Source: Myxococcota bacterium (GTDB taxonomy: Bacteria; Myxococcota_A; UBA796; CAJQPC01). From it: a DNA stretch of 64,000 nucleotides. Location: contig JAZAMN010000059.1 in NCBI GenBank assembly GCA_036229005.1, forward strand, positions 1-64,000, in the 5' to 3' direction. The position numbers were made by a program, and so were the translations under genes. Positions within the stretch are counted from its first letter, which is position 1; each line of letters opens with the position of its first letter. Positions 1-64,000 of the stretch are shown one piece after another. The notes below the pieces were generated by a model, which was not told the origin of the DNA, did not search any database, and saw only the letters and a list, made by a program, of their open reading frames with translations.

Positions 1-163
1 TGTCAGCGACGATGAACTCCCCGAACTCCACGGAGCCGGGCTCGGCGGACAGGACGCAGACGGTGGTGTCATCGACACCGCCGACGTTGTTGTCGGCCTC
101 GATGAGCTCGAAGTCGCTGCAGCCGGTCAGCATTCCGGCCAGGGAGAAGAGAAGGGTCGGCAT
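1..163 (-). CDS. Lipoprotein, N-terminal part only (runs off window start)
   Basis: Not in ORF track. Read manually: ATG at 163 preceded by GGAG; MPTLLFSLAGMLTGC-SDFELIEADNNVGG... with lipobox LTGC; open to base 1. Confidence 0.7.
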   Translation of the reverse strand, partial: MPTLLFSLAGMLTGCSDFELIEADNNVGGVDDTTVCVLSAEPGSVEFGEFIVAD

Positions 164-240
164 GGGGCGCTCCAGGGAGAGTTTTCAGGGAGCACTACGC
201 GCGGTCTCCGGCGGCTGTGACACGGGGCGTCAAAAAAAGA

Positions 241-1293
241 TCAACGCCCCCCTCGCTGGGTGCGCAGCCCGTCCACAAACTCCCCAGTCACGGCCAGCCC
301 TTCCGCCCTCTGGCGGTAGAGATCCACGCTCATGAAGCCATGCACCATGCTCGGGAAGTCCTGGTACTGCACCTCCACGCCGGCCTGCTCCATCGCCTCT
401 GCATAGGCCGCACCAGAGTCCCGCAGCGGATCGAAACCCGCGGTGACCACGAGCGCAGGCGGCAGGCCGGCGTGCGACGGCGCCCGGAGCGGAGACAGCC
501 AAGGGTCCTGCAGATCGGTCCCCTCCGGGATGTAGGCCTGGTTGAAGCCCTGCATGGTCCGGGAGGAGAGCCCGTAGTCCTCCGAGAACCGCTCCGCGCT
601 GGGCCACGACGCGCCTGTGAAGTCCGTCACCGGGTAGTACAGGAGCTGCCCTGCCAGCGCCGGGCCGCCCGCATCGCGCGCCCGCATCGCCGTCACCGTA
701 GCGAGGTTTCCGCCAGCGCTGTCGCCCCCCACAAACACAAAGGACGGGTCTCCGCCCAGCTCGGCCGCGCTCTCCACCGTCCACTGCAGCGCCACCCAGG
801 CGTCATCCACCGCCGCGGGGAAGGGGTGCACCGGCGCCAGCCGGTACTCCACCGACACGACGATCGCGCCGGTCTCCTGTGCCAGCGAGCGGGTCAGCCC
901 ATCGAAGATGTCGACGCTGCCCACCACGAAGCCCCCTCCGTGGAAGTACACCAGCACAGGCGGTGGCTCACTCGCTGGCTCCTGCGGCCAGTACACCCGC
1001 ACGGGCACCTCCTGGTCCTGCCAGCTCGCCACCCTGTCCTCTGTGGCCGCGACCTCAGCCTGAGGCAGCAGCCCACTGAGGGCGTAGACCAGGTTCACCG
1101 GGATCGCCATCGTGAAGGGGCTCTCCGGGTCCGGCTGCATCTCCAGCTCGAAGCTCAGCAGGTGCAAGGAGAGGGCCGCCCGCGGGTCCAACTCTCCGTA
1201 GGGGGTGTGGCTCCACCGCCAGGTCAGGCCCGCACAGAGCGAGCCGCCCAGGAGGAGCGCTGCGAGGGGGATCGCGATCAAACGACGCTTCAT
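241..1293 (-). CDS. Alpha/beta hydrolase, HSL-family esterase/lipase
   Basis: HGGGF oxyanion motif, GDSAG nucleophile, DPLRD and HGF motifs, N-terminal hydrophobic segment. Confidence 0.92.
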   Translation of the reverse strand: MKRRLIAIPLAALLLGGSLCAGLTWRWSHTPYGELDPRAALSLHLLSFELEMQPDPESPFTMAIPVNLVYALSGLLPQAEVAATEDRVASWQDQEVPVRVYWPQEPASEPPPVLVYFHGGGFVVGSVDIFDGLTRSLAQETGAIVVSVEYRLAPVHPFPAAVDDAWVALQWTVESAAELGGDPSFVFVGGDSAGGNLATVTAMRARDAGGPALAGQLLYYPVTDFTGASWPSAERFSEDYGLSSRTMQGFNQAYIPEGTDLQDPWLSPLRAPSHAGLPPALVVTAGFDPLRDSGAAYAEAMEQAGVEVQYQDFPSMVHGFMSVDLYRQRAEGLAVTGEFVDGLRTQRGGR

Positions 1294-1311
1294 CTCAGAC
1301 CTCCTGGAGCT

Positions 1312-2118
1312 TCACTCCTTGGGCAGCATCTTCTCCATCTGCTTGGTGATGAAGCGCGCCGCCGGCCCCGGCGCCAGCCGGCTGGCCAGGTTCAGCGCCT
1401 TGGCGTCCTTGCCCACCAGGATGTGCAGCTTGTCGGCCTCCACCCCATCCCAGATGATCCGCGCAGCGTCGGGCGCGGGCAGGGGCTTGAGCGCGCTGTC
1501 CTCGGCCTGCTCGGGGCTGTGTCCACCCACCCCGGAGTTGCCCGTGATGTCCGTCGCCACCGCACCCGGCATCACCACCGAGACCGCCACCTGGCTGCCC
1601 AGCAGCTCCGTGTAGAGCCCCTCGGTCAGCAGCTTCACAGCCGCCTTGGACGCCCCGTAGACCGTCTGCCCGGGGAAGGGCAGGAAGCCCCCCATGCTGG
1701 AGACGTTGACCAGGTGCGCGACCGGCCGCTTCATCAGCTCCGGCAGGAAGGCCTTCACCATGTGGATCGTGCCCCACAGGTTCACGTCGATCACCCGCTC
1801 GATGGTCGCGTAGTCCAGCGCCACCACGTTGGTGAAGGGCTGGATGATCCCCGCGTTGTTCACAACCCCATCCACCGCCCCGTGGGCCGCGATCACCGCC
1901 GCCGGCAGTGCGTGGACCGCCTCCCGGTCGGTGATGTTGCACTCGTGCAGGCTCAGCCGATCCCCCGCCTTGGCCAGCGCCGCCGTCTCCTCCATGGCCG
2001 CCATGCGCAGGTCCACGGCCGCCACGCGGGCTCCGCGCTCCAGCGCCTGCAGCACGAGCTGTCGGCCGATTCCACCACCACCACCGGTGATCACGAGGGT
2101 CTTGTCTGCGAGCTTCAC
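1312..2118 (-). CDS. SDR family oxidoreductase
   Basis: TGGGGGIG, NNAG, YGASK; GTG start at 2118 with GGAGG RBS. Confidence 0.92.
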   Translation of the reverse strand: MKLADKTLVITGGGGGIGRQLVLQALERGARVAAVDLRMAAMEETAALAKAGDRLSLHECNITDREAVHALPAAVIAAHGAVDGVVNNAGIIQPFTNVVALDYATIERVIDVNLWGTIHMVKAFLPELMKRPVAHLVNVSSMGGFLPFPGQTVYGASKAAVKLLTEGLYTELLGSQVAVSVVMPGAVATDITGNSGVGGHSPEQAEDSALKPLPAPDAARIIWDGVEADKLHILVGKDAKALNLASRLAPGPAARFITKQMEKMLPKE

Positions 2119-2160
2119 GGCGACCTCCAGAGCAGGCAGCCTGTCCTCGCCTGCGGTCAA

Positions 2161-2179
2161 TGGCAACATATTGTCGCCA
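2161..2179. promoter_or_regulatory. Candidate TetR operator
   Basis: TGGCAACA-TAT-TGTCGCCA imperfect palindrome between tetR and the SDR start. Confidence 0.45.
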
Positions 2180-2205
2180 AACCATGATGGGCAAGCGGTG
2201 GGGGC

Positions 2206-2760
2206 TCAATCCTTGGGCAGCACGAGCCCGATCAGCCCCTCCAGCTCCTGCTCCGTGGCCGCCCGGCCCCGCTCCAGCACCCAGTGCACGACCCCGTAGA
2301 ACAGCAGGTGGGCGCGCTGCTCGGCCTCCTGGACGCCCTCCTGCTCCAGGATCTCCAGGAAGAGGGAGCGGCTCTGGTCGCGCGCTGTCGCAGTCATGGC
2401 CTGCAGCTCGGGATCCGAGGTCGACAGCACCCTCGCAAGCACCTGTCCCTCCGGCGAGGACAGGCTGTCCGAGAACTGCCTGCACAACACCAGCAGGCGC
2501 TCGGTCAGCGGGAGGGAGCGGTCGTGCTCCTGGAGGGCGGGCGGGTGCAGCAGCGCCCCGATGAGCTGCGCCTTGGTCGGGAAGCGGCGGTAGAGCGTGC
2601 TGCGGTGCACCCCCGCGCGCTTGGCCACGGCGTCCATGCTCAGGCGCGCGTAGCCCTTGTCGACCAGCTCGGCCAGGGCGGCGTCCAGCAGGCTGCGGAC
2701 CACCCTCTGGCTGCGGGGTCCGTGTTGCTTGTTCTGCGTGCGGCGGGGGCTCTGGGTCAT
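2206..2760 (-). CDS. TetR/AcrR family transcriptional regulator
   Basis: N-terminal HTH: LLDAALAELVDKGYARLSMDAVAKRAGVHRSTLYRRFPTK. Confidence 0.92.
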   Translation of the reverse strand: MTQSPRRTQNKQHGPRSQRVVRSLLDAALAELVDKGYARLSMDAVAKRAGVHRSTLYRRFPTKAQLIGALLHPPALQEHDRSLPLTERLLVLCRQFSDSLSSPEGQVLARVLSTSDPELQAMTATARDQSRSLFLEILEQEGVQEAEQRAHLLFYGVVHWVLERGRAATEQELEGLIGLVLPKD

Positions 2761-2790
2761 GCCGCCCCCTAACCGCGCGCAGACGGGCGG

Positions 2791-2867
2791 TGGCACCCCC
2801 AGCAGGACTCGAACCTGCGACCGTCGGCTTAGAAGGCCGATGCTCTATCCAGCTGAGCTATGGGGGC
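2791..2867 (-). tRNA. tRNA-Arg(UCU)
   Basis: GCCCCCATAGCTCAGCTGGATAGAGCATCGGCCTTCTAAGCCGACGGTCGCAGGTTCGAGTCCTGCTGGGGGTGCCA: 77 nt cloverleaf, anticodon loop CT-TCT-AA, GTTCGA T-loop, encoded CCA. Confidence 0.97.
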
Positions 2868-2916
2868 CCGCGCGGCCCTTAACGCCCCCGCCGCGACTTG
2901 CCCCGCCGGATTGGGC

Positions 2917-4266
2917 TCAGTCCTCCCGGCGACGGAAGAGCCCCACCAGACCGAGCAGCAGGACCACGAACGCTGAGCCCGGCCCGGCGCTCTGGCTGCT
3001 GCAGGAGCAGCCCTTCTCCGAAGCGCCGCCGCCGGTGTCCCCGGTCTCGCCGAGCTCCGGAGAGCCGGTGTCGAAGGGGCCATCGACGTCGTCGCCGTCG
3101 CAGTCCTGGTCGATGCCGTCGCTGACGATCTCGGCCGCGCCGGGGTAGATGCTGGCGTCCTGGTCGTCACAGTCCCCGCCGTCGCGCTCGTCGCCGACGT
3201 CCGGGGTGTCGATCATCAGCCAGCCCGTGTGCGGGTCGCAGGAGGCGGCCATGGGAGCCCCCCAGCACGAGACGCTGGCGTCCACGCTGCACGAGGAACC
3301 GGGCTCCACGGCGCGGTAGCTGTCGCCGTCGCAGTCAGCCTCGGCGTAGGCGAGCCGCCCGTCGCAGTCGTCATCCCAACCGGTCATGCGCTCGGGGGCG
3401 CCGGGGTAGATGTCGGCGTCGCCGTCGTAGCAGTCGCCGTCCAGGTAGACGTAGAGGTCGGAGCCCAGGGTGATGCCGCCAGCCTCGCCGGTGTCACAGA
3501 GGCAGAGGGTGGTATCGCCGCCGTAGCCGTCCTCGTCGCTGTCCAGGTAGACGTCGATGCAGCCGGAGTCGGCACCCAGGCTGTGGTAGTCGCTGTTGTC
3601 GATGGACCCATCGCAGTCGTCATCGACGCCGTTGCAGAGCTCGGGGGCGCTGGGGTTCACCGTCGCATCACGATCGTAGCAGTCCATGCTATTGGTGGCG
3701 TAGCCGGAGGGCAGCACGCAGAACTCGGCGCTGACCGTGGCATCACCGAAGCCGTCCCCGTCCGCATCGAGGAAGTACTCGTCGCCGTCGGACACCGCGA
3801 CCCCGCTGTCCGTGTTGGGGTCCCCATCGCAGTCGTTGTCGATCTGCGCGACTCCCCCAAGCTCGCACTCCTCGACCTGGCCGGGCGACTGCTTGGATGC
3901 GTCGGCGTCGCTGCTGTCGTCGTTGCAGTCACAGCCCCCGAGCACCACGTTGCCGTTGTCATCCACCAGCCCACCGCTGCTGTCCGTCAGGGCCCAGATG
4001 CTGGTGAAGCGGCTGTTCATGGTGTCCACGGAGGCCCAATCCGAGCAGGACACGCTGGCCTCGGCGCAGGCCACGTAGAAGTCGCCGTCCGCGTCGATCT
4101 CATCGCTGGGCACGCTGCCGTCGCAGTCGGTGTCCACGCCATCGCACAGCTCGGTCGCGCCCGGGTAGACCGACGGGTTGGCGTCATCGCAGTCCACGCC
4201 GGAGTGGTAGCCGTCGCCGTCCGCGTCGCTCAGCGCGAAGGCGCTGGAGATGAGCAGAGCCCACAT
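2917..4266 (-). CDS. Surface protein with putative metal-binding (MopE-like) repeats and MYXO-CTERM-type tail
   Basis: Repeated DCDD..P.VYPGA.E.CDG.D.DCDG; C-terminal GCSCSS, TM helix, RRR. Confidence 0.85.
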
Positions 4267-4296
4267 TGAAACCTCCCATTTGCTCGGGAGCCCACC

Positions 4297-5118
4297 CTAC
4301 ACGGCGGCTGGCCGACTGCCAACCCGCTCCGCCCAGACGCTGAGCGCCGGCCCCGCCGAGGCGTCCACCTTGAGCGCCGCCAGCGGGTCCCCCCGCGTCT
4401 GTCCGCGGTTCAGGATCGCCACCGGGATCCCCAGCGCCTCCGCCTGCCGCACAAAGCGGAAGCCCGAGAACACCGTGAGCGAGGAGCCCACCACCAGCAG
4501 GCCCTTGGCTCCCGCGACCATCTCCTTGGCCCGCTCCACCCGCGCCCGCGGCACGCTCTCACCAAAGAACACCACGTGCGGCTTGAACAAGCCCCCGCAG
4601 TCGCAGTCCACGACCTCGAAGCCCGCGACCGCCGCGTCGCTCAGATCCGCGTCCCCGTCCGGCGCGTAGCCCTCCACCCGCGGGGCGAAGTCCGGGTTGG
4701 CCGCGAGCAGGCGCTGCTGCAAGGCCTCCCGCTCACGCACCTGCCCACAGCTCAGGCAGACCACCTCGGCCAGGGCCCCGTGCAGCTCCACCCCGTCCAG
4801 CCCGGCCTTGGCGTGCAGCCGGTCCACGTTCTGGGTGATGAGCCCCGCGACCACCCCCTCCCGCGCCAGCTCCGAGAGCGCGTGGTGACAGGCGTTCGGC
4901 TGGGCGTCCCGGATCTTTGGCCACCCCACACAGCTCCGCGCCCAGTACCGCTGCCGCCACAGCGGGTCCTGGACGAACTGCTGGAAGCGCACCGGGTTGC
5001 GGCTGCGACGCGCGGTCTCCGGCCCTCGGTAGTCCGGGATCCCCGAGTCCGTGGACACCCCCGCCCCGGTCAGCACCGCGACGGGCCCAGCCCCAAAGAG
5101 CTCGTGCAGCGCGCTCAT
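4297..5118 (-). CDS. NAD-dependent deacylase, sirtuin (SIRT4/class II-like)
   Basis: [43 protein letters not shown] at 5118 overlaps upstream stop (ATGA). Confidence 0.92.
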
Positions 5119-6614
5119 GCGATCAACCTCTGGGCCAGCTTGAGCCCCCCCAGCGCCGTCGCCAGCGTGCTCTGCCCCGGAAACACGCTGTCCCCGACCA
5201 GGTGCAGCCCCGGCATCACCGGGCTCGGCCACATCCCCCGGTAGTTCTGCAGCCCCGCCACCCGCGGAATGCCCCCCACCGCGCCCCCCGGCCGCCGCGT
5301 GAAGCGCTCCCAGGTCCGCGGGCTCGCCGGGTACACCTGCACCACCCGCTCGACCACCTGGGGCGCCATGGCCTCCAGCCCCGCCCGCATCCGCGCCTGG
5401 ATCTCCGCCACCCGCGCGCCCTGCCGCTCTCCCAGCGCCCGGAACCCCTCCAGCCCCACGTGCGTCGACACCGTCACCGTCCGGTGCGTGCCCGGCTGCT
5501 CCCCCACCCCACCGACGCTCACAAACAGGTGGTTCCCCTCTCGCAGCGGCGCGCCCGGATCCTGGATGAGCTGGAGGTGGAACGGGACCCTTGGCAGCCC
5601 CGGGTGGTCGTCCACAACCAGGTACAACATCACCGCACTCCAACCTCGCTGCACCTGCTCCGAAAGCGAGGTCAGGCTGGGCAGCTCCGCAGGCAGCAGG
5701 CTCTGCAGCGCCCCCGGCAGCAGGTTCGCGACCACCCGCCGGCAGCGCACGCGCTCACCCCGGAGCTGCACCTCGAAGCCCCCGGCCACCGGCTCGATGG
5801 CCTTGACGCGGGCGCTCAGGCGCAGCTCGCCGCCCTGCGCCACCACCGCGTCCGCCAGCGCCTGCGCCAGCTCCCCGATCCCCCCGTGGATGTGCGCGGT
5901 CCCCCGAAAGCAGTAGTCCATCGCGCCCAGCGCGAAGGGGGCCTCGGCCTGCTCGGAGGAGGCCTGGACCGTGATCTGGCAGAGGGCGTCCAGGTAGAGC
6001 CGCAGCGGGGCCACGTCAGCCACCCCGTGGTGCCGCAGCAGCGCGACCAGGGGCTCGCCGATCCAGCGCAGCAGCGGCAGGTAGCGCGGGGAGCGGCCCA
6101 GGTGGCGTAGCAGCGCGCTGGGGCCGATGGGGGGCAGCAGCTCGGGGTCGTCAAAGAGCTCCCAGAGCAGGCCGGCGATGCGCTCCTGCGCGGCGAAGAA
6201 GCGCCGAACGCCCTCGGCCTTGTCCCCCGCCAGGCCCGCCAGATGCTCTACCACCGGCCCCCGGTCGGCCGTGATGGGCAGCTCCAGGCCCGGCGCCCGC
6301 AGGGTGATCAGCGGGTCCAGGCGCTCCACCTGCACCGGCAGCTTGTGCCTTTGGATCCAGCGGGTCATCAGCCCGGAGTCTCCAAAGCCCGAAAACAGGG
6401 TGGCTCCGGTCTCGAAGCGGTGGCCGCCCTTGGTGAAGCTGCTCGCACAGCCCCCCGGGTAGCGCAGGGCCTCGGCCAGCAGGACCGGGACCCCGGCCTC
6501 AGCCAGGGTCAACGCCGTCGCCAGCCCACCGAATCCAGCGCCAATCACCAGGGTGTCCACGGAACGCAAATCGGCCTCCGTCCACTCTTGGACAAGCCCC
6601 CCCCAGCCTTGCAC
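5115..6614 (-). CDS. Phytoene desaturase/carotenoid oxidoreductase-family FAD enzyme
   Basis: [12 protein letters not shown] motif, PGGCASSF...FETGAT, C-terminal [10 protein letters not shown]; start codon uncertain. Confidence 0.82.
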
Positions 6615-6624
6615 CCCGGCCGTG

Positions 6625-6692
6625 GCGCCCCCTCCCAGAAGTCGCCCCGGCCAGGGTCACCGCGCAGCAGGAGCGCCCCCTCCCAGAAGTCG
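6625..6692. repeat. 20-bp exact direct repeat
   Basis: gcgccccctcccagaagtcg at 6625-6644 and 6673-6692. Confidence 0.8.
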
Positions 6693-6856
6693 TCCCTGCC
6701 TGCGCGGCGGACGCAGCGACAGGAAGCAAGGGAGGTGCCAACCCCAACCCCCTGAAATCACGAAACAGCCGACCGACAGGGTGTCGAATCTCCGACACCC
6801 CCTGTCGAAGGGTTGACACCCCGGGTTAGGGGCGGCCCACACCGCTGGAGCACCCC

Positions 6857-7177
6857 ATGTCCCGAACCTGGCTGATCGCCGCCATTCTCCCTGCCCTCAC
6901 CGCCTGCGCCATCCCCGAGGAGGACTTCCCCGAGGAGTACGGCAAGCAGAACTGCAAGCGCCTGCAGGAGTGCAACGAGGACCTCTTCGAGGAGTTCGAC
7001 GACATGGAGGACTGCACCGACGCCTACGCCGACCTCATGGAGCCCCTGCTGGACCTGGCTGACCTGGCCGGCGAGACCTACGACCCGGACGGCGCCCGGG
7101 ACTGCATCACCAACCTCAAGCGCGCGGACTGCGGGGACTGGGAGGATGGGGACTTCACCTGCGATCTCACCCTCTGA
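6857..7177 (+). CDS. Small acidic Cys-rich lipoprotein
   Basis: GGAG RBS, lipobox LTAC, GC3-biased codons. Confidence 0.8.
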   Translation: MSRTWLIAAILPALTACAIPEEDFPEEYGKQNCKRLQECNEDLFEEFDDMEDCTDAYADLMEPLLDLADLAGETYDPDGARDCITNLKRADCGDWEDGDFTCDLTL

Positions 7178-8105
7178 GACGTTCCGCGCTCTCTGGGTGC
7201 ACGCCCGGCCCCGCATGCTCCCCTGGCTCTGGGGGCTGCTGGGGCTCGGGGTGACCTACGGCTACTGGGAGCGCGCCGCGAACCTGGAGCGCGCCTGGAC
7301 CCTGCCCGCCGTCGCCGCGGCCTGGGCCTGCCTGCACGCGGGCACCATGTGGCTCAACGCCGCCCGGGACCAGGACAGCGGCGAGATCCTCTTCGGCAGC
7401 GGAGAGGCCCCCCCTCCCCCCGCCCCCGCCTGGGGGTACGCCGCGCTCGCACTCTCCGCCGGGCTCGCGGCCCTGATCTCCCCCTGGGTGGGGCTCTTCT
7501 GCACCCTCTGCGCCATCCTGGCGGTGCTCTACTCGCACCCCAGCGTGGCCCTCAAGGCCCACCCCATCGGGGGCCCTCTGGTCAACGTGTTGGGCTACGG
7601 CCTGCTCACCCCCGCCGCAGGGATCGCGGTCGCGCTGGGCCCAATCCACGGCCGCGTGCTGGTCACGCTGGCCCTGCTGGCGACCACCATGCTGGGACTC
7701 ACCTTCGCCGCCCAGGCCTGGCAGGAAGACGAAGACCGGGAGCGCGGCGACCGCACGCTGGTCGCCACCCACGGAGCTCGCGTGACGCTCTGGAGCGCGC
7801 GCTTGTTGATCGGCAGCGCCGGCCTGATGGCCCTGGCCGCCATCGCGTGGGGCTGGTACCCGCGGGCCATGCTGGTCGCCCTCCCGGGCCTGCTGCTGGT
7901 GGACCGCTTCATGGCCCGCTGGCTGCGACAGGAGGGCGGCGGGGACGCCACCTGGGGCCGTGACCTGGTGCGCCTGATGGCCGCGACAGCCCTGGTCGCC
8001 TCCTTGGCCGCTGTGGTCCAGTACGGCATCGCCTGGCGCAGCCTGCAGCCCTTTGCTGGCCAGGGCACCGCTCGGGTCCCGACCCCCTGGGTGCTCCCCC
8101 CCTGA
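7146..8105 (+). CDS. UbiA-family prenyltransferase-like membrane protein
   Basis: Multiple TM helices, ARP motif, N..D...E, YSHP..LK, EDRERGDRT; start uncertain. Confidence 0.75.
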   Translation: MGTSPAISPSETFRALWVHARPRMLPWLWGLLGLGVTYGYWERAANLERAWTLPAVAAAWACLHAGTMWLNAARDQDSGEILFGSGEAPPPPAPAWGYAALALSAGLAALISPWVGLFCTLCAILAVLYSHPSVALKAHPIGGPLVNVLGYGLLTPAAGIAVALGPIHGRVLVTLALLATTMLGLTFAAQAWQEDEDRERGDRTLVATHGARVTLWSARLLIGSAGLMALAAIAWGWYPRAMLVALPGLLLVDRFMARWLRQEGGGDATWGRDLVRLMAATALVASLAAVVQYGIAWRSLQPFAGQGTARVPTPWVLPP

Positions 8106-8120
8106 GCGGCCCCCCAGGCC

Positions 8121-9779
8121 TCAGCCCTCCGAGAGGGCCTCCGCCAGCTCCCGCAAGGTCAGCGGCTTGGTCAGGAAGCCGTCCATGCCCGCCTCCTTGC
8201 ACAGGGCGCGGTCCTGGGGCGTCACGTTCGCGGTGAGCGCAACGATCCGGCCGCTGTAGCCCTCCGCGCGCAGCCGGCGGGTGACCTCCAGCCCGGACAG
8301 ACGCGGCATCTGGCAGTCCATCAACACCACGTCAAAGGGCTCGGGGTGTCGCTGGACAACCCGCAGCGCCTGCTCGCCGTCCGCGGTGACGATGACCTGG
8401 CAGCCCAGGCGCAGCAGCATGGCGTGGAACACCTTCTGGTTCACCAGGTTGTCCTCGGCGAGCAGCACGCTCAATCCCGGTTCGACCGTGGGACTCTTCT
8501 CGGCGGTGGGGGCGATAGGTAGGGCCTCCTCCAGCTCCACCTGGACCCAGAAGGTGCTGCCCTCTCCGGGCGCGCTGCGTAGCTGGATGCTCCCCCCCAT
8601 CACCTGCACCAGCTTGTCGACGATTGCCAGCCCCAGCCCGCTGCCCCCGTGCGTGCGCGCGATCCCCTCGCCGACCTGGGTGAAGGCGCTGAACAGGCGC
8701 TGCTGGTCTTCGCCGGAGATCCCAGGGCCGGTGTCCTCGACTTCGAGCCAGAGGCTCAAGGTGCCCGGCCGCCCGGTGGCCCGAGTGGTGGTCCGAAGAG
8801 AGACGCGACCCCGCTCCGTGAACTTGATCGCGTTGGAGACCAGGTTGAGCATGATCTGCCGGAGTCGGAGGGCGTCGCCCACAAGCCAGGCAGGACCGCT
8901 GTGCTCATGCTCCAGGGTGAGCCCCTTGTCCACGGCCTGCTGCCCCAGGAGCCCGGTGACCTCCTGAGCGATCTGGCGGATGTCCAGCGGGAGCGCCTCG
9001 AGCTGCATCGCGCCGGCCTCCACGCGGGAGAAGTCCAGCACGTCGTTCAGCAGCCCGAGCAGCGCGTAGCCGGAGCGCTGGAGCATGGAGACCATCGAGA
9101 GCTGTTCGCCCTCCAACCGGGTATCGGCCAGCAGCTCCGCCAGGCCCAGGATGCCCCCGAGCGGCGTGCGGATCTCGTGGGACATCGACGCCAGGAACGC
9201 CGACTTGGCCCGACTCGCATCCAGCGCGCGCTCCCGAGCCTCCTGCAGGGCGGCCTGTTGCTCCCCGACGCTGCGCTCGTAGGCCAAGGCGATGCCCGTG
9301 ATGACCACGACCGAGAAGATGGGTGCGACGGTCCGGACGACCACCTCGGTGTCCCCCTGCAGGTGGCTGACCGGGATGTGCTCGCGGAGCAGGGTGATGG
9401 CGGCGACGGAGAGCACCGCGCAAGCGCTCCAGCCCAGCGCCGCCCGCCGCCCCAGCAGGAAGGCCGCCAGCAGCGGGATGGTCGGCAGCGCGAACAGGGC
9501 CGGGGCCTGGAGACCGCCGCCGCTGGCGACCGCCAGGTAGTTCGAGCTCAGCAGCAGCTCCCCCGCCAGGCAGTGGGCGATGGGCCCAAGCAGCTCCTCC
9601 CTGCGCACCAGCAGCCGGTTCTGGGCCAGGAACACGCCCCCGGCGATCAGATAGACCACGCCGCCGTGCAGGTTCCCCGCCAGGCTGAGCGAGGAGGCGA
9701 GCAGCACCCCCACGATGGCCAGCCCCATGAGCAGGCGCACCGCGAACTGAAGCCGTGCTTGCAGGAAGGCGTTGTCCAC
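8121..9779 (-). CDS. Hybrid sensor histidine kinase/response regulator
   Basis: TM helices, H-box SHEIRTP, NLVSNAIKFT, GSGLGL, receiver MDCQMP. Confidence 0.95.
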   Translation of the reverse strand: MDNAFLQARLQFAVRLLMGLAIVGVLLASSLSLAGNLHGGVVYLIAGGVFLAQNRLLVRREELLGPIAHCLAGELLLSSNYLAVASGGGLQAPALFALPTIPLLAAFLLGRRAALGWSACAVLSVAAITLLREHIPVSHLQGDTEVVVRTVAPIFSVVVITGIALAYERSVGEQQAALQEARERALDASRAKSAFLASMSHEIRTPLGGILGLAELLADTRLEGEQLSMVSMLQRSGYALLGLLNDVLDFSRVEAGAMQLEALPLDIRQIAQEVTGLLGQQAVDKGLTLEHEHSGPAWLVGDALRLRQIMLNLVSNAIKFTERGRVSLRTTTRATGRPGTLSLWLEVEDTGPGISGEDQQRLFSAFTQVGEGIARTHGGSGLGLAIVDKLVQVMGGSIQLRSAPGEGSTFWVQVELEEALPIAPTAEKSPTVEPGLSVLLAEDNLVNQKVFHAMLLRLGCQVIVTADGEQALRVVQRHPEPFDVVLMDCQMPRLSGLEVTRRLRAEGYSGRIVALTANVTPQDRALCKEAGMDGFLTKPLTLRELAEALSEG

Positions 9780-9828
9780 GAATCCTCAGAGTCGGCCCTG
9801 CGCGCGCCGTCTTCAACCAGAGTTGGGC

Positions 9829-10065
9829 TCAGGCGCCGCCCCGCCGCCGCACCAATGCTGAGAGCCCTCGGGCTTCCAGGGCTTCCCGCAGATCCTTGAT
9901 TCGGGCGGGATCGATGATGAGCTGCGTCTCAGAGACCGTCCCCAACACGTAGGACTCCAGGGGGACCACCGCTCGGATCTCACTGAGGACCTCCGGCGAG
10001 GACACCTCGAGCAAGGCCAGGTTGCGGTGGATCAGGGGGGGGTGGTCGGTGGGGCGCTGCATCAC
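9829..10065 (-). CDS. Small hypothetical protein coupled to XPB
   Basis: ATGA overlap with XPB stop; globular-looking 78 aa. Confidence 0.7.
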   Translation of the reverse strand: MMQRPTDHPPLIHRNLALLEVSSPEVLSEIRAVVPLESYVLGTVSETQLIIDPARIKDLREALEARGLSALVRRRGGA

Positions 10066-11732
10066 TTCCGGACGTCGATCTGGTAGGCGTAGCCCTGCTC
10101 CGTCAAGAAGAGCTGGCGACGCTCAGCATAGTCCTGCTCCTTGGAGTCGCGGGTCACGACGCTGTAGAACCAGGCCTTGTTCGCCCCCTTCTTGGGCCTC
10201 AGGATCCGCCCCAGCCGCTGGGCCTCCTCCTGCCGGCTGCCCCAGGTGCCGCTGATCTGGATGGCCACGGTGGCGTCGGGCAGATCGACCGAGAAGTTGC
10301 CCACCTTGGAGATGACCATCGCGTTGCTGCGGCCCTCGCGGAAGTCCTCGAAGAGCTCATCGCGCTTGGCCTGCGGCGTGCGGCCGGTGATCAGGGGGAG
10401 CTTCCAGCGGCGCGAGATCCACTCGAGCTGGTCCACGTACATGCCCAGGATGAGGATCTTCTCCCCCGCGTGGCGCTCCATGAGCTCCTCGACCACGGGC
10501 CCCTTGCGGGGGTTGGTGGAGGCCACCCGGTACTTCTCGCGGTCGTCCGAGGTCGCGTACCGGAGCCGGTCCTCCTCGGCCAGACCGATGCGGATCTCGG
10601 TGCACTGGGCCGACGCAATCCAGCCCTGGTGCTCCAGGTCCTTCCACGGCATGTCAAAGCGCTTGGGGCCGATCAGCGCGAACACATCGCCCTGCTTGCC
10701 GTCCTCGCGCACCAGGGTCGCGGTGAGGCCCAGACGGCGGCGCGCCTGGAGCATGGAGACGGAGCGGAACACCGGCGCGGGCAGCAGGTGCACCTCGTCG
10801 TAGACGATCAGCCCCCAGCCCTGGCGGTCGAAGAGCCCAAAGTGGACGAACTCGTCGTTCTTGGAGCGCCGCCAGGTCAGGATCTGGTAGGTGCTCAGGG
10901 TGACCGGCTTGATGTCCTTGTTCTCGCCGGAGTATTCGCCGACCTCGTCCTCGGTCAGGCTGGTCTTGTCCAGGATCTCCGCCTTCCACTGCCGCAGCGC
11001 GGTCACGTTGGTGCAGAGGATCAGGGTCTTCATGCCCAGGCGGGTCATCGCGCCGATGCCGACCATGGTCTTACCGGCGCCGCAGGGCAGCACGACCACG
11101 CCCGAGCCACCGTGCACCTGCCCGTCGCCGTGGAAGGCATCGACCGCGTCCACCTGGTAGTCGCGCAGCCCCCACTCCTTGCCGGCCTTGGACACCGGGA
11201 TCATGCCCATCTCCAGGGCGTCGCCGTCGACGTAGCCGGCCAGGTCCTGCACGGGGTGGCCGATGGAGATCAGCACCTGCTTGAGCTCGCCGCGGTGGGC
11301 CGTGTAGACCCGCGAGGCCACGGGGCTCAGCTCATCCTGCAGCAGCCCGCGGGTGGCCTTGTTGTGCCGCACCTCGGTCATGAGCGCCTCGGTGTCCGCG
11401 ACCAGGCGCAGCTCGGTCCCGTCGGGCAGTAGCTGCAGGCGCCCGTAGCGGCCCATGGTCTCTTCCACCCACACCGGCACGTTGGGCGGCACGTCGTACT
11501 TGGACCAGCTCGTCAGCACCTCGACGACCTCGGCCCACTCCATCCCAGCGCTGGCCGCGTTCCACAGGGACAGAGGGGTGATCCTGTAGGTGTGGACGTA
11601 CTCCGGGCTCTTCACCAGCTCCGCGAAGCGCACCAGCTTGTCCCGCACCTCGCGGAAGTGGGGACCCATGGTCTCCAGCAGCAGGCTGTGGTCGGACTGG
11701 ACGATGAGGGGATTCTGAGGCTCGTAGCGCAT
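10062..11732 (-). CDS. DNA repair helicase XPB (Rad25/Ssl2 family)
   Basis: NPLIVQSD start, LPCGAGKT, DEVHLLPA, GLTATLVREDG, QRLGRILR. Confidence 0.95.
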   Translation of the reverse strand: MRYEPQNPLIVQSDHSLLLETMGPHFREVRDKLVRFAELVKSPEYVHTYRITPLSLWNAASAGMEWAEVVEVLTSWSKYDVPPNVPVWVEETMGRYGRLQLLPDGTELRLVADTEALMTEVRHNKATRGLLQDELSPVASRVYTAHRGELKQVLISIGHPVQDLAGYVDGDALEMGMIPVSKAGKEWGLRDYQVDAVDAFHGDGQVHGGSGVVVLPCGAGKTMVGIGAMTRLGMKTLILCTNVTALRQWKAEILDKTSLTEDEVGEYSGENKDIKPVTLSTYQILTWRRSKNDEFVHFGLFDRQGWGLIVYDEVHLLPAPVFRSVSMLQARRRLGLTATLVREDGKQGDVFALIGPKRFDMPWKDLEHQGWIASAQCTEIRIGLAEEDRLRYATSDDREKYRVASTNPRKGPVVEELMERHAGEKILILGMYVDQLEWISRRWKLPLITGRTPQAKRDELFEDFREGRSNAMVISKVGNFSVDLPDATVAIQISGTWGSRQEEAQRLGRILRPKKGANKAWFYSVVTRDSKEQDYAERRQLFLTEQGYAYQIDVRK

Positions 11733-11843
11733 GGGCTCCCTGCGGGCAGTCGGCCCCCTTATCCCGTCTGGGGCACGAGACCGAGGGGCGCCTGCGTCAC
11801 GATTGGGCTGCAGCGCCCATGGATGCTGGATTCTCTGGCGGCA

Positions 11844-12515
11844 TCAGTCCACTGGTTGGCAGACCCAGCCCTGCTCCACCGCCAGGCGGCGCTGGTCCAG
11901 ACGCTTGGAGAAGTCGCCCTCCGGCAGCGCCTCATCCACCTGCTCGCTGAGCTCCGTCGCGCCAAGCATGACGACGGCTTCGACGCTCCCATCCGGGCAG
12001 TCGGCGAGGAACTGAAGCGCTGTCACCGAGGAGCCATAGGGCCCGGCCCAGCCCTCACACTCATTGACGAAGCGGTTCCACCAGTCATCGCTCTGTGGTC
12101 GGAAGACCGCGAGACAGGGGGGCTCCGTACACTCCACATCCACCAGCGTGCCCGGCACGCAGCGCTCCGCCGCGCGCTCGACCTGGTCGGTGAAGCCCTC
12201 CGGTGTCAGCTCCAGCGGCAGCTCGGTCGGCCACTCCGGCTGCTCGCCGTACGCCTCCAGCGTCAGGTCCTCGATCAGCCGCTCGGCGACATCCAGCTCC
12301 CCCTCCAGGGTCTCCACCGCGTCCGCACAGTCGCTGGGCAGCGGCACCTGTCGCTCCCGCACGCACACCGGGCAGTCCTCTGGGGAAGAGGCTCTCTGCT
12401 CGGGGGTGGGAGCTGGCAGCTCTGGCGCGCTCCGGGCCCCCAAGGCGAAGCCGACCACGCCGCAGAGCGCGGCTCCACCAATCCCGAAGAACCAAGCAGA
12501 CTTTGGAGCACCCAT
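11844..12515 (-). CDS. Hypothetical membrane-anchored protein
   Basis: N-terminal TM segment, VECTEPPC Cys pattern, co-oriented with upstream genes. Confidence 0.65.
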   Translation of the reverse strand: MGAPKSAWFFGIGGAALCGVVGFALGARSAPELPAPTPEQRASSPEDCPVCVRERQVPLPSDCADAVETLEGELDVAERLIEDLTLEAYGEQPEWPTELPLELTPEGFTDQVERAAERCVPGTLVDVECTEPPCLAVFRPQSDDWWNRFVNECEGWAGPYGSSVTALQFLADCPDGSVEAVVMLGATELSEQVDEALPEGDFSKRLDQRRLAVEQGWVCQPVD

Positions 12516-12539
12516 GGGCCGATGCTACCGGGCCTCCAC

Positions 12540-14231
12540 TCAGAGCGCCAGCTCCGCCTGGGCCAGCACCACCGGCTGGTTGCCGTCGGCTTCGGCCATC
12601 GCCACGAAGTCCCGGATCTCCGGGGTGTCCGTGACCGCCAGCTCCGCGATGTAGCGCGGACTCACCGACTGGTAGACCAGCGCGACCTTCACGGTGGCGG
12701 CGCCCTCCGGCAAGGCGATGAGCAGGCTGTCCCCGCCCCCCGCAAAGTCGGCGTCTCCGTCCACGCCCACCGGCGCCACGCCCAGCTCCGAGGCGCGCGC
12801 TGCGTCCCAGCCCGCGGGCAGCAGGCGGTTGTCCTTTCCGTAGGTCGACCCGGCGAGCAGGTCCCAGGTCCAGGCGCCCGCCGTGTCCAGCATGAGCGAC
12901 TGGTAGATCTGCACCTGCTCGGCGCTCTCCACGCGCTCCAGGTGCCCCAGGGGCGCGCCCCCGACCTGCTCAAGGGCCAGCACGTTGCCGGCCCCATCCA
13001 CGATGCGGCCCTGCTCGTCCACCAGCCCGCTGGCCAGCAGCACCTCGCCGGCGCCATCCAGCACCTGGATCTGGAGCCAGGCACGTCGCGCAGGGTGTGC
13101 GCTGGGCAACTTGTGACCGCCCAGGTTCCCCACCTCGACCCGAACCCCTTCGGACGCCGCACGCAGCGTCAGGGTCGCGCTGGCGTTGCCCAGGAAGGCG
13201 AGCTCCTGCTCGATCTGTGCGTCGAAGGCCGCCTGATCCGCCCGGGGCTGCAGGGCCTCAGCGTTGTCCCGCAGCAGGCGCAGCATGAACACGTTCCCCC
13301 CGCGGAAGATGTGCCGCCCAAAGGGCTGCCGCTCATCGATGCTGAAGTCCCCGCCGTGGGGGTTCCGGGCGATGCGCGTCTCGATGATCTCGCCCTGGGC
13401 GTCGGTGGTGGGCAGGTGGCAGCTCTGGCAGGTCACGCCCTCCTGGCCGTAGAAGGAGGCCTGCCACTCCAGGAAGGGCGTCTGCTCGGGAAGCTGGCCC
13501 TCTGTGAACTCCCCGTCCACGACCGTGTGCGTGTAGAGCGTGTGGCAGCTCCCGCAGTGGCCCGCGTCCAGGATCTGCTGCCCCTCCGTGGGGGTGAACC
13601 CGGTGTGGTTCTGCATGGGCCGCGTGAAGGGGTCCGCGTGGGGCCCGTAGATCTCCTTGGCGTCCGGATCGATCACGTAGCCGGCGTTGAAGCTGGCCTC
13701 CGTCCCCAGCCCATCCGGCTGGATCTGGTGACACAGCGTGCAGGACACGCCATCCAGGGCCAGCGCGTCGATGGTATCGCTGCCCTCATACAGGCCCGCC
13801 AAGGTCGGGCCCGCGCTCCCGGAGAAGCCGGCTTGTTGGTGTCCCAGGGGCGCATGGCACGCCAAACAGGTCCCCTCGATGTCCTCCTGCAGCTCAGGAT
13901 TCCGCGCCACCTCCGAGGACACCACGGCGCGGAACAAGGGGTCCCGGGCGCTGTTGGCCATCATGGTCGCCTTCCACAGATCGAACTGCCCGATGGGCTG
14001 GTCCAGGCTGTCCCGCATGCCCGTGGCGGTCTCCGCGTTCTCGTGACACTCCGCACAGACCCCCGCGGTCGCAAAGTGCGCGCTGCTCCGCTCCTCCTGC
14101 GCGGGCAGCCCCAGCTCCAGGGTCAGCTCCGTGGGCTCGGAGTCGGTGGGCCCCGGGCTGTCGTCGGCGCTCCCAGACGGTCCAGGGGCGCGGTTGCAGG
14201 CGAGGGCGGACAAGAAAAGCGGGGCAATCAT
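12540..14231 (-). CDS. Pentaheme c-type cytochrome lipoprotein
   Basis: Five CxxCH (CAECH, CLACH, CTLCH, CGSCH, CQSCH); likely start MIAPLFLSALAC at 14231. Confidence 0.88.
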   Translation of the reverse strand: MIAPLFLSALACNRAPGPSGSADDSPGPTDSEPTELTLELGLPAQEERSSAHFATAGVCAECHENAETATGMRDSLDQPIGQFDLWKATMMANSARDPLFRAVVSSEVARNPELQEDIEGTCLACHAPLGHQQAGFSGSAGPTLAGLYEGSDTIDALALDGVSCTLCHQIQPDGLGTEASFNAGYVIDPDAKEIYGPHADPFTRPMQNHTGFTPTEGQQILDAGHCGSCHTLYTHTVVDGEFTEGQLPEQTPFLEWQASFYGQEGVTCQSCHLPTTDAQGEIIETRIARNPHGGDFSIDERQPFGRHIFRGGNVFMLRLLRDNAEALQPRADQAAFDAQIEQELAFLGNASATLTLRAASEGVRVEVGNLGGHKLPSAHPARRAWLQIQVLDGAGEVLLASGLVDEQGRIVDGAGNVLALEQVGGAPLGHLERVESAEQVQIYQSLMLDTAGAWTWDLLAGSTYGKDNRLLPAGWDAARASELGVAPVGVDGDADFAGGGDSLLIALPEGAATVKVALVYQSVSPRYIAELAVTDTPEIRDFVAMAEADGNQPVVLAQAELAL

Positions 14232-14284
14232 CCTTGATTGATAACGCCAAGCGACCCAGGACAAAGCGGACAAATCGCCGCAGC

Positions 14285-15088
14285 TCAGCGCTCCAGCGGC
14301 AGCCCCGGCTCCGCTGCCCACTCCCACATCGAGCCGTCGTAGACCCTGGGGTGCGCGTAGCCCAGGTGGCGCAGCACCGCGTACCCGAACGCCGCCCGGA
14401 TGCCCCCGGTGCACAGCGCGATGATCGGGCTCCCGGGTCCCAGCCCCGCGCCCTCCAGGGTGGCCCGAAGCTCCGGCTCCGGCAGCAGCCTCCCCTCCGG
14501 CCCCATCAGCGCCTTCCAGTCCAGGTGCAGCGCCCCAGGGATGTGGCCTCCCCGCGCCTCGCCAAAGGGCGTGGCCCCCTGAAACTCCGCCTGGCTGCGG
14601 GTGTCCCAGATCCGCGCGTCCCCCCGCTCCATGGCCGCCTGCACCGACTTTCGGTCCGCCCGGCGGTCCGTCCAGCGCCCGCGGAAGTGCCCCGAGGCCG
14701 GCCTCCCCAAGCGCCGGATCTCGAGCCCAGCCGCCTTCCACGCCTGCATCCCCCCGTCCAGGATGTGCACCCGCGGGTGCCCCAGCAGCTCCAGGGTCCA
14801 GAACTGCCGCGCCTCCTCGCCCCAGGCCTGGTCCGCCTTGCCCACCACCAACACCGGGCTGTCGTTGTCCACCCCGCAGGACTGGAAGGCCGTCTCCAGC
14901 TTGCGCAGGTCCGAGGTGAGCACCCCGCAGCGCCCCCGCTCGGCCGCCAGCTCCGTCCAGCCCAGCGATCCCGCCCCGGGAATCCGCCCCAGCGCCCAGC
15001 TCGCGAAGCCCCGGGCGTCCACCACCGCGGCCCCGGCGGTGACCAGGGCGCGCGCCTGCTGCACATCGACAAAGACGGGGAGTTCCAT
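14285..15088 (-). CDS. Tandem-domain rhodanese/sulfurtransferase
   Basis: DARG, RIPGA, ILDGG, GHIPGA, active-site CTGGIRA, YDGSMWEW. Confidence 0.93.
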   Translation of the reverse strand: MELPVFVDVQQARALVTAGAAVVDARGFASWALGRIPGAGSLGWTELAAERGRCGVLTSDLRKLETAFQSCGVDNDSPVLVVGKADQAWGEEARQFWTLELLGHPRVHILDGGMQAWKAAGLEIRRLGRPASGHFRGRWTDRRADRKSVQAAMERGDARIWDTRSQAEFQGATPFGEARGGHIPGALHLDWKALMGPEGRLLPEPELRATLEGAGLGPGSPIIALCTGGIRAAFGYAVLRHLGYAHPRVYDGSMWEWAAEPGLPLER

Positions 15089-15097
15089 GCCTTGGAG

Positions 15098-15571
15098 CTA
15101 CTCGGAAGCAGCCTGCTCCGCCAGCTCCAGCGCCAGCGCCTCCATGGCCTCGTGACCCTCGGCGCCCTTGTCCCGATCCACCATGTTCAGCTCCTGGTCG
15201 AACACGATGAACCAGGGCTGCCCGGCGCCACCCTTCCACAGGTCGTAGGCCACATCGTCGCCGTCAAAGAGCACGGGGAAGGTCTGCCCCATCTGTTGCT
15301 CCCAGGTCGCGACCTCGTCCAACGAATCCGCCCGCAGCGTCGTGATCACCTGCACCTGGTCGCCATGCTGCTCCCAGAAGGCCTGCGTCTCTGGACCCAG
15401 AGACTGACAGGTGGGTCACCAGAAGGCCGACAGATCCAGCAGCAGCACCTTGCCGGCGTAGTCCGAGAGGCTGTGCTCCTGGCCCCGGCTGTCGGGCAGC
15501 GTGAAGTCGCCCTCAACGGCGCTCTGGGCATCACCCGGCTCCGCGCAGGCCAGCAAGAGAGGGAGCAACAT
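15098..15571 (-). CDS. Selenoprotein: TlpA/redoxin-family thioredoxin-like lipoprotein (UxxC), 157 aa
   Basis: ATG 15571 with GGAG RBS; MLLPLLLAC...DFTLPD..G....LSDYAGKVLLLDLSAFW-TGA-PTC continues in frame into track ORF 15098..15355; TGA (15416-15418) sits at the first CxxC Cys; SECIS follows. Confidence 0.9.
15382..15411 (-). promoter_or_regulatory. Bacterial SECIS element
   Basis: GTCTCTG-GGTC-CAGAGAC stem (15404-15387) starting 11 nt after UGA; lower CCTG/CAGG stem. Confidence 0.85.
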
Positions 15572-15726
15572 CAGAATCTCCAGTCAGAGGGGGCCAGAGA
15601 TGCCGCGCAGCCCTGCAGGTTGCAAGGCCCACCGCTTTTGCACCCACCTGTCTGAACTCGTCACGCTGCGCGACCTGGGCGCCGGCGAGGCATACAGTCC
15701 CTGAACCCCAAGCCCGGAGCGAAGAC

Positions 15727-16371
15727 ATGCTCGCCCTCCTCCTGACCGCCGCGATCGCCTGCATCCCCGCCGAAGCCAGCGACAAGGCCCCCGTGCGCAC
15801 CGCCGAGACGGGCACCCAGGCCGCGCCCCCGCCCCCCGAGGGCCTGGAGGCCGCCGTGTTCGCCGGCGGCTGCTTCTGGTGCATGGAGGGCCCCTTCGAG
15901 TCTGTGTTGGGTGTGAAGTCCGTGGAGTCCGGCTACACCGGCGGCGCCGAGCCCCACCCCACCTACGAGGACGTGGGCTACCACCGCACCACCCACTACG
16001 AGGCCAACCGCGTGGTCTACGACCCCCGCGTGGTCACCTACGACGAGCTGCTGCAGGTCTACTGGCACAACATCGACCCCACACAGTCCGACGGCCAGTT
16101 CTGTGACCACGGCGACCAGTACCGCAGCGCGGTGTTCACCGACGACCCCGCCGAGAAGGCCGCCTTCCAGGCCTCCAAGGCCAAGGTCCGCGAGCAGCTC
16201 GGCGAGCCCGTCGCCACCAAGCTGCTGCCCGAGGCCACCTTCTGGGTCGCCGAGGAATACCACCAGGACTACTACCGAAAGAACCCCAGCAGCTACCTGC
16301 GCTACCGCAAGGGCTGCGGGCGGGATGCGCGGCTCAAGCAGCTCTGGGGTGAACAGGCCGGGGGGCACTGA
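15727..16371 (+). CDS. msrA: Peptide-methionine (S)-S-oxide reductase, exported
   Basis: AGGCFWC, SGYTGG, DPT....QF.D.G.QYRS, AEEYHQDYY; N-terminal lipobox-like AIAC. Confidence 0.95.
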   Translation: MLALLLTAAIACIPAEASDKAPVRTAETGTQAAPPPPEGLEAAVFAGGCFWCMEGPFESVLGVKSVESGYTGGAEPHPTYEDVGYHRTTHYEANRVVYDPRVVTYDELLQVYWHNIDPTQSDGQFCDHGDQYRSAVFTDDPAEKAAFQASKAKVREQLGEPVATKLLPEATFWVAEEYHQDYYRKNPSSYLRYRKGCGRDARLKQLWGEQAGGH

Positions 16372-16389
16372 CGCTGGGGGCTCTTGCGC

Positions 16390-17703
16390 TCAGAGCTCGT
16401 ACGCCCCCACATCCGGCGATCCATCCCTCGCTTGCGCCTGGAAGTCGTAGAGCACGTCCGAGACCACCCCAGCGTCCACAGGGGTGGACCCGGCAGTCAG
16501 GTGCAGCTCCCCAGCCGCTGCGTTCACAAAGGGAGCACTCCCCACAGACTCCAGGTTGCCGGCGAGCGTCCCGGTTCCCGTGGTGCGCTCGCGCAGGTTG
16601 TGGCTCACCAGGTTGTTCGTGATCTCGGCGTTGGTCCCCTCAAAGCGCCACTCCAGGCTGGAGTACGGCGCCTGACTGGACCACACGGTGTTGTGCAGCA
16701 CCCGCGCATTGCAGGCCTGATACACCCCGATGCCGGAGTCGAAGCCGGAGTTGGACGCGAACAGCCGGCTGTCGTCCGCCAGCACCAGGTTGTTCACGAT
16801 CACCCCGTTGATGTCATCGTAGTAGGTCTGCGATTGGTCGCAGCCGGCGATCCCGTGGTCACGCACACTCACCGGGCTGTCCACCAGCCCGATGCCGATG
16901 CCCCGCGCACAGTTCTCCACCCGGTTGCGCACAATCAGGCTGTCCGCGTTGGCCCGCCACAGGTGGATGCCGTGCTCGCTCAGGCCGCTCTCACACCAGA
17001 AACCCCGGATCTCGTTGTCCCGGATCACCCAGCCCCGGGTCTGGTGCATGTCGATGCCGCCGGTGTAGCAGCTGTTGCGCACCGCGTTGTCCCGTGAGTT
17101 GTCGGTCATCTCGACGCGGCTGCAGCTTATCTCCCCGTCGTCGGCGTAGGTCTCGCCGGTGGTGTTGACCTTGATTCCCTGCTCACCCGGGTCCAGCACG
17201 ACGATGCGGTGAAGGCGCACATTGTGGCCGCCCCCGGTGACGTGCACGCCGTGCGTCCAGGCCTGGTAGAAGGTGAGATCACTCACAGACACATCGGAGG
17301 CCACGATGGTCAGGATCTGTGTGGTCTTGAAGCCGCCGTCCAGGATGACCTTGCTGGCGTCCCCAGAGGCCCCGCGCAGCGTGACGTTGGGCGTAGCCAC
17401 CCACAGATAGGACCCATTCAGGGAGTAGGTTCCGTCCTCAAAGAGCAGGGTGTCCCCCTCCTCCAAGGCGGCGACGATCCCCTGGAGGTCATCGCCGGGC
17501 GACACGGTCTTCACGGAGCCGGTGGACTCGGGCCATGCCGCACAGTCCAGGGCCGGGTTCAGCGGATCCACCTGGGGGGAGCCCGTGTCCTGGGTGCCGG
17601 TGTCTTGGGTGTCGGTCGGACTGTCCTCGCCGGCGCTGTCCAGTGTCGGGGTGTCTGTGTCATCACCGCTGCGGCCAAGGCAGGCCAGGATCAACAGGAG
17701 CAT
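16390..17703 (-). CDS. Right-handed beta-helix (pectin lyase-like) lipoprotein
   Basis: MLLLILAC; GDTLLFEDGTY; Asn-ladder repeats; C-terminal PDVGAYE. Confidence 0.8.
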   Translation of the reverse strand: MLLLILACLGRSGDDTDTPTLDSAGEDSPTDTQDTGTQDTGSPQVDPLNPALDCAAWPESTGSVKTVSPGDDLQGIVAALEEGDTLLFEDGTYSLNGSYLWVATPNVTLRGASGDASKVILDGGFKTTQILTIVASDVSVSDLTFYQAWTHGVHVTGGGHNVRLHRIVVLDPGEQGIKVNTTGETYADDGEISCSRVEMTDNSRDNAVRNSCYTGGIDMHQTRGWVIRDNEIRGFWCESGLSEHGIHLWRANADSLIVRNRVENCARGIGIGLVDSPVSVRDHGIAGCDQSQTYYDDINGVIVNNLVLADDSRLFASNSGFDSGIGVYQACNARVLHNTVWSSQAPYSSLEWRFEGTNAEITNNLVSHNLRERTTGTGTLAGNLESVGSAPFVNAAAGELHLTAGSTPVDAGVVSDVLYDFQAQARDGSPDVGAYEL

Positions 17704-17782
17704 CGGGTCCTCTCATGAACCCTGAGCATAGCGTGTCACACCCGCCAGCCTCCAGGCGTAAGGGTGACAGTGAAGACGGAAG

Positions 17783-19330
17783 GTGACCATGTTTCTGCTC
17801 TCTCTGCTGGCCTGCAGGGGCGTTCTCGACCTGCCCAGCGACTCCTCAGCGGGCTGCGCGCTGACTCTCAGCACAGAGTCCCTGGACTTTGGGCAGTGGT
17901 CCTGGGTGGACGGCGCGCCTCCCACACAGACCCTGTCCCTGGACAACCACGGCGACGCAGACTGCAACCTGCTGGCCCTGGAGACAGAGGGAGAGGACTT
18001 CGAGGTGGGGCAGATCGTGTCGCCCACCATCCCGCCGCACACCACCCAGCTCCTGTCCGTCTCCCACCTCCCGACACACCCCGGCATCAGCGAGGACACG
18101 CTGACCCTGACCACAGACAGCGGGGTTGCGCAGGTCGCCCTCAGCGGCACGGCGACCGCCCCCGAGCTGCGCGTGGAGCCTGAGCAGCTCTCCCTGAACG
18201 CCGAGCTGGGCTGCAGCGCCTCCGAGCCCCTGACCCTGCGGAGCGCTGGCCTGGAGCCGCTGCAGATCACCTCCCTGGAGTGGGGCGGCCTGGGGCTGAC
18301 GGTGGAGGACCCCCAGCTCCCCTGGACCCTGGCGCCCGGCGAGCAGCGGGAGCTCTGGGTGGACTTTCAGCCCCTGTGGGAGGGCGGCGTGGAGGGCACT
18401 CTGACCCTGGAGAGCGACGACCCGCTGCGCCCCACGGTGCAGGTGCCCCTGATCGCCCAGGCCCCCGCGGCGGACTGGATGGAGGAGCGCTTCCAGGTCC
18501 CCCCATCGCCGGCGGTGGACTTCCTGTTCACCGTGGACACCTCCTCTTCGATGAAGTCGGTGGTCACAGACTGGGAGGCCACCATCGCGCCCTTCTTCTC
18601 GGCGCTGGATGCGGACGGCGTGGACTACCGGGTCACCGCGGTGGTCGCAGATCACGGCTGCGTGCTCACCGATCCTCGCTACGCGGACCCCACCAGGACC
18701 GTGGCGGAGCGGGCGGCGCTGTTCGCCGACATGGTGTGCGAGGCGGCCGGGAGCTGTGGGGGCTCCCGCAACAGCGAGCGCCCCTTCACCCTGATGGCGA
18801 CCGCTCTACGCTCCGACAAGCTGGCGGCTGGCGGCTGCAACCAGGGGATCCTTCGGGCGGACGCCGACCTGGCCCTGGTCGCGATCGGCGACGAACCGGA
18901 GCAGTCCGCGAACCCCTACACCTACTACGTCTCCTTCTTTCAGGGCCTCAAGGCGGACCCCTCCCAGGTCCGGATCAGCGCGGTCGCAGGGGACTACCCC
19001 TCTGGCTGCAAGATGGATTCGGGGGCCTCTCCCATGGCCATGACCGGCGCCTACGAGGCCAGCCTGGCGACCGGAGGCCTCTACTTGAGCATCTGTGACT
19101 CCGACTGGCCCACCCAGCTCGCAGCGGCTGCGTCCGATGGCGGGACGAGCGCGTCCTTTGAGCTGAGCGCGCTCCCGGTGCCCGAGACCCTGCTGGTGCG
19201 GGTCGACGGTGTGCACATGGCGACGGGCTGGGCCTACGTGCCCTCCACGAACACCCTGGAGCTGGACGAAACCCCGGCTCCGGGCTCGGTCTTGGAGGTC
19301 GTCTACGCGGAGCAGGTGGCCTGTCCCTGA
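17783..19330 (+). CDS. Lipoprotein with Ig-like (choice-of-anchor D-like) repeats and vWA-like domain
   Basis: LLAC lipobox; LDFG...; MIDAS-like VDFLFTVDTSSSM. Confidence 0.75.
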   Translation: MTMFLLSLLACRGVLDLPSDSSAGCALTLSTESLDFGQWSWVDGAPPTQTLSLDNHGDADCNLLALETEGEDFEVGQIVSPTIPPHTTQLLSVSHLPTHPGISEDTLTLTTDSGVAQVALSGTATAPELRVEPEQLSLNAELGCSASEPLTLRSAGLEPLQITSLEWGGLGLTVEDPQLPWTLAPGEQRELWVDFQPLWEGGVEGTLTLESDDPLRPTVQVPLIAQAPAADWMEERFQVPPSPAVDFLFTVDTSSSMKSVVTDWEATIAPFFSALDADGVDYRVTAVVADHGCVLTDPRYADPTRTVAERAALFADMVCEAAGSCGGSRNSERPFTLMATALRSDKLAAGGCNQGILRADADLALVAIGDEPEQSANPYTYYVSFFQGLKADPSQVRISAVAGDYPSGCKMDSGASPMAMTGAYEASLATGGLYLSICDSDWPTQLAAAASDGGTSASFELSALPVPETLLVRVDGVHMATGWAYVPSTNTLELDETPAPGSVLEVVYAEQVACP

Positions 19331-19385
19331 CGCAAAGGCCTGCTTGACGGGCCCGGAGGCCGCGGTTGGGCGCTACACTGGCGGG

Positions 19386-20159
19386 GTGCTGCTGCTGATC
19401 GCCGCTTGCCAGTCCTCGCCTGCGGACACTGGCCCCGATACCGCTGCCCAGGGTCTCCCCGAGCCCGAGGCGGTGTGGACCGCAGCCCAGACCCAGGACG
19501 CCCTCACCTCGGCCCTGAGCGCTCCCCTCCCGGGCATCGACCGGGCGACCGGGGACTACCTGGGGCTGATGGCGCGCGGTGACAGCATCTGCCCTGGGGA
19601 CCCCGTGGCCATCAAGGATGGCGCGGTCTATGGCTGCGACGCCAACACCGGCATGTACTACGCCGGCGTCTCTGAGTACTGGGACGAGCAGCGCGACGAC
19701 GCCTGGTTCCGAAGCCTGGCCGGGGACTTCCTGATCCAGACGCCCGAGGGGCAGAGCTTTGAGTGGGGCATGGGCTACGAGATCAGTTGGGGCCCCGAGA
19801 GCGCCAGCATGCGCTGGCTGGGCTCGCTGTTCTGGGACGGGGATCCCGCCAGCGCCGAGCGCATGTCGGTGGTCCTGGCCGCGAGCGTCTCCGGCGACGC
19901 GGGCACCCTCAACGGGGGCATCACCCAGGGGGAGACCGTGCTGGACTTCGACCTGGAGACGGCCGCGGACTGCCCGGCGCAGGGGCTGCTGGCCATCCGC
20001 GGGCCCGACAAGCGCTGGTACCGCACGACCCTGGGCTGCGACGGCTGCGGGCCCTTGAGCTTTGAGGGCCAGGAACTGGGAGAGGTCTGCGTGGACCCCA
20101 GCCCCCTGGTGCGCGCCCTGCACGATCCCCTCGCGAGCCCCGACTGGGAGGGCCTCTGA
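19386..20159 (+). CDS. Hypothetical lipoprotein
   Basis: GTG start giving VLLLIAAC; stop overlaps next start (TGATG). Confidence 0.65.
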   Translation: MLLLIAACQSSPADTGPDTAAQGLPEPEAVWTAAQTQDALTSALSAPLPGIDRATGDYLGLMARGDSICPGDPVAIKDGAVYGCDANTGMYYAGVSEYWDEQRDDAWFRSLAGDFLIQTPEGQSFEWGMGYEISWGPESASMRWLGSLFWDGDPASAERMSVVLAASVSGDAGTLNGGITQGETVLDFDLETAADCPAQGLLAIRGPDKRWYRTTLGCDGCGPLSFEGQELGEVCVDPSPLVRALHDPLASPDWEGL

Positions 20160-21610
20160 TGTTGCTGTGGCTGCTGGCCTGCGCGGAGCCCGAGGTCCAA
20201 GAGACCGCGCTCCCCACCCTGGACGCCCCTCGGCTGCTGCGCCGGGCGAGCCTGGACCTGCGCGGCGTGCTGCCCAGCAGCCAGGAGCTCGACGCGGTAG
20301 AGGCGGACCCGGACTCGCTGGAGGCCACGATCCTGGGCTGGAGCGAGGAGCCGGCCTTCGAGGAGCGGCTGGTGTTGATGCTCGGAGAGCAGTGGCACAC
20401 CCGCGTGGAGGCCTTCCCGATCGAAGCCTTTGACTACGGCCTGGACGACGAGGTCCCCTTTGAGCGGGCGGTGGGCGAAGAGCCGCTGCGGCTGGCCGCG
20501 TATGTGGTCACCCAGGACCTGCCCTGGAGTCAGGTGGTGACCGCCGAGCACACCATGGCCAACGCGCTGCTGCTGTCCATCTGGGACCTGGAGGCGGAGC
20601 AGGAGCCTGGGGACGGGCAGTGGGTGCCGGCGATCTACCAGGACGGCCGGCCGCACGCGGGGGTGCTGAGCACCAACGGTCTGTGGTGGAAGTACGACAC
20701 AGACATCTCCAACATGAACCGGCGCCGGGTGAGCGCGATCTCCCGGCTGTTGGTCTGTCACGATGTCCTCGCCCGACCGATCAGCCTCGCGGATGCGTCG
20801 CAGGACGTGGAGGATGCGGTGCGGAACGATCCCGCGTGCAAGACCTGCCACGCTGCCCTCGACCCCGCCGCCGCAGCGCTCTTTGGGTTCTGGAACGTGG
20901 TCGAGTACTCCGAGGTGGAGCACGCCTCCTACCACCCGGAGCGCGAGGGGCTGTACAGGGACTACCTGGGCGTGGAGCCCGCCTGGTACGGCGTCCCGGT
21001 GTCCGGCCCCGAAGACCTGGGTCGAGCCATCGCGGCAGACCCCCGCTTTGACCGCTGCGCGGTGCAGCGCTTTGGGGAGCTGATGCTGCACCGGGAGCTC
21101 AGCGAGCAGGAGCAGGCCCGCTTTGAGGCGGACTACGACGGCTACGCTCTGCACCTGATACAGACCCTCTTGAGCTCGCCCGAGTACGCAGACCCGACCC
21201 CCCGCCTGATGAGTCCACAACTCATGTCCAGCGCGATCGCGCAGGCCACCGGGTACCGCTGGACCACAGACGGAAACGACGTGATGGACATCGACGAGTA
21301 CGGGCTGCGCCAGCTCGCGGGGGGCGTGGACGGCGAGCAGGTCAAGGATCCGCAGGCCCGCCCGGGGCTCACCCGGACCCTGGTGATCAAGCGGCTGGCC
21401 GAGCTCGCTGGCCAGGAGATCGGCGCCTATGAGGGCAGCCTGATGATCGAGGCCTGGTACTGGCGCCTGCTGGCCGAGCACCCCACACAGACCCAGCTCG
21501 ATGAGTTGGAGGCGCTGCACGCTGCGGTCCTGGCCCGGGACGGTCAGGACGCCGCCGACGCCGCCGTGTTGACTGTGATCCTTCGGGATCCCGCGTTCGA
21601 GGCCTACTGA
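20159..21610 (+). CDS. DUF1549/DUF1588-like monoheme lipoprotein
   Basis: RLLRRASLDLRGVLPS, HAGVLST, CKTCH..LDP. Confidence 0.75.
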   Translation: MLLWLLACAEPEVQETALPTLDAPRLLRRASLDLRGVLPSSQELDAVEADPDSLEATILGWSEEPAFEERLVLMLGEQWHTRVEAFPIEAFDYGLDDEVPFERAVGEEPLRLAAYVVTQDLPWSQVVTAEHTMANALLLSIWDLEAEQEPGDGQWVPAIYQDGRPHAGVLSTNGLWWKYDTDISNMNRRRVSAISRLLVCHDVLARPISLADASQDVEDAVRNDPACKTCHAALDPAAAALFGFWNVVEYSEVEHASYHPEREGLYRDYLGVEPAWYGVPVSGPEDLGRAIAADPRFDRCAVQRFGELMLHRELSEQEQARFEADYDGYALHLIQTLLSSPEYADPTPRLMSPQLMSSAIAQATGYRWTTDGNDVMDIDEYGLRQLAGGVDGEQVKDPQARPGLTRTLVIKRLAELAGQEIGAYEGSLMIEAWYWRLLAEHPTQTQLDELEALHAAVLARDGQDAADAAVLTVILRDPAFEAY

Positions 21611-22851
21611 TGAGACGGCGCGATTTCCTGGCAGCCTCCGCGGCATCTCTGGCCACCTTCGGCCTCCCTGGACGCCTGGCGCGTGCGGCCAGCACGGATG
21701 ACCGGGTGTTCCTCTTCCTGTTCGTGGAGGGCGGCTGGGACCCCGCCGTCGCGCTGCACCCGATGTTCGACGTGCCCGGCGCCTGGACCGAGGACGGCAG
21801 CGGCGTGGGCACGCTCGGCGACATGCGCTGGGTGGAGAGCCTGAGCCGCCCCGCCGTGAGCGAGTTCTTCGAGCGCTGGGGCTCCGAGCTCGCGCTGATC
21901 CACGGCATGGAGGTGCCCTCCATCACCCACGAACGCTGCACCCGCATCCTGTGGACCGGTGCCGGCGACGCCCTGACCCCGGACTGGCCCACCATGCTGG
22001 CCGGAGACCCCGGGCAGCGCGCCCTGCCCCACCTGGTGATCGACGGCCCGGCCTTCTCGGGGGACCAGGCCGAGCGGGTGGTCCGGCTGGGCAGCGAAGG
22101 CCAGCTCCCCCTGCTGCTGGACGGCAGCATCACCGCGAACACAGACCGTCCAAAGCCACGGTTCAGCGCCGAGACCGAGGCGGAGATCGACGCCCTGGTG
22201 GCCGCCCGCAGCCAGGCCCGAGCGGCGGGCGATGGAGCGATGGCGGACCTCGCACAGTCTCACCACGACAGCCTGCAGGCCCTCTCCCTGCTGCAGGAGC
22301 AGACGCAGGCCCAGGGGCTCAGCCTGGGGGTGGGGCAGCCGGGGTGCACGCGGGACTACCCCACGGACCTGGAGACGCTGTTCACCTGCTTCGACGCGGG
22401 GCTGAGCCGCTGCGGGATGCTGCGCCACCAGGGCTGGTGCGACCAGGGCTGGGACACCCACCAGCTCCACTACCGCCAGTCGGACAACTTCCAGGATCTC
22501 TTCGAGGTGCTGGTGGCCCTGGGCGAGCTGCGGGAGTCCTGGCCCTCTGTGTCGGATCGCCTGGTGGTGGTGGTCGCCAGCGAGATGGGCCGCCACCCCA
22601 TGCTGAACACCTGGGGCGGCAAGGACCACTGGACCTACACCTCGCTGATGCTCTGGGGCGATGGGATCCGCCCGGGCCTGTATGGAGGCCTGGACGCCGA
22701 GGGCAAGGGCCGCAAGCTGGCGCTCGAGACCGGCGAGACCAGCGACAATGGCGTGCTCCTGAGCCCCCAGCACATCGGGGCGACCCTGATGGCGCTGGGG
22801 GGAGAGGACCCCGGGTCTGTAGGAGATGTGTTCCAGGGTGTGCTGCTCTGA
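21610..22851 (+). CDS. DUF1501 family protein with Tat signal
   Basis: MRRRDFL, GGWD, WDTH, SEMGR.P..N..GGKDHW. Confidence 0.85.
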   Translation: MRRRDFLAASAASLATFGLPGRLARAASTDDRVFLFLFVEGGWDPAVALHPMFDVPGAWTEDGSGVGTLGDMRWVESLSRPAVSEFFERWGSELALIHGMEVPSITHERCTRILWTGAGDALTPDWPTMLAGDPGQRALPHLVIDGPAFSGDQAERVVRLGSEGQLPLLLDGSITANTDRPKPRFSAETEAEIDALVAARSQARAAGDGAMADLAQSHHDSLQALSLLQEQTQAQGLSLGVGQPGCTRDYPTDLETLFTCFDAGLSRCGMLRHQGWCDQGWDTHQLHYRQSDNFQDLFEVLVALGELRESWPSVSDRLVVVVASEMGRHPMLNTWGGKDHWTYTSLMLWGDGIRPGLYGGLDAEGKGRKLALETGETSDNGVLLSPQHIGATLMALGGEDPGSVGDVFQGVLL

Positions 22852-22897
22852 GCCCTTGAGGCTGGACGAAGCGCATCCGGCCGAGCGAACCCGCGGC

Positions 22898-24277
22898 CTA
22901 CTCCAGATACCCCAGCGCCTGCAGCGCCTCCCGCACGGCGGGGCTCATGTCCTCCTCCACAAAGGGGGGCGCCTGGTCGTCCCACTCCGCCAGCGAGCGC
23001 CGCAGCGCCTGCCGCCGCTTGTCGTCGTCGAGCTCCGGCTGCTCAGCCTCCAGGGCGTAGAGGTCCTGGGTGCCCTGCCAGGGGTTGCGCACGTAGACCG
23101 CCCCCCGGTCCACCACCCCGCGCTCGGTCTCGCTGTTGTTCCACGCGGGGCCCTCCTTGCCCCAGGGGCTGCTGGCCTCCAGGAAGATGGGCGCGCTGGG
23201 GGTCTCGCTCCCCTGCAGCAGGGGGCTCAGGTCCCTACCGGCGCCCAGGGGCGCATCCAGCCCGGCCAGGGACACCAGCGTGCTGCCGATGTCGGAGAGG
23301 GCCACAGGCTGCTCAACCCGCGCGGGGACCAACGCCTGCTCTCCCAGGCCCACCACAAAGCTGGGGATGTGGGTGATGGCGAGGTCGATGTCCGGGCCAT
23401 GGCCCACGGGGCTGCTGCGCTCCTCGCCGAACATCTCACCGTGGTCCGCAACGACCACCACGTAGCCATCCTCCAGCAGGCCGCGCTCCGCGAGCCCCTC
23501 CAGGAGCAGCCCGATCTGGTGGTCCATGAAGCGCACTTCGCCCTGATACAGGGCGCGCAGGTGCTCCAGCGCGGCGGGATCCAGGTCCCCCTTGCGCACG
23601 CCGTCCGCGACAAACTGCAGCGCGTTGTCCCCCCAAGGGGCCACATAGTCGGGGTCCACGAAGGGGGCGTTCCACTCGGGGGCGGCCTCGTAGGGGCTGT
23701 GCGCGTCGTAGTAGTGCACCCAGAGCAGCAGGGGGCGCTCGGTGTCCCGCTGATCCACCAGGGCCAGCGCGCGCTCGGTCACCGCGTCGCCCGGGGCCTC
23801 AAAGCGCGGGCCGCGGGCGTTGTCCAGCTTGTCGTCGTAGATGCGGAAGCCGGACTGCAGGTTGGTGCTGCGGTCCACGGCGCTGGCCGCCACCACCGCC
23901 AGGGTGTCCCAGCCGGCGTCATGCAGCCGCTCGGGCACGGTGTCGATCGCGGGGCTGAGCACGAAGCCGTTGCGGGGCACGCCGTGCCCGTGGGGGTCCA
24001 GCCCAGACCACAGGGAGCTGTGGCTGTTGAGGGTGGTGGACGTGTGGGAGAAGGCCCAGTCGAACACCACGCCCTGCTCCGCCAGCGCGTCCAGGTTGGG
24101 GGACGCCTCGTCCGGGCCGCCGTAGAGCCCGAGCGCGTCGGCCCGGGTGGTGTCCAGGCTCAGGACCAGGAGCAGCGGCGGTGCGTCGGCGGGCGCCTTG
24201 ACGGTGGGCGCCTCCTGCACGACGGGGGTGGGGTGCACCCCGCAGGAGCTGCAGGCCAGGAACAGCAGCAGGGTCAC
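22898..24277 (-). CDS. Sulfatase-like hydrolase (alkaline phosphatase superfamily) lipoprotein
   Basis: SLDTTRAD, HYYDAHSPY, ADHGE; GTG start overlaps HK stop (GTGA). Confidence 0.88.
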   Translation of the reverse strand: MTLLLFLACSSCGVHPTPVVQEAPTVKAPADAPPLLLVLSLDTTRADALGLYGGPDEASPNLDALAEQGVVFDWAFSHTSTTLNSHSSLWSGLDPHGHGVPRNGFVLSPAIDTVPERLHDAGWDTLAVVAASAVDRSTNLQSGFRIYDDKLDNARGPRFEAPGDAVTERALALVDQRDTERPLLLWVHYYDAHSPYEAAPEWNAPFVDPDYVAPWGDNALQFVADGVRKGDLDPAALEHLRALYQGEVRFMDHQIGLLLEGLAERGLLEDGYVVVVADHGEMFGEERSSPVGHGPDIDLAITHIPSFVVGLGEQALVPARVEQPVALSDIGSTLVSLAGLDAPLGAGRDLSPLLQGSETPSAPIFLEASSPWGKEGPAWNNSETERGVVDRGAVYVRNPWQGTQDLYALEAEQPELDDDKRRQALRRSLAEWDDQAPPFVEEDMSPAVREALQALGYLE

Positions 24278-26472
24278 GGGGACCCGTCCTGCAGGACCTC
24301 CAGCGCGTGCTGCAGCTCTTCCGCGCTCAGGGGCTTGGTGATGTATCCAGTCATGCCGGCGTCGTAACAAGCTGCCCGGGACTCGGGCCGCAGATCGGCC
24401 GTCATGGCCATGATGGGCAGCCCCGGCGACAACTCCAGCAGCGCCTGGGCGGTCTGGTAGCCGTCCATGCCCGGCATGTGCAGGTCCAGCAGCACCAGGT
24501 CCGGCGCCTGGTCCTGCACGGCCTGCACGGCGAACTCACCGCTCTCCACCGCGCGCACGCTGTGCCCCCGGCTCTCCAGGAAGCGGGTGGCGACCAGGCG
24601 GTTGACCGGGTTGTCCTCGACGACGAGCACCTCGCATGGCCCGAGGGTGCTGCTGGGAGGCGGAGCCGGGGGGCCAGAGGGGTGGGCCGGGATGTCGACC
24701 ACAAACAGGCTCCCCTCTCCCACCTGACTCTGCACGTGGATCTCGCCCTCCATGGCCTGAACGAGGCGCTTGGTGACGGCCAGGCCCAGCCCCGTGCCGC
24801 CGAAGCGCTTGGAGATGCTCGCGTCCGCCTGGGTGAAGGCCTCGAAGAGCTGAGGGAGCTGCCCGGGGTCGATGCCGATCCCCTCGTCCTGGACGGAGAT
24901 GCGCAGGGTGCTGGGCTTGATGCACTGCGCGCGCAGGACGACCTCGCCCCGCCCGCTGAACTTGATGGCGTTGGAGAGCAGGTTCTGGATCACCTGCCGC
25001 ACCCGGACTTCGTCCAGACAGATGTGCTCGGGCAGCTCCGGATCCAGCTCAAGGCGCAGCGTGAGGCCGGCCTGGCTGGCGGTCTGCTGGTGGAGCAGGC
25101 GGAGCTGCTCGAAGAAGGGGCCGGTGGGGACGGAGCCGCGGGCGATCTGCAGGCGGTCGCTGCCCAGCCGGGCATAGAGCAGCAGGTCGTCGATCAGGCG
25201 GAGCAGGCTCTGGCCGGCGTGTTGGATGTGGCCCAGGAGCTCGTGGATCTCGCTGAGGTCGTCGGAGCCGGACGCGATCTCGGCGACGCCCAGGACGCCG
25301 TTGAGGGGGGTGCGCAGCTCGTGGGTGACGCTGGCCAGGAACTCGGACTTGGCGCGGGAGGCGGCCTCTGCGTGGGCCCGGGCCTCCTCCAGCTCCTGGC
25401 TGTGCTCCTTGAGCTTGGTCAGGTCGGTGCCCACGATGATCAGGTGCGGGCTGCCCGCGATGTTGATCCGGGTGGTGCTGCTGGCGAAGTAGCGGCGGCC
25501 CACCGGAAAGGTCCACCAGGCCTCGGTGTCATGGGGCTGGCCGAAGCCCAGCACCTCGGGGCCCAGGCTGCGGAGGACCTCGGCCTCATCCGGCGACATG
25601 AAGTCCCAGATCTCCAGGCCCACGGCGGCGCTGCTGGGGCGCCCGGAGTACTCGGAGGTGCTGCGGTTGGCCATCAGCACCCGCAGCGAGCTGTCCAGCA
25701 CGATGGTGGGCAGCGGGAGGGAGTCCAGCACGTTGCGGAGGAAGGTCAGCGAGGACTCCATGGCCTCGCGCCGGGCGACATCCAGGCCCACGTCGCGGCC
25801 CTCGACCAGCAGCCGCCGCTTGCCCGTCACGGGATCCTGTACCCAGCTCAGATCCAGCTCCAGCCAGCTATCCAGGGCCTCGGAGCGCACCAGCCGCCGG
25901 GAGGTCTGGCCAGCGGGGAGGGGCCGCAGGATGAAGTCCAGGTCCTGGGGATCCGCGCTGAGCTCGGCGATGTCCTGGAGCTCTCCCAGCAGGTCCTTGG
26001 CGGCGGGGTTCAGCTCCGAGATCCGGCCATCGGGCTCCACCAGCATCAGCAGTCGGGAGGACCACGCCCAGTGGTTTGGGGGCTGCACCGTGTCGGTCGC
26101 CACCCCGGAGGTGGCCGGCCATGCCTCGACGAAGGCCACAAGCCGCCCCTGCCAGCGAGCGGGTCGCACCGAGACCCGCGCCTGCTTCCGCACGCCCCGA
26201 GGGGTGAAGGTGTGGACGTGCTGAAAGCGCTCTCCCCTCCTCATCCGCTCCCCGAGCTGCGCGGTCTCGGCCCGGACCTGGATGGAGGGGGTCCCCAGGC
26301 CCCGCGCGCGGAACTCCGCCAGGCTCGGGCTCATGAAGAAGGCGCGCCCCGCCACGTTCGCCCACGGATGGGTGAACTCCTGGAAGTCGAAGACCCACAT
26401 GGGGGTGGCCTGGTGCTCGAAGGCCTCCAGGACCGCCTCGGTGAGCTCCAGGGGGGGCAAGGGATCGGTCAC
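24274..26472 (-). CDS. PAS-domain hybrid histidine kinase/response regulator
   Basis: PAS-like segments, THELRTP, NLLSNAIKF, GTGLGL, receiver LDLHMP. Confidence 0.93.
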   Translation of the reverse strand: MTDPLPPLELTEAVLEAFEHQATPMWVFDFQEFTHPWANVAGRAFFMSPSLAEFRARGLGTPSIQVRAETAQLGERMRRGERFQHVHTFTPRGVRKQARVSVRPARWQGRLVAFVEAWPATSGVATDTVQPPNHWAWSSRLLMLVEPDGRISELNPAAKDLLGELQDIAELSADPQDLDFILRPLPAGQTSRRLVRSEALDSWLELDLSWVQDPVTGKRRLLVEGRDVGLDVARREAMESSLTFLRNVLDSLPLPTIVLDSSLRVLMANRSTSEYSGRPSSAAVGLEIWDFMSPDEAEVLRSLGPEVLGFGQPHDTEAWWTFPVGRRYFASSTTRINIAGSPHLIIVGTDLTKLKEHSQELEEARAHAEAASRAKSEFLASVTHELRTPLNGVLGVAEIASGSDDLSEIHELLGHIQHAGQSLLRLIDDLLLYARLGSDRLQIARGSVPTGPFFEQLRLLHQQTASQAGLTLRLELDPELPEHICLDEVRVRQVIQNLLSNAIKFSGRGEVVLRAQCIKPSTLRISVQDEGIGIDPGQLPQLFEAFTQADASISKRFGGTGLGLAVTKRLVQAMEGEIHVQSQVGEGSLFVVDIPAHPSGPPAPPPSSTLGPCEVLVVEDNPVNRLVATRFLESRGHSVRAVESGEFAVQAVQDQAPDLVLLDLHMPGMDGYQTAQALLELSPGLPIMAMTADLRPESRAACYDAGMTGYITKPLSAEELQHALEVLQDGSP

Positions 26473-26490
26473 GCCAGTGGCATACCCCCT

Positions 26491-27084
26491 TCAGTCGGCG
26501 TCCGCCTCCAGGACCCGCGAGAGCAGCATGCGGCGATCGGTGGTGACATTGCCGTCCAGCCGGCGGGAGTTGACCTCCATGTAGACCCCGATCTCGTGGA
26601 AGCCCAGCTCGCTGTAGATCTGGTACCCGGGCCCCTTGGTGGCGGACGTACGCAGGACCACGTGGGAGTAGCGCTGCCGATCCACGGCGTTCAGCCGCTC
26701 CTGGACGAGCACCCGCCCCAGCCCCAGGCCGCGGTAGCGCGGGAGCACCCCCAGCTCGGCGAAGTAGACGCTGTGCGGGATGGGCAGCAGCCCCTGCACC
26801 TGCCGGGCGACGTCCGGACGGGAGGACATCGGGACAGCGAACCCAAAGCCGACGACCTGGGTCTGCCCGCGCACGGCCAGCAGCGCGGTGTTGTTGGGGG
26901 TCTCCAGGGTGCGCCGGAGCACGCCCTCGGCCTCATAGGGGTAGAAGACCTCCCGGTAGGGCGGCGCGGTCCACACCGTCTGGTAGGCACCGACGAAGGA
27001 GGCCCGAAATGGGGTGGCCTCCTCCAGGCTCTCGATGCGGATGACGCGGATGTCCTCTTTCAGCTCTCGCAGTGTCTCGCTCAC
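26491..27084 (-). CDS. GNAT family N-acetyltransferase
   Basis: ELGVLPRYRGLGLG, Y..LGF. Confidence 0.88.
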   Translation of the reverse strand: MSETLRELKEDIRVIRIESLEEATPFRASFVGAYQTVWTAPPYREVFYPYEAEGVLRRTLETPNNTALLAVRGQTQVVGFGFAVPMSSRPDVARQVQGLLPIPHSVYFAELGVLPRYRGLGLGRVLVQERLNAVDRQRYSHVVLRTSATKGPGYQIYSELGFHEIGVYMEVNSRRLDGNVTTDRRMLLSRVLEADAD

Positions 27085-27109
27085 GCAAGGTCCTCACCTG
27101 AGGACCTGA

Positions 27110-30100
27110 TCATGCCGCAAAGCGAGCCACGACCAGAACCCCTTCTGCGCGATCCTCGACCTGGATCTCCACCGGAGCGCCCCCCAGCTCCCGGTGTGCG
27201 CTGGCGACCTGGCCCCGCAGGCGCACCTGCACGCGGTCCTGCTCGATGCCACAAACCTGCACCTCGCGGGGGTTCAAGGCCATCCCGCGGCCCAGCGCCT
27301 TGAGCACAGCCTCCTTGGCGGACCAGGCGACCGTGACGGCCCGCGGGTCGTCCGCCAAAAGCGAACGCTCGTTCTCCGAGAACCACTCCTCCAGGAAGGC
27401 CGGGTGGCGCGCTTCGACCTGCTCAAGGTCCACACCGACCCGCCCCTGCTGGGTCGCGAGGGCCACCGCGTGTCCTGCGGAGTGGGAGATGGAGACCCGG
27501 GGCCCCCGCACACCGTGTACCACCACCTGGGGCTCACCGCTCTCCAGGCTCTGAATACGGATGTCCATCGGCGAGGCACCCGTCAGGTCGACCAGCGCCC
27601 GCTTCGCGGCGATGCGTCCCGCGATGCGGTCCGCCTGCCGCTTGGGGGTCCCGCGCGCCTGCAGCTCGGCCAGCTCCGCCTCGCTCAGCCAGGGGCTGGG
27701 ATCTTCGCCGACCTGGGCGCTGCGCAGGCAGGCGTCGGCCCCACCGGAGCTCGGGCGCACCACCACGGCCTCGCCGAACGCGGACTCCTCCCAGCCGTCC
27801 TCGGGCTCCTGGAAGCGGTCGCGCTCGGGCAGGGGGCCCTTCTCCACCATGCGGAAGCCGCGCACCGACATCAGACGCCCGTCCTCGCCGTCGAGATCGA
27901 CGTCGTACGCGCCGTCCGGACGGAGCTGAGCGGTGATGGTGAGGTCTTCCCCGTCCCGAACAGTCCGAGCCATCCAGACCGTCTCCACAGAAGCGGGGAG
28001 GGCCAGGCTGCCCTCGGCGACCATGGCGTGGAGTCCGGCGGCCTGGAAGGCAGCCTCCAGGGCCAGCGGAGAGGTGATGAGCCCCTGCGCGATGTAGGAG
28101 TGCTCGACCCGGGCGGTGGCGCTCAGGCCATCGCGGGTGACTGCCTCGGCCCCGCGGAGGACCTGGAAGGCCGGACCATGGAAGAAGCGGCGGTAGATCT
28201 CGCCGCGGCCGATGGGCTCCTCGGGGAAGAAGGCGGGCGGCATGGGGGCCAGCTCGGGCTTGCCCTCCAGGCGCACAGTGGCCGAAAAATGGTGGGTGCG
28301 CAGGGTCTTGCCGGCCTTGTTCACGCGCTCGGAGTAGAGCTCGCAGCGGACCCGGCCGTCGGGGGTGGGCTCGGCGCGCAGCTCCAGGTCGCAGCCCTGG
28401 CCGCGGTAGAGCTTCACGGGCTTGCTGAACTGCACGTCCTCGACGCCGACGTAGGCCAGACCGGGGCGGGCCAGGCTGGCGGCGGCGGCCATCAGCTCCA
28501 AGCCCATGACGCCGGGCAGCACGGGCACCTTGTCGATGGCGTGGTCCAGGATCCAGGGGTCCCGGTCCTGGTCCAGGCTGTAGCGGGCGACCACCACGGG
28601 GCCCTCGTGCTCGACGCTGTCCAGCAGGGGGTGGTTGGGGCTGGGGTTCAGGCCGCCCAGCTTGCCAGCGACCACGACCTCGCCCTCGACGCCAGCGGCG
28701 ATGAGGTCGACGGCCAGCGCGGCGCCTGCGTGGGCCGGGAGCAGCTCGACGCCGCGGGCCTCCAGCAGGTTCTGCATGCCACCGCGCACGGCCATGCCGA
28801 CGTCGCCCCAGGCGGTCCAGTCCACGTGCAGGGAGCGGGGGCGGCTCAGGCAGATCTGGGCCAGCGCCTCGTTCGCGGCGGAGTAGTCCACCTGCCCCTG
28901 GTTGCCGAAGCGGCCCGCGACGGAGCCCATGGACAGCAGCCAGGTGCCCTCCTCGATGGCCTCGACCAGGGTCAGTCCGCCCACGGCCTTGCCGTCGAAG
29001 ACGCGGTGGAAGGCGGCCTCGTCCTTGTCCTGGATCAGGCGGCTCTCCTCGACACCGGCGCCGTGGATCACGCCGTCGATGCGGCCGTAGTCGGCCTTCA
29101 CGGAGCCCACCAGGTCCCGCAGCGACTGCACGTCGGCCATGTCGCAGGTGCGGTACTCGGCGGTGGCGCCCAGGCCACGCAGCTCCTCCAGGGTCTGGCG
29201 GATCTCCTCGGCCTTGCGCAGCTTGTGGAGCTGGCGCTCGATCTGGGCGGGGGTGGCGCGCTCACCGGCCTCCTTGAGCTCGGCGCGGATCCGGTCCTTC
29301 TCGGCCTTCTCGTCCAGGGGCTCGGTGCCCGCGGGGGAGCGACCGACCAGCACCAGGGTCGCCGGGCTGCGGCGGGCGAACTCCACGGCCACCCGGGAGG
29401 TGACGCCGCGGCCACCACCGGTGACCAGCACGACCTGGTTGTCGTTGGGGCGCTGCAGGGCGGGCGGGTGCTCCTCGATGGCCAGCTCGATCACCGTGCG
29501 GGTGCCGTCGTAGCCGTGGAAGCACTCGACGGTGCCGTCGTGGGCGGCCAGCTCCTGGCAGAGCAGCTCGGCGATGCGCTCGGGCTCAAGCTGCGGGGAC
29601 ACGTCCACCACGCGGGCGCTGCAGTCCTCCCACTCCCGGCCCAGGGCCTTGGTGAAGCCAGCGCGCGAGCCGTCGAAGAAGGCCTGGTCGGGGGTCATCC
29701 CGTCCAGCTCCCCCATCATGGTCAGGCAGATCCAGTCGCGGACGGCGGTCTCCACGTGCTCCTGGGCCACCCGGAAGGTGGAGAACACGTCGCCGGCGAC
29801 ATCGACCACTGCATCGGGCTCACCCTCGGTGCTCGCGCCGCGCTCGGCCAGGGCCTCCACCATCGCCTCGGCGACGGGGCCGTCTCCCAGCACCCGCACC
29901 ACGCGGCCCTGCAGGGAGCCCTCCAGGTTCAGGGGGCGGGGCAGGCGCACGGGGCGCCGGATCCAGAAGGTGGGGGGCAGCTCGGACAGGGGATCGCTGG
30001 CGTCCTCCTCGACGGAGGGCTCAGCGGCTGCGGGCTCGGCGCTCACGGGGGCGGCGTCCGCGGACACGCGCTCCCCCAGCCAGCCAGCCAGCGCGCCGAT

Positions 30101-33100
30101 GGTCGCGTAGTCGGCCAGGGAGAAGGAGTCGTCGCGCTCGACGCCAAAGTGGTCGCGCACCTCGGAGAAGATCTCCGCCTGCTTGACCGTGTCGATGCCC
30201 AGGTCGGCCTCGAGCTCGTAGTCCAGGTCCAGGTCCTCGCGCTCGTAGCCGGTCTTCTCGGAGATCACGGCCAGCAGGGTCTCCAGGACCTCGGCGGAGC
30301 GGGTGACCGGGGCCGCGCCGGACTCGGCGGCGGGCTCGGGAGCGGCGGGCGCCTCGACAGCGGGCGCCTCGGCAGTGGGTGCCTCGACAGCGGGTGCCGC
30401 GACGGGGGCGGCGGGGCCCTTGGCCATCTGCTCGGCCATCCAGCCAGCCAGCGCCCGGATGGTCGCGTAGTCGGCCAGCGAGAAGGAGTCGTCGCGCTCG
30501 ACGCCGTAGTGCTCACGCACCTCGGAGAAGATCTCCGCCTGCTTGACCGTGTCGATGCCCAGGTCGGCCTCGAGCTCGTAGTCGGGGTCCAGGTCCTCGC
30601 GCTCGTACCCGGTTTTCTCGCCGATGACGTCGATCAGATGCGACAGCACCTCGTCTGCGGACACGGCGGCGGCAGCCGGCGCCTGAGCGGGTGTGGGGGC
30701 GGACGCAGGTGCAGTGGTGGGGGCGGGAGCCTCGGGGGCCACGGAAGCCGCTCCTCCCTGGGCACCCATCTGCTCGGTCAGCCAGCCGGCCAGGGCCTTG
30801 ACGGTCGGGTAGTCGGCCAGCGAGAAGCTGTCGTCGCGCGCGATGCCGTAGTGGTCCCGCACCTCGGAGAAGATCTCCGCCTGCTTGACCGTGTCGATGC
30901 CCAGGTCGGCCTCGAGCTCGTACTCGGGGTCCAGGTCCTCGCGCTCGTACCCGGTCTTCTCGCCGATGACGGCCAGCAGGTGGTCCAGCACGGCCTGGGG
31001 GTCTGCGGAGGAGGCGGCTGCGGTGCTCTGCGGGGGGGCCTCCTGCACCTCCACCACACCCTGGCCCGCGGGCTCCTCGACACTCTGCGGCGCCGGCGAG
31101 GTCCCACTGGCGCCGACCTGCTCGGTCAGCCAGCCGGCCAGGGCCTTGACGGTCGGGTAGTCGGCCAGCGAGAAGTTGTCGTCGCGCGCGATGCCGTAGT
31201 GGTCCCGCACCTCGGAGAAGATCTCCGCCTGCTTGACCGTGTCGATGCCCAGGTCGGCCTCGAGCTCGTACTCGGGGTCCAGGTCCTCGCGGCCGTAGCC
31301 GGTCTTCTCACCGATGACGGCGAGCAGGTGCTCCAGGATGGCGGTGCCGTCGACCGCCTGTGCAGCGACCGGGGCGGCTGCGGGGGCCGCTTGGGTCACG
31401 GGCTTGGGGCTGGCGCTCTGGGCGCCCTCACGGGCACGCAGGGTGCGCTCCTCGACGACCAGCTCCACGCTGTCCATGCCGGTGATCTCGCTGAGCCAGC
31501 GCTGGTTCAGGGCGGCGTCGCTGATGCGCTGGTCCCCGATGGCGGCCTGCTTCCAGAGGCCCAGGGCGAGCTGGGAGCCGAAGCCGGCGGCCAGGCGCAG
31601 GGCGTAGGTGGCCTGGTGCTTGCCGCCGGTGGACAGGTTGAGGTTGCCCAGCTCGGGGTCGGGATCCCGCAGGTTGGGGATGGCCGGGGTCTGCTGGTAC
31701 TGCAGAGCCTTGATGGCCACGGCGTCCTCGATGGAGGCGCCCATCGGGTGGCCGGTCAGGCCCTTGGTGTTGGTGACCAGCACCGAGTCCGCGCCCGCGC
31801 CGTAGGAGGCCCGGATGGCGGCGATCTCGGCGGCGGCGGAGCCACCCCGCGCGGGGGTGTAGGTCTCGTGGGACATGAACAGCGTGCGGCGGCCCATCTC
31901 CTCGGGGCTGATGCCCTCGCGGGCGGCGCCCTTGCGCACCAGCTCGCTCATGACGCCGGAGATGTGGTTCACGTCCAGGCGGGTGCCGTGGAACGCGGAG
32001 TTCACGCTGACGGAGCCCACCAGCTCGGCCACGGGGACCAGCCCGCGGGCGGCGGTGTCCTCCTGGCGCTCGATGATGAGGCCCACGGCGCCCATGCCCA
32101 GGATCATCCCGTGGCGGCGGCGGTCGAAGGGCAGCGCGGCGTTCTCCACCTTGTCCTCGGTGGTCGCGGCGCCCGCGGCCAGGAAGCCGGAGCCCAGCCA
32201 CTCGAGCAGGTCGGGGGTGGTCACGTCGTCGGCGCCCACCACGATGACGCGGCGGCAGCGGCCCAGGGTGATCCAGTCCTCGGCGATGCCGACGGCCTGG
32301 GTGGTGCTGGAGCAGGCGGAGTTGATCTGGGTGTTGGGCCCGCGGGCCCCGATGAGCTGCGCGAACTGCGAGTGGCCCATGGACAGGACCTGCAGCAGGA
32401 AGCGGCGATCGAAGTGCCCCTCGTCGTCCAGGCCGCCGCCGGTGAGCTTCTCGGCCATGCGGTTCAGGCCGGGGAAGGCCGAGGCGAAAATGATGCCGGT
32501 GTCATCGCGCATGGACTCGGGCAGGGCCCAGCCGGTGGCGACGGAGCTGCCCTTGGTGGTCTCGCGGTAGGTGCGGACCAGAGGGATGCCGGCGTCGCGC
32601 AGGGCCTCGTAGCCGGCGGCGATGGCGAGCTGGGTGGCGCGGTCGAAGGCCTTGATGATGCGCGGGCTGACGCCCCACTCCGACAGATCGAAGTGCTGGG
32701 CCTGGCCGGCCAGGCGGATGACCTGGTCCTCCCGCTCGACGGGCTCGAAGCTTCCCTGGCCGCTGGCGTCCTTGAAGACGCGCACGATGCCCTTGTCCAG
32801 GAAGGCCTCCCGGACGTGCTGGGGCACGGGGTCGATCCGGTTGTCGCCGCGGAGCACGCTGTGGACGTTGTCCTCGCTGAACACCTCGGTCCCGCCAGGG
32901 AGCCCGACAGAGGCGCCGCTGCACACGATGCGGGGGCGGTGGATCACGTCTCCCCCGAGCGCCACCTGAGCGCTCTGACCCGCAGCGATCTGTGCGGCCT
33001 GCTGGACGGGGGCGGGGGGCATGAGCCGGCGGGCGGCCTGGAAGCTGGCGTCCAGGAGCTTCTGCACCATCGGCAGCATGCTTTGGGCGAAGGCCTGCGC

Positions 33101-36100
33101 GTCGGCGCCCTGAATACCCATCTGCGCCGCCTGGACCAGGAAGTCCTGGACCATCTGTGCGCTGTCATCCACCGGCGAGGACACGCTGGCGGCGGGCTGG
33201 GTGGCGATGCTGCGCTGCTGGACGGGGGCCTTGGGCGCGGCTGCGGGCTGGCTGACGGGGCCTCGGGGCTGGGTGGCGACGGCGGGCGCGCTGCGGTCCC
33301 AGCGGGGCTCGAACTGCCCCAGGCGGCCGGCGAAGTAGTGCACCAGATCGCGCAGGCTGGGGTGGTCGGAGAGAAGGAAGCCCGCCTCGCGCTCCAGCTT
33401 GAAGTCCTGACGGAGCTGGGCGACCAGCTCGGCCTGACGCACCGTGTCGATGCCCAGGTCTGCCTCGAGCTCCAGGTCGGGCTCCAGGCCGGCGGGCTCC
33501 ACGCCAGCGCGGTCGGCGACGGCCTTGTAGACGGCCTCGATCACGTAGGGGGTGGCCTGCAGCTCGCCCGCGGGCTGGGCGGGGGTGGCCATGGCCTTGG
33601 CGATGGCCTCGCTGGTGGCGAAGCGCTCACCGGGGGGCTGCAGCAGGTCGACCACCTGGGTGCCGGGGTCCTGCTTGACGGGGAAGCCCATGGCGACCAG
33701 ACCGGCCACGGCGTCCCGGAAGGAGCGGGCGCCGCCCACCTTGGGGTGGTTGGTGTTGAGCACGCGGTGGGGGCGGCCCTTGAGGATGGTGGAGATCATC
33801 CCCGCCAGGGCGCGCTTGGGGCCGATCTCGACGAAGATGCGGGCGCCCTCGGCGTACATGCGCTCGACCTGGTTGACCCACTCCACAGGCGCGGCCACCT
33901 GCTTGGAGAGCAGGTCGATGATCTCCTCGCTGGTCTCGGGGTACCAGCGCGAGGTCACGTTGGACGTGATGGGGCGGCTGGGCGGCACGATGTTGCTGCG
34001 CTCCAGCACCCGCTTGAGGGGCTCGGATGCAGGGGCGACGATGGCCGAGTGGAAGGCGTGGGACACCGGCAGGGGGATGACGGTGATGTTCCGGCTGCGG
34101 AAGATCTCGCTGGCGGCCTCGACCGCGAGGGTCGCGCCGGCGATGACGGTCTGCTTGGGGGAGTTCTTGTTGGCGGCGATGACGTAGCCGTCGATCTCGG
34201 CCAGGACCTCGTCGACCACCTCGGAGGAGGCGGCCACGCCGGCCATCGCGCCGGGGTCATCGAGCTGGATGCAGGCCATCTCGCGGCCGCGGGCGGTGAC
34301 CGCCTGGAGCGAGCCCCAGAAGTCGGTGACGCCGGCGGCGACCAGCGCGCCGTACTCACCCAGGCTGTGCCCGGCGACCATGTCGGGGAACACGCCGTGG
34401 CCGGAGAGCACCCGCAGCAGGGCGATGTCCAGGGTCAGGGTGGCGGGCTGGGCGATCTCGGTGGCCCGCAGGGCGTTGAAGGAGGCGTCCTTGTCGTCGG
34501 GGTCGATGCCGACGATGTAGTCCATGATGGACCGGCCGATCTCGGGGGAGATGACCTGGTCGGCCTCCTCGAAGGTGGCCTTGACCAGGGGGTAGGGCTC
34601 GAAGAGATCCAGGCCCATGCCCAGGTACTGGCTGCCCTGGCCGGTGAACACGAAGGCCAGCTTGCCGTTGGCCGGGGTGTCCTCCACGTGGATGGAGCGC
34701 ATGCGCAGGATGTCCCAGCCGCGGCCCTTGTCGGCGGCCTTGCGGATCTTGGCGATCTGCTGCTTGCGCTCCTCCAGGGAGTCGGCGGCGGCGGCCACGC
34801 GCAGGGGCAGGCTGGGGTTCCAGGGGGCGTCCTCGCCGCGCTCGATGCGGTCCAGGTTGGCCAGCAGGCCGGTCAGGTCCCGGGCGGAGGTGGCCCAGAT
34901 GCCCTGGGGCAGAGGCCGCTCGATGACCTCGACGGTGGACGGGGTGCTCACGGGCGCGCGGGCCGCACTGTCCGAGGGGGTGTACTCCTCCAGCACGGCG
35001 TGGAAGTTGGTCCCTCCAAACCCGAAGGCGGAGACGCCCGCCATGCGGGACCAGCCGCGGGTCTCCCAGGGCTCGGCGTGGGTCTGGACCTGCAGGGGCA
35101 CGGCGTCCATGGGCAGGTCGGCGCGGCCCTCCTTGAAGTTGATGGAGGGGGGCAGGACCTTGTTGTGGAGCGCCAGGGCGACCTTGATCATGGACGCGGC
35201 GCCGGCGGCGGACTTGAGGTGGCCGATCTGGGACTTGACGGAGCCGATGCGGATGGGACCGCGGGCCCCGCGGCGACCGCTACCGATGACGTCGGAGAGC
35301 GCGGTGACCTCGATCTTGTCGCCGACCACGGTGGAGGTGCCGTGGCACTCCAGCAGGTCGACCTCGACGGGATCCACGGCGGCGTCGGCGTAGGCGCGAC
35401 GCAGGGCGCGGCGCTGGCCCTCGATGTTGGGGGCGGTGATGCCCTTGCCCTTGCCGTCGGAGCTGGCGCCCATGCCGCGGATCACGGCGTAGATGCGGTC
35501 CCCGTCACGCTCGGCGTCGCTCAGCCGCTTGAGCACCAGGACGCCGGCGCCCTCGCCCATGACGAAGCCGTTGGCGCCCTTGTCGAAGGGGGAGCTCCGG
35601 TCGTGGGACAGGGCCCCGATGGCGGAGAACTTGGCGTAGGTGGGCGGGTCCATGGAGCGGTCGGAGCCGCCGGTGACCGCCACGTCGAAGTCGCCATCCT
35701 GCAGGCCCTTCATGGCGGCGTGGATGGCGGCCATGGAGCTCGCGCAGGCAGCGTCCACGGTGTAGTTGGGGCCGCCCAGGTCGAAGGCGTTGGTCACGCG
35801 ACCGGCCACGACGTTGGAGAGCTCACCGGGCATGGAGTCCTCGGTGATGGGGGGCAGGGCCTCCTTGAAGCTGGCCTCGAAGGCGTCCAGGATGGCGTCC
35901 TGCTGGGCCTTGGGCATGGCCTGGACTTCCGGGGTCGCCTTGAGCTGCTCCCGCACGGTCGCGATGTGGATGCGCAGGCTGGAGGCATCGCGCGCGGCGT
36001 TGCCGCCCATGGCGTTGCCCAGGATGACGGCGATGCGGGAGCGATCGACCTTGGAGTCCTTGGTGATCCCGGCGTCCTCCAGAGCCTCGCCGACGGCCAC

Positions 36101-37474
36101 CAGGGCCATCTTCTGCACATCGTCGATGAAGCTGGCCATCTTGGGCGGGATGCGGAACTCCCGCGCCTTGAAGGGCAGGTCCCGCACCCAGCCGCCGATC
36201 TTGGAGTAGGTGCTGTCGGGGATGCCCCGCTCGGAGACCCAGAAGAGCTCGGGGTCCCAGCGGTCGGGGGTGACCTCGGTGATGCTGTTTCGGCCGGCCT
36301 GGAGGTTCTCCCAGAAGGCCTTGACGTTGGGGGCATCCGGCAGGACAGCGCCCAGGCCCACGACGGCGATCAGCTCCTGGCTAGGCGCGGGGCCCTCCCG
36401 CTCGGGGACCTCGATGTCCAGCGCGGGGGCGGCCTCGGGGGCGGCGGGGGCGACCGGCTCGGGGGGCAGAGCGTCGGCGAACTCGGCGCGGGCGGCCTCG
36501 ATGGCCTCGACGGCGGCCTCAACGGGCTGTCCGACCGCCATGGCGGCGACCAGGGGATCACCGGCGATGGGCTGGCCCTCCCAGGCGGCGAGCTGCCAGA
36601 GGACCGCGCTGCCGACGCTGCCGCCGGCGTGGGCGATGACGGCCTTCCCGTTGGCGGCGCGAAGGGCGCTGAGGCTACGACCAATCTCCCCCCCGAGCGT
36701 CCAGGGGCGGGCCTGGGCGGCGCGGCTGCGGGCCTGCTCCATGGCGAGCTGGGTGGCGCGCACGCAGTCGCTCAGGCTGTGGTAGCGGGCGACCAGCTCC
36801 CCCGCGAGGGCGAGCCCCTGACCGGCAGGCCAGGCGGCGGCGAGGTGGTCATCGGCGCTGCACCAATCCGCCCACACCGTCTCGGGGGCCTCCCCCTCCG
36901 CCAACCTGCGAACCACGGGTGACAGCGAGGACGCCGTGATGCGGACACCCTCCACCACGCGGCTGGACAGGTCACCGGCCTTGCGGGCCTGCTCCCGCAG
37001 GTGCGGCCCCACCACGCCGTCGAATCCGTAGAGCTGCTCCCGAAGCACAACACCTTGCGCACCCAGCGCGACCGCGGCGGCCGCGGTGTCCGGCCCCACG
37101 CCGGCGTCCAGGATGCACGCGCCCTCCTGCTCGGCGAGCATGGCCAGGCCCTCGCGCGCGCCGACGCGACCACCGGCCTCAGAGCCACGCAGGAACACCC
37201 CCGCGAAGCCCTCGGGCACCGCGGTGGGCTCCAGCACCTCCAGCCAGCAGGGGGTGCCCTCCACCAGCGTGTCCTCGCCGGTGAACACGAGTCCTGCGGC
37301 GTGGGGTGCGGACTGCCCGGGGTTGAGGCGGGCCCAGGCCCCCTGCGGCCAATCCCCCACCACCTCTCCCCCCTCGCTGAGGTCGAGGACGGGGGTGGCT
37401 CCGACGGCGAGGACCTTGTCGGCCAGCGCAGCAGCGGAGGGAGGCAGGATCACGAACAGGGAGGCGGAAGACAT
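27110..37474 (-). CDS. Iterative type I PKS/FAS-like megasynthase: NMO/ER-like, KS, AT, ACP, KS, 4xACP, KR, DH, PPTase (3454 aa)
   Basis: KS1 DAACASS/ECHGTST/GHLKS; AT GHSLG, HAFHS; KS2 SACSS/SHETYT/GHPMG; 5 ACPs LEADLGIDTV; KR TGGGRG...YSAAN; DH DH.....PVLPG; PPTase GVDLE, WSAKEAVLKA. Confidence 0.93.
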   Translation of the reverse strand: MSSASLFVILPPSAAALADKVLAVGATPVLDLSEGGEVVGDWPQGAWARLNPGQSAPHAAGLVFTGEDTLVEGTPCWLEVLEPTAVPEGFAGVFLRGSEAGGRVGAREGLAMLAEQEGACILDAGVGPDTAAAAVALGAQGVVLREQLYGFDGVVGPHLREQARKAGDLSSRVVEGVRITASSLSPVVRRLAEGEAPETVWADWCSADDHLAAAWPAGQGLALAGELVARYHSLSDCVRATQLAMEQARSRAAQARPWTLGGEIGRSLSALRAANGKAVIAHAGGSVGSAVLWQLAAWEGQPIAGDPLVAAMAVGQPVEAAVEAIEAARAEFADALPPEPVAPAAPEAAPALDIEVPEREGPAPSQELIAVVGLGAVLPDAPNVKAFWENLQAGRNSITEVTPDRWDPELFWVSERGIPDSTYSKIGGWVRDLPFKAREFRIPPKMASFIDDVQKMALVAVGEALEDAGITKDSKVDRSRIAVILGNAMGGNAARDASSLRIHIATVREQLKATPEVQAMPKAQQDAILDAFEASFKEALPPITEDSMPGELSNVVAGRVTNAFDLGGPNYTVDAACASSMAAIHAAMKGLQDGDFDVAVTGGSDRSMDPPTYAKFSAIGALSHDRSSPFDKGANGFVMGEGAGVLVLKRLSDAERDGDRIYAVIRGMGASSDGKGKGITAPNIEGQRRALRRAYADAAVDPVEVDLLECHGTSTVVGDKIEVTALSDVIGSGRRGARGPIRIGSVKSQIGHLKSAAGAASMIKVALALHNKVLPPSINFKEGRADLPMDAVPLQVQTHAEPWETRGWSRMAGVSAFGFGGTNFHAVLEEYTPSDSAARAPVSTPSTVEVIERPLPQGIWATSARDLTGLLANLDRIERGEDAPWNPSLPLRVAAAADSLEERKQQIAKIRKAADKGRGWDILRMRSIHVEDTPANGKLAFVFTGQGSQYLGMGLDLFEPYPLVKATFEEADQVISPEIGRSIMDYIVGIDPDDKDASFNALRATEIAQPATLTLDIALLRVLSGHGVFPDMVAGHSLGEYGALVAAGVTDFWGSLQAVTARGREMACIQLDDPGAMAGVAASSEVVDEVLAEIDGYVIAANKNSPKQTVIAGATLAVEAASEIFRSRNITVIPLPVSHAFHSAIVAPASEPLKRVLERSNIVPPSRPITSNVTSRWYPETSEEIIDLLSKQVAAPVEWVNQVERMYAEGARIFVEIGPKRALAGMISTILKGRPHRVLNTNHPKVGGARSFRDAVAGLVAMGFPVKQDPGTQVVDLLQPPGERFATSEAIAKAMATPAQPAGELQATPYVIEAVYKAVADRAGVEPAGLEPDLELEADLGIDTVRQAELVAQLRQDFKLEREAGFLLSDHPSLRDLVHYFAGRLGQFEPRWDRSAPAVATQPRGPVSQPAAAPKAPVQQRSIATQPAASVSSPVDDSAQMVQDFLVQAAQMGIQGADAQAFAQSMLPMVQKLLDASFQAARRLMPPAPVQQAAQIAAGQSAQVALGGDVIHRPRIVCSGASVGLPGGTEVFSEDNVHSVLRGDNRIDPVPQHVREAFLDKGIVRVFKDASGQGSFEPVEREDQVIRLAGQAQHFDLSEWGVSPRIIKAFDRATQLAIAAGYEALRDAGIPLVRTYRETTKGSSVATGWALPESMRDDTGIIFASAFPGLNRMAEKLTGGGLDDEGHFDRRFLLQVLSMGHSQFAQLIGARGPNTQINSACSSTTQAVGIAEDWITLGRCRRVIVVGADDVTTPDLLEWLGSGFLAAGAATTEDKVENAALPFDRRRHGMILGMGAVGLIIERQEDTAARGLVPVAELVGSVSVNSAFHGTRLDVNHISGVMSELVRKGAAREGISPEEMGRRTLFMSHETYTPARGGSAAAEIAAIRASYGAGADSVLVTNTKGLTGHPMGASIEDAVAIKALQYQQTPAIPNLRDPDPELGNLNLSTGGKHQATYALRLAAGFGSQLALGLWKQAAIGDQRISDAALNQRWLSEITGMDSVELVVEERTLRAREGAQSASPKPVTQAAPAAAPVAAQAVDGTAILEHLLAVIGEKTGYGREDLDPEYELEADLGIDTVKQAEIFSEVRDHYGIARDDNFSLADYPTVKALAGWLTEQVGASGTSPAPQSVEEPAGQGVVEVQEAPPQSTAAASSADPQAVLDHLLAVIGEKTGYEREDLDPEYELEADLGIDTVKQAEIFSEVRDHYGIARDDSFSLADYPTVKALAGWLTEQMGAQGGAASVAPEAPAPTTAPASAPTPAQAPAAAAVSADEVLSHLIDVIGEKTGYEREDLDPDYELEADLGIDTVKQAEIFSEVREHYGVERDDSFSLADYATIRALAGWMAEQMAKGPAAPVAAPAVEAPTAEAPAVEAPAAPEPAAESGAAPVTRSAEVLETLLAVISEKTGYEREDLDLDYELEADLGIDTVKQAEIFSEVRDHFGVERDDSFSLADYATIGALAGWLGERVSADAAPVSAEPAAAEPSVEEDASDPLSELPPTFWIRRPVRLPRPLNLEGSLQGRVVRVLGDGPVAEAMVEALAERGASTEGEPDAVVDVAGDVFSTFRVAQEHVETAVRDWICLTMMGELDGMTPDQAFFDGSRAGFTKALGREWEDCSARVVDVSPQLEPERIAELLCQELAAHDGTVECFHGYDGTRTVIELAIEEHPPALQRPNDNQVVLVTGGGRGVTSRVAVEFARRSPATLVLVGRSPAGTEPLDEKAEKDRIRAELKEAGERATPAQIERQLHKLRKAEEIRQTLEELRGLGATAEYRTCDMADVQSLRDLVGSVKADYGRIDGVIHGAGVEESRLIQDKDEAAFHRVFDGKAVGGLTLVEAIEEGTWLLSMGSVAGRFGNQGQVDYSAANEALAQICLSRPRSLHVDWTAWGDVGMAVRGGMQNLLEARGVELLPAHAGAALAVDLIAAGVEGEVVVAGKLGGLNPSPNHPLLDSVEHEGPVVVARYSLDQDRDPWILDHAIDKVPVLPGVMGLELMAAAASLARPGLAYVGVEDVQFSKPVKLYRGQGCDLELRAEPTPDGRVRCELYSERVNKAGKTLRTHHFSATVRLEGKPELAPMPPAFFPEEPIGRGEIYRRFFHGPAFQVLRGAEAVTRDGLSATARVEHSYIAQGLITSPLALEAAFQAAGLHAMVAEGSLALPASVETVWMARTVRDGEDLTITAQLRPDGAYDVDLDGEDGRLMSVRGFRMVEKGPLPERDRFQEPEDGWEESAFGEAVVVRPSSGGADACLRSAQVGEDPSPWLSEAELAELQARGTPKRQADRIAGRIAAKRALVDLTGASPMDIRIQSLESGEPQVVVHGVRGPRVSISHSAGHAVALATQQGRVGVDLEQVEARHPAFLEEWFSENERSLLADDPRAVTVAWSAKEAVLKALGRGMALNPREVQVCGIEQDRVQVRLRGQVASAHRELGGAPVEIQVEDRAEGVLVVARFAA
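30070..31345 (-). repeat. Four tandem near-identical ACP-coding units within the PKS
   Basis: Recurring cacctcggagaagatctccgcctgcttgaccgtgtcgatgcccaggtcggcctcgagctcgta at 342-360 bp spacing. Confidence 0.92.
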
Positions 37475-37586
37475 GCAGGACCTGGGAAGGCAGGGTGGCA
37501 GTGCGTAGGGGACTACGCGGCGCGGGGAGCGGGGATCCCCACGATAGCGTGCTCGGCGTGAAGCTCCGAGCCTTGCCTGCGCGGAC

Positions 37587-37602
37587 AGCAAGCCGCGTGC
37601 CA
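37587..37602 (-). promoter_or_regulatory. Sigma54 (-24/-12) promoter for the PKS
   Basis: TGGCACGCGGCTTGCT matches TGGCAC-N5-TTGCW, ~110 bp upstream of the ATG. Confidence 0.8.
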
Positions 37603-37638
37603 GTTCGCTGCGCGCCCTCCCGTTGTAGCCTTCGCCCC

Positions 37639-38457
37639 ATGTCCAGCTACCGCGACGACTTCTACCGCCAGCCCGAACTCTACGACCTGGAGTACGCGGC
37701 GCTGGACGAGGACCTCTCCTTCTACGCCGCCCTCGCCCGCTCAGCGGGGCGCGTGCTGGAGCTGGGAGCCGGCACCGGACGGGTCACCGAGGCCATGCTG
37801 AGCGCCGGCGCGTTCGTCCACGCCGTGGATCTCTCCCCGCAGATGCTGGAGCGCCTGGGACAGCGCGTGCTCAGCCTGGGCGCCAGCGACCGCGTGGAGC
37901 GCATCCAGAGCAGCTTCCTGGAGCTCCCCGAGCTGGACCTGGTCCCCCTGGTGGTGCTCCCCTTCAACACCATCCACCACGTCTACTCCTGGCGCGATGT
38001 GCTGCGGCTCTTCGACCAGGTCAAGGCCCGCCTGCTCCCGGGCGGCCGCTTCGCGCTGGACATGCTGGTCCCCAACCCCGCGTTCTTCGAGCGCGACCGC
38101 GACGGGGTCCACGAGCTGCGGCACTTCCCCGACCCTGCGGGCGGCCGCCTCAAGACCTGGGAGAACGGCTGGTACGACCCGATCACCCAGATCAACCACG
38201 TCCGCTACCACTACGAGCGCGCCGACGGGCGCCGGCAGGTGGTCCAGGTGCCGATGCGCATGTGGTACCCGGCGGAGATCCTGGGGCTCGTGGAGCAGGC
38301 CGGGTGGAAGATGCTCCGTTGTGACGGCGACTTTCGGGGCAAACCGCTCGGGCCGGGAGACCACAAGATCGTCCTCGTCCTCAAGGCCCCCGACGAGGAC
38401 ACTGGTTCGCCGGCTGGTTCGCCGGCGGGCTCGCCGAAGGGTCCGTCGGCCGGCTGA
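37639..38457 (+). CDS. Class I SAM-dependent methyltransferase
   Basis: YDLEY...D..FY, VLELGAGTGRV, VDLSPQML. Confidence 0.9.
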   Translation: MSSYRDDFYRQPELYDLEYAALDEDLSFYAALARSAGRVLELGAGTGRVTEAMLSAGAFVHAVDLSPQMLERLGQRVLSLGASDRVERIQSSFLELPELDLVPLVVLPFNTIHHVYSWRDVLRLFDQVKARLLPGGRFALDMLVPNPAFFERDRDGVHELRHFPDPAGGRLKTWENGWYDPITQINHVRYHYERADGRRQVVQVPMRMWYPAEILGLVEQAGWKMLRCDGDFRGKPLGPGDHKIVLVLKAPDEDTGSPAGSPAGSPKGPSAG

Positions 38458-38483
38458 CTCCGGCGCGGGGCTTTGCCACAGGC

Positions 38484-38511
38484 AAAAAAAAACCACCCCG
38501 AAGGGTGGTTT
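38484..38511 (-). terminator. Rho-independent terminator of the candidate sRNA
   Basis: AAACCACCC-TTCG-GGGTGGTTT followed by a T-run. Confidence 0.9.
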
Positions 38512-38653
38512 AGGCCCTCAATGGGGCAATCCAGTTTCCTGGAAAAGAAAAGGCCGGGCCTCCTCGATACCGAATGTGGGGGGGGGGGACGCACTCGGTA
38601 TGACGTGGAGGAGGTCCCGGCCAGAACCTCGCGAGGTCTCCCTCGCTTTTCTT
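38484..38653 (-). ncRNA. Candidate structured small RNA (~170 nt), family unassigned
   Basis: Own promoter and terminator, no ATG, two GNRA hairpins, long hairpin with C11 loop. Confidence 0.75.
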
Positions 38654-38659
38654 GAATAC

Positions 38660-38688
38660 AGTATAGGGAGGTGATCGCCGCCCGTCAA
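38660..38688 (-). promoter_or_regulatory. Sigma70-type promoter
   Basis: TTGACG (38688-38683), 17-nt spacer, TATACT (38665-38660). Confidence 0.85.
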
Positions 38689-38691
38689 GAG

Positions 38692-38727
38692 AAAAAAGGC
38701 AAGTCAGATGAAAGCGCCTGACTTGCC
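38692..38727 (-). terminator. Rho-independent terminator of the 38737..41634 gene
   Basis: GGCAAGTCAG-N10-CTGACTTGCC-TTTTTT just after the stop codon. Confidence 0.88.
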
Positions 38728-38736
38728 CCCTCTCAA

Positions 38737-41634
38737 CTACTCGGCGCTGGCGCTCTGACCGCAGACCACGGTGTCGTTCCGCTCGACCAGCTCGTCCTCC
38801 AGGATGCCGTAGCTCCAGCGATCCTCGCGGAGCTTCTCGACGTCGAAGGTGCCCTGGACCAGCATCACGGAGGCGTTGTCCGAGGCGGTCAGGAGGATCT
38901 GGAAGTCACCGCTGACCGAGCCGCCGGGCTCGACGGTGGAGCCGTCGGCGATGCGGACGTAGTTGGGGCTACGCTCCAGCCAGCCGTCGATCCCAGTGGT
39001 GAGGGAATCCAGGCGACGCCAGGTGTTGTCCTCGGTGCGGTAGTTGAACCCGTCGTAGAGATCGGGGTCCACCATGGCCCAGGTGTAGGCCTGCTCGGAC
39101 CACCAGGCGGCCTGCTCCTGCGCCTCGATGGCGAAGTCCGCGTAGAAGGCCTCGGTCTGGCTGAAGGCGGTGATGCCGTCGAACTCGGAGAGCATGTAGT
39201 TGTAGGTGGCGGGGGTGACGATGAAGTCGTCCGCCGCGTAGCGGGCCGCCGCGAAGCCGCTCAGCCAGTCCTGAGGCAGGGTCCAGAAGTCCTCCTCGTC
39301 GGCGGGGTTGAGCTGGTAGCTGCCGGCGTTCAGGTAGTAGATGCTGTACCCGTCCTCGTCGGCGGAGTACTCAGCGGTCCAGTCCTTGTTCTCGGAGTTG
39401 ATCAGGACAGGCTCCCCGCTGGGGTGGGCCCCCTCGAGGTTGTCCATCGCGTACTCGCAGTCGGCGTCCGCTGCATCCACGAGCCCGTCGCCGTCGTTGT
39501 CGACGCCGTCGGTGCACTCCGTGGCGGTGAAGCGGCCATCCTCCAGGCCGTCGTCGAAGAGGCCGCAGTCCGCGTCCGCCTCGTCGGTGTAGCCGTCGCC
39601 GTCGTTGTCCTCGCCGTCGGCGCACTGGTTGTCACGCTCGAGCGCGACGTCGGCGTTGGTGCAGTTGGCGTCATCCCCATCGACGTCGCCATCACCATCG
39701 TTGTCGATGCCGTCGTTGCACTGGCCGGTCGTGAAGCCGTACTCCTGCCCCAGGTCCAGGCAGTCGGGGTCCTGGGCGTCCACCCAGCCATCGCCGTCGT
39801 TGTCGAGCAGATCCTCGCAGGTGCTGCTGGCGCGCTCATCCACGTCGGCGGAGCTGAGGCAGTCCACGTCGGCCATGTCGATGTCGCCGTCGCCGTCGTT
39901 GTCCAGGCCGTCGGCGCAGTCGGTCAGGTCGCCCAGCGCCTCGAAGCTGCCGGTGTCACAGCCGCTGTCCTCGAAGTCCACCCAGCCGTCGCCGTCGTTG
40001 TCCAGGCCGTCCTCGCAGTCGCTGAGGACATCCAGGTCTTCTTCGGTGGAGCGCACTGCGTCCACGCAGCCGGGATCGTCGGCGTCGACCAGGCCGTCGC
40101 TGTCGTTGTCGCGGCCGTCGTTGCAGACGGTCTTGCCCAGGGTGATCTCGCGCTTGCCGCCGTCGAAGCAGTCGGGGTCCTCGGCGTCGAACCAGCCGTC
40201 GCCGTCCTCGTCCTCGGGCGTGGCGCCCTCTGCCGTGGTGCAGCTTCCGGTGGTGACGGAGGAGTCGGCCTCGACCTGCCAGGCGGTCTTGCAGACAGAG
40301 TCGTCCGCGTCGATGTCGCCCTCGCCCTCCTCGGGGGGGTTGTTGTCGATGCCGTCGTTGCAGCTACTCAGGCCAAAGAAGCTGTTGTCCTCGACGCCGC
40401 CGTAGAAGCAGTCGGGGTCGGCGTTGTCGGTCCAGCCGTCGGCGTCGTTGTCCGCGCCGTCGCTGCAGCTCCCGTCGCCGTCGTCCTCGGAGTCGTAGCT
40501 GGAGTCGGTGCAGCCCGCGTCTTCGGCGTCGATGAAGCCGTCGCCGTCGTTGTCGACGTCGTCGTTGCAGGCAGCGACGCTGTAGCCGACCTCGTCGCCG
40601 TAGGTGCCGCAGTCGGCGTCGTCGTAGTCGATCCAGCCGTCGCCGTCGTTGTCGAAGTCGTCGGTGCAGGCGGACTTGCCGCTGGGCGAGAGGACCTCGT
40701 CGTTGTCCCAGGCGCTGCGGCAGTCCTCGTCCTCGGAGTCGATCAGGCCGTCGGCGTCGTTGTCCACGCCGTCGTTGCAGGCCGCGACCGCGAAGCTCCC
40801 GTCCTCGCTGTTGCCGTAGCGGCAGTCGGGGTCGTTGCGATCGCTGTAGCCGTCGCCGTCGTTGTCCTCTCCATCGGAGCAGGAGACGTCGTCGGACTCG
40901 TTGTCGTCAAAGCCGCTGGTGCAGTCGGGGTCGTCCGCGTCGACCACGCCGTCGCCGTCGTTGTCCAGGCCATCGTTGCAGTCGCAGATGCCGTCGCAGT
41001 CCAGCAGCTCGATGGGGGCGGAGGAGGAGTAGCCCTCCTCGAAGGCGCCGAAGAGGCAGTCCGGGTCGTCCATGTCGGCCCAGCCGTCGTTGTCGTCGTC
41101 GACGGGCTCTTCGCCGTCCAGGGTGTAGCAGGTGTACCCGGACTGGATGCACTCCTGGGGCTGGAAGACCGGGTCGATCACGAAGGCGATCCGGAAGTCC
41201 TCGCCGCCATCCAGGCGGTTGTGGAGCGTGAGCTGGAAGTCACCCTCGGAGGTGATCACAGCTTCGCTGCGCCACGGGTCCAGCTTGTCCTCCTTGAGGT
41301 AGAAGGCGTCGTCCAGCAGGAAGCCCCAGGGGCCCTGGTAGGACGAGGACTGAACGTGCGAGAACTCGCTGGGCCAGTCCCAGTTGGGGAGGCTGCCGCC
41401 GTCGAGCTCAACACCGCAGGCGCTCTCTTCGAGGACGTCCTCCTCGGAGTTGAAGCAGTCGATCGTGGTCGTGGAGCCCGGGCCCAGGCGCACAGCCTCT
41501 TCGGCCACGCTGGCGGAGGAGTTCGCGGCCAGCCACACGTGGTAGCTGCCCTCGACCTCGGCGTCGTGGGGGGTACAAGCGGTGGCGGCCAGCGCAATGA
41601 GCAGACCGGGAGCCAGGCGGGAGACAGATCGCAT
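38737..41634 (-). CDS. Large acidic lipoprotein with many C.DG.DNDGDG..D..D.DC repeats (putative Ca-binding)
   Basis: Lipobox-like ATAC; tandem Asp/Cys repeats through the central region. Confidence 0.85.
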   Translation of the reverse strand: MRSVSRLAPGLLIALAATACTPHDAEVEGSYHVWLAANSSASVAEEAVRLGPGSTTTIDCFNSEEDVLEESACGVELDGGSLPNWDWPSEFSHVQSSSYQGPWGFLLDDAFYLKEDKLDPWRSEAVITSEGDFQLTLHNRLDGGEDFRIAFVIDPVFQPQECIQSGYTCYTLDGEEPVDDDNDGWADMDDPDCLFGAFEEGYSSSAPIELLDCDGICDCNDGLDNDGDGVVDADDPDCTSGFDDNESDDVSCSDGEDNDGDGYSDRNDPDCRYGNSEDGSFAVAACNDGVDNDADGLIDSEDEDCRSAWDNDEVLSPSGKSACTDDFDNDGDGWIDYDDADCGTYGDEVGYSVAACNDDVDNDGDGFIDAEDAGCTDSSYDSEDDGDGSCSDGADNDADGWTDNADPDCFYGGVEDNSFFGLSSCNDGIDNNPPEEGEGDIDADDSVCKTAWQVEADSSVTTGSCTTAEGATPEDEDGDGWFDAEDPDCFDGGKREITLGKTVCNDGRDNDSDGLVDADDPGCVDAVRSTEEDLDVLSDCEDGLDNDGDGWVDFEDSGCDTGSFEALGDLTDCADGLDNDGDGDIDMADVDCLSSADVDERASSTCEDLLDNDGDGWVDAQDPDCLDLGQEYGFTTGQCNDGIDNDGDGDVDGDDANCTNADVALERDNQCADGEDNDGDGYTDEADADCGLFDDGLEDGRFTATECTDGVDNDGDGLVDAADADCEYAMDNLEGAHPSGEPVLINSENKDWTAEYSADEDGYSIYYLNAGSYQLNPADEEDFWTLPQDWLSGFAAARYAADDFIVTPATYNYMLSEFDGITAFSQTEAFYADFAIEAQEQAAWWSEQAYTWAMVDPDLYDGFNYRTEDNTWRRLDSLTTGIDGWLERSPNYVRIADGSTVEPGGSVSGDFQILLTASDNASVMLVQGTFDVEKLREDRWSYGILEDELVERNDTVVCGQSASAE

Positions 41635-41698
41635 GGGAACCTCAAGGCCCGTGTGTGACGGGCGGACACTGCCATATACTGGAGGCCCGCCCCATAGG

Positions 41699-42631
41699 TC
41701 AAGCGCTGGGGCGACAAGCAGCGGTCACACCGGCGTCATGATCGGCGTATCGCCAACTGAACCCCAGCTCCTGCTTGATCCGCTCGGTACGCAGCCGCAC
41801 CGACGCGGTCCAGAGCTTCAGGGCATCGGGGGTCAGGCGGGGGCGCTGCCCGATTCGGGACTGGAGACGTTCATTCTGGCGGGCGATGGCCACCTGGACG
41901 TAGCTGGGGACGTAGGTGCTCCAGAAGCGCACGGGGGTGCCCCCGACCTGCCGGTGGACGGCGGCGTAGAAGTCCCCCAGGGTGGGCTGGGAGCGGTCGG
42001 CCAGGTGGTAGATCTGCCCGGGCTCGCCGGCCTCGCTGACCCGCAGCAGACCGCGCGCAGCGTCGAGCGCATGGACCGTGGGGATGTGGTTCCTCCCCTC
42101 CCCCGGCAGCCAGGCCTTGCCCTCGCGGATCCGCTCCGCCATCAGGAAGGGCTGACCGGGCCCGTAGACCGCCGCCAGCCGGACGATCCGGGCCCCGCGC
42201 TGGGCGACCAGGCGCTCCGCGGCGACCTTGGAGTGGCCGTAGCGGGTGTTGGGGGAGGGATCGAAGTCCTCCTCGATCCAGAGATTGGAGCGGTCACCGT
42301 AGACCGCTGCGGAGGAGACGTACGTGAGCGGGAGATCCGGCAGCCAGGCGAGGAGCTGCTCGGTGAGCTCGCGGTTGAGGCGGTCGGGCGTCCAGCGCCC
42401 CTCGCCGCGGAAGCCACCGGCCAGGTGAAGGACCTGATCCACGCCGGACAGGGCCTTGGGGTCCAGCGCGCCCAGCTCGCCCTCCAGGACCTGGGCGCCG
42501 AGGGCGCGGAGGCGCTCGGCAGAGGCCGCGCTGCGGGCGTGGGCCAGGACCTGGTCTCCGCGCTCCAGCGCCTCTCGGATGAGCGGCTGACCGAGGCGGC
42601 CGCTGCCGCCGGTGATGAATAGGCTTGCCAT
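41699..42631 (-). CDS. NAD-dependent epimerase/dehydratase family protein
   Basis: ITGGSGRLG, SSAAVYG, YGHSK. Confidence 0.9.
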   Translation of the reverse strand: MASLFITGGSGRLGQPLIREALERGDQVLAHARSAASAERLRALGAQVLEGELGALDPKALSGVDQVLHLAGGFRGEGRWTPDRLNRELTEQLLAWLPDLPLTYVSSAAVYGDRSNLWIEEDFDPSPNTRYGHSKVAAERLVAQRGARIVRLAAVYGPGQPFLMAERIREGKAWLPGEGRNHIPTVHALDAARGLLRVSEAGEPGQIYHLADRSQPTLGDFYAAVHRQVGGTPVRFWSTYVPSYVQVAIARQNERLQSRIGQRPRLTPDALKLWTASVRLRTERIKQELGFSWRYADHDAGVTAACRPSA

Positions 42632-42650
42632 GGGGGCTCCGTGGGGTTCC

Positions 42651-43817
42651 CTAGTCGCCCGCCGAGAGGGTGTGCGTCAAGTGGGCCACCCGGTGATGGG
42701 TCGGGTAGTCCTCCAGGCCGTGGTACGCGGCGTTCTCGGGGCTGATGCGGTAGTGGTCCACGCTCAGCGTGATCTCGGCGCCGCCCGGCGGGAGGACAAA
42801 GCGCAGGGGGATCTCGCGTTGCTCGCCGGCCTGCAGGCGGTTGTCGTCCAGGCGCTCGGCGCGCGGCCACCAGACCCAGCGCTGGCCCACCCGGTGCGTG
42901 GTGCGCTGGACGACCTGCCCCTGGGCATCGACCACGGTGGCCTCGACCCAGAGATAGCGCTCAGGATCCCCGCTGGGGAGCGAGTGGCCAGCCCGAGCGT
43001 TGTGGAGCTGGATGCTGCCCACCACCAAGCTCCCCTCCTCTGCCTGCTCCGGGAGCTCCAGGGCCACGTCGACCCCGGGCTCGAAGAGGTCGTAGTAGGG
43101 CTCCCACTCGGGCTGCAGGGGCTCCTTGGGGATCTTGGAACCGATCCACAGGTGCCGCCGGGCCTGGCGCGGCTCCCCCTGGGGGATCAGCGGCCGCTCG
43201 ATGGCGGGCATGTGGCACTCCTGGCAGCTCTGCTGCGCTCCGGAGGCCTCCCACTCCGCGCCGGTGTTGAAGGTGCAGACCAGGGTGTCCTCGACGCGGG
43301 CGACGGCCTGATGGCAGCCCATGCAGAGCCCGCTGTCCTGGAGGTGGGGCTCCTGGCGTACGGGGTGCGGCGCAGCCTCTTGATCCCCATAAGGCCCCAG
43401 GATGAGGGTCTGTCCCTGGGCGCCCTGGCCGTAGTGGCAGGACATGCAGGTGACGCCTTCGGCCTGCCAGCTCTGGTCGAAGTGGGGGTTGTCGCTGCGC
43501 TGGGGGCTGCGGATCTCCCCGGTGGCGACGGTCTCCTGCACCTGCTGGTCCCCGGCGGGGGTGTGGCAGTTGATGCAGACCCACGCGACCTCGGGGGCCT
43601 TGGAGAGCTCCTGCTGGAACTGGCGGTCGGTCCAGGCGTGGGCGTGGGTGGTGGCCTGCCACTCGGCGTAGATGGTCTGGTGACAGGCTCCGCAGTCGGC
43701 CGCGCGCATCCCCGAGAGGCCTGCAGGGGGCGGTGCACCCGCCGGGACCCGGGGCGCCTCCCAGCGGGCCCCCAGGAGGAACACCAGCAGGATCACTCCA
43801 GCACGCCAGGCACCCAC
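42651..43817 (-). CDS. Pentaheme c-type cytochrome (c554-like)
   Basis: CGACH, CINCH, CMSCH, CMGCH, CQECH; GHSLPSGDP.R. Confidence 0.88.
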   Translation of the reverse strand: MGAWRAGVILLVFLLGARWEAPRVPAGAPPPAGLSGMRAADCGACHQTIYAEWQATTHAHAWTDRQFQQELSKAPEVAWVCINCHTPAGDQQVQETVATGEIRSPQRSDNPHFDQSWQAEGVTCMSCHYGQGAQGQTLILGPYGDQEAAPHPVRQEPHLQDSGLCMGCHQAVARVEDTLVCTFNTGAEWEASGAQQSCQECHMPAIERPLIPQGEPRQARRHLWIGSKIPKEPLQPEWEPYYDLFEPGVDVALELPEQAEEGSLVVGSIQLHNARAGHSLPSGDPERYLWVEATVVDAQGQVVQRTTHRVGQRWVWWPRAERLDDNRLQAGEQREIPLRFVLPPGGAEITLSVDHYRISPENAAYHGLEDYPTHHRVAHLTHTLSAGD

Positions 43818-46141
43818 AGCAGGTTCCCGTCGAGGACCTTGAAGGCCAGCTCCGGCGCGCCGTCTCCGTCCAGGTCGGCGGACATGGCGGGGCCCTGCAG
43901 GTCGCGCACGCCGTGGAGGATGAGGGGGGGCGCGTAGCTGCGCTCCAGGCTGCGGTAGATGGCCACGCGCTCAAGGTCGGTGTCGGTGATGGCGACGTCC
44001 ATGCGGCCGTCCTGGTCCCAGTCGAACACGCTGACCTGCCCGGGCATGGCGAAGGCGGTGTCCACGCCCCAGCCAACGGCCGTGGGGGCGTCTCCGCCGG
44101 TGAGCAGCTCGTCGATGCCGTCGCCGTCCAGGTCGGCGGCGACCAGGTTGCAGGTGGCCGCGTCGCAGAACTCCAGGGCGTCCCCGTCGCCGGTGGTGTC
44201 CGCGATCACGATGTCGCCGACGCTGCTGCCGAAGTCGCCGCTGTCGACGACGCTGAGCTGGTCGTTGACGGACTGCCAGGTGCCGGCCTCGGTCGCGATG
44301 ACGGCGGTGGCGCTGCCCAGTGAGCCGCAGGCGACGAAGTCCGCGTCGACCTCGCCGACGGACGAAGAGGTGACGGTGGTGCCGTCCACCGAGAAGCGGA
44401 AGAGGTGAGCGCCGTTGTCCGAGACCAGCACCCACACCTCGCTCCCGCAGACCGCGAGATCCAGGGGCTCAGCGACCGCTGCGTTGGACTGGCCGTCCAG
44501 GCTGCGCTGACCGGAGGTGGTGGACTGGAGCGAGGGCACGCCGTCTTCGTTGAGCTGCCAGGTGGAGAGCTGGAGCACGGTCTCGCCGTCCTGGGAGCGC
44601 ACGGAGACGTGCTCGGGGTGGCCGTCGCCGTCCAGGTCCGCGAAGGCCTGCTCGCCCAGGTCCCGCACGCCGTAGGTGAGGAAGTCGTCCGGCAGGATGT
44701 TCCACTTGCCGTCCTCATCCACCTGTCCGGGGTACAGCGCGAGCACGTCGGTGGAGACGAGGATGTCGGCGGCGCCGTCCCCGTCCACGTCGGAGACACC
44801 GACCGGCCCGCCCATGGGCACGGCCACGATGGCGTCGTTGAGGAAGTTCCCCTCGTCCTCCCGCCAGGTGACCACGCGGAGCTGCTGGGTGTCGGCCTCG
44901 GCCAGGACGACGTCGGTGGTGCCCTCTCCGGTCACATCGCCGAGGGAGACGCGGTGGCCGGAGTAGTTGAGCTTGTATTCGGTGGTGCTGCCGCCATCGA
45001 AGCTGTACCAGACGATGGGGCGGTCCCCCTGGTCGACGGGGCCGACGGCGATGAGCTCTTCGGTCGCGGGGGTGCCGAGCAGGTCCTCGCAGTCGAGCAG
45101 GCGGCTGCCGCGGGTGAGCACGAAGTTGCCCAGGGACTGGCCGCCCAGGGAGTTGGCGTTCTCGGCCCAGGCCCCCTCGGCGTTGGGGCCAAAGCGCTGG
45201 ATCTCACCGAGGCCGGTGCCGTCGTCCACGAGCAGGGCGACATCGGCCCGACCGTCGTCGTTGAGCTGGCAGAGGGCGACCGACCAGATGTCCTCGGGCA
45301 CGGTGGAGGGGCTCTGGGGCTCGAAGGTCCAGGCGCCGCTGCCCTGGAGGACCTGGAAGCCACCGCTGGACTCGATCCCGTAGGCGATCACGATGTCCTG
45401 GATGCCGTCCAGGTTGGCGTCGCCCACGCCCACGCCGCGGATGCCCTCGCCGGGGATTGAGAAGCCGGTGCCCCACGAGAAGCCGCCGCCATAGCGGCCC
45501 CGGAGGAGGATGACCTCCAGCGCGGTCCAGAGCACAGCGTCTTCGATGCCGTCGCGGTCGAAGTCCGCCGAGGCCAGCCCGAGCACGTCGGAGGAGAGAG
45601 AGGCCACGCGCGAGGGGGGCGCGGTGGGGAGGCCGTCCTGGTAGTAGACCTCGGAGCCGACGGAGAGCAGCAGGCCCTGGTCGACGGCCTCCAGGTAGCT
45701 GGGCTGGAGCTCCACATCCCAGGCGGGGAAGAAGGCGGTCTTGGGGGCCTCGGCGCCGACCAGCCAGGCCTTGCCAGTGGCGCCCGCGTTGGCGCCGTCC
45801 GAGGCGTTGAGCACGGTGATGTCCAGCTCCTGGGGCACGCTGGAGGTCACCACCAGCTCGCCGTAGCCCAGGGCGTCGACCACGACGGTGCCGCTGCTCT
45901 CCACGTCCGAGCCGCCGATCGCGAGCTCGACGCTGCCGGTCTCCGCGGGGATCGCCACGCCGTACTGGTTGACCATGCGGATCTGGAGCGCGACCTCGCC
46001 GACGCCCACGCCGCCGTCCACGACCACGGCCTGCGGCGTGCCGGCCTCGATCACGACGCTGAGGGCGTTCTCATCTTCTTCGGTGCTGCAGTTTCCGCAC
46101 CCCAGCAGGGGGATCAGCAGGAGCATCCAGGGACGACGCAT
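43793..46141 (-). CDS. FG-GAP/VCBS repeat lipoprotein
   Basis: LLGC lipobox; repeated D.DGDG..D motifs. Confidence 0.82.
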   Translation of the reverse strand: MRRPWMLLLIPLLGCGNCSTEEDENALSVVIEAGTPQAVVVDGGVGVGEVALQIRMVNQYGVAIPAETGSVELAIGGSDVESSGTVVVDALGYGELVVTSSVPQELDITVLNASDGANAGATGKAWLVGAEAPKTAFFPAWDVELQPSYLEAVDQGLLLSVGSEVYYQDGLPTAPPSRVASLSSDVLGLASADFDRDGIEDAVLWTALEVILLRGRYGGGFSWGTGFSIPGEGIRGVGVGDANLDGIQDIVIAYGIESSGGFQVLQGSGAWTFEPQSPSTVPEDIWSVALCQLNDDGRADVALLVDDGTGLGEIQRFGPNAEGAWAENANSLGGQSLGNFVLTRGSRLLDCEDLLGTPATEELIAVGPVDQGDRPIVWYSFDGGSTTEYKLNYSGHRVSLGDVTGEGTTDVVLAEADTQQLRVVTWREDEGNFLNDAIVAVPMGGPVGVSDVDGDGAADILVSTDVLALYPGQVDEDGKWNILPDDFLTYGVRDLGEQAFADLDGDGHPEHVSVRSQDGETVLQLSTWQLNEDGVPSLQSTTSGQRSLDGQSNAAVAEPLDLAVCGSEVWVLVSDNGAHLFRFSVDGTTVTSSSVGEVDADFVACGSLGSATAVIATEAGTWQSVNDQLSVVDSGDFGSSVGDIVIADTTGDGDALEFCDAATCNLVAADLDGDGIDELLTGGDAPTAVGWGVDTAFAMPGQVSVFDWDQDGRMDVAITDTDLERVAIYRSLERSYAPPLILHGVRDLQGPAMSADLDGDGAPELAFKVLDGNLLWVPGVLE

Positions 46142-46222
46142 GGGCAAGCCTCCAACCCTGGCAGTCTATACGGGCACGCTCGCCGCCGCCCCCCTGGCGA
46201 CGGGGGTGATAGAGGCCCCGAC

Positions 46223-46954
46223 ATGATCCAGCTCGAAGAAATCGCCGTCGGCACCCGCGCCACCCCCGCGGTCGACGGCCCGGCCCTCCCCATCCTCTGC
46301 CTGCCCGGCGTGCTCGGGGACGCTCTGGTGTTCGAGCCGCTGGCCGCGCTGCTCCCCCACCGCCGCGTGCTCCTGGCCGACCTCCCCCTGGGCGACCCCT
46401 GGCGCGCCGCCCCCATCCTGGCCCGTCGCCTGGAGGGCCTGGGTCCCTTCCACGTCCTGACGGGGAGCTATGGCGGCCTGGTGGCCCACAAGCTCGGGGA
46501 ACACCTCGTCGCATCTGCGGCCCACGTCGCCACCTTGCCGGATCTCTCCATGCGCGAGGACAGGCGTCTGTGGACGGGCCGCGTGCTCCAGCGCACCCCC
46601 GCCCCCCTGGTCATCCGGCTCTACCGCGAGCACCTGGCGCGCTCCCTGGCCCAGGACGGGCTGGACCAGGCGATGGTCCAGCGCCTGCTGGAGCGGACCC
46701 GCAGCAAGGAGGAGCTGATGGACCGGCTGTGGTGCATCTTGAACGACCAGCTCCCCGAGCGGCCGCCCGAGCGCCCCACCCTCTGGATCGTCGGCGAGGA
46801 CGACACCCAGGCCGCGTGGAGCACCGCCGAGATCCAGGCCGCCCAGCCCGGCGTCCAGGTGGCCCATGTCCCCGGTGGACACCGCCCGTACGCGACCCAC
46901 CCGCAGCCCCTGGTGGCCCGGCTGGAGGACTTCTGGCGGCAGGTGGAGGGCTGA
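46223..46954 (+). CDS. Alpha/beta hydrolase
   Basis: LPGVLG, GSYGG nucleophile elbow, GEDD, GGH. Confidence 0.75.
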   Translation: MIQLEEIAVGTRATPAVDGPALPILCLPGVLGDALVFEPLAALLPHRRVLLADLPLGDPWRAAPILARRLEGLGPFHVLTGSYGGLVAHKLGEHLVASAAHVATLPDLSMREDRRLWTGRVLQRTPAPLVIRLYREHLARSLAQDGLDQAMVQRLLERTRSKEELMDRLWCILNDQLPERPPERPTLWIVGEDDTQAAWSTAEIQAAQPGVQVAHVPGGHRPYATHPQPLVARLEDFWRQVEG

Positions 46955-46988
46955 GCGTCGCGAGGTCGTGATTCCCGCGGGGAAGACG

Positions 46989-48050
46989 CTACTCGCCCCA
47001 GCCGAACCACGACCAGCGCTTGATGCCCAAGGGCCCCCGCAGCAGCTCCACGAAGGGGTTGTCCGGGTCGATCTTGTGGGCTGCCCGCAGCGCTGCCTGA
47101 GCCGCCCGGCGGTCGCCCTCTTGCCAGCGCAGCCACGCCAGCACGGCGAGCAGGTCCCCGTCCGTCTCCACCCAGGAGCCCAGGTCGGTCAGCAGCTCCT
47201 GGACCGCGGTGGTGTCGCCGTTGTCGGTCAGCCGGCGGGCGTAGCGGGAGACCACCTGCAGGGCCAGCCTGGGGGCCTCGCCGTCGTCCTCCATGGCCAG
47301 GACGTAGATGGCCTGAGCACGCGCACGCGCGAAGCGCTGCGTGTCGTAGAGGTGGTGTGCATAGCGAGCGCGGGTGAGCAGATCCTCGGGGGCCAGCTCC
47401 AGCGCCTGCTCCAGCGCCTCCAGGCCCTCTCCCCGACGGTCCCCGGCCAGCAGCAGCTCTCCGTAGAGCGCCCAGGCCATGGGGTTGTGGTCCCCGCCCT
47501 CGCGCACCCAGATGCCGCACTCCCCCAGCGCCGCCTGCAGCAGCCCCAGGTCCTGCAACAAGGAGATCCGCATGAGCCGCGCCAGGTCACGCCGCCGGGA
47601 GTCCTGGATCGCCGCCGTGGCCAGCTTGAGCGCCAGCAGCCGCCGCCCTGAGTCTGCCGCCTGGTTGCAGGCCTGGAGCAGGCCCATGCCCGGCGCGACC
47701 ATCTCCGCCAGCTCCTGGTGTACCTGCCGGTCTTCGGCCTCGGACAGGCCGCAGCCCCCACAGACGCCGCCCGCGCTGCGCTTGTGGCCACAGTTCCTGC
47801 AGATCAGCGGCCCCGTGGGCTCCAGCGGCAGGTGCCAGTCTTCCCGCCCCAACACGGCACCGCAGGTCTCGCAGTCGAGCTGGTCCGCGAACACCCCCTC
47901 GCGCCGGACGGTGGTCCAGGACAAGAAGCCGCTCTGGCAGTGAGGACAGCGCTCGGGGAGTGCGTGGGACAAGTCACACCGGAGAGCGGCCAGCCTAACC
48001 CGGAGCTTGAGCGCAAGGTCCGCTGCTGGTGCCCGCAATGTCACCAACAC
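46989..48050 (-). CDS. Zinc-ribbon plus TPR protein (paralog A)
   Basis: Four CxxC pairs then TPR-like helices (ALELAPED, AHKIDPDN). Confidence 0.75.
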   Translation of the reverse strand: MLVTLRAPAADLALKLRVRLAALRCDLSHALPERCPHCQSGFLSWTTVRREGVFADQLDCETCGAVLGREDWHLPLEPTGPLICRNCGHKRSAGGVCGGCGLSEAEDRQVHQELAEMVAPGMGLLQACNQAADSGRRLLALKLATAAIQDSRRRDLARLMRISLLQDLGLLQAALGECGIWVREGGDHNPMAWALYGELLLAGDRRGEGLEALEQALELAPEDLLTRARYAHHLYDTQRFARARAQAIYVLAMEDDGEAPRLALQVVSRYARRLTDNGDTTAVQELLTDLGSWVETDGDLLAVLAWLRWQEGDRRAAQAALRAAHKIDPDNPFVELLRGPLGIKRWSWFGWGE

Positions 48051-48062
48051 GCGGCGGACGAC

Positions 48063-49004
48063 TCAGCGCAGCAGCCACCGGAAGAAGCCACCCTCGGGCG
48101 CCAGGGGGCCCCGCCGCAGGTCCTGGGCCAGGGGGAGCTCCGGGTCCAGCCGCTCGGCCTCGGCGAGCGCCGCGCGGGCCTCGTCCAGGCGGCCATCCTT
48201 CCAGCGCTGCCAGGCCAGCAGGGCCAGCAGCTCGGCGTCGACCAGGACGTCCTTGCCCAGGGCGTCGAGCAGCTCCCGGGCGCTGGAGACCTCGCCCAGC
48301 TCCATGAGCCGGCGGGTGTAGCGCACCATCAAGCCCAGGGCCTGCCGCCGGTACGCGCTGTCCGGTCCGCGCAGCACCGCCATCGCGTCCTGACGGGCCG
48401 CGCCGAAGCGGTTGTTGTTGTAGAGCAGCTCCGCGCGCAGCGCCTGCGCCGACTCAAGCTCCGGGTCGATCGACAGCGCCATGTCGGCGGCCGCCCGCGC
48501 CCCGCTCTCCTTGGCCCCATGCAGCGCGTAGGCCAGCTCGGAGAAGGCCTGCCCCCAGTGCGGCTGGGCCCGGCACAGCTCCCGGGCGTCCTGGACCGCC
48601 GCGGCGTTCAGGTCCAGGGCACGGAGAAGGCGGTTCCGGAGCACCCAGGCCGAGGGCGGCTTGGGCCCGAGCTGCACCGCCGCCGTCGCCAGCTTGAGGG
48701 CCAGGACCAGACGCCCGGTGCGCGCCGCGGTCTCCGCAGCCTCCAGGCGCCCCAGCTCCGGGGAGACCTGCTGGCGGAGCTCTTCGTGGACCTGCCGGTC
48801 TTCGGCCTCGGTCAGCCCGCAGCTCGTGCAGCGCCCGCCGCGGTAGCTGCCGCCACAGTTCATGCAGGCGCCGGACCAGGGGGGCGACAGCGGCAGCGTC
48901 CAGGCGACCCGGTCCAGCTCCTGATCGCACTGAGAGCAGCGACTGACCTCTTCGAGGCCCTCCGTACTCCACCTGGGGCGATGACTGCAGCCCGTGTTGC
49001 CCAT
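48063..49004 (-). CDS. Zinc-ribbon plus TPR protein (paralog B)
   Basis: CSH plus three CxxC, then TPR-like helices; clearly similar to paralog A; ATG at 49004. Confidence 0.75.
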   Translation of the reverse strand: MGNTGCSHRPRWSTEGLEEVSRCSQCDQELDRVAWTLPLSPPWSGACMNCGGSYRGGRCTSCGLTEAEDRQVHEELRQQVSPELGRLEAAETAARTGRLVLALKLATAAVQLGPKPPSAWVLRNRLLRALDLNAAAVQDARELCRAQPHWGQAFSELAYALHGAKESGARAAADMALSIDPELESAQALRAELLYNNNRFGAARQDAMAVLRGPDSAYRRQALGLMVRYTRRLMELGEVSSARELLDALGKDVLVDAELLALLAWQRWKDGRLDEARAALAEAERLDPELPLAQDLRRGPLAPEGGFFRWLLR

Positions 49005-49106
49005 GAACCTTCCCGAGTCCAGCCAGACGGCCCAAAGCCGCCCGGGCCCAAACAAAATAGACCCCTGACGCGGGAAAACAAAAAGAATCCCCCCAAAAGG
49101 AAAGCC

Positions 49107-50342
49107 TTGCACTCACACCGCTCTGACCGCCTGCTCGCCGCAGCCCGGGGCTCCCGCGCGAAGCTGGGCCAGGAGCTGCTCCGCGCACACCTGGGCTCCC
49201 CCACCGCGAGTGTCGACCTTCCCCGCGCCTTCCGCGAGGCCCGCGCCCTGGGCTCCCGGGACCGGCGCATCGCCCAGGACGCCATCTACATGGTGGCCCG
49301 TCACCAGGCCCGCTACCGGCGGGCCCTCGGACCTCGCTTGGGCCAGGGTGCCGATCTCATCGAGCTCCTCTACCTCTCAGCGTTGGTGGAGTTGGGCCTG
49401 GATCCCGCGATCGCCACGCAGCTCACCTCCCTCCCCTTCCCCCTGGAGGCGGCCCCCCACAGCGACCCGCTGGACCAGCTCGCCATGGAAGGCAGCCTGC
49501 CCCGTTGGCTGCTGGAGCGCTCGGAGGACGCGCAGGCTCTGGTCCGAGGGGCTCAGGGGCGCGCCCCCACCACGATCCGCACCAACCGGGCCCGGATCTC
49601 CCGGGACAAGCTCCGCGATCGCCTCGCCAGCGAGGACATCCTGACCGAGCCCGGCCGCTTCGCCCCCGACGCCCTGCACATCCAGGGGCGCGCCAACCTC
49701 CAGGGCAGCCGCGCCTTCCGCGACGGACTCTTCGAGATCCAGGACGAGGGCAGTCAGCTCCTGGCGCTGTTGGTCCAGCCCACTGGCCGGGTGCTGGACT
49801 GGTGCGCGGGCGCTGGCGGCAAGTCCCTGGCCCTGGCCGCCCTGCACGACGGCCCTCTGCTGGCGCTGGACGTGCGCGCCCGGGCCCTACAGGAGGCCGA
49901 GAAGCGGGCCCACCGCGCTGGCTTCCGCCTGCAGACCCAGGTGCACGGTCAGGCCGCGGTCCCCCAAGCCGAGCGCGTGCTGGTGGACGCCCCCTGCTCC
50001 GGGACCGGGACGCTGCGCCGCGACCCCTGCCTGCGCTGGCGCCTGAGCCCCGAGAGCCTGGACGCGCTGGTGCAGACCCAGGCCCAGGTGCTGGATCAGG
50101 CCGCCGCCCACACCGCCCCGGGCGGACAGCTCGTCTACGCCACCTGCTCGGTGCTGCCCTGCGAGAACCAGGAGCAGGTCGCCGCCTTCCTGGCGCGCCA
50201 CCCCGACTGGCGCCAGCTCCCCGCCGGGCCCCGCCTGCCGGCGTCCTGCAGCGACATGATCCAGGGCCCCGATCTCGCCCCCAGACCAGAGAGGCACGGG
50301 ACCGACGGCTTCTTTGCCGCTGTGCTCCAGGCGCCGGGATAG
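49107..50342 (+). CDS. RsmB/NOP family RNA m5C methyltransferase
   Basis: QDEGSQ, DWCAGAGGKS, DAPCSGTG, YATCS, TDGFF; start (TTG 49107 after AAGGA) uncertain. Confidence 0.9.
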   Translation: MHSHRSDRLLAAARGSRAKLGQELLRAHLGSPTASVDLPRAFREARALGSRDRRIAQDAIYMVARHQARYRRALGPRLGQGADLIELLYLSALVELGLDPAIATQLTSLPFPLEAAPHSDPLDQLAMEGSLPRWLLERSEDAQALVRGAQGRAPTTIRTNRARISRDKLRDRLASEDILTEPGRFAPDALHIQGRANLQGSRAFRDGLFEIQDEGSQLLALLVQPTGRVLDWCAGAGGKSLALAALHDGPLLALDVRARALQEAEKRAHRAGFRLQTQVHGQAAVPQAERVLVDAPCSGTGTLRRDPCLRWRLSPESLDALVQTQAQVLDQAAAHTAPGGQLVYATCSVLPCENQEQVAAFLARHPDWRQLPAGPRLPASCSDMIQGPDLAPRPERHGTDGFFAAVLQAPG

Positions 50343-50372
50343 GCCTTCGGCTCCCCCCACCCCAGGACGCCT

Positions 50373-51890
50373 GTGCGCTACACCCGCCCCCCCGGCTTCC
50401 CCGATCTGGACCCGCAGCAGTACCGCAGCCACCGACAGGTGCGCCGCCGCCTGCTCGATCGCTTCGAGACCTACGGCTACGAGCAGGTGGGCGTCCCCAC
50501 CCTGGAGTACGTGGACCTCTACGAGCCCAGCCGAATGGGCGCGCACCTCTTCCACGACCTGATCCTGGCCCGCCTGAGCGAGGCCGACACCTTCCCCGGC
50601 CCCGCCGAGGACCCCGGCCCCGAGCGCCTGCACACCGCCGCGCTGCGCCCGGACTTCACCACCCCTCTGGCGCGCCAGCTCGTCGAGCAGATCCTGCGCG
50701 ACGGGGTCCCCCAGGGCAGCGTGCGCCGCGCCTACTCCGGGCCCGTGTTCCGCGACGCCCAGGCCGGCCAGGGGCGCCTCAAGGAGTTCCACCAGGTCGG
50801 GGTCGAGCACATCGGCCTCTCCAGCCTGGACGGCGAGCTCGAGATCCTCACCCTGGCCTGCGACGCCGCCCTGGACCTGTCCCTGCAGGACTGGCGGCTG
50901 CACCTGGGGCACGCCGGGCTCTTCCGCGGGGTCATCCACGCCCTGGAGCTCCCCGACGAAGCGGAGCGCGGCCTGCTCAACAACCTGGTGCTCGCCGCGC
51001 GGCTCCGGATCAGCGCGCGCATGGACGCCCCCGAGCGCTTCGAAGCGCTGCTCCCCGGTCGGGCCCAGGCTCTGGCGAGGCGAGTGGCTGCGTCCGGCAT
51101 GGACACCCCGGCCCACCTCCTGGCCCCCGAGTCCCGCGACAGCGCCTGGTGGCGCGAGCACCTGGCGCCCACCTTCGAGGACTGGCTGAGGCAGGTCTGG
51201 GTCTCCGAGCGCGGGCTGCCCGCCCAGGCCCTGGACACCACCCTGGCCATGTCCGCCCTGGACCCCGACCCCAAGGCCTTCTTCACCGAGCTCCAGCCCC
51301 TGCTGCGCAGCCAGGCCGCCAGCGACGGCGCCTCCGAGCTGCAGCTCCTGGTCGAGCGCTTCCAGGCCCGGCGCCAGGCCCCCATCGCCCTGACCGCCGC
51401 CGCCTCCCGGGGCATCGGCTACTACGACGGCCTCACCCTGGAGCTGCACGGTCCCAGCGGCGCCCTCTGCGGCGGCGGGCGCTACCGCGGCCTGCACACC
51501 TGGCTGCTCGACCGCGCCCGGCAGACCGCTCTGCTGCGTGGCGGCGTGCTGCCCCCCGAGCCCGCCGGCGCCGAGCGCATGCTCACCGGCGTGGGGCTGG
51601 CCTTTGGCGTCGAGCGCCTGGTCGAGGCCATGCCGGCCCAGGCCTTGGCCCCCAAGCCCACCATCTACGCCGTGCAGGCCCCCCCTGACCAGTGGGCCGC
51701 CGCCGCGGAGCTCTGCGACACCCTGCGCGCCCACGGGCTGCGCGCCTGCCTGGGCGGAGCCGGGAGCGACCAACCCGTGCTTCGCTTGAGCCGAGAGTCC
51801 CTCGCCCAGGACAGGGTCCACCTGGAGCTGCCGGGGTGTGCCCCCCAGCCCCTGGACCTGGCCACCCTCCCCAACAAGCTGGAGCGCTGA
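50373..51890 (+). CDS. HisZ/histidyl-tRNA synthetase-like paralog
   Basis: P.GF.D, PTLEY, LRPDFT, FR...GR.KEF.Q.G.E, RGIGYYDG, GGGRY, GVERL. Confidence 0.82.
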   Translation: MRYTRPPGFPDLDPQQYRSHRQVRRRLLDRFETYGYEQVGVPTLEYVDLYEPSRMGAHLFHDLILARLSEADTFPGPAEDPGPERLHTAALRPDFTTPLARQLVEQILRDGVPQGSVRRAYSGPVFRDAQAGQGRLKEFHQVGVEHIGLSSLDGELEILTLACDAALDLSLQDWRLHLGHAGLFRGVIHALELPDEAERGLLNNLVLAARLRISARMDAPERFEALLPGRAQALARRVAASGMDTPAHLLAPESRDSAWWREHLAPTFEDWLRQVWVSERGLPAQALDTTLAMSALDPDPKAFFTELQPLLRSQAASDGASELQLLVERFQARRQAPIALTAAASRGIGYYDGLTLELHGPSGALCGGGRYRGLHTWLLDRARQTALLRGGVLPPEPAGAERMLTGVGLAFGVERLVEAMPAQALAPKPTIYAVQAPPDQWAAAAELCDTLRAHGLRACLGGAGSDQPVLRLSRESLAQDRVHLELPGCAPQPLDLATLPNKLER

Positions 51891-53951
51891 ATGGACCCCC
51901 TGCTGATCGACGGCTTCAGCCTGAGCATCCAGGACATCGTGGACGTCGCGCGCAGCCGCCGCCGCGTCGCCCTGGCCCCCCACGCCATCGACCAGGTCCG
52001 CCGCTGCCGCGCCCTGGTCGAGGTCCTGCTGGATCACGACGTCAAGGTCTACGGCCTGACCACCGGCTTCGGGAAGCTGCGCGACGTGGTGATCCCCCGC
52101 CAGGACGCCGTCCGCCTCCAGGAGAACCTGCTCCGCTCGCACGCGGTGGGCGTGGGCGTCCCCTTCGCCGAAGACACCGTGCGCGCCGCCATGCTCCTGC
52201 GGGCCAACACCCTGGCCAAGGGCAACTCCGGCGTGCGCGTCGCCCTGATCCAGGCCGTGCTCGACCTGCTCAACGACGACGTGTACCCCTACATCCCCCA
52301 GCAGGGCAGCGTGGGCGCGTCCGGGGACCTGGCCCCCCTCAGCCACCTGGGCCTGGTGCTCATGGGCGACCCCCACGGGCGGGTGTTCGGCGGCTTCGGC
52401 GCCGACCGCGACCGCCCCCTGGTCACCCACCCCCGCGCCGAGGACTTCCAGCCTCTGGGTGAGACCGCCGCCCAGGACGCCGAGGCCGCCGGGCTCCGCT
52501 TCCGCCCCGTGGTGCTCCAGGCCAAGGAGGGTCTGGGCATCAACAACGGCACCCAGTTCATGACCGGACTGGGCGCCCTGCTCGTGCACGACAGCACCCA
52601 GACCCTGCACCTCACCGAGCTCTCCGCGTCCCTGTCCCTGGAGGCCAACCGCGGCATCCGCAGCGCCTTCGACCCGCGCATCCACCGGGCCCGCCCCCAG
52701 AGCCACCAGGAGGCCTGCGCCCGCCGGATCATCTCCTACTGCGCCGGCAGCCAGATCCTGGACTTCTACCTGAACTCCGCGCGCATCAACCGCGCCGCCG
52801 CGCACCTGTGCCAGGCCGAGCAGCTCCTGGAGCACGCCGCCTCCCGCGCCGCCATCGTGGGGGTCCAGCTCGACAGCCTCTCCCGCGCCCAGGCCGCCAT
52901 CGCGCAGCTCAAGGACAGCCTCCAGGGCCTCTTCCCGCGCACGGAGGACGGCGCCCTCGACCACGCCCAGGTGCGGCGGTGGAGCGAGCAGCACCCCGAG
53001 GCCCAGATCCCCCTCCTGCAGCGCCGCACCCGCCGCGTCCGCCAGGAGCTGGGCGCGCTGCTCCAGACCCTCACCAGCCCCACCTTCTACCGGGACCCCC
53101 ACGTGGAGCGCGCCGAGTCCGAGCTGGTGCGCGCCCGCACCGAGCTCTCGCGCGCGGTGCCCGACGCCCCCATCGTCCAGGACGACTACTCGACCCGCTG
53201 CTTCCCGCAGGTCCTCGCCTGCGCCTGGCGTGCTCTGGACTCCGTGCGGGAGGTGGTCGAGGTGGAGAGCAACGCAGCCACGGACAACCCGCTCCTCTTC
53301 CCCCCCGAGCCCCCCGGTGGCCTGGAGTCCATGGACCCCGAGACCTACAAGGCCTGGCTGGCGGAGGACCCCGACCGCATCCTGGAGTGCAAGCGCGCGG
53401 TGGTCGGCGGCGGCAACTTCCACGGCGAGCCCGTCGCCATCGCCATGGACTACCTGGCCCTCACCCTGGCCGAGGTCGGCAACATCACCGAGCGCCGCAT
53501 CGCCCACCTGGTGGACGACAACCACAGCCGCGGCCTGCCCCCCTTCCTGGTGCACAGCAGCGGCCTGAACTCCGGCTTCATGATCCCGCAGTACACCGCC
53601 GCGTCCCTGGTCTCGGAGAACAAGGTCCTGGTGCACCCCGCCAGCGCCGACTCCGTGCCCACCTGCGGCAACACCGAAGACCACGTCTCCATGGGCACCA
53701 TCGCCGCCCGCCAGTGCAAGGACGTCCTGGTGAACGTGCGTCAGATCGTCGGCATCGAGCTGCTCTCGGCGGTCCAGGGGTTGAGGTTCCGGGAGCCCCT
53801 GCAGCCCGGGGTCCACCTCCGCAAGGTCGTGGCCCTCCTGCGCGCCAAGGGCATCGAACCCGTAGACGAGGACAGGGTTCTGTACACCGACATGCAGCGC
53901 ATGCAGGCGCTGCTCTCCGACCCCGATCTGCTGGCCCAGCTCCAGGTGTGA
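51891..53951 (+). CDS. hutH: Histidine ammonia-lyase-like MIO enzyme with large insertions
   Basis: YGLTTGFG, RSHA, GSVGASGDLAPL (MIO Ala-Ser-Gly), QD.YS.RC, GGNFHG, EDHVSMG. Confidence 0.85.
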   Translation: MDPLLIDGFSLSIQDIVDVARSRRRVALAPHAIDQVRRCRALVEVLLDHDVKVYGLTTGFGKLRDVVIPRQDAVRLQENLLRSHAVGVGVPFAEDTVRAAMLLRANTLAKGNSGVRVALIQAVLDLLNDDVYPYIPQQGSVGASGDLAPLSHLGLVLMGDPHGRVFGGFGADRDRPLVTHPRAEDFQPLGETAAQDAEAAGLRFRPVVLQAKEGLGINNGTQFMTGLGALLVHDSTQTLHLTELSASLSLEANRGIRSAFDPRIHRARPQSHQEACARRIISYCAGSQILDFYLNSARINRAAAHLCQAEQLLEHAASRAAIVGVQLDSLSRAQAAIAQLKDSLQGLFPRTEDGALDHAQVRRWSEQHPEAQIPLLQRRTRRVRQELGALLQTLTSPTFYRDPHVERAESELVRARTELSRAVPDAPIVQDDYSTRCFPQVLACAWRALDSVREVVEVESNAATDNPLLFPPEPPGGLESMDPETYKAWLAEDPDRILECKRAVVGGGNFHGEPVAIAMDYLALTLAEVGNITERRIAHLVDDNHSRGLPPFLVHSSGLNSGFMIPQYTAASLVSENKVLVHPASADSVPTCGNTEDHVSMGTIAARQCKDVLVNVRQIVGIELLSAVQGLRFREPLQPGVHLRKVVALLRAKGIEPVDEDRVLYTDMQRMQALLSDPDLLAQLQV

Positions 53952-54022
53952 CAGGGTCGTCAGAGCCTTGACAGAGGGCTTTCGGCGACAATGGCGTCTT
54001 TGGGCGCGGCCCAGAGGATTCC

Positions 54023-55189
54023 ATGCGCGTTGAGAGCCTGAACCATCTGTTGGAAGCCGCCCGGGAACAGGGCATCCCCGCGCTGCAGGCGGCGGTCGTC
54101 CACCGGGGCGCCCTGCACCACCGCAGCGCCCACGGCGCCCGGCACCCCGCCGGCCCCCCCCTGGGGCACCGCAGCCGGATGGACGCCGCCAGCCTGACCA
54201 AGGTGCTGGCCACGACCTCCGTCGCGATGGTGCTCGTGGACCAGGAGCAGCTCGACCTGGACGCCCCCGTGCGCAGCGTGCTCCCCTCCTTCCGGCACGC
54301 GCAGATCACCCCGCGCATGCTGCTGGGCCACCGCAGCGGCCTGGCCGCCTGGGCCCCCCTGTTCGAGGTCGCGCGCCAGGACAGCGTCGCCTCCACGCTC
54401 TACCCGGGCGTCCCGGGGCTGCGCGCCTTCGGCTGGTCCACCGAGCTGATGCGCCACGCCGTGCTCTCGCAGGATCCGGTGAGCGCGCCCGGCCCCCGGG
54501 TCTACTCGGACATCGGCTTCCTGACCCTGGGCCTGCTGCTGGAGGTGGTGGGCGGCGCCCCGCTGGACCAGCTCGCCCGGGACCTGGTCTTCAAGCCCCT
54601 GGACCTGATGGACACCGGGTACGTCCGCATGGAGGGCAACCGCGTGCCCGAGGGGCCCTTCGTGTGCACGGGCCAGGAGCGCCCGCGTCCTCCCGCCCCC
54701 GGTCAGGAGGCCCTCTACAGCCGCCTGGAGCAGCAGCCCTCCCTGCGCGCGGGCGAGGTCGACGACGACAACGCCTACGCCATGGGCGGGGTCGCCGGCC
54801 ACGCCGGAGTGTTCTCCACCGCCACCGACGTCGCCCGCTTCGGGCAGGCCATCCTGGAGGAGCGCCGCGGCGCCCGTCGCCTGGCCCGGCCCGAGATCGT
54901 CGCGGAGTTCCTGGCCATCGACGCCCCCGAGTCCCTCCCCCAGCGCAGCCTGGGCTGGGATCGCCCCGCCGGCACCGGCTCCACCGCCGGCTCGGAGCTG
55001 GGTCAGGGCCCCCTGGGTGCGGTCGGCCACCTGGGCTTCACCGGCTGCAGCCTGTGGATCGATCTCGACCGCGAGCTGGTCGCCGCGCTGCTCACGAACC
55101 GGGTCTTCCCCAGCCGCACCTCGACGGCGGGCATCCGTGCATTGCGGCCCGCGTTCCACGATGCGGTGGTGGTGAGCCTGCCAGCTTGA
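54023..55189 (+). CDS. Serine hydrolase, beta-lactamase/AmpC-like family
   Basis: ASLTK (SxxK), LLGHRSGL, YSD, GHAGVFS, GHLGFTG. Confidence 0.9.
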   Translation: MRVESLNHLLEAAREQGIPALQAAVVHRGALHHRSAHGARHPAGPPLGHRSRMDAASLTKVLATTSVAMVLVDQEQLDLDAPVRSVLPSFRHAQITPRMLLGHRSGLAAWAPLFEVARQDSVASTLYPGVPGLRAFGWSTELMRHAVLSQDPVSAPGPRVYSDIGFLTLGLLLEVVGGAPLDQLARDLVFKPLDLMDTGYVRMEGNRVPEGPFVCTGQERPRPPAPGQEALYSRLEQQPSLRAGEVDDDNAYAMGGVAGHAGVFSTATDVARFGQAILEERRGARRLARPEIVAEFLAIDAPESLPQRSLGWDRPAGTGSTAGSELGQGPLGAVGHLGFTGCSLWIDLDRELVAALLTNRVFPSRTSTAGIRALRPAFHDAVVVSLPA

Positions 55190-55212
55190 GGGCGCCGAGG
55201 TACCCTCCCCTC

Positions 55213-56460
55213 ATGCTCCTGACCCTGCTGCTGGCCTGCGGGCCCCGTCCGCCGATGGCCCCCCCCGCGCCCGAGGCGACCGCCGTCCCCACCCTCCCCA
55301 AGCGCTGGGAGGGCCCCGCTCTGATCGCGGACCTGCGCCTGGTCGCGGTGGGCGACGTGCTCATGCACACCAACGTCAAGAACTCGGCCAAGGCCGCCAA
55401 TGAGGACCCCCAGAAGGGCCTGGAGGCGCTGTTCGAGTACATCGAGCCCACCATCTCGGGCGCGGACATCGCCTTCGCGAACCTGGAGACGCCGGTGGCC
55501 CCCGACCACCACAAGGGCACGCGCTCGATGGTGTTCAACGCGCCGCCGGAGCTGCTGCCGGCGCTGTCCGCCGTGGGCTTTGACGTGCTGAGCTTCGCGA
55601 ACAACCACGTCTACGACCAGGGCCGCGACGGCTTTCAGGAGACGATGGAGCGCCTGGACTCCAGCGGGATGACCTGGATCGGCGGCGGCGACACCTGCGA
55701 GGCCGCCCGCGCCCCCAAGATGGTCGAGCAGGAGGGCATCAAGGTCGCGTTCATCGGCGCGTCCAAGGTCTTCAACGACAACATGAACCGCGGGGAGGAC
55801 GAGGCCTGCGCCTTCGAGCTGGACGTGTCCCAGGCCCTGGCCTCCGCGGAGCTGGCCCGACAGGATGGCGCCGACGTGGTCATCGTGTCCGTGCACTGGG
55901 GCCGCGAGTACCGCACCCACCCCGAGCAGGCCGAGATGGACGACGCCCGGGCGCTGATCGCCGGCGGCGTGGACCTGGTCATCGGCCACCACCCCCACGT
56001 GGTCCAGCCCATCGAGGTCATCCCCCGGGAGGACGGCAGCGTGGGCGTGATCGCCTACAGCCTGGGCAACTTCATCTCCAACCAGCGCTACGACTACGTC
56101 CACGGCGTGCAGCCCCTGGAGCACGGCAACCCCCGCGACGGGCTGGCGCTGCAGGTCGACATCGTCAAGAAGGACTACGGGCCCGCTCCAGACGGGTCCC
56201 CGCAGGTCCGGGTCGAGCTGGCCAACGTCATGGGGATCCCCCTGTGGACGGACAATGATGCGGGCCGCATCGTGCACCCAACGCCCACCATCCGGGTGGT
56301 CCGCACCGACTCTGCGCTCACGTCCGCCAGCGAGGCACTGCTGAGCGCGACCACCGCCGAAGAGGACCTGGCCGCCAAGAAGCGCATCGCCCTGCTGGAG
56401 GACCGCTGGGACCAGGTGGAGGAGATCGTGGGAGAGGGCTTGATGCCCCCGCACCCCTGA
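55213..56460 (+). CDS. CapA (PGA_cap) family metallophosphoesterase lipoprotein
   Basis: VGDVLMH, NLETP, ANNH..D.G, HWG.EY, GHHPHV, YSLGNF. Confidence 0.92.
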   Translation: MLLTLLLACGPRPPMAPPAPEATAVPTLPKRWEGPALIADLRLVAVGDVLMHTNVKNSAKAANEDPQKGLEALFEYIEPTISGADIAFANLETPVAPDHHKGTRSMVFNAPPELLPALSAVGFDVLSFANNHVYDQGRDGFQETMERLDSSGMTWIGGGDTCEAARAPKMVEQEGIKVAFIGASKVFNDNMNRGEDEACAFELDVSQALASAELARQDGADVVIVSVHWGREYRTHPEQAEMDDARALIAGGVDLVIGHHPHVVQPIEVIPREDGSVGVIAYSLGNFISNQRYDYVHGVQPLEHGNPRDGLALQVDIVKKDYGPAPDGSPQVRVELANVMGIPLWTDNDAGRIVHPTPTIRVVRTDSALTSASEALLSATTAEEDLAAKKRIALLEDRWDQVEEIVGEGLMPPHP

Positions 56461-56478
56461 GTGCCCGTGGCGTCGATT

Positions 56479-56496
56479 TGGGACAAGTTTGTCCCA
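56479..56496. promoter_or_regulatory. Palindrome, candidate enhancer-binding-protein site
   Basis: TGGGACAA-GT-TTGTCCCA, ~100 bp upstream of the predicted sigma54 start site. Confidence 0.55.
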
Positions 56497-56558
56497 CCTC
56501 TGGGATCCCAGCTCCCCGGCACGCAGGGCCCAGCACACGATGGAATCGGGCATATCGC

Positions 56559-56574
56559 TGGCATGGCTCTTGCT
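56559..56574 (+). promoter_or_regulatory. Sigma54 (-24/-12) promoter
   Basis: TGGCATGGCTCTTGCT, GG-N10-GC spacing, 30 bp upstream of ATG 56604. Confidence 0.7.
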
Positions 56575-56603
56575 CTTGACTGGGAGTGACACGGAGCCAC
56601 GCC

Positions 56604-58907
56604 ATGCCCGCACAGACCCGCCGCCGCAATCCAGCAGCAACCACCATCGCCTCCGGCGCGCGGGACGAAGCGGTAGAGGCCGCGGCGAATGTCGACAACA
56701 GCGTGCTCCAGGAGCAGCTCCGGGACCAGGCGCTGGAGACGGTGACCAGCGACGTGGTCGCGGTGCTCCCCTCCTCCAGCCAGGAGAAGGGCCGGCCGCA
56801 CGTGAAGTCCGTGCTCAACGAGCTCTCCCTGTCCGGCATCGCCTCCAAGACCCAGGCCGCGTACATCCTGGCCACCGCCGACCACGAGAGCGGCTTCGGC
56901 AACCCCCGCTTCTCCCGCAGCGAGCCCCTGGTCGAAGAGCGGAACAACATCCGCCAGAACAGCAACGGCACCTGGACCGGCACCGACCACGTCAAGGGTC
57001 GGCGGATCAGCGGCAGCAGCCTGGAGGAGGCCGAGACCAACTACTGGGACAGCGCCTACGGCGGGCGGCTGGGCAACGAGCGGGGCACCACCGACGCCAA
57101 GAACTACCGCGGCCGCGGCTACGTGCAGCTCACCGGCGAAGACAACTACCGGAACATGAGCAACGCCCTCAACGCCGAGGGCTTCTCCTACACCCACGAG
57201 GGCGTGACCTACGGCGGCCCCGAGGGCCAGCCCATCGACCTGCTGAGCAACTACGAGCACGTCAACCTGGTGCCCGCCCTGGCCGCCCGCGTGATGGTCA
57301 AGGGCATGATGGAGGGCAGCTTCACCGGCAAGGCCCTGGGCAGCGAGGTCAACGAGAGCGAGACCGACTTCTACAACGCCCGCGCGGTGGTCAACGGCGA
57401 CAAGGAGGAGAACGGCCGGCTCATCCAGACCAAGGCCTGGAAGTACGTCAACGCGCTGGGCCAGTGGGACAAGGTCATCCAGCTCACCAAGGTGCGCACC
57501 CAGACCGCCGGCGCCGCCCAGGACACCGGCCCCATCTCCGCGCTGATCGAGGGCCCCATGCTGCGCCGCGGGGCCAACGGCGAGCGCGTCAAGGAGCTCC
57601 AGCGCCTGCTGAACCTGCACGGCGCCGACCTCAAGGTGGACGGCGACTTTGGCCGCGGGACCCAGCGCGCCCTGATGCGCTACCAGCGCAAGGTCGGCAT
57701 CGAAGTGGACGGCGTGGCGGGCCCCGAGGTGTTCCAGAGCCTCTCCGGCGGCGCCGACAGCGCCGACTACTGCGAACTCACCAGCGACAGCGCCATGGTG
57801 GAGACCGTCGAGGACCTGAACAAGGCTCTGGGCGGCGGGCTGGCCGCCAGCGAGGACTTCCTGGCCGACGCCAAGGCCGCGGTCACCGGCCGCCCCATCC
57901 TGCGCAAGGGCGCCAAGGGCACCCGGGTCGAGGCCCTGCAGCGCCTGCTCTCCGCCGCGGGCTTCACCGTCGGCGTGGACGGCGACTTCGGCAACATCAC
58001 CTACCGCGCCGTGCTGGCCTTCCAGATCGCCAACGGCCTGAGCGCCGACGGCCGCGTGGGCAAGGCCACGGCCGCCAAGCTGCACGAGGTCGCGGACACC
58101 AGCACCGCCACCGCCCACACCTCGGGCAACACCGCCGCCGAGGTGGCCATCGAGACCGGCGGGGACGACAACAGCACCTACACCCCCGGCACCACTCCGA
58201 TCACGACCTCGCCCGACGCCTCCGTCGACGCCCGCGGCGAGGCCGCCGCCAAGGCCGCCCGCCTGATGTACACCGAGGGCGTCCAGGTGCACGGCAGCGG
58301 CTCCTGGGAGACCCAGGGCAGCAACTGGGGCCCGATGATCGAGCAGCTCAAGGAGAGCAACAACGCCGACAGCGGGAGCTGGGCCCAGGGCCTGGCGTGG
58401 TGCGGCATGTTCGTCGGCCACCAGTACAGCCAGGTGGGCATCCGGGACGAGATCATGGACAAGCTGGTGTTCTGGTCCGGCCTGCGCCTCCACGCCTTCT
58501 TCACCGAGGGCAAGTACATCGGCGGCAGCGACGAGGGCCCCGACCAGTGGTGGCAGCCCCACCACAACGTGGACCTGCGCGGCGAGTCCAGCGAGTCCAA
58601 GCGCAAGGAGATGATCGACGGCTTCGCCCCCCAGGCTGGCGACGTCGTGCTCTTCCGCCAGGCCCTGGACCACGTGGCCATCGTGTCCGACTACGACGCC
58701 AACACCGGCGCCCTGTCCATCATGGAGGGCAACCGCTCCAACCGCGTCCAGGCCACGGTCTACTACCCGGCCCGCGACACCTCCATCGCCTTCTTCGGCC
58801 GCTTCAACGCCAGCGACTTCGAGCCCCAGCAGGGCATCGACGCGGACCTGGCCAGCGCCCAGGACGTGCAGGTGACCCACACCGCGGCGAGCGGCGGCAT
58901 CCGCTGA
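56604..58907 (+). CDS. Multidomain peptidoglycan hydrolase: GH19/lysozyme-like, PG-binding repeats, CHAP
   Basis: AYILATADHES, YRGRGYVQLTG..NY, AR.VVNG; LQ.LL...G....VDGDFG..T..A...FQ......DG.VG x2; WCGMFV...HVAIV...EGN. Confidence 0.85.
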   Translation: MPAQTRRRNPAATTIASGARDEAVEAAANVDNSVLQEQLRDQALETVTSDVVAVLPSSSQEKGRPHVKSVLNELSLSGIASKTQAAYILATADHESGFGNPRFSRSEPLVEERNNIRQNSNGTWTGTDHVKGRRISGSSLEEAETNYWDSAYGGRLGNERGTTDAKNYRGRGYVQLTGEDNYRNMSNALNAEGFSYTHEGVTYGGPEGQPIDLLSNYEHVNLVPALAARVMVKGMMEGSFTGKALGSEVNESETDFYNARAVVNGDKEENGRLIQTKAWKYVNALGQWDKVIQLTKVRTQTAGAAQDTGPISALIEGPMLRRGANGERVKELQRLLNLHGADLKVDGDFGRGTQRALMRYQRKVGIEVDGVAGPEVFQSLSGGADSADYCELTSDSAMVETVEDLNKALGGGLAASEDFLADAKAAVTGRPILRKGAKGTRVEALQRLLSAAGFTVGVDGDFGNITYRAVLAFQIANGLSADGRVGKATAAKLHEVADTSTATAHTSGNTAAEVAIETGGDDNSTYTPGTTPITTSPDASVDARGEAAAKAARLMYTEGVQVHGSGSWETQGSNWGPMIEQLKESNNADSGSWAQGLAWCGMFVGHQYSQVGIRDEIMDKLVFWSGLRLHAFFTEGKYIGGSDEGPDQWWQPHHNVDLRGESSESKRKEMIDGFAPQAGDVVLFRQALDHVAIVSDYDANTGALSIMEGNRSNRVQATVYYPARDTSIAFFGRFNASDFEPQQGIDADLASAQDVQVTHTAASGGIR

Positions 58908-58916
58908 GTCAGAGGC

Positions 58917-59609
58917 TCAGCGGGCCAGCTCCAGGAAGCGCCCGAACACCGCCTCACCCACGCCCGCCATCTGCGCGCTGCGGGCAAGCTCGGCCTCCAC
59001 ATCCAGCCCCAGCTCCGGGTGCTTGTTCGCCCGGAACTGCAGGATGGAGCGGGCCTCCTCCACGCTCATCTCGGCGTGGAACTGAATGCCCCAGGCCCGG
59101 TGTCCACGCACCCGCACCGCCTGGGTCGCGCACAGCGCGCTGGTCGCCAGCACGTCCAGGTGCTCGCCGGGGCCATCCACCTGGTCCTCGTGGGACAGGA
59201 AGCACACAAAGCGCTCCGGCAGCCGGTCCAGCAGGGGGTCGGCCACGGTTTGGGTGATGGGCAGGAAGCCGGCCTCGGGGGGGACGGCCTTGCCCACCCC
59301 ATCGCCGAAGGCCGCGCCCAGCACCTGGTGCCCAAAGCAAACCCCCAGCGTGGGGACGCCCTCCAGCACCACCTGCCGCGTCCAGGCCACGAGCTCGTCC
59401 ATCCAGCCATCCCGGGTGCCCTCGCCCCCGTAGCCGTCCGGCATGTTCGCCCCGCTGCCCGTCAGGATCACCGCGTCGAACTCCCGGTGCTCCGGCAGCG
59501 GCTCCCGCGTCGGGCGCGTGCTGGTCCAGGGCGTGTCTCCCAGGTAGCGCGCGAAGTTGTGCGTGCCGCCGGCGGGGTCCAGGTAGTTGTCGACGATCAG
59601 CACCCGCAT
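58917..59609 (-). CDS. Type 1 glutamine amidotransferase-like protein
   Basis: LTGSG, LGVCFGHQ, QFHAE; start overlaps the hisS stop. Confidence 0.9.
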   Translation of the reverse strand: MRVLIVDNYLDPAGGTHNFARYLGDTPWTSTRPTREPLPEHREFDAVILTGSGANMPDGYGGEGTRDGWMDELVAWTRQVVLEGVPTLGVCFGHQVLGAAFGDGVGKAVPPEAGFLPITQTVADPLLDRLPERFVCFLSHEDQVDGPGEHLDVLATSALCATQAVRVRGHRAWGIQFHAEMSVEEARSILQFRANKHPELGLDVEAELARSAQMAGVGEAVFGRFLELAR

Positions 59610-60913
59610 CAGAGCCCCAGCACCTTCTCGGAGGCCTGCTGCAGCGACAGCGTCCACTGCTCGCCCGAGGCCATGTGCTTGAGGGTCACCACCCCCTGCT
59701 CGCGCTCGTCCGGCCCGCAGGTCAGCACGTAGGGGATGCCCATCTTGTCGGCGTACTTGAACTGCTTGCCCAGCTTGCCGCCGCGCTTCATCCACAGCTC
59801 GGTGTTCACCCCGGCCAGGCGCAGCGCGGTGGCCTGCTCCATCGCGAGCCCGCGGCTGTCATCGCTGAACACGCTCACCAGCACCTGGGTCGCCGTGGGC
59901 GGCAGCTCGCCGAACATGCCCAGCTCCTCCATCACGACCAGGATGCGCTCCAGGCCCAGGGAGATGCCCACCGCGGGGATGGAGCTCTTGCCGAAGATGC
60001 CGATCAGCCCGTCGTAGCGACCGCCGCCGGAGATCGACCCGATCGCGGGCTCCTCGACCACGGCCTCGAACACCGGCCCCGTGTAGTAGCTCAGGCCCCG
60101 CGCCAGGGTGGGGTCGAAGCGGATGTTGCCATCGGGCACGCCCAGCTTGGCCGCGAGATCCAGGACCTCCTGCAGCTCGTCCAGGGAAGGGAGGGCGGCG
60201 GGGAGCTTCTCGCGCAGCGCGGCCAACCCCTCGGACCCGCCGGTCTCCAGCAACTCCCAGACGCGCGCGACCGCATCCGAGGACAAACCGGCGCGCTCCA
60301 GCTCGGCGCTCACGGCGTCCTGGCCGATCTTGTCCAGCTTGTCGATGGCCACCAGCACGGGGGTCTCGCGGTCCGCGGCGCCGATGTCCTCGACGATGGC
60401 CCGGAGCAGCGCGCGGTGGTTGAGCTTGATGGTGAAGTTGGTGAACCCCAGCGCCCGGAGCGCCGAATCCACCACTGCCAGCGCCTCCGCGTCAGCCCAC
60501 ATCTCCTCGCAGCCGACGATGTCCACGTCGCACTGGGTGAACTCGCGGAAGCGCCCCTTCTGCGGCCGGTCGGCCCGCCACACGGGCTGGATCTGGTAGC
60601 GCTTGAAGGGCAGGGGCAGCCCGGGGTTCATGGCCACCACGCGCGCCAGGGGCACCGTCAGGTCGTAGCGCAGGGCCAGGTCGACTTCTCCGCGCTGCCC
60701 GCCCTCGCCGCGCTTGAGGATCTTGTAGATGAGCTGGTCGCCCTCGTCGCCGTACTTGCCCATCAGCGTCTCGATGCGCTCGATGGCCGGCGTCTCCAGG
60801 GGCTGGAAGCCGAAGCGGGCGAACACCTCACGCACGGTGTCGATCACAGCCAGACGCCGCAGCATCGACTCGGGGAGCAGGTCGCGCGTTCCCTTTGCGC
60901 GGTTGACAGCCAT
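59609..60913 (-). CDS. hisS: Histidine--tRNA ligase
   Basis: [43 protein letters not shown], anticodon-binding domain KQFKYAD. Confidence 0.96.
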   Translation of the reverse strand: MAVNRAKGTRDLLPESMLRRLAVIDTVREVFARFGFQPLETPAIERIETLMGKYGDEGDQLIYKILKRGEGGQRGEVDLALRYDLTVPLARVVAMNPGLPLPFKRYQIQPVWRADRPQKGRFREFTQCDVDIVGCEEMWADAEALAVVDSALRALGFTNFTIKLNHRALLRAIVEDIGAADRETPVLVAIDKLDKIGQDAVSAELERAGLSSDAVARVWELLETGGSEGLAALREKLPAALPSLDELQEVLDLAAKLGVPDGNIRFDPTLARGLSYYTGPVFEAVVEEPAIGSISGGGRYDGLIGIFGKSSIPAVGISLGLERILVVMEELGMFGELPPTATQVLVSVFSDDSRGLAMEQATALRLAGVNTELWMKRGGKLGKQFKYADKMGIPYVLTCGPDEREQGVVTLKHMASGEQWTLSLQQASEKVLGL

Positions 60914-61059
60914 GGGGACCTCCATCGGGGCGGTGGGGGCATCTAATCGCCAGCGCCGCCACGTCCAGACAGCGGTGGGCCCAAGACCTGGGGATCCCCC
61001 GAATTCTGCCCCACAGCCCTCCGTAAACCGGCTACAGGCCTCCTGAGGGAACGCCCCGC

Positions 61060-61980
61060 ATGGCACTGCTGGACCAACTCCTCGACCTCTCGGACACCCG
61101 CAGCCTCGCGGAGTGGCTCGACCTGCCCGAGCGCTACGCCGCGGTGGACGGGCTGGCCGCGTTCGGACGCAAGGCGCGCTGGGCCCAGGCCTCGCTGAAC
61201 AACCCCCGCCACGAGCGCCAGGCCCGCTTCGTGCTCCGCAACAAGGCCGCCCTGCGCGAGCTGGTGGAGCGCCACGCCGGCAGCACTTCGGCCCTCGCGC
61301 CGCCGCCACCCCAGGCCCTGCCCGCCCTCCAGACCGAAGAGTCCATCAAGGCCTACTGGGAGGGCCTCAAGCTGGCCGGCGACCTGGGGACCGAAGAACG
61401 CTGGCACAAGCTCACCAACCACGCGCGGGAGCTGGGCGTGGACGAGCAGCGCCTCCAGGGGCTGATGGGTGACCCCCAGGCGATCCGGGACCTGGCCGAC
61501 GCGATCTCCGAGGTCCGCGGCGATCCCCGCGTCGCCCCCCACGCCCTGGAGCACGCCCTGGCGCAGGCCCAGGACGCCCGCGACGCCCTCCAGCGCCTCC
61601 GCGCCCTGCAGAACCCGCCCAAGCCCGACCAGGCCCATCGCCGGGACCTGCTGGACGGCCTCCGCGGGCTGCTCCTGCAGGACGCCCTCACCCACTCCAC
61701 CAAGGACGCGCTGATCCGCACGGCCACCCGCCGCGGCCTGTCCCCGGTGCGCGCGCGGGGCCTGATCCAGCGCACGGTGAACGCTTGGTACAGCTTCCGC
61801 ACCGGGCAGAGCAACCCCTACCGCAGCCTGGGCGTAGCGAGCACCGCGGACCGCGAGCGGGTGCGCAGCGCCTACCGCCGCATCCGGCAGGGGCTGGTGA
61901 TCCAGGAGCTCTCCTGGGAGCGGATGGAGGACATCGCCCGGGCGGACGCAGCCTGGGCCGTGGTGAACCGCCGCGCGTGA
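61060..61980 (+). CDS. Helical protein with C-terminal J-domain-like region lacking HPD
   Basis: [23 protein letters not shown]; no HPD. Confidence 0.65.
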
Positions 61981-62059
61981 CCTCGCTGGCGCAGGGTTTA
62001 CAGACCCCTGGCGTAGATCCAACGGAACAGGCGGTATACCCGGGCTGGAGGACGCACCA

Positions 62060-63367
62060 ATGACCCGCTCCCTTCTCCCCTTCGCGCTGCTGCTGAGCCT
62101 GGCTGCCTGCACCAAGGACGACCCCGCGACCGACAGCGCGCTGCAAGACGAGCTCTGTGACGACGGCGTGGACAACGACGGTGACGGGGACATCGACTGC
62201 GATGACGCCGACTGCACCGAGGCCTGCATCCCCGAGACCGAGACCGAGTGTGGGGATGGAGAGGACGATGACCAGGACGGAGCGGTGGACTGCGCCGACT
62301 CGGACTGCGTGGGGGACGACGCCTGCGTAGAGGACTGCGGTGACGGCGAGGACAACGATCTGGACGGGCTGACCGACTGCGCGGACGCGGACTGCGAGGG
62401 CGTGGAGCCCTGCATCGAGGACTGCGCGGACGGCGTGGACAACGACCTGGACGGGCTGACCGACTGCGCCGATACCGCGGACTGTGAGGCCCTCTGCGAC
62501 GAGGCGGCCTACTGCGAGGACGGCGTCGACAACGACCAGGACGGCCTGACCGACTGCGCGGACGTGGACTGCACCGACCAGTGCGCGGAGACCTGCGACG
62601 ACGGCGTGGACAACGACGGCGACGGCTTCGTGGACTGTCTGGACAACGAATGCTCCGCGCTGGCGGTGTGCGACGAGGTCTGCGACGACGGCAAGGACAA
62701 CGACCAGGACGGCCGCACGGACTGCGAGGACGCCGACTGCGTCGACCAGTGCGCCGAAGACTGCGCCGACGGCATCGACAACGACTACGACAGCTACACC
62801 GACTGTGCAGACGACGAGTGCTGGGGGCAGGACGCCTGCGCCCAGGTCACCCTGGCGGTCACCGGCGGCAGCATGAACGCGGAGACCGGTTGGTTCTCCA
62901 GCTTCTTCTGGACTGCCAGCTCCTACGGGTTCGCCTACGGGAGCTTTGAGCGGCTCAGCGCATCCGGGATCACGGGGGTCGCGAACATCGACTGGGGCAG
63001 CACCAGCGCGGACTGCGGCTGGAGCGTGGATCAGGCCGTGTTCTCCGGCACCGCCAGCTACTACACCGGCGGCGGGGGAGGGATGGCCCTGGTGTCACGC
63101 ACCGGCTTCACGGCGGACTGTGGCCTGGGCTCCGGCGCCTTGCCCACCCTGCTGGAGTTCGGGCGGAACGGCAACGCCTATGTGCTCAGCAGCTCCAGGG
63201 CGACCACCGGGCCGCTGTGGTACGGCGGCGGCAGCGTCACCGCGACCCGTGGCGGGACCTCCTACAGCCACTACAGCTATGGCTCCTCGATGTACAAGTG
63301 GAGCAGCTACACGCGCTACGCGCACACCGGCCTGGAAGGCAGCGAGTGGACGACCGAGGGGCTGTAG
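62060..63367 (+). CDS. Lipoprotein with tandem E.C.DG.DND.DG..DC.D.DC repeats
   Basis: LAAC lipobox, GGAGG RBS, about 8 Asp/Cys repeats, Ser/Gly/Tyr-rich C-terminal domain. Confidence 0.85.
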
Positions 63368-63464
63368 TCCAGCCCGGCCCCTGGTGAAGACCAACGACAC
63401 CGCCCGCGCAGAGCGCGGCCGCCGGATGTCTATGCTCCGCCCGGCGGAGCGCTTCGAGCACATG

Positions 63465-63729
63465 GCGCGCAAGTGGCTCTGAACGCAACAAGCCAGCGCG
63501 CAAGTGGCTCTGAACGCAACAAGCCAGCGCGCAAGTGCCTCTGAGCGCAACAAGCAGGCCCCGCTTGGCGAGGGACTCCCCGCCAAATGGCTGAAATCAC
63601 GTAGCGTCCCCCAGCGGCGTCCCGCCGGTCCGGTCGATTTGTTGCATTCAGCCGGACTTGCGCAGGTGGCTGTTGCGTTCAGCCGGACTTGCGCAGGTGG
63701 CTGTTGCGTTCACCCCCACTTGCGCAGGT
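63465..63729. repeat. Inverted pair of 3x31-bp tandem arrays
   Basis: gcgcgcaagtggctctgaacgcaacaagcca x3 (63465-63557); tgttgcgttcagccggacttgcgcaggtggc x3 (63640-63729). Confidence 0.9.
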
Positions 63730-63748
63730 CAACCAACGCATCCAGCCC

Positions 63749-64000
63749 TCAGAGCCGCCCCTGCAAGGCCATCAGCTCCACCAGCGCCTTGCGGTAGTCC
63801 ACCGCGGCGCGGACCCGCTCGACCTCGGCGGCGTCTCGGGCGCGCTGGGCCTCGAGCACGTCCTTCTGGATGGCCTTGCCGACCTCCTGCAGGGCCTTCT
63901 CGGCGTCCAGGGTCTGCTCAGCCAGGCGCAGGTTGAGCTCGGCCAGCTCGACGGTGGTGCGAGCGCTCTCCAGGGTGCGCACCAGAGACGCGACCTGCTG
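63749..64000 (-). CDS. TolC-family outer membrane efflux protein, C-terminal part
   Basis: AE.NL.LAE..L..E......G......VL.AQ.......A..DY..A...L....G.L pattern; 5' end outside window. Confidence 0.8.
   Translation of the reverse strand, partial: QQVASLVRTLESARTTVELAELNLRLAEQTLDAEKALQEVGKAIQKDVLEAQRARDAAEVERVRAAVDYRKALVELMALQGRL

Follow-up and report, generated by a model that had tools for sequence, protein, structure and literature searches.

A new family of structured RNA with a poly-C loop, encoded behind a lipoprotein gene in uncultured Myxococcota

Introduction

To our knowledge, RNA regulation in Myxococcota is largely unexplored apart from the small RNA Pxr. The DNA studied here comprises 64,000 nucleotides of a Myxococcota bacterium (assembly GCA_036229005.1, contig JAZAMN010000059.1, positions 1 to 64,000) and is called the window in the following. 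Between a lipoprotein gene and a convergent methyltransferase gene, a first-pass annotation made from the letters alone had marked a region of 244 nt (38484-38727) as an unannotated, stand-alone structured small RNA with a poly-C loop. Does this region encode a real RNA, does this RNA belong to a known family, and what could a loop of eleven cytosines do in the cell?

Results

Layout of the locus

By direct reading, all features listed in the first-pass annotation were found on the minus strand, correct to the base. The region and its neighbours are organized as follows (window position, strand, feature):

38737..41634, minus: lipoprotein gene, open reading frame of 965 aa, stop codon at 38737-38739
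38692..38727, minus: intrinsic terminator of the lipoprotein gene, 10-bp stem GGCAAGTCAG/CTGACTTGCC, 10-nt loop, T6; read directly
38660..38688, minus: sigma-70-like promoter TTGACG-17-TATACT (TTGACG 38688-38683, TATACT 38665-38660)
~38653, minus: predicted transcription start, deduced from the promoter
38631..38646, minus: 5' hairpin GCGAGG-GAGA-CCUCGC; direct reading and fold
38552..38622, minus: core hairpin of 71 nt; RNAalifold and alignments
38578..38588, minus: 11-C run of the apical loop, between GCGU and ACA; direct reading
38541..38551, minus: U-rich tract UUUUCUUUUCC adjoining the 3' side of the core hairpin; direct reading
38531..38542, minus: CCAG-GAAA-CUGG hairpin; direct reading and fold
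38484..38511, minus: terminator with 9-bp stem, UUCG loop and U9 (stem-loop 38511-38490, U9 to 38484); terminator scan
37495-38457, plus: convergent methyltransferase open reading frame; Pfam hits

The terminator of the lipoprotein gene begins 10 nt past the stop codon; it is omitted by the terminator scan because its loop exceeds 8 nt, and was read directly instead. At the other end, the UUCG terminator, 27 nt beyond the stop of the methyltransferase gene, would be the predicted 3' end of an RNA of ~170 nt, and the U-rich tract behind the core hairpin is a possible early 3' end, where termination would yield a species of ~110 nt. In the core hairpin itself, a 14-bp basal stem containing a bulged A is joined through an internal loop to an apical stem of 9-10 bp, which ends in the C-loop. 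The 172-nt RNA folds with a minimum free energy of -84.1 kcal/mol (z = -5.84), and none of 200 shuffled sequences folds equally well; for the opposite strand of the same region z is -4.34. Pairing of the 5' end, AAGAAAAG, with CUUUUCUU is possible in the window but is missing from the minimum-free-energy fold, and an equivalent pairing of 5-8 bp was seen by eye in three relatives of the same genus.

Runs of at least 11 C or G that lie internal to contigs are very rare in this genome of 70% G+C, most such runs being located at contig ends. There, C/G homopolymers of up to 33 nt are present (contigs C44 15934-15966, C45 29-51 and C64 1-20, at or near the ends), which are probably assembly or sequencing artefacts, unrelated to the RNA. 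Beside the methyltransferase gene ends an open reading frame of 3493 aa (window 27110-37591, minus strand). Its translation shows a ketosynthase, an acyltransferase and five carrier-protein repeats in tandem, resembling a synthase for polyketides or polyunsaturated fatty acids.

Structure, covariation and strand

The long hairpin is a real, strand-specific structured RNA, far beyond chance, and it is conserved and covaries in relatives. When RNAalifold was applied to a MAFFT alignment of 35 distinct cores, 23 pairs were obtained, 10 of them with compensatory changes, and 97.5% of the cells can pair. The covariation score is 0.222 vs 0.113 in shuffled alignments, with 0 of 500 shuffles reaching 0.222, and sliding the partners against each other as a control left only 35-49% paired. 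Among 60 sequences from the whole class 96.4% of the cells are paired and 21 of the 23 pairs show compensatory changes, in an alignment that is model-fitted and hence leans towards the structure. With the covariance model, the strand with the C-loop reaches 85-99 bits, compared with 21-25 bits for the opposite strand. In addition, G-U pairs are frequent; one pair, for example, is G-U in 24 and G-C in 11 of the 35 sequences. Model scores and G-U pairs thus settle the strand, which is the minus strand in the window, and together with the covariation they bear out the initial description of a structured non-coding RNA on this strand.

Conservation is distributed unevenly over the hairpin. Inside the window's order the basal stem GGCCGGG-A-CCUCCU/AGGAGG-CCCGGCC is near-invariant, and 6 of its 14 pairs never vary in the 35 sequences. 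In other orders of the class the same basal helix is built from wholly different letters; their copies have retained the apical stem together with the flanks of the loop and its 9-11 C. Since the basal stem is rewritten and the apical stem-loop is kept across orders, the loop is the sequence-specific element and the stem the part that presents it. The conserved C-run and flanks fit the functional loop that had been suggested from the single sequence. The length of the C-run ranges from 5 to 13 with a mode of 11 (53 unique members). Such lengths break any reading frame, so the RNA is not coding; moreover, the overlapping open reading frames begin in the -35 box or cross terminators, and a coding reading of the region was rejected.

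The elements around the core are less constant. A 5' hairpin was seen by eye at the same place in most relatives, with variable sequence, and the tract after the core hairpin is U-rich in many relatives, though not in all. For the GAGA hairpin, the GAAA hairpin and the UUCG terminator no sequence conservation extends beyond the genus; the CCAG-GAAA-CUGG hairpin is not conserved outside the window's genome.

Distribution in the class

BLAST of the 244 nt against 61 related genomes matched 29 of them, usually once per genome. The matches span only the core hairpin (window 38633-38541) with 74-95% identity. In a flanked alignment of the relatives a conserved TTGAC box is followed by a variable 5' hairpin, the conserved hairpin and a mostly U-rich tail. 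From the MAFFT alignment of 35 cores the covariance model R1 was built and used for genome searches. With R1, the RNA was detected in 69 of 151 genomes of the window's order and in 77 of 151 genomes of its class, covering 9 of 12 families, with one copy and rarely two or three per genome. In the homologue search and the covariation analysis, both of which had been proposed as checks at the outset, the RNA thus held. Matches of R1 per family in the class sample (genomes with the RNA/genomes searched):

f1: 15/19
f2: 8/9
f4: 2/2
f5: 12/20
f6: 4/9
f7: 15/26
f8: 10/15
f10: 2/2
f11: 8/8
f3, f9 and f47 (no match): 0/37, 0/2 and 0/1

In a sample spanning the phylum, 15 of 151 genomes were matched, every one of them in the window's own class. 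R1 did not find the RNA in 123 genomes of other classes of the phylum; all these genome sets are samples with many incomplete genomes, and not found does not equal absent.

A genome-wide motif scan gave 122 matches, of which 29 follow the strict pattern of the 5' arm and about 40 were accepted by eye as true members. Chance matches in G+C-rich genomes of many phyla make up about two thirds of the 122, and the wide spread of organism names among them is not real. Metagenome-assembled genomes are the source of the true members; their titles read Myxococcota, Deltaproteobacteria or similar, and a few carry obviously wrong labels. The same kind of scan in metagenomes yielded 17 places, all on ordinary DNA contigs of at least 1.3 kb, which say nothing on transcripts.

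Some genomes carry additional copies. In genome G039 (contig 171) two copies of the RNA (loci L017 and L030) stand in tandem, ~160 nt apart, the second with a degenerate 5' arm and a run of N nearby. Shorter sibling variants of ~70 nt occur in some genomes of family f2, with at most three per genome (L097, L124 and L150; L211-L214); they have no inner stem, and the basal stem and a C8-11 loop are kept. L097, L124 and L150, all from one genome, are embedded in a longer helix with a TGnTAnnnT-like element in front.

A conserved promoter motif

The first-pass annotation had also proposed a promoter for the RNA. TTGACG-17-TATACT is the sole promoter-like site in 37500-39500 (shuffle mean 0.0). The 130 nt upstream contain a TTGAC box in 29 of 41 distinct members vs 6.1% of random genome windows, and the full pattern TTGACN-16..18-TANNNT precedes the core in 21 of the 41 unique members vs 0.035% of random 130-nt windows, which substantiates the proposal. 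No TTGAC is present upstream in 12 of the 41, and the full -35/-10 pattern was found in 6 of 8 further metagenome members. A sigma-54 promoter was considered as well and rejected: the sole upstream GG-N10-GC lies, as judged by eye, inside the stem of the upstream terminator and is not conserved.

Family f7 deviates from this picture, the full promoter pattern being present in a single locus out of 15. The TTGACG box is located inside the last codons of the lipoprotein gene in three f7 loci, and AT-rich TAnnnT-like elements were noticed by eye before the hairpin in the loci of this family. In loci L193, L200 and L201 of this family the lipoprotein carries a short C-terminal extension in which Leu-Thr codons spell the TTGACG box, so that the protein tail overlaps the promoter element.

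Linkage to the lipoprotein gene

The upstream gene encodes a lipoprotein of 965 aa with 13 acidic double-disulfide repeats (NCBIfam NF033662, E = 1.1e-76), for which no Pfam family was found. In its orthologues a C-terminal domain of ~250 aa is conserved and the number of acidic repeats is variable. This domain is present in 140 of 151 genomes of the order, mostly once. A protein-atlas search with the lipoprotein gave weak matches of 0.81 only, and the AlphaFold model of the C-terminal domain is poor (mean pLDDT 61.5).

Of 35 loci examined, the pattern search located the core in 29, and in all 29 the RNA lies directly downstream of the lipoprotein-gene orthologue on the same strand. All 15 loci compared in family f7 have gene and RNA side by side, and in the five f7 loci whose frame was correctly assigned the hairpin starts 3-26 nt past the stop codon, with a separate terminator behind it. 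Because of this short distance and the single full promoter, the f7 RNA may be just a 3' UTR element. Family f3 keeps the lipoprotein gene in 41 of 46 genomes, and five f3 loci have a plain terminator alone after it. In f11, which belongs to another order, the upstream gene was recognized by eye as that of a shorter lipoprotein with a similar C-terminal motif. Two genomes of one f7 genus have the RNA on another contig than the listed protein match, and RNA copies away from the best match to the lipoprotein gene occur in genomes G046 (contig 16), G112 and G119.

The window copy is insulated from the lipoprotein gene by the upstream terminator. Among 37 relatives with a -35 box, 8 have a T-run before it and 29 have none between gene and RNA; in most species, therefore, read-through from the lipoprotein gene would also carry the hairpin. 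Thus, the same RNA would in most relatives also be the 3' untranslated end of the lipoprotein mRNA. A tie to envelope functions may exist. The initial label 'stand-alone' finds no support: in the window's order the RNA accompanies the 3' end of the lipoprotein gene, and most relatives have no separating terminator. Judged by its position behind the gene and by the promoter motif, which 21 of 41 members share, the locus is arranged like that of a 3'-end-linked small RNA with its own predicted promoter. The linkage to the lipoprotein gene in the window's order and the conserved sigma-70-like promoter motif are new here.

Known RNA families

The window was scanned with Rfam 15. At the gathering thresholds the only match in the whole window is a distant tRNA gene (2794-2867, minus strand, 70.9 bits), in line with the earlier impression of an unannotated RNA outside the known families. 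With E up to 10, the 501 nt around the locus (38350-38850) gave chance terminator-like matches, none of them on the core hairpin. The Pxr model (RF01812) did not match this stretch at E up to 10 either; its best score in the whole genome is 21.7 bits against a cut-off of 80, at another locus formed by the end of a coding sequence and a terminator. Likewise, no match to the 6C model (RF01066) or to 6S RNA (RF00013) was obtained at the locus or in the genome; the same search found 6S in only 5 of 14 control genomes. 6S RNA forms a single long and irregular hairpin that is opened by a central bubble and closed by its 5' and 3' ends; the architecture here differs from it. The SRP RNA of the genome (RF00169) is located elsewhere, on contig 18, with 59.7 bits. 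A search of open-access full texts for C-rich or poly-C loops together with Myxococcota returned no description of the present RNA.

Comparison with Pxr, which the first-pass annotation had recommended, is fruitful for the design, with its C-rich loop and its place behind a protein gene, and fails for family membership. According to passages of PMC5684412, the SL1 loop of Pxr is essential, one C-to-A change in the loop abolishes function, and M. xanthus lacks hfq. The Northern probe for Pxr printed in PMC5568312 has runs of G, so the Pxr segment that it detects has runs of C. The parts of PMC5568312 and PMC5684412 that describe the locus give a sigma-54 promoter for Pxr and place it directly downstream of the NtrC-like regulator gene pxrR/nla19, and a passage in PMC11928866 states that Pxr targets are still unknown. 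Like Pxr, which occurs in Myxococcus and other Cystobacterineae, the present RNA belongs to the same phylum, comes from organisms apparently lacking Hfq and lies directly behind a conserved protein gene. It further shares a C-rich loop, which the sections cited above describe as functional in Pxr, and paralogous copies in some genomes. It differs in having a sigma-70-like instead of a sigma-54 promoter, an acidic-repeat lipoprotein gene instead of the NtrC-like pxrR as neighbour and one core hairpin instead of three stem-loops, and was found only in another class.

Related designs are known from other phyla. As stated in a section of PMC6486639, 6C binds mRNAs via its C-rich loops without chaperones, and B11 regulates the synthesis of cell-envelope glycolipids according to a passage of PMC12395582. 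The present RNA resembles 6C/B11 of Actinobacteria in its high-G+C, Hfq-less hosts and its C-run loop; the 6C loops, with at least 6 C, are described in PMC6486639 as pairing with G-rich mRNA sites. Unlike 6C, with two C-loops, it has a single one, the run of which is a pure homopolymer of up to 13 C, it belongs to a different phylum, and here the linkage to the lipoprotein gene is fixed. The C motifs of sX13 and GsrN are short, with 4-5 C. In sX13 of Xanthomonas and GsrN of Caulobacter, C-rich hairpin loops are the regulatory element, as parts of PMC3771888 and PMC5869019 report. In contrast to the similar use of the loop, both are unrelated to the present RNA in sequence, without any Rfam match.

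With regard to gene arrangement, DapZ and MicL of enterobacteria are 3'-end-derived small RNAs with their own promoter that depend on Hfq. The present RNA likewise sits at a protein gene's 3' end in the same orientation as the gene, its promoter motif stands just after the last codons of this gene, or inside them in f7, and in most relatives its 3' end is likely common with the mRNA. Unlike for DapZ and MicL, no hfq was found here, and the seed design differs.

Chaperones and possible targets

In the genome of the window, which is 94% complete, no gene for Hfq, ProQ or CsrA was found; as a control, the same search detected the CsrA family in E. coli, B. subtilis and Thermotoga maritima. Ranking runs of at least 7 G near possible start codons by duplex energy did not discriminate targets in this genome, since such runs are too common at 70% G+C (~1060 runs of 7 G or C, ~180 of 8). 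Also scanning for extended complements of the loop flanks and for all runs of at least 8 singled out no targets in the genome. No G-run is present in the 5' region of the linked lipoprotein gene. The first-pass annotation had proposed G-rich Shine-Dalgarno regions as targets of the loop; on a GGAGG ribosome-binding site, however, the A would be a mismatch for a pure C-run.

In another order, two species of one genus have at least six GGGGG(G) runs ~20 nt apart, directly after the RNA gene and on the same strand (L183 1640-1800 and L185 1330-1480). These runs are in principle complementary to the C-loop. Further on the stretch shows tandem repeats, and both a coding region (proline-rich, on the other strand) and an RNA partner are possible.

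Discussion

What could this RNA do? Our preferred reading, to which we give a probability of roughly 0.5, is that an RNA of ~110-170 nt with its own promoter behind the lipoprotein gene serves as a likely chaperone-independent riboregulator, the C-run of which pairs with G-rich RNAs. The RNA would be transcribed from the sigma-70-like promoter, with 5' and 3' ends as predicted above. By analogy with Pxr and 6C, the stem would then present the exposed C-loop as a pairing seed, and the C-run may pair with G-rich stretches of other RNAs without the help of a chaperone.

Three other explanations have to be weighed against this. The loop of GCGU, C-run and ACA on its rigid stem might be bound by an oligo-C-preferring protein, or titrate it, acting as a decoy or cofactor and not by pairing; candidates would be KH-domain or cold-shock-domain proteins, or Rho with its primary RNA-binding site. 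The loop flanks, which are kept across orders along with the C-run, would be in accordance with such a partner, as would the near-invariance of the basal stem and its bulged A inside the order, beyond structural need, and the failure of the target scans to single out a pairing partner. We nevertheless consider protein binding a possible but doubtful explanation: other orders tolerate quite different sequences in the basal stem, the variation of the C-run from 5 to 13 is easily tolerated by pairing, and the sole linked protein gene encodes an exported lipoprotein. A far smaller chance has to be given to the CsrA/RsmA sponge that the first-pass annotation had offered as a second option, in which GGA motifs in loops sequester CsrA. 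The window copy does have five GGA motifs, two of them at hairpin tips, but these two hairpins are lineage-specific and not conserved even inside the family, the GGA-containing sequences that do show conservation are hidden in the basal stem, and the 94%-complete genome gave no csrA, which makes this option highly improbable.

More has to be said on a cis-acting role, in which the hairpin would be a 3' UTR element of the lipoprotein mRNA, stabilizing or terminating it or giving a localization or regulatory signal, with no role in trans. The invariable position directly downstream on the same strand (29/29 loci and 15/15 in f7), the short distance to the stop codon in the five f7 loci, the lack of a terminator between gene and RNA in most relatives and the U-rich tract after the hairpin in many members are what such an element would look like. 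Against it stands the -35/-10 motif between gene and hairpin, which is enriched far above background, and in the window the gene has its own terminator in front of this motif. Furthermore, the gene does not need the element, as f3 keeps the gene with a plain terminator in five loci; extra copies occur away from the best gene match (G046, G112 and G119), and conservation of the loop sequence across orders would not be expected of a plain terminator. A purely cis-acting element therefore seems unlikely to us, and pairing by the C-run remains the preferred reading.

Taken together, the RNA is a new family, real and well-defined, marked by its unusual homopolymer loop and its conserved linkage to a gene, for which a function may be proposed by analogy. 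The lineages that carry it are uncultured Myxococcota. With its covariation, clear strand, promoter motif and defined taxonomic range the family is ready for curation, e.g., in Rfam. It is unusual for a homopolymer loop of ~11 C to persist in more than 60 genomes in spite of slippage, and this points to a simple recognition rule. More speculatively, and with little confidence on our side, C-run loops might be a general seed design in Hfq-less, G+C-rich Myxococcota, and the present family a second, class-wide branch beside Pxr that controls envelope or exported proteins by pairing with G-tracts or titrates an oligo-C binder such as Rho; the latter, if true, would amount to a new kind of global control. 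Independent of this, the fixed position behind a near-universal lipoprotein gene is a concrete lead to both the gene and the RNA.
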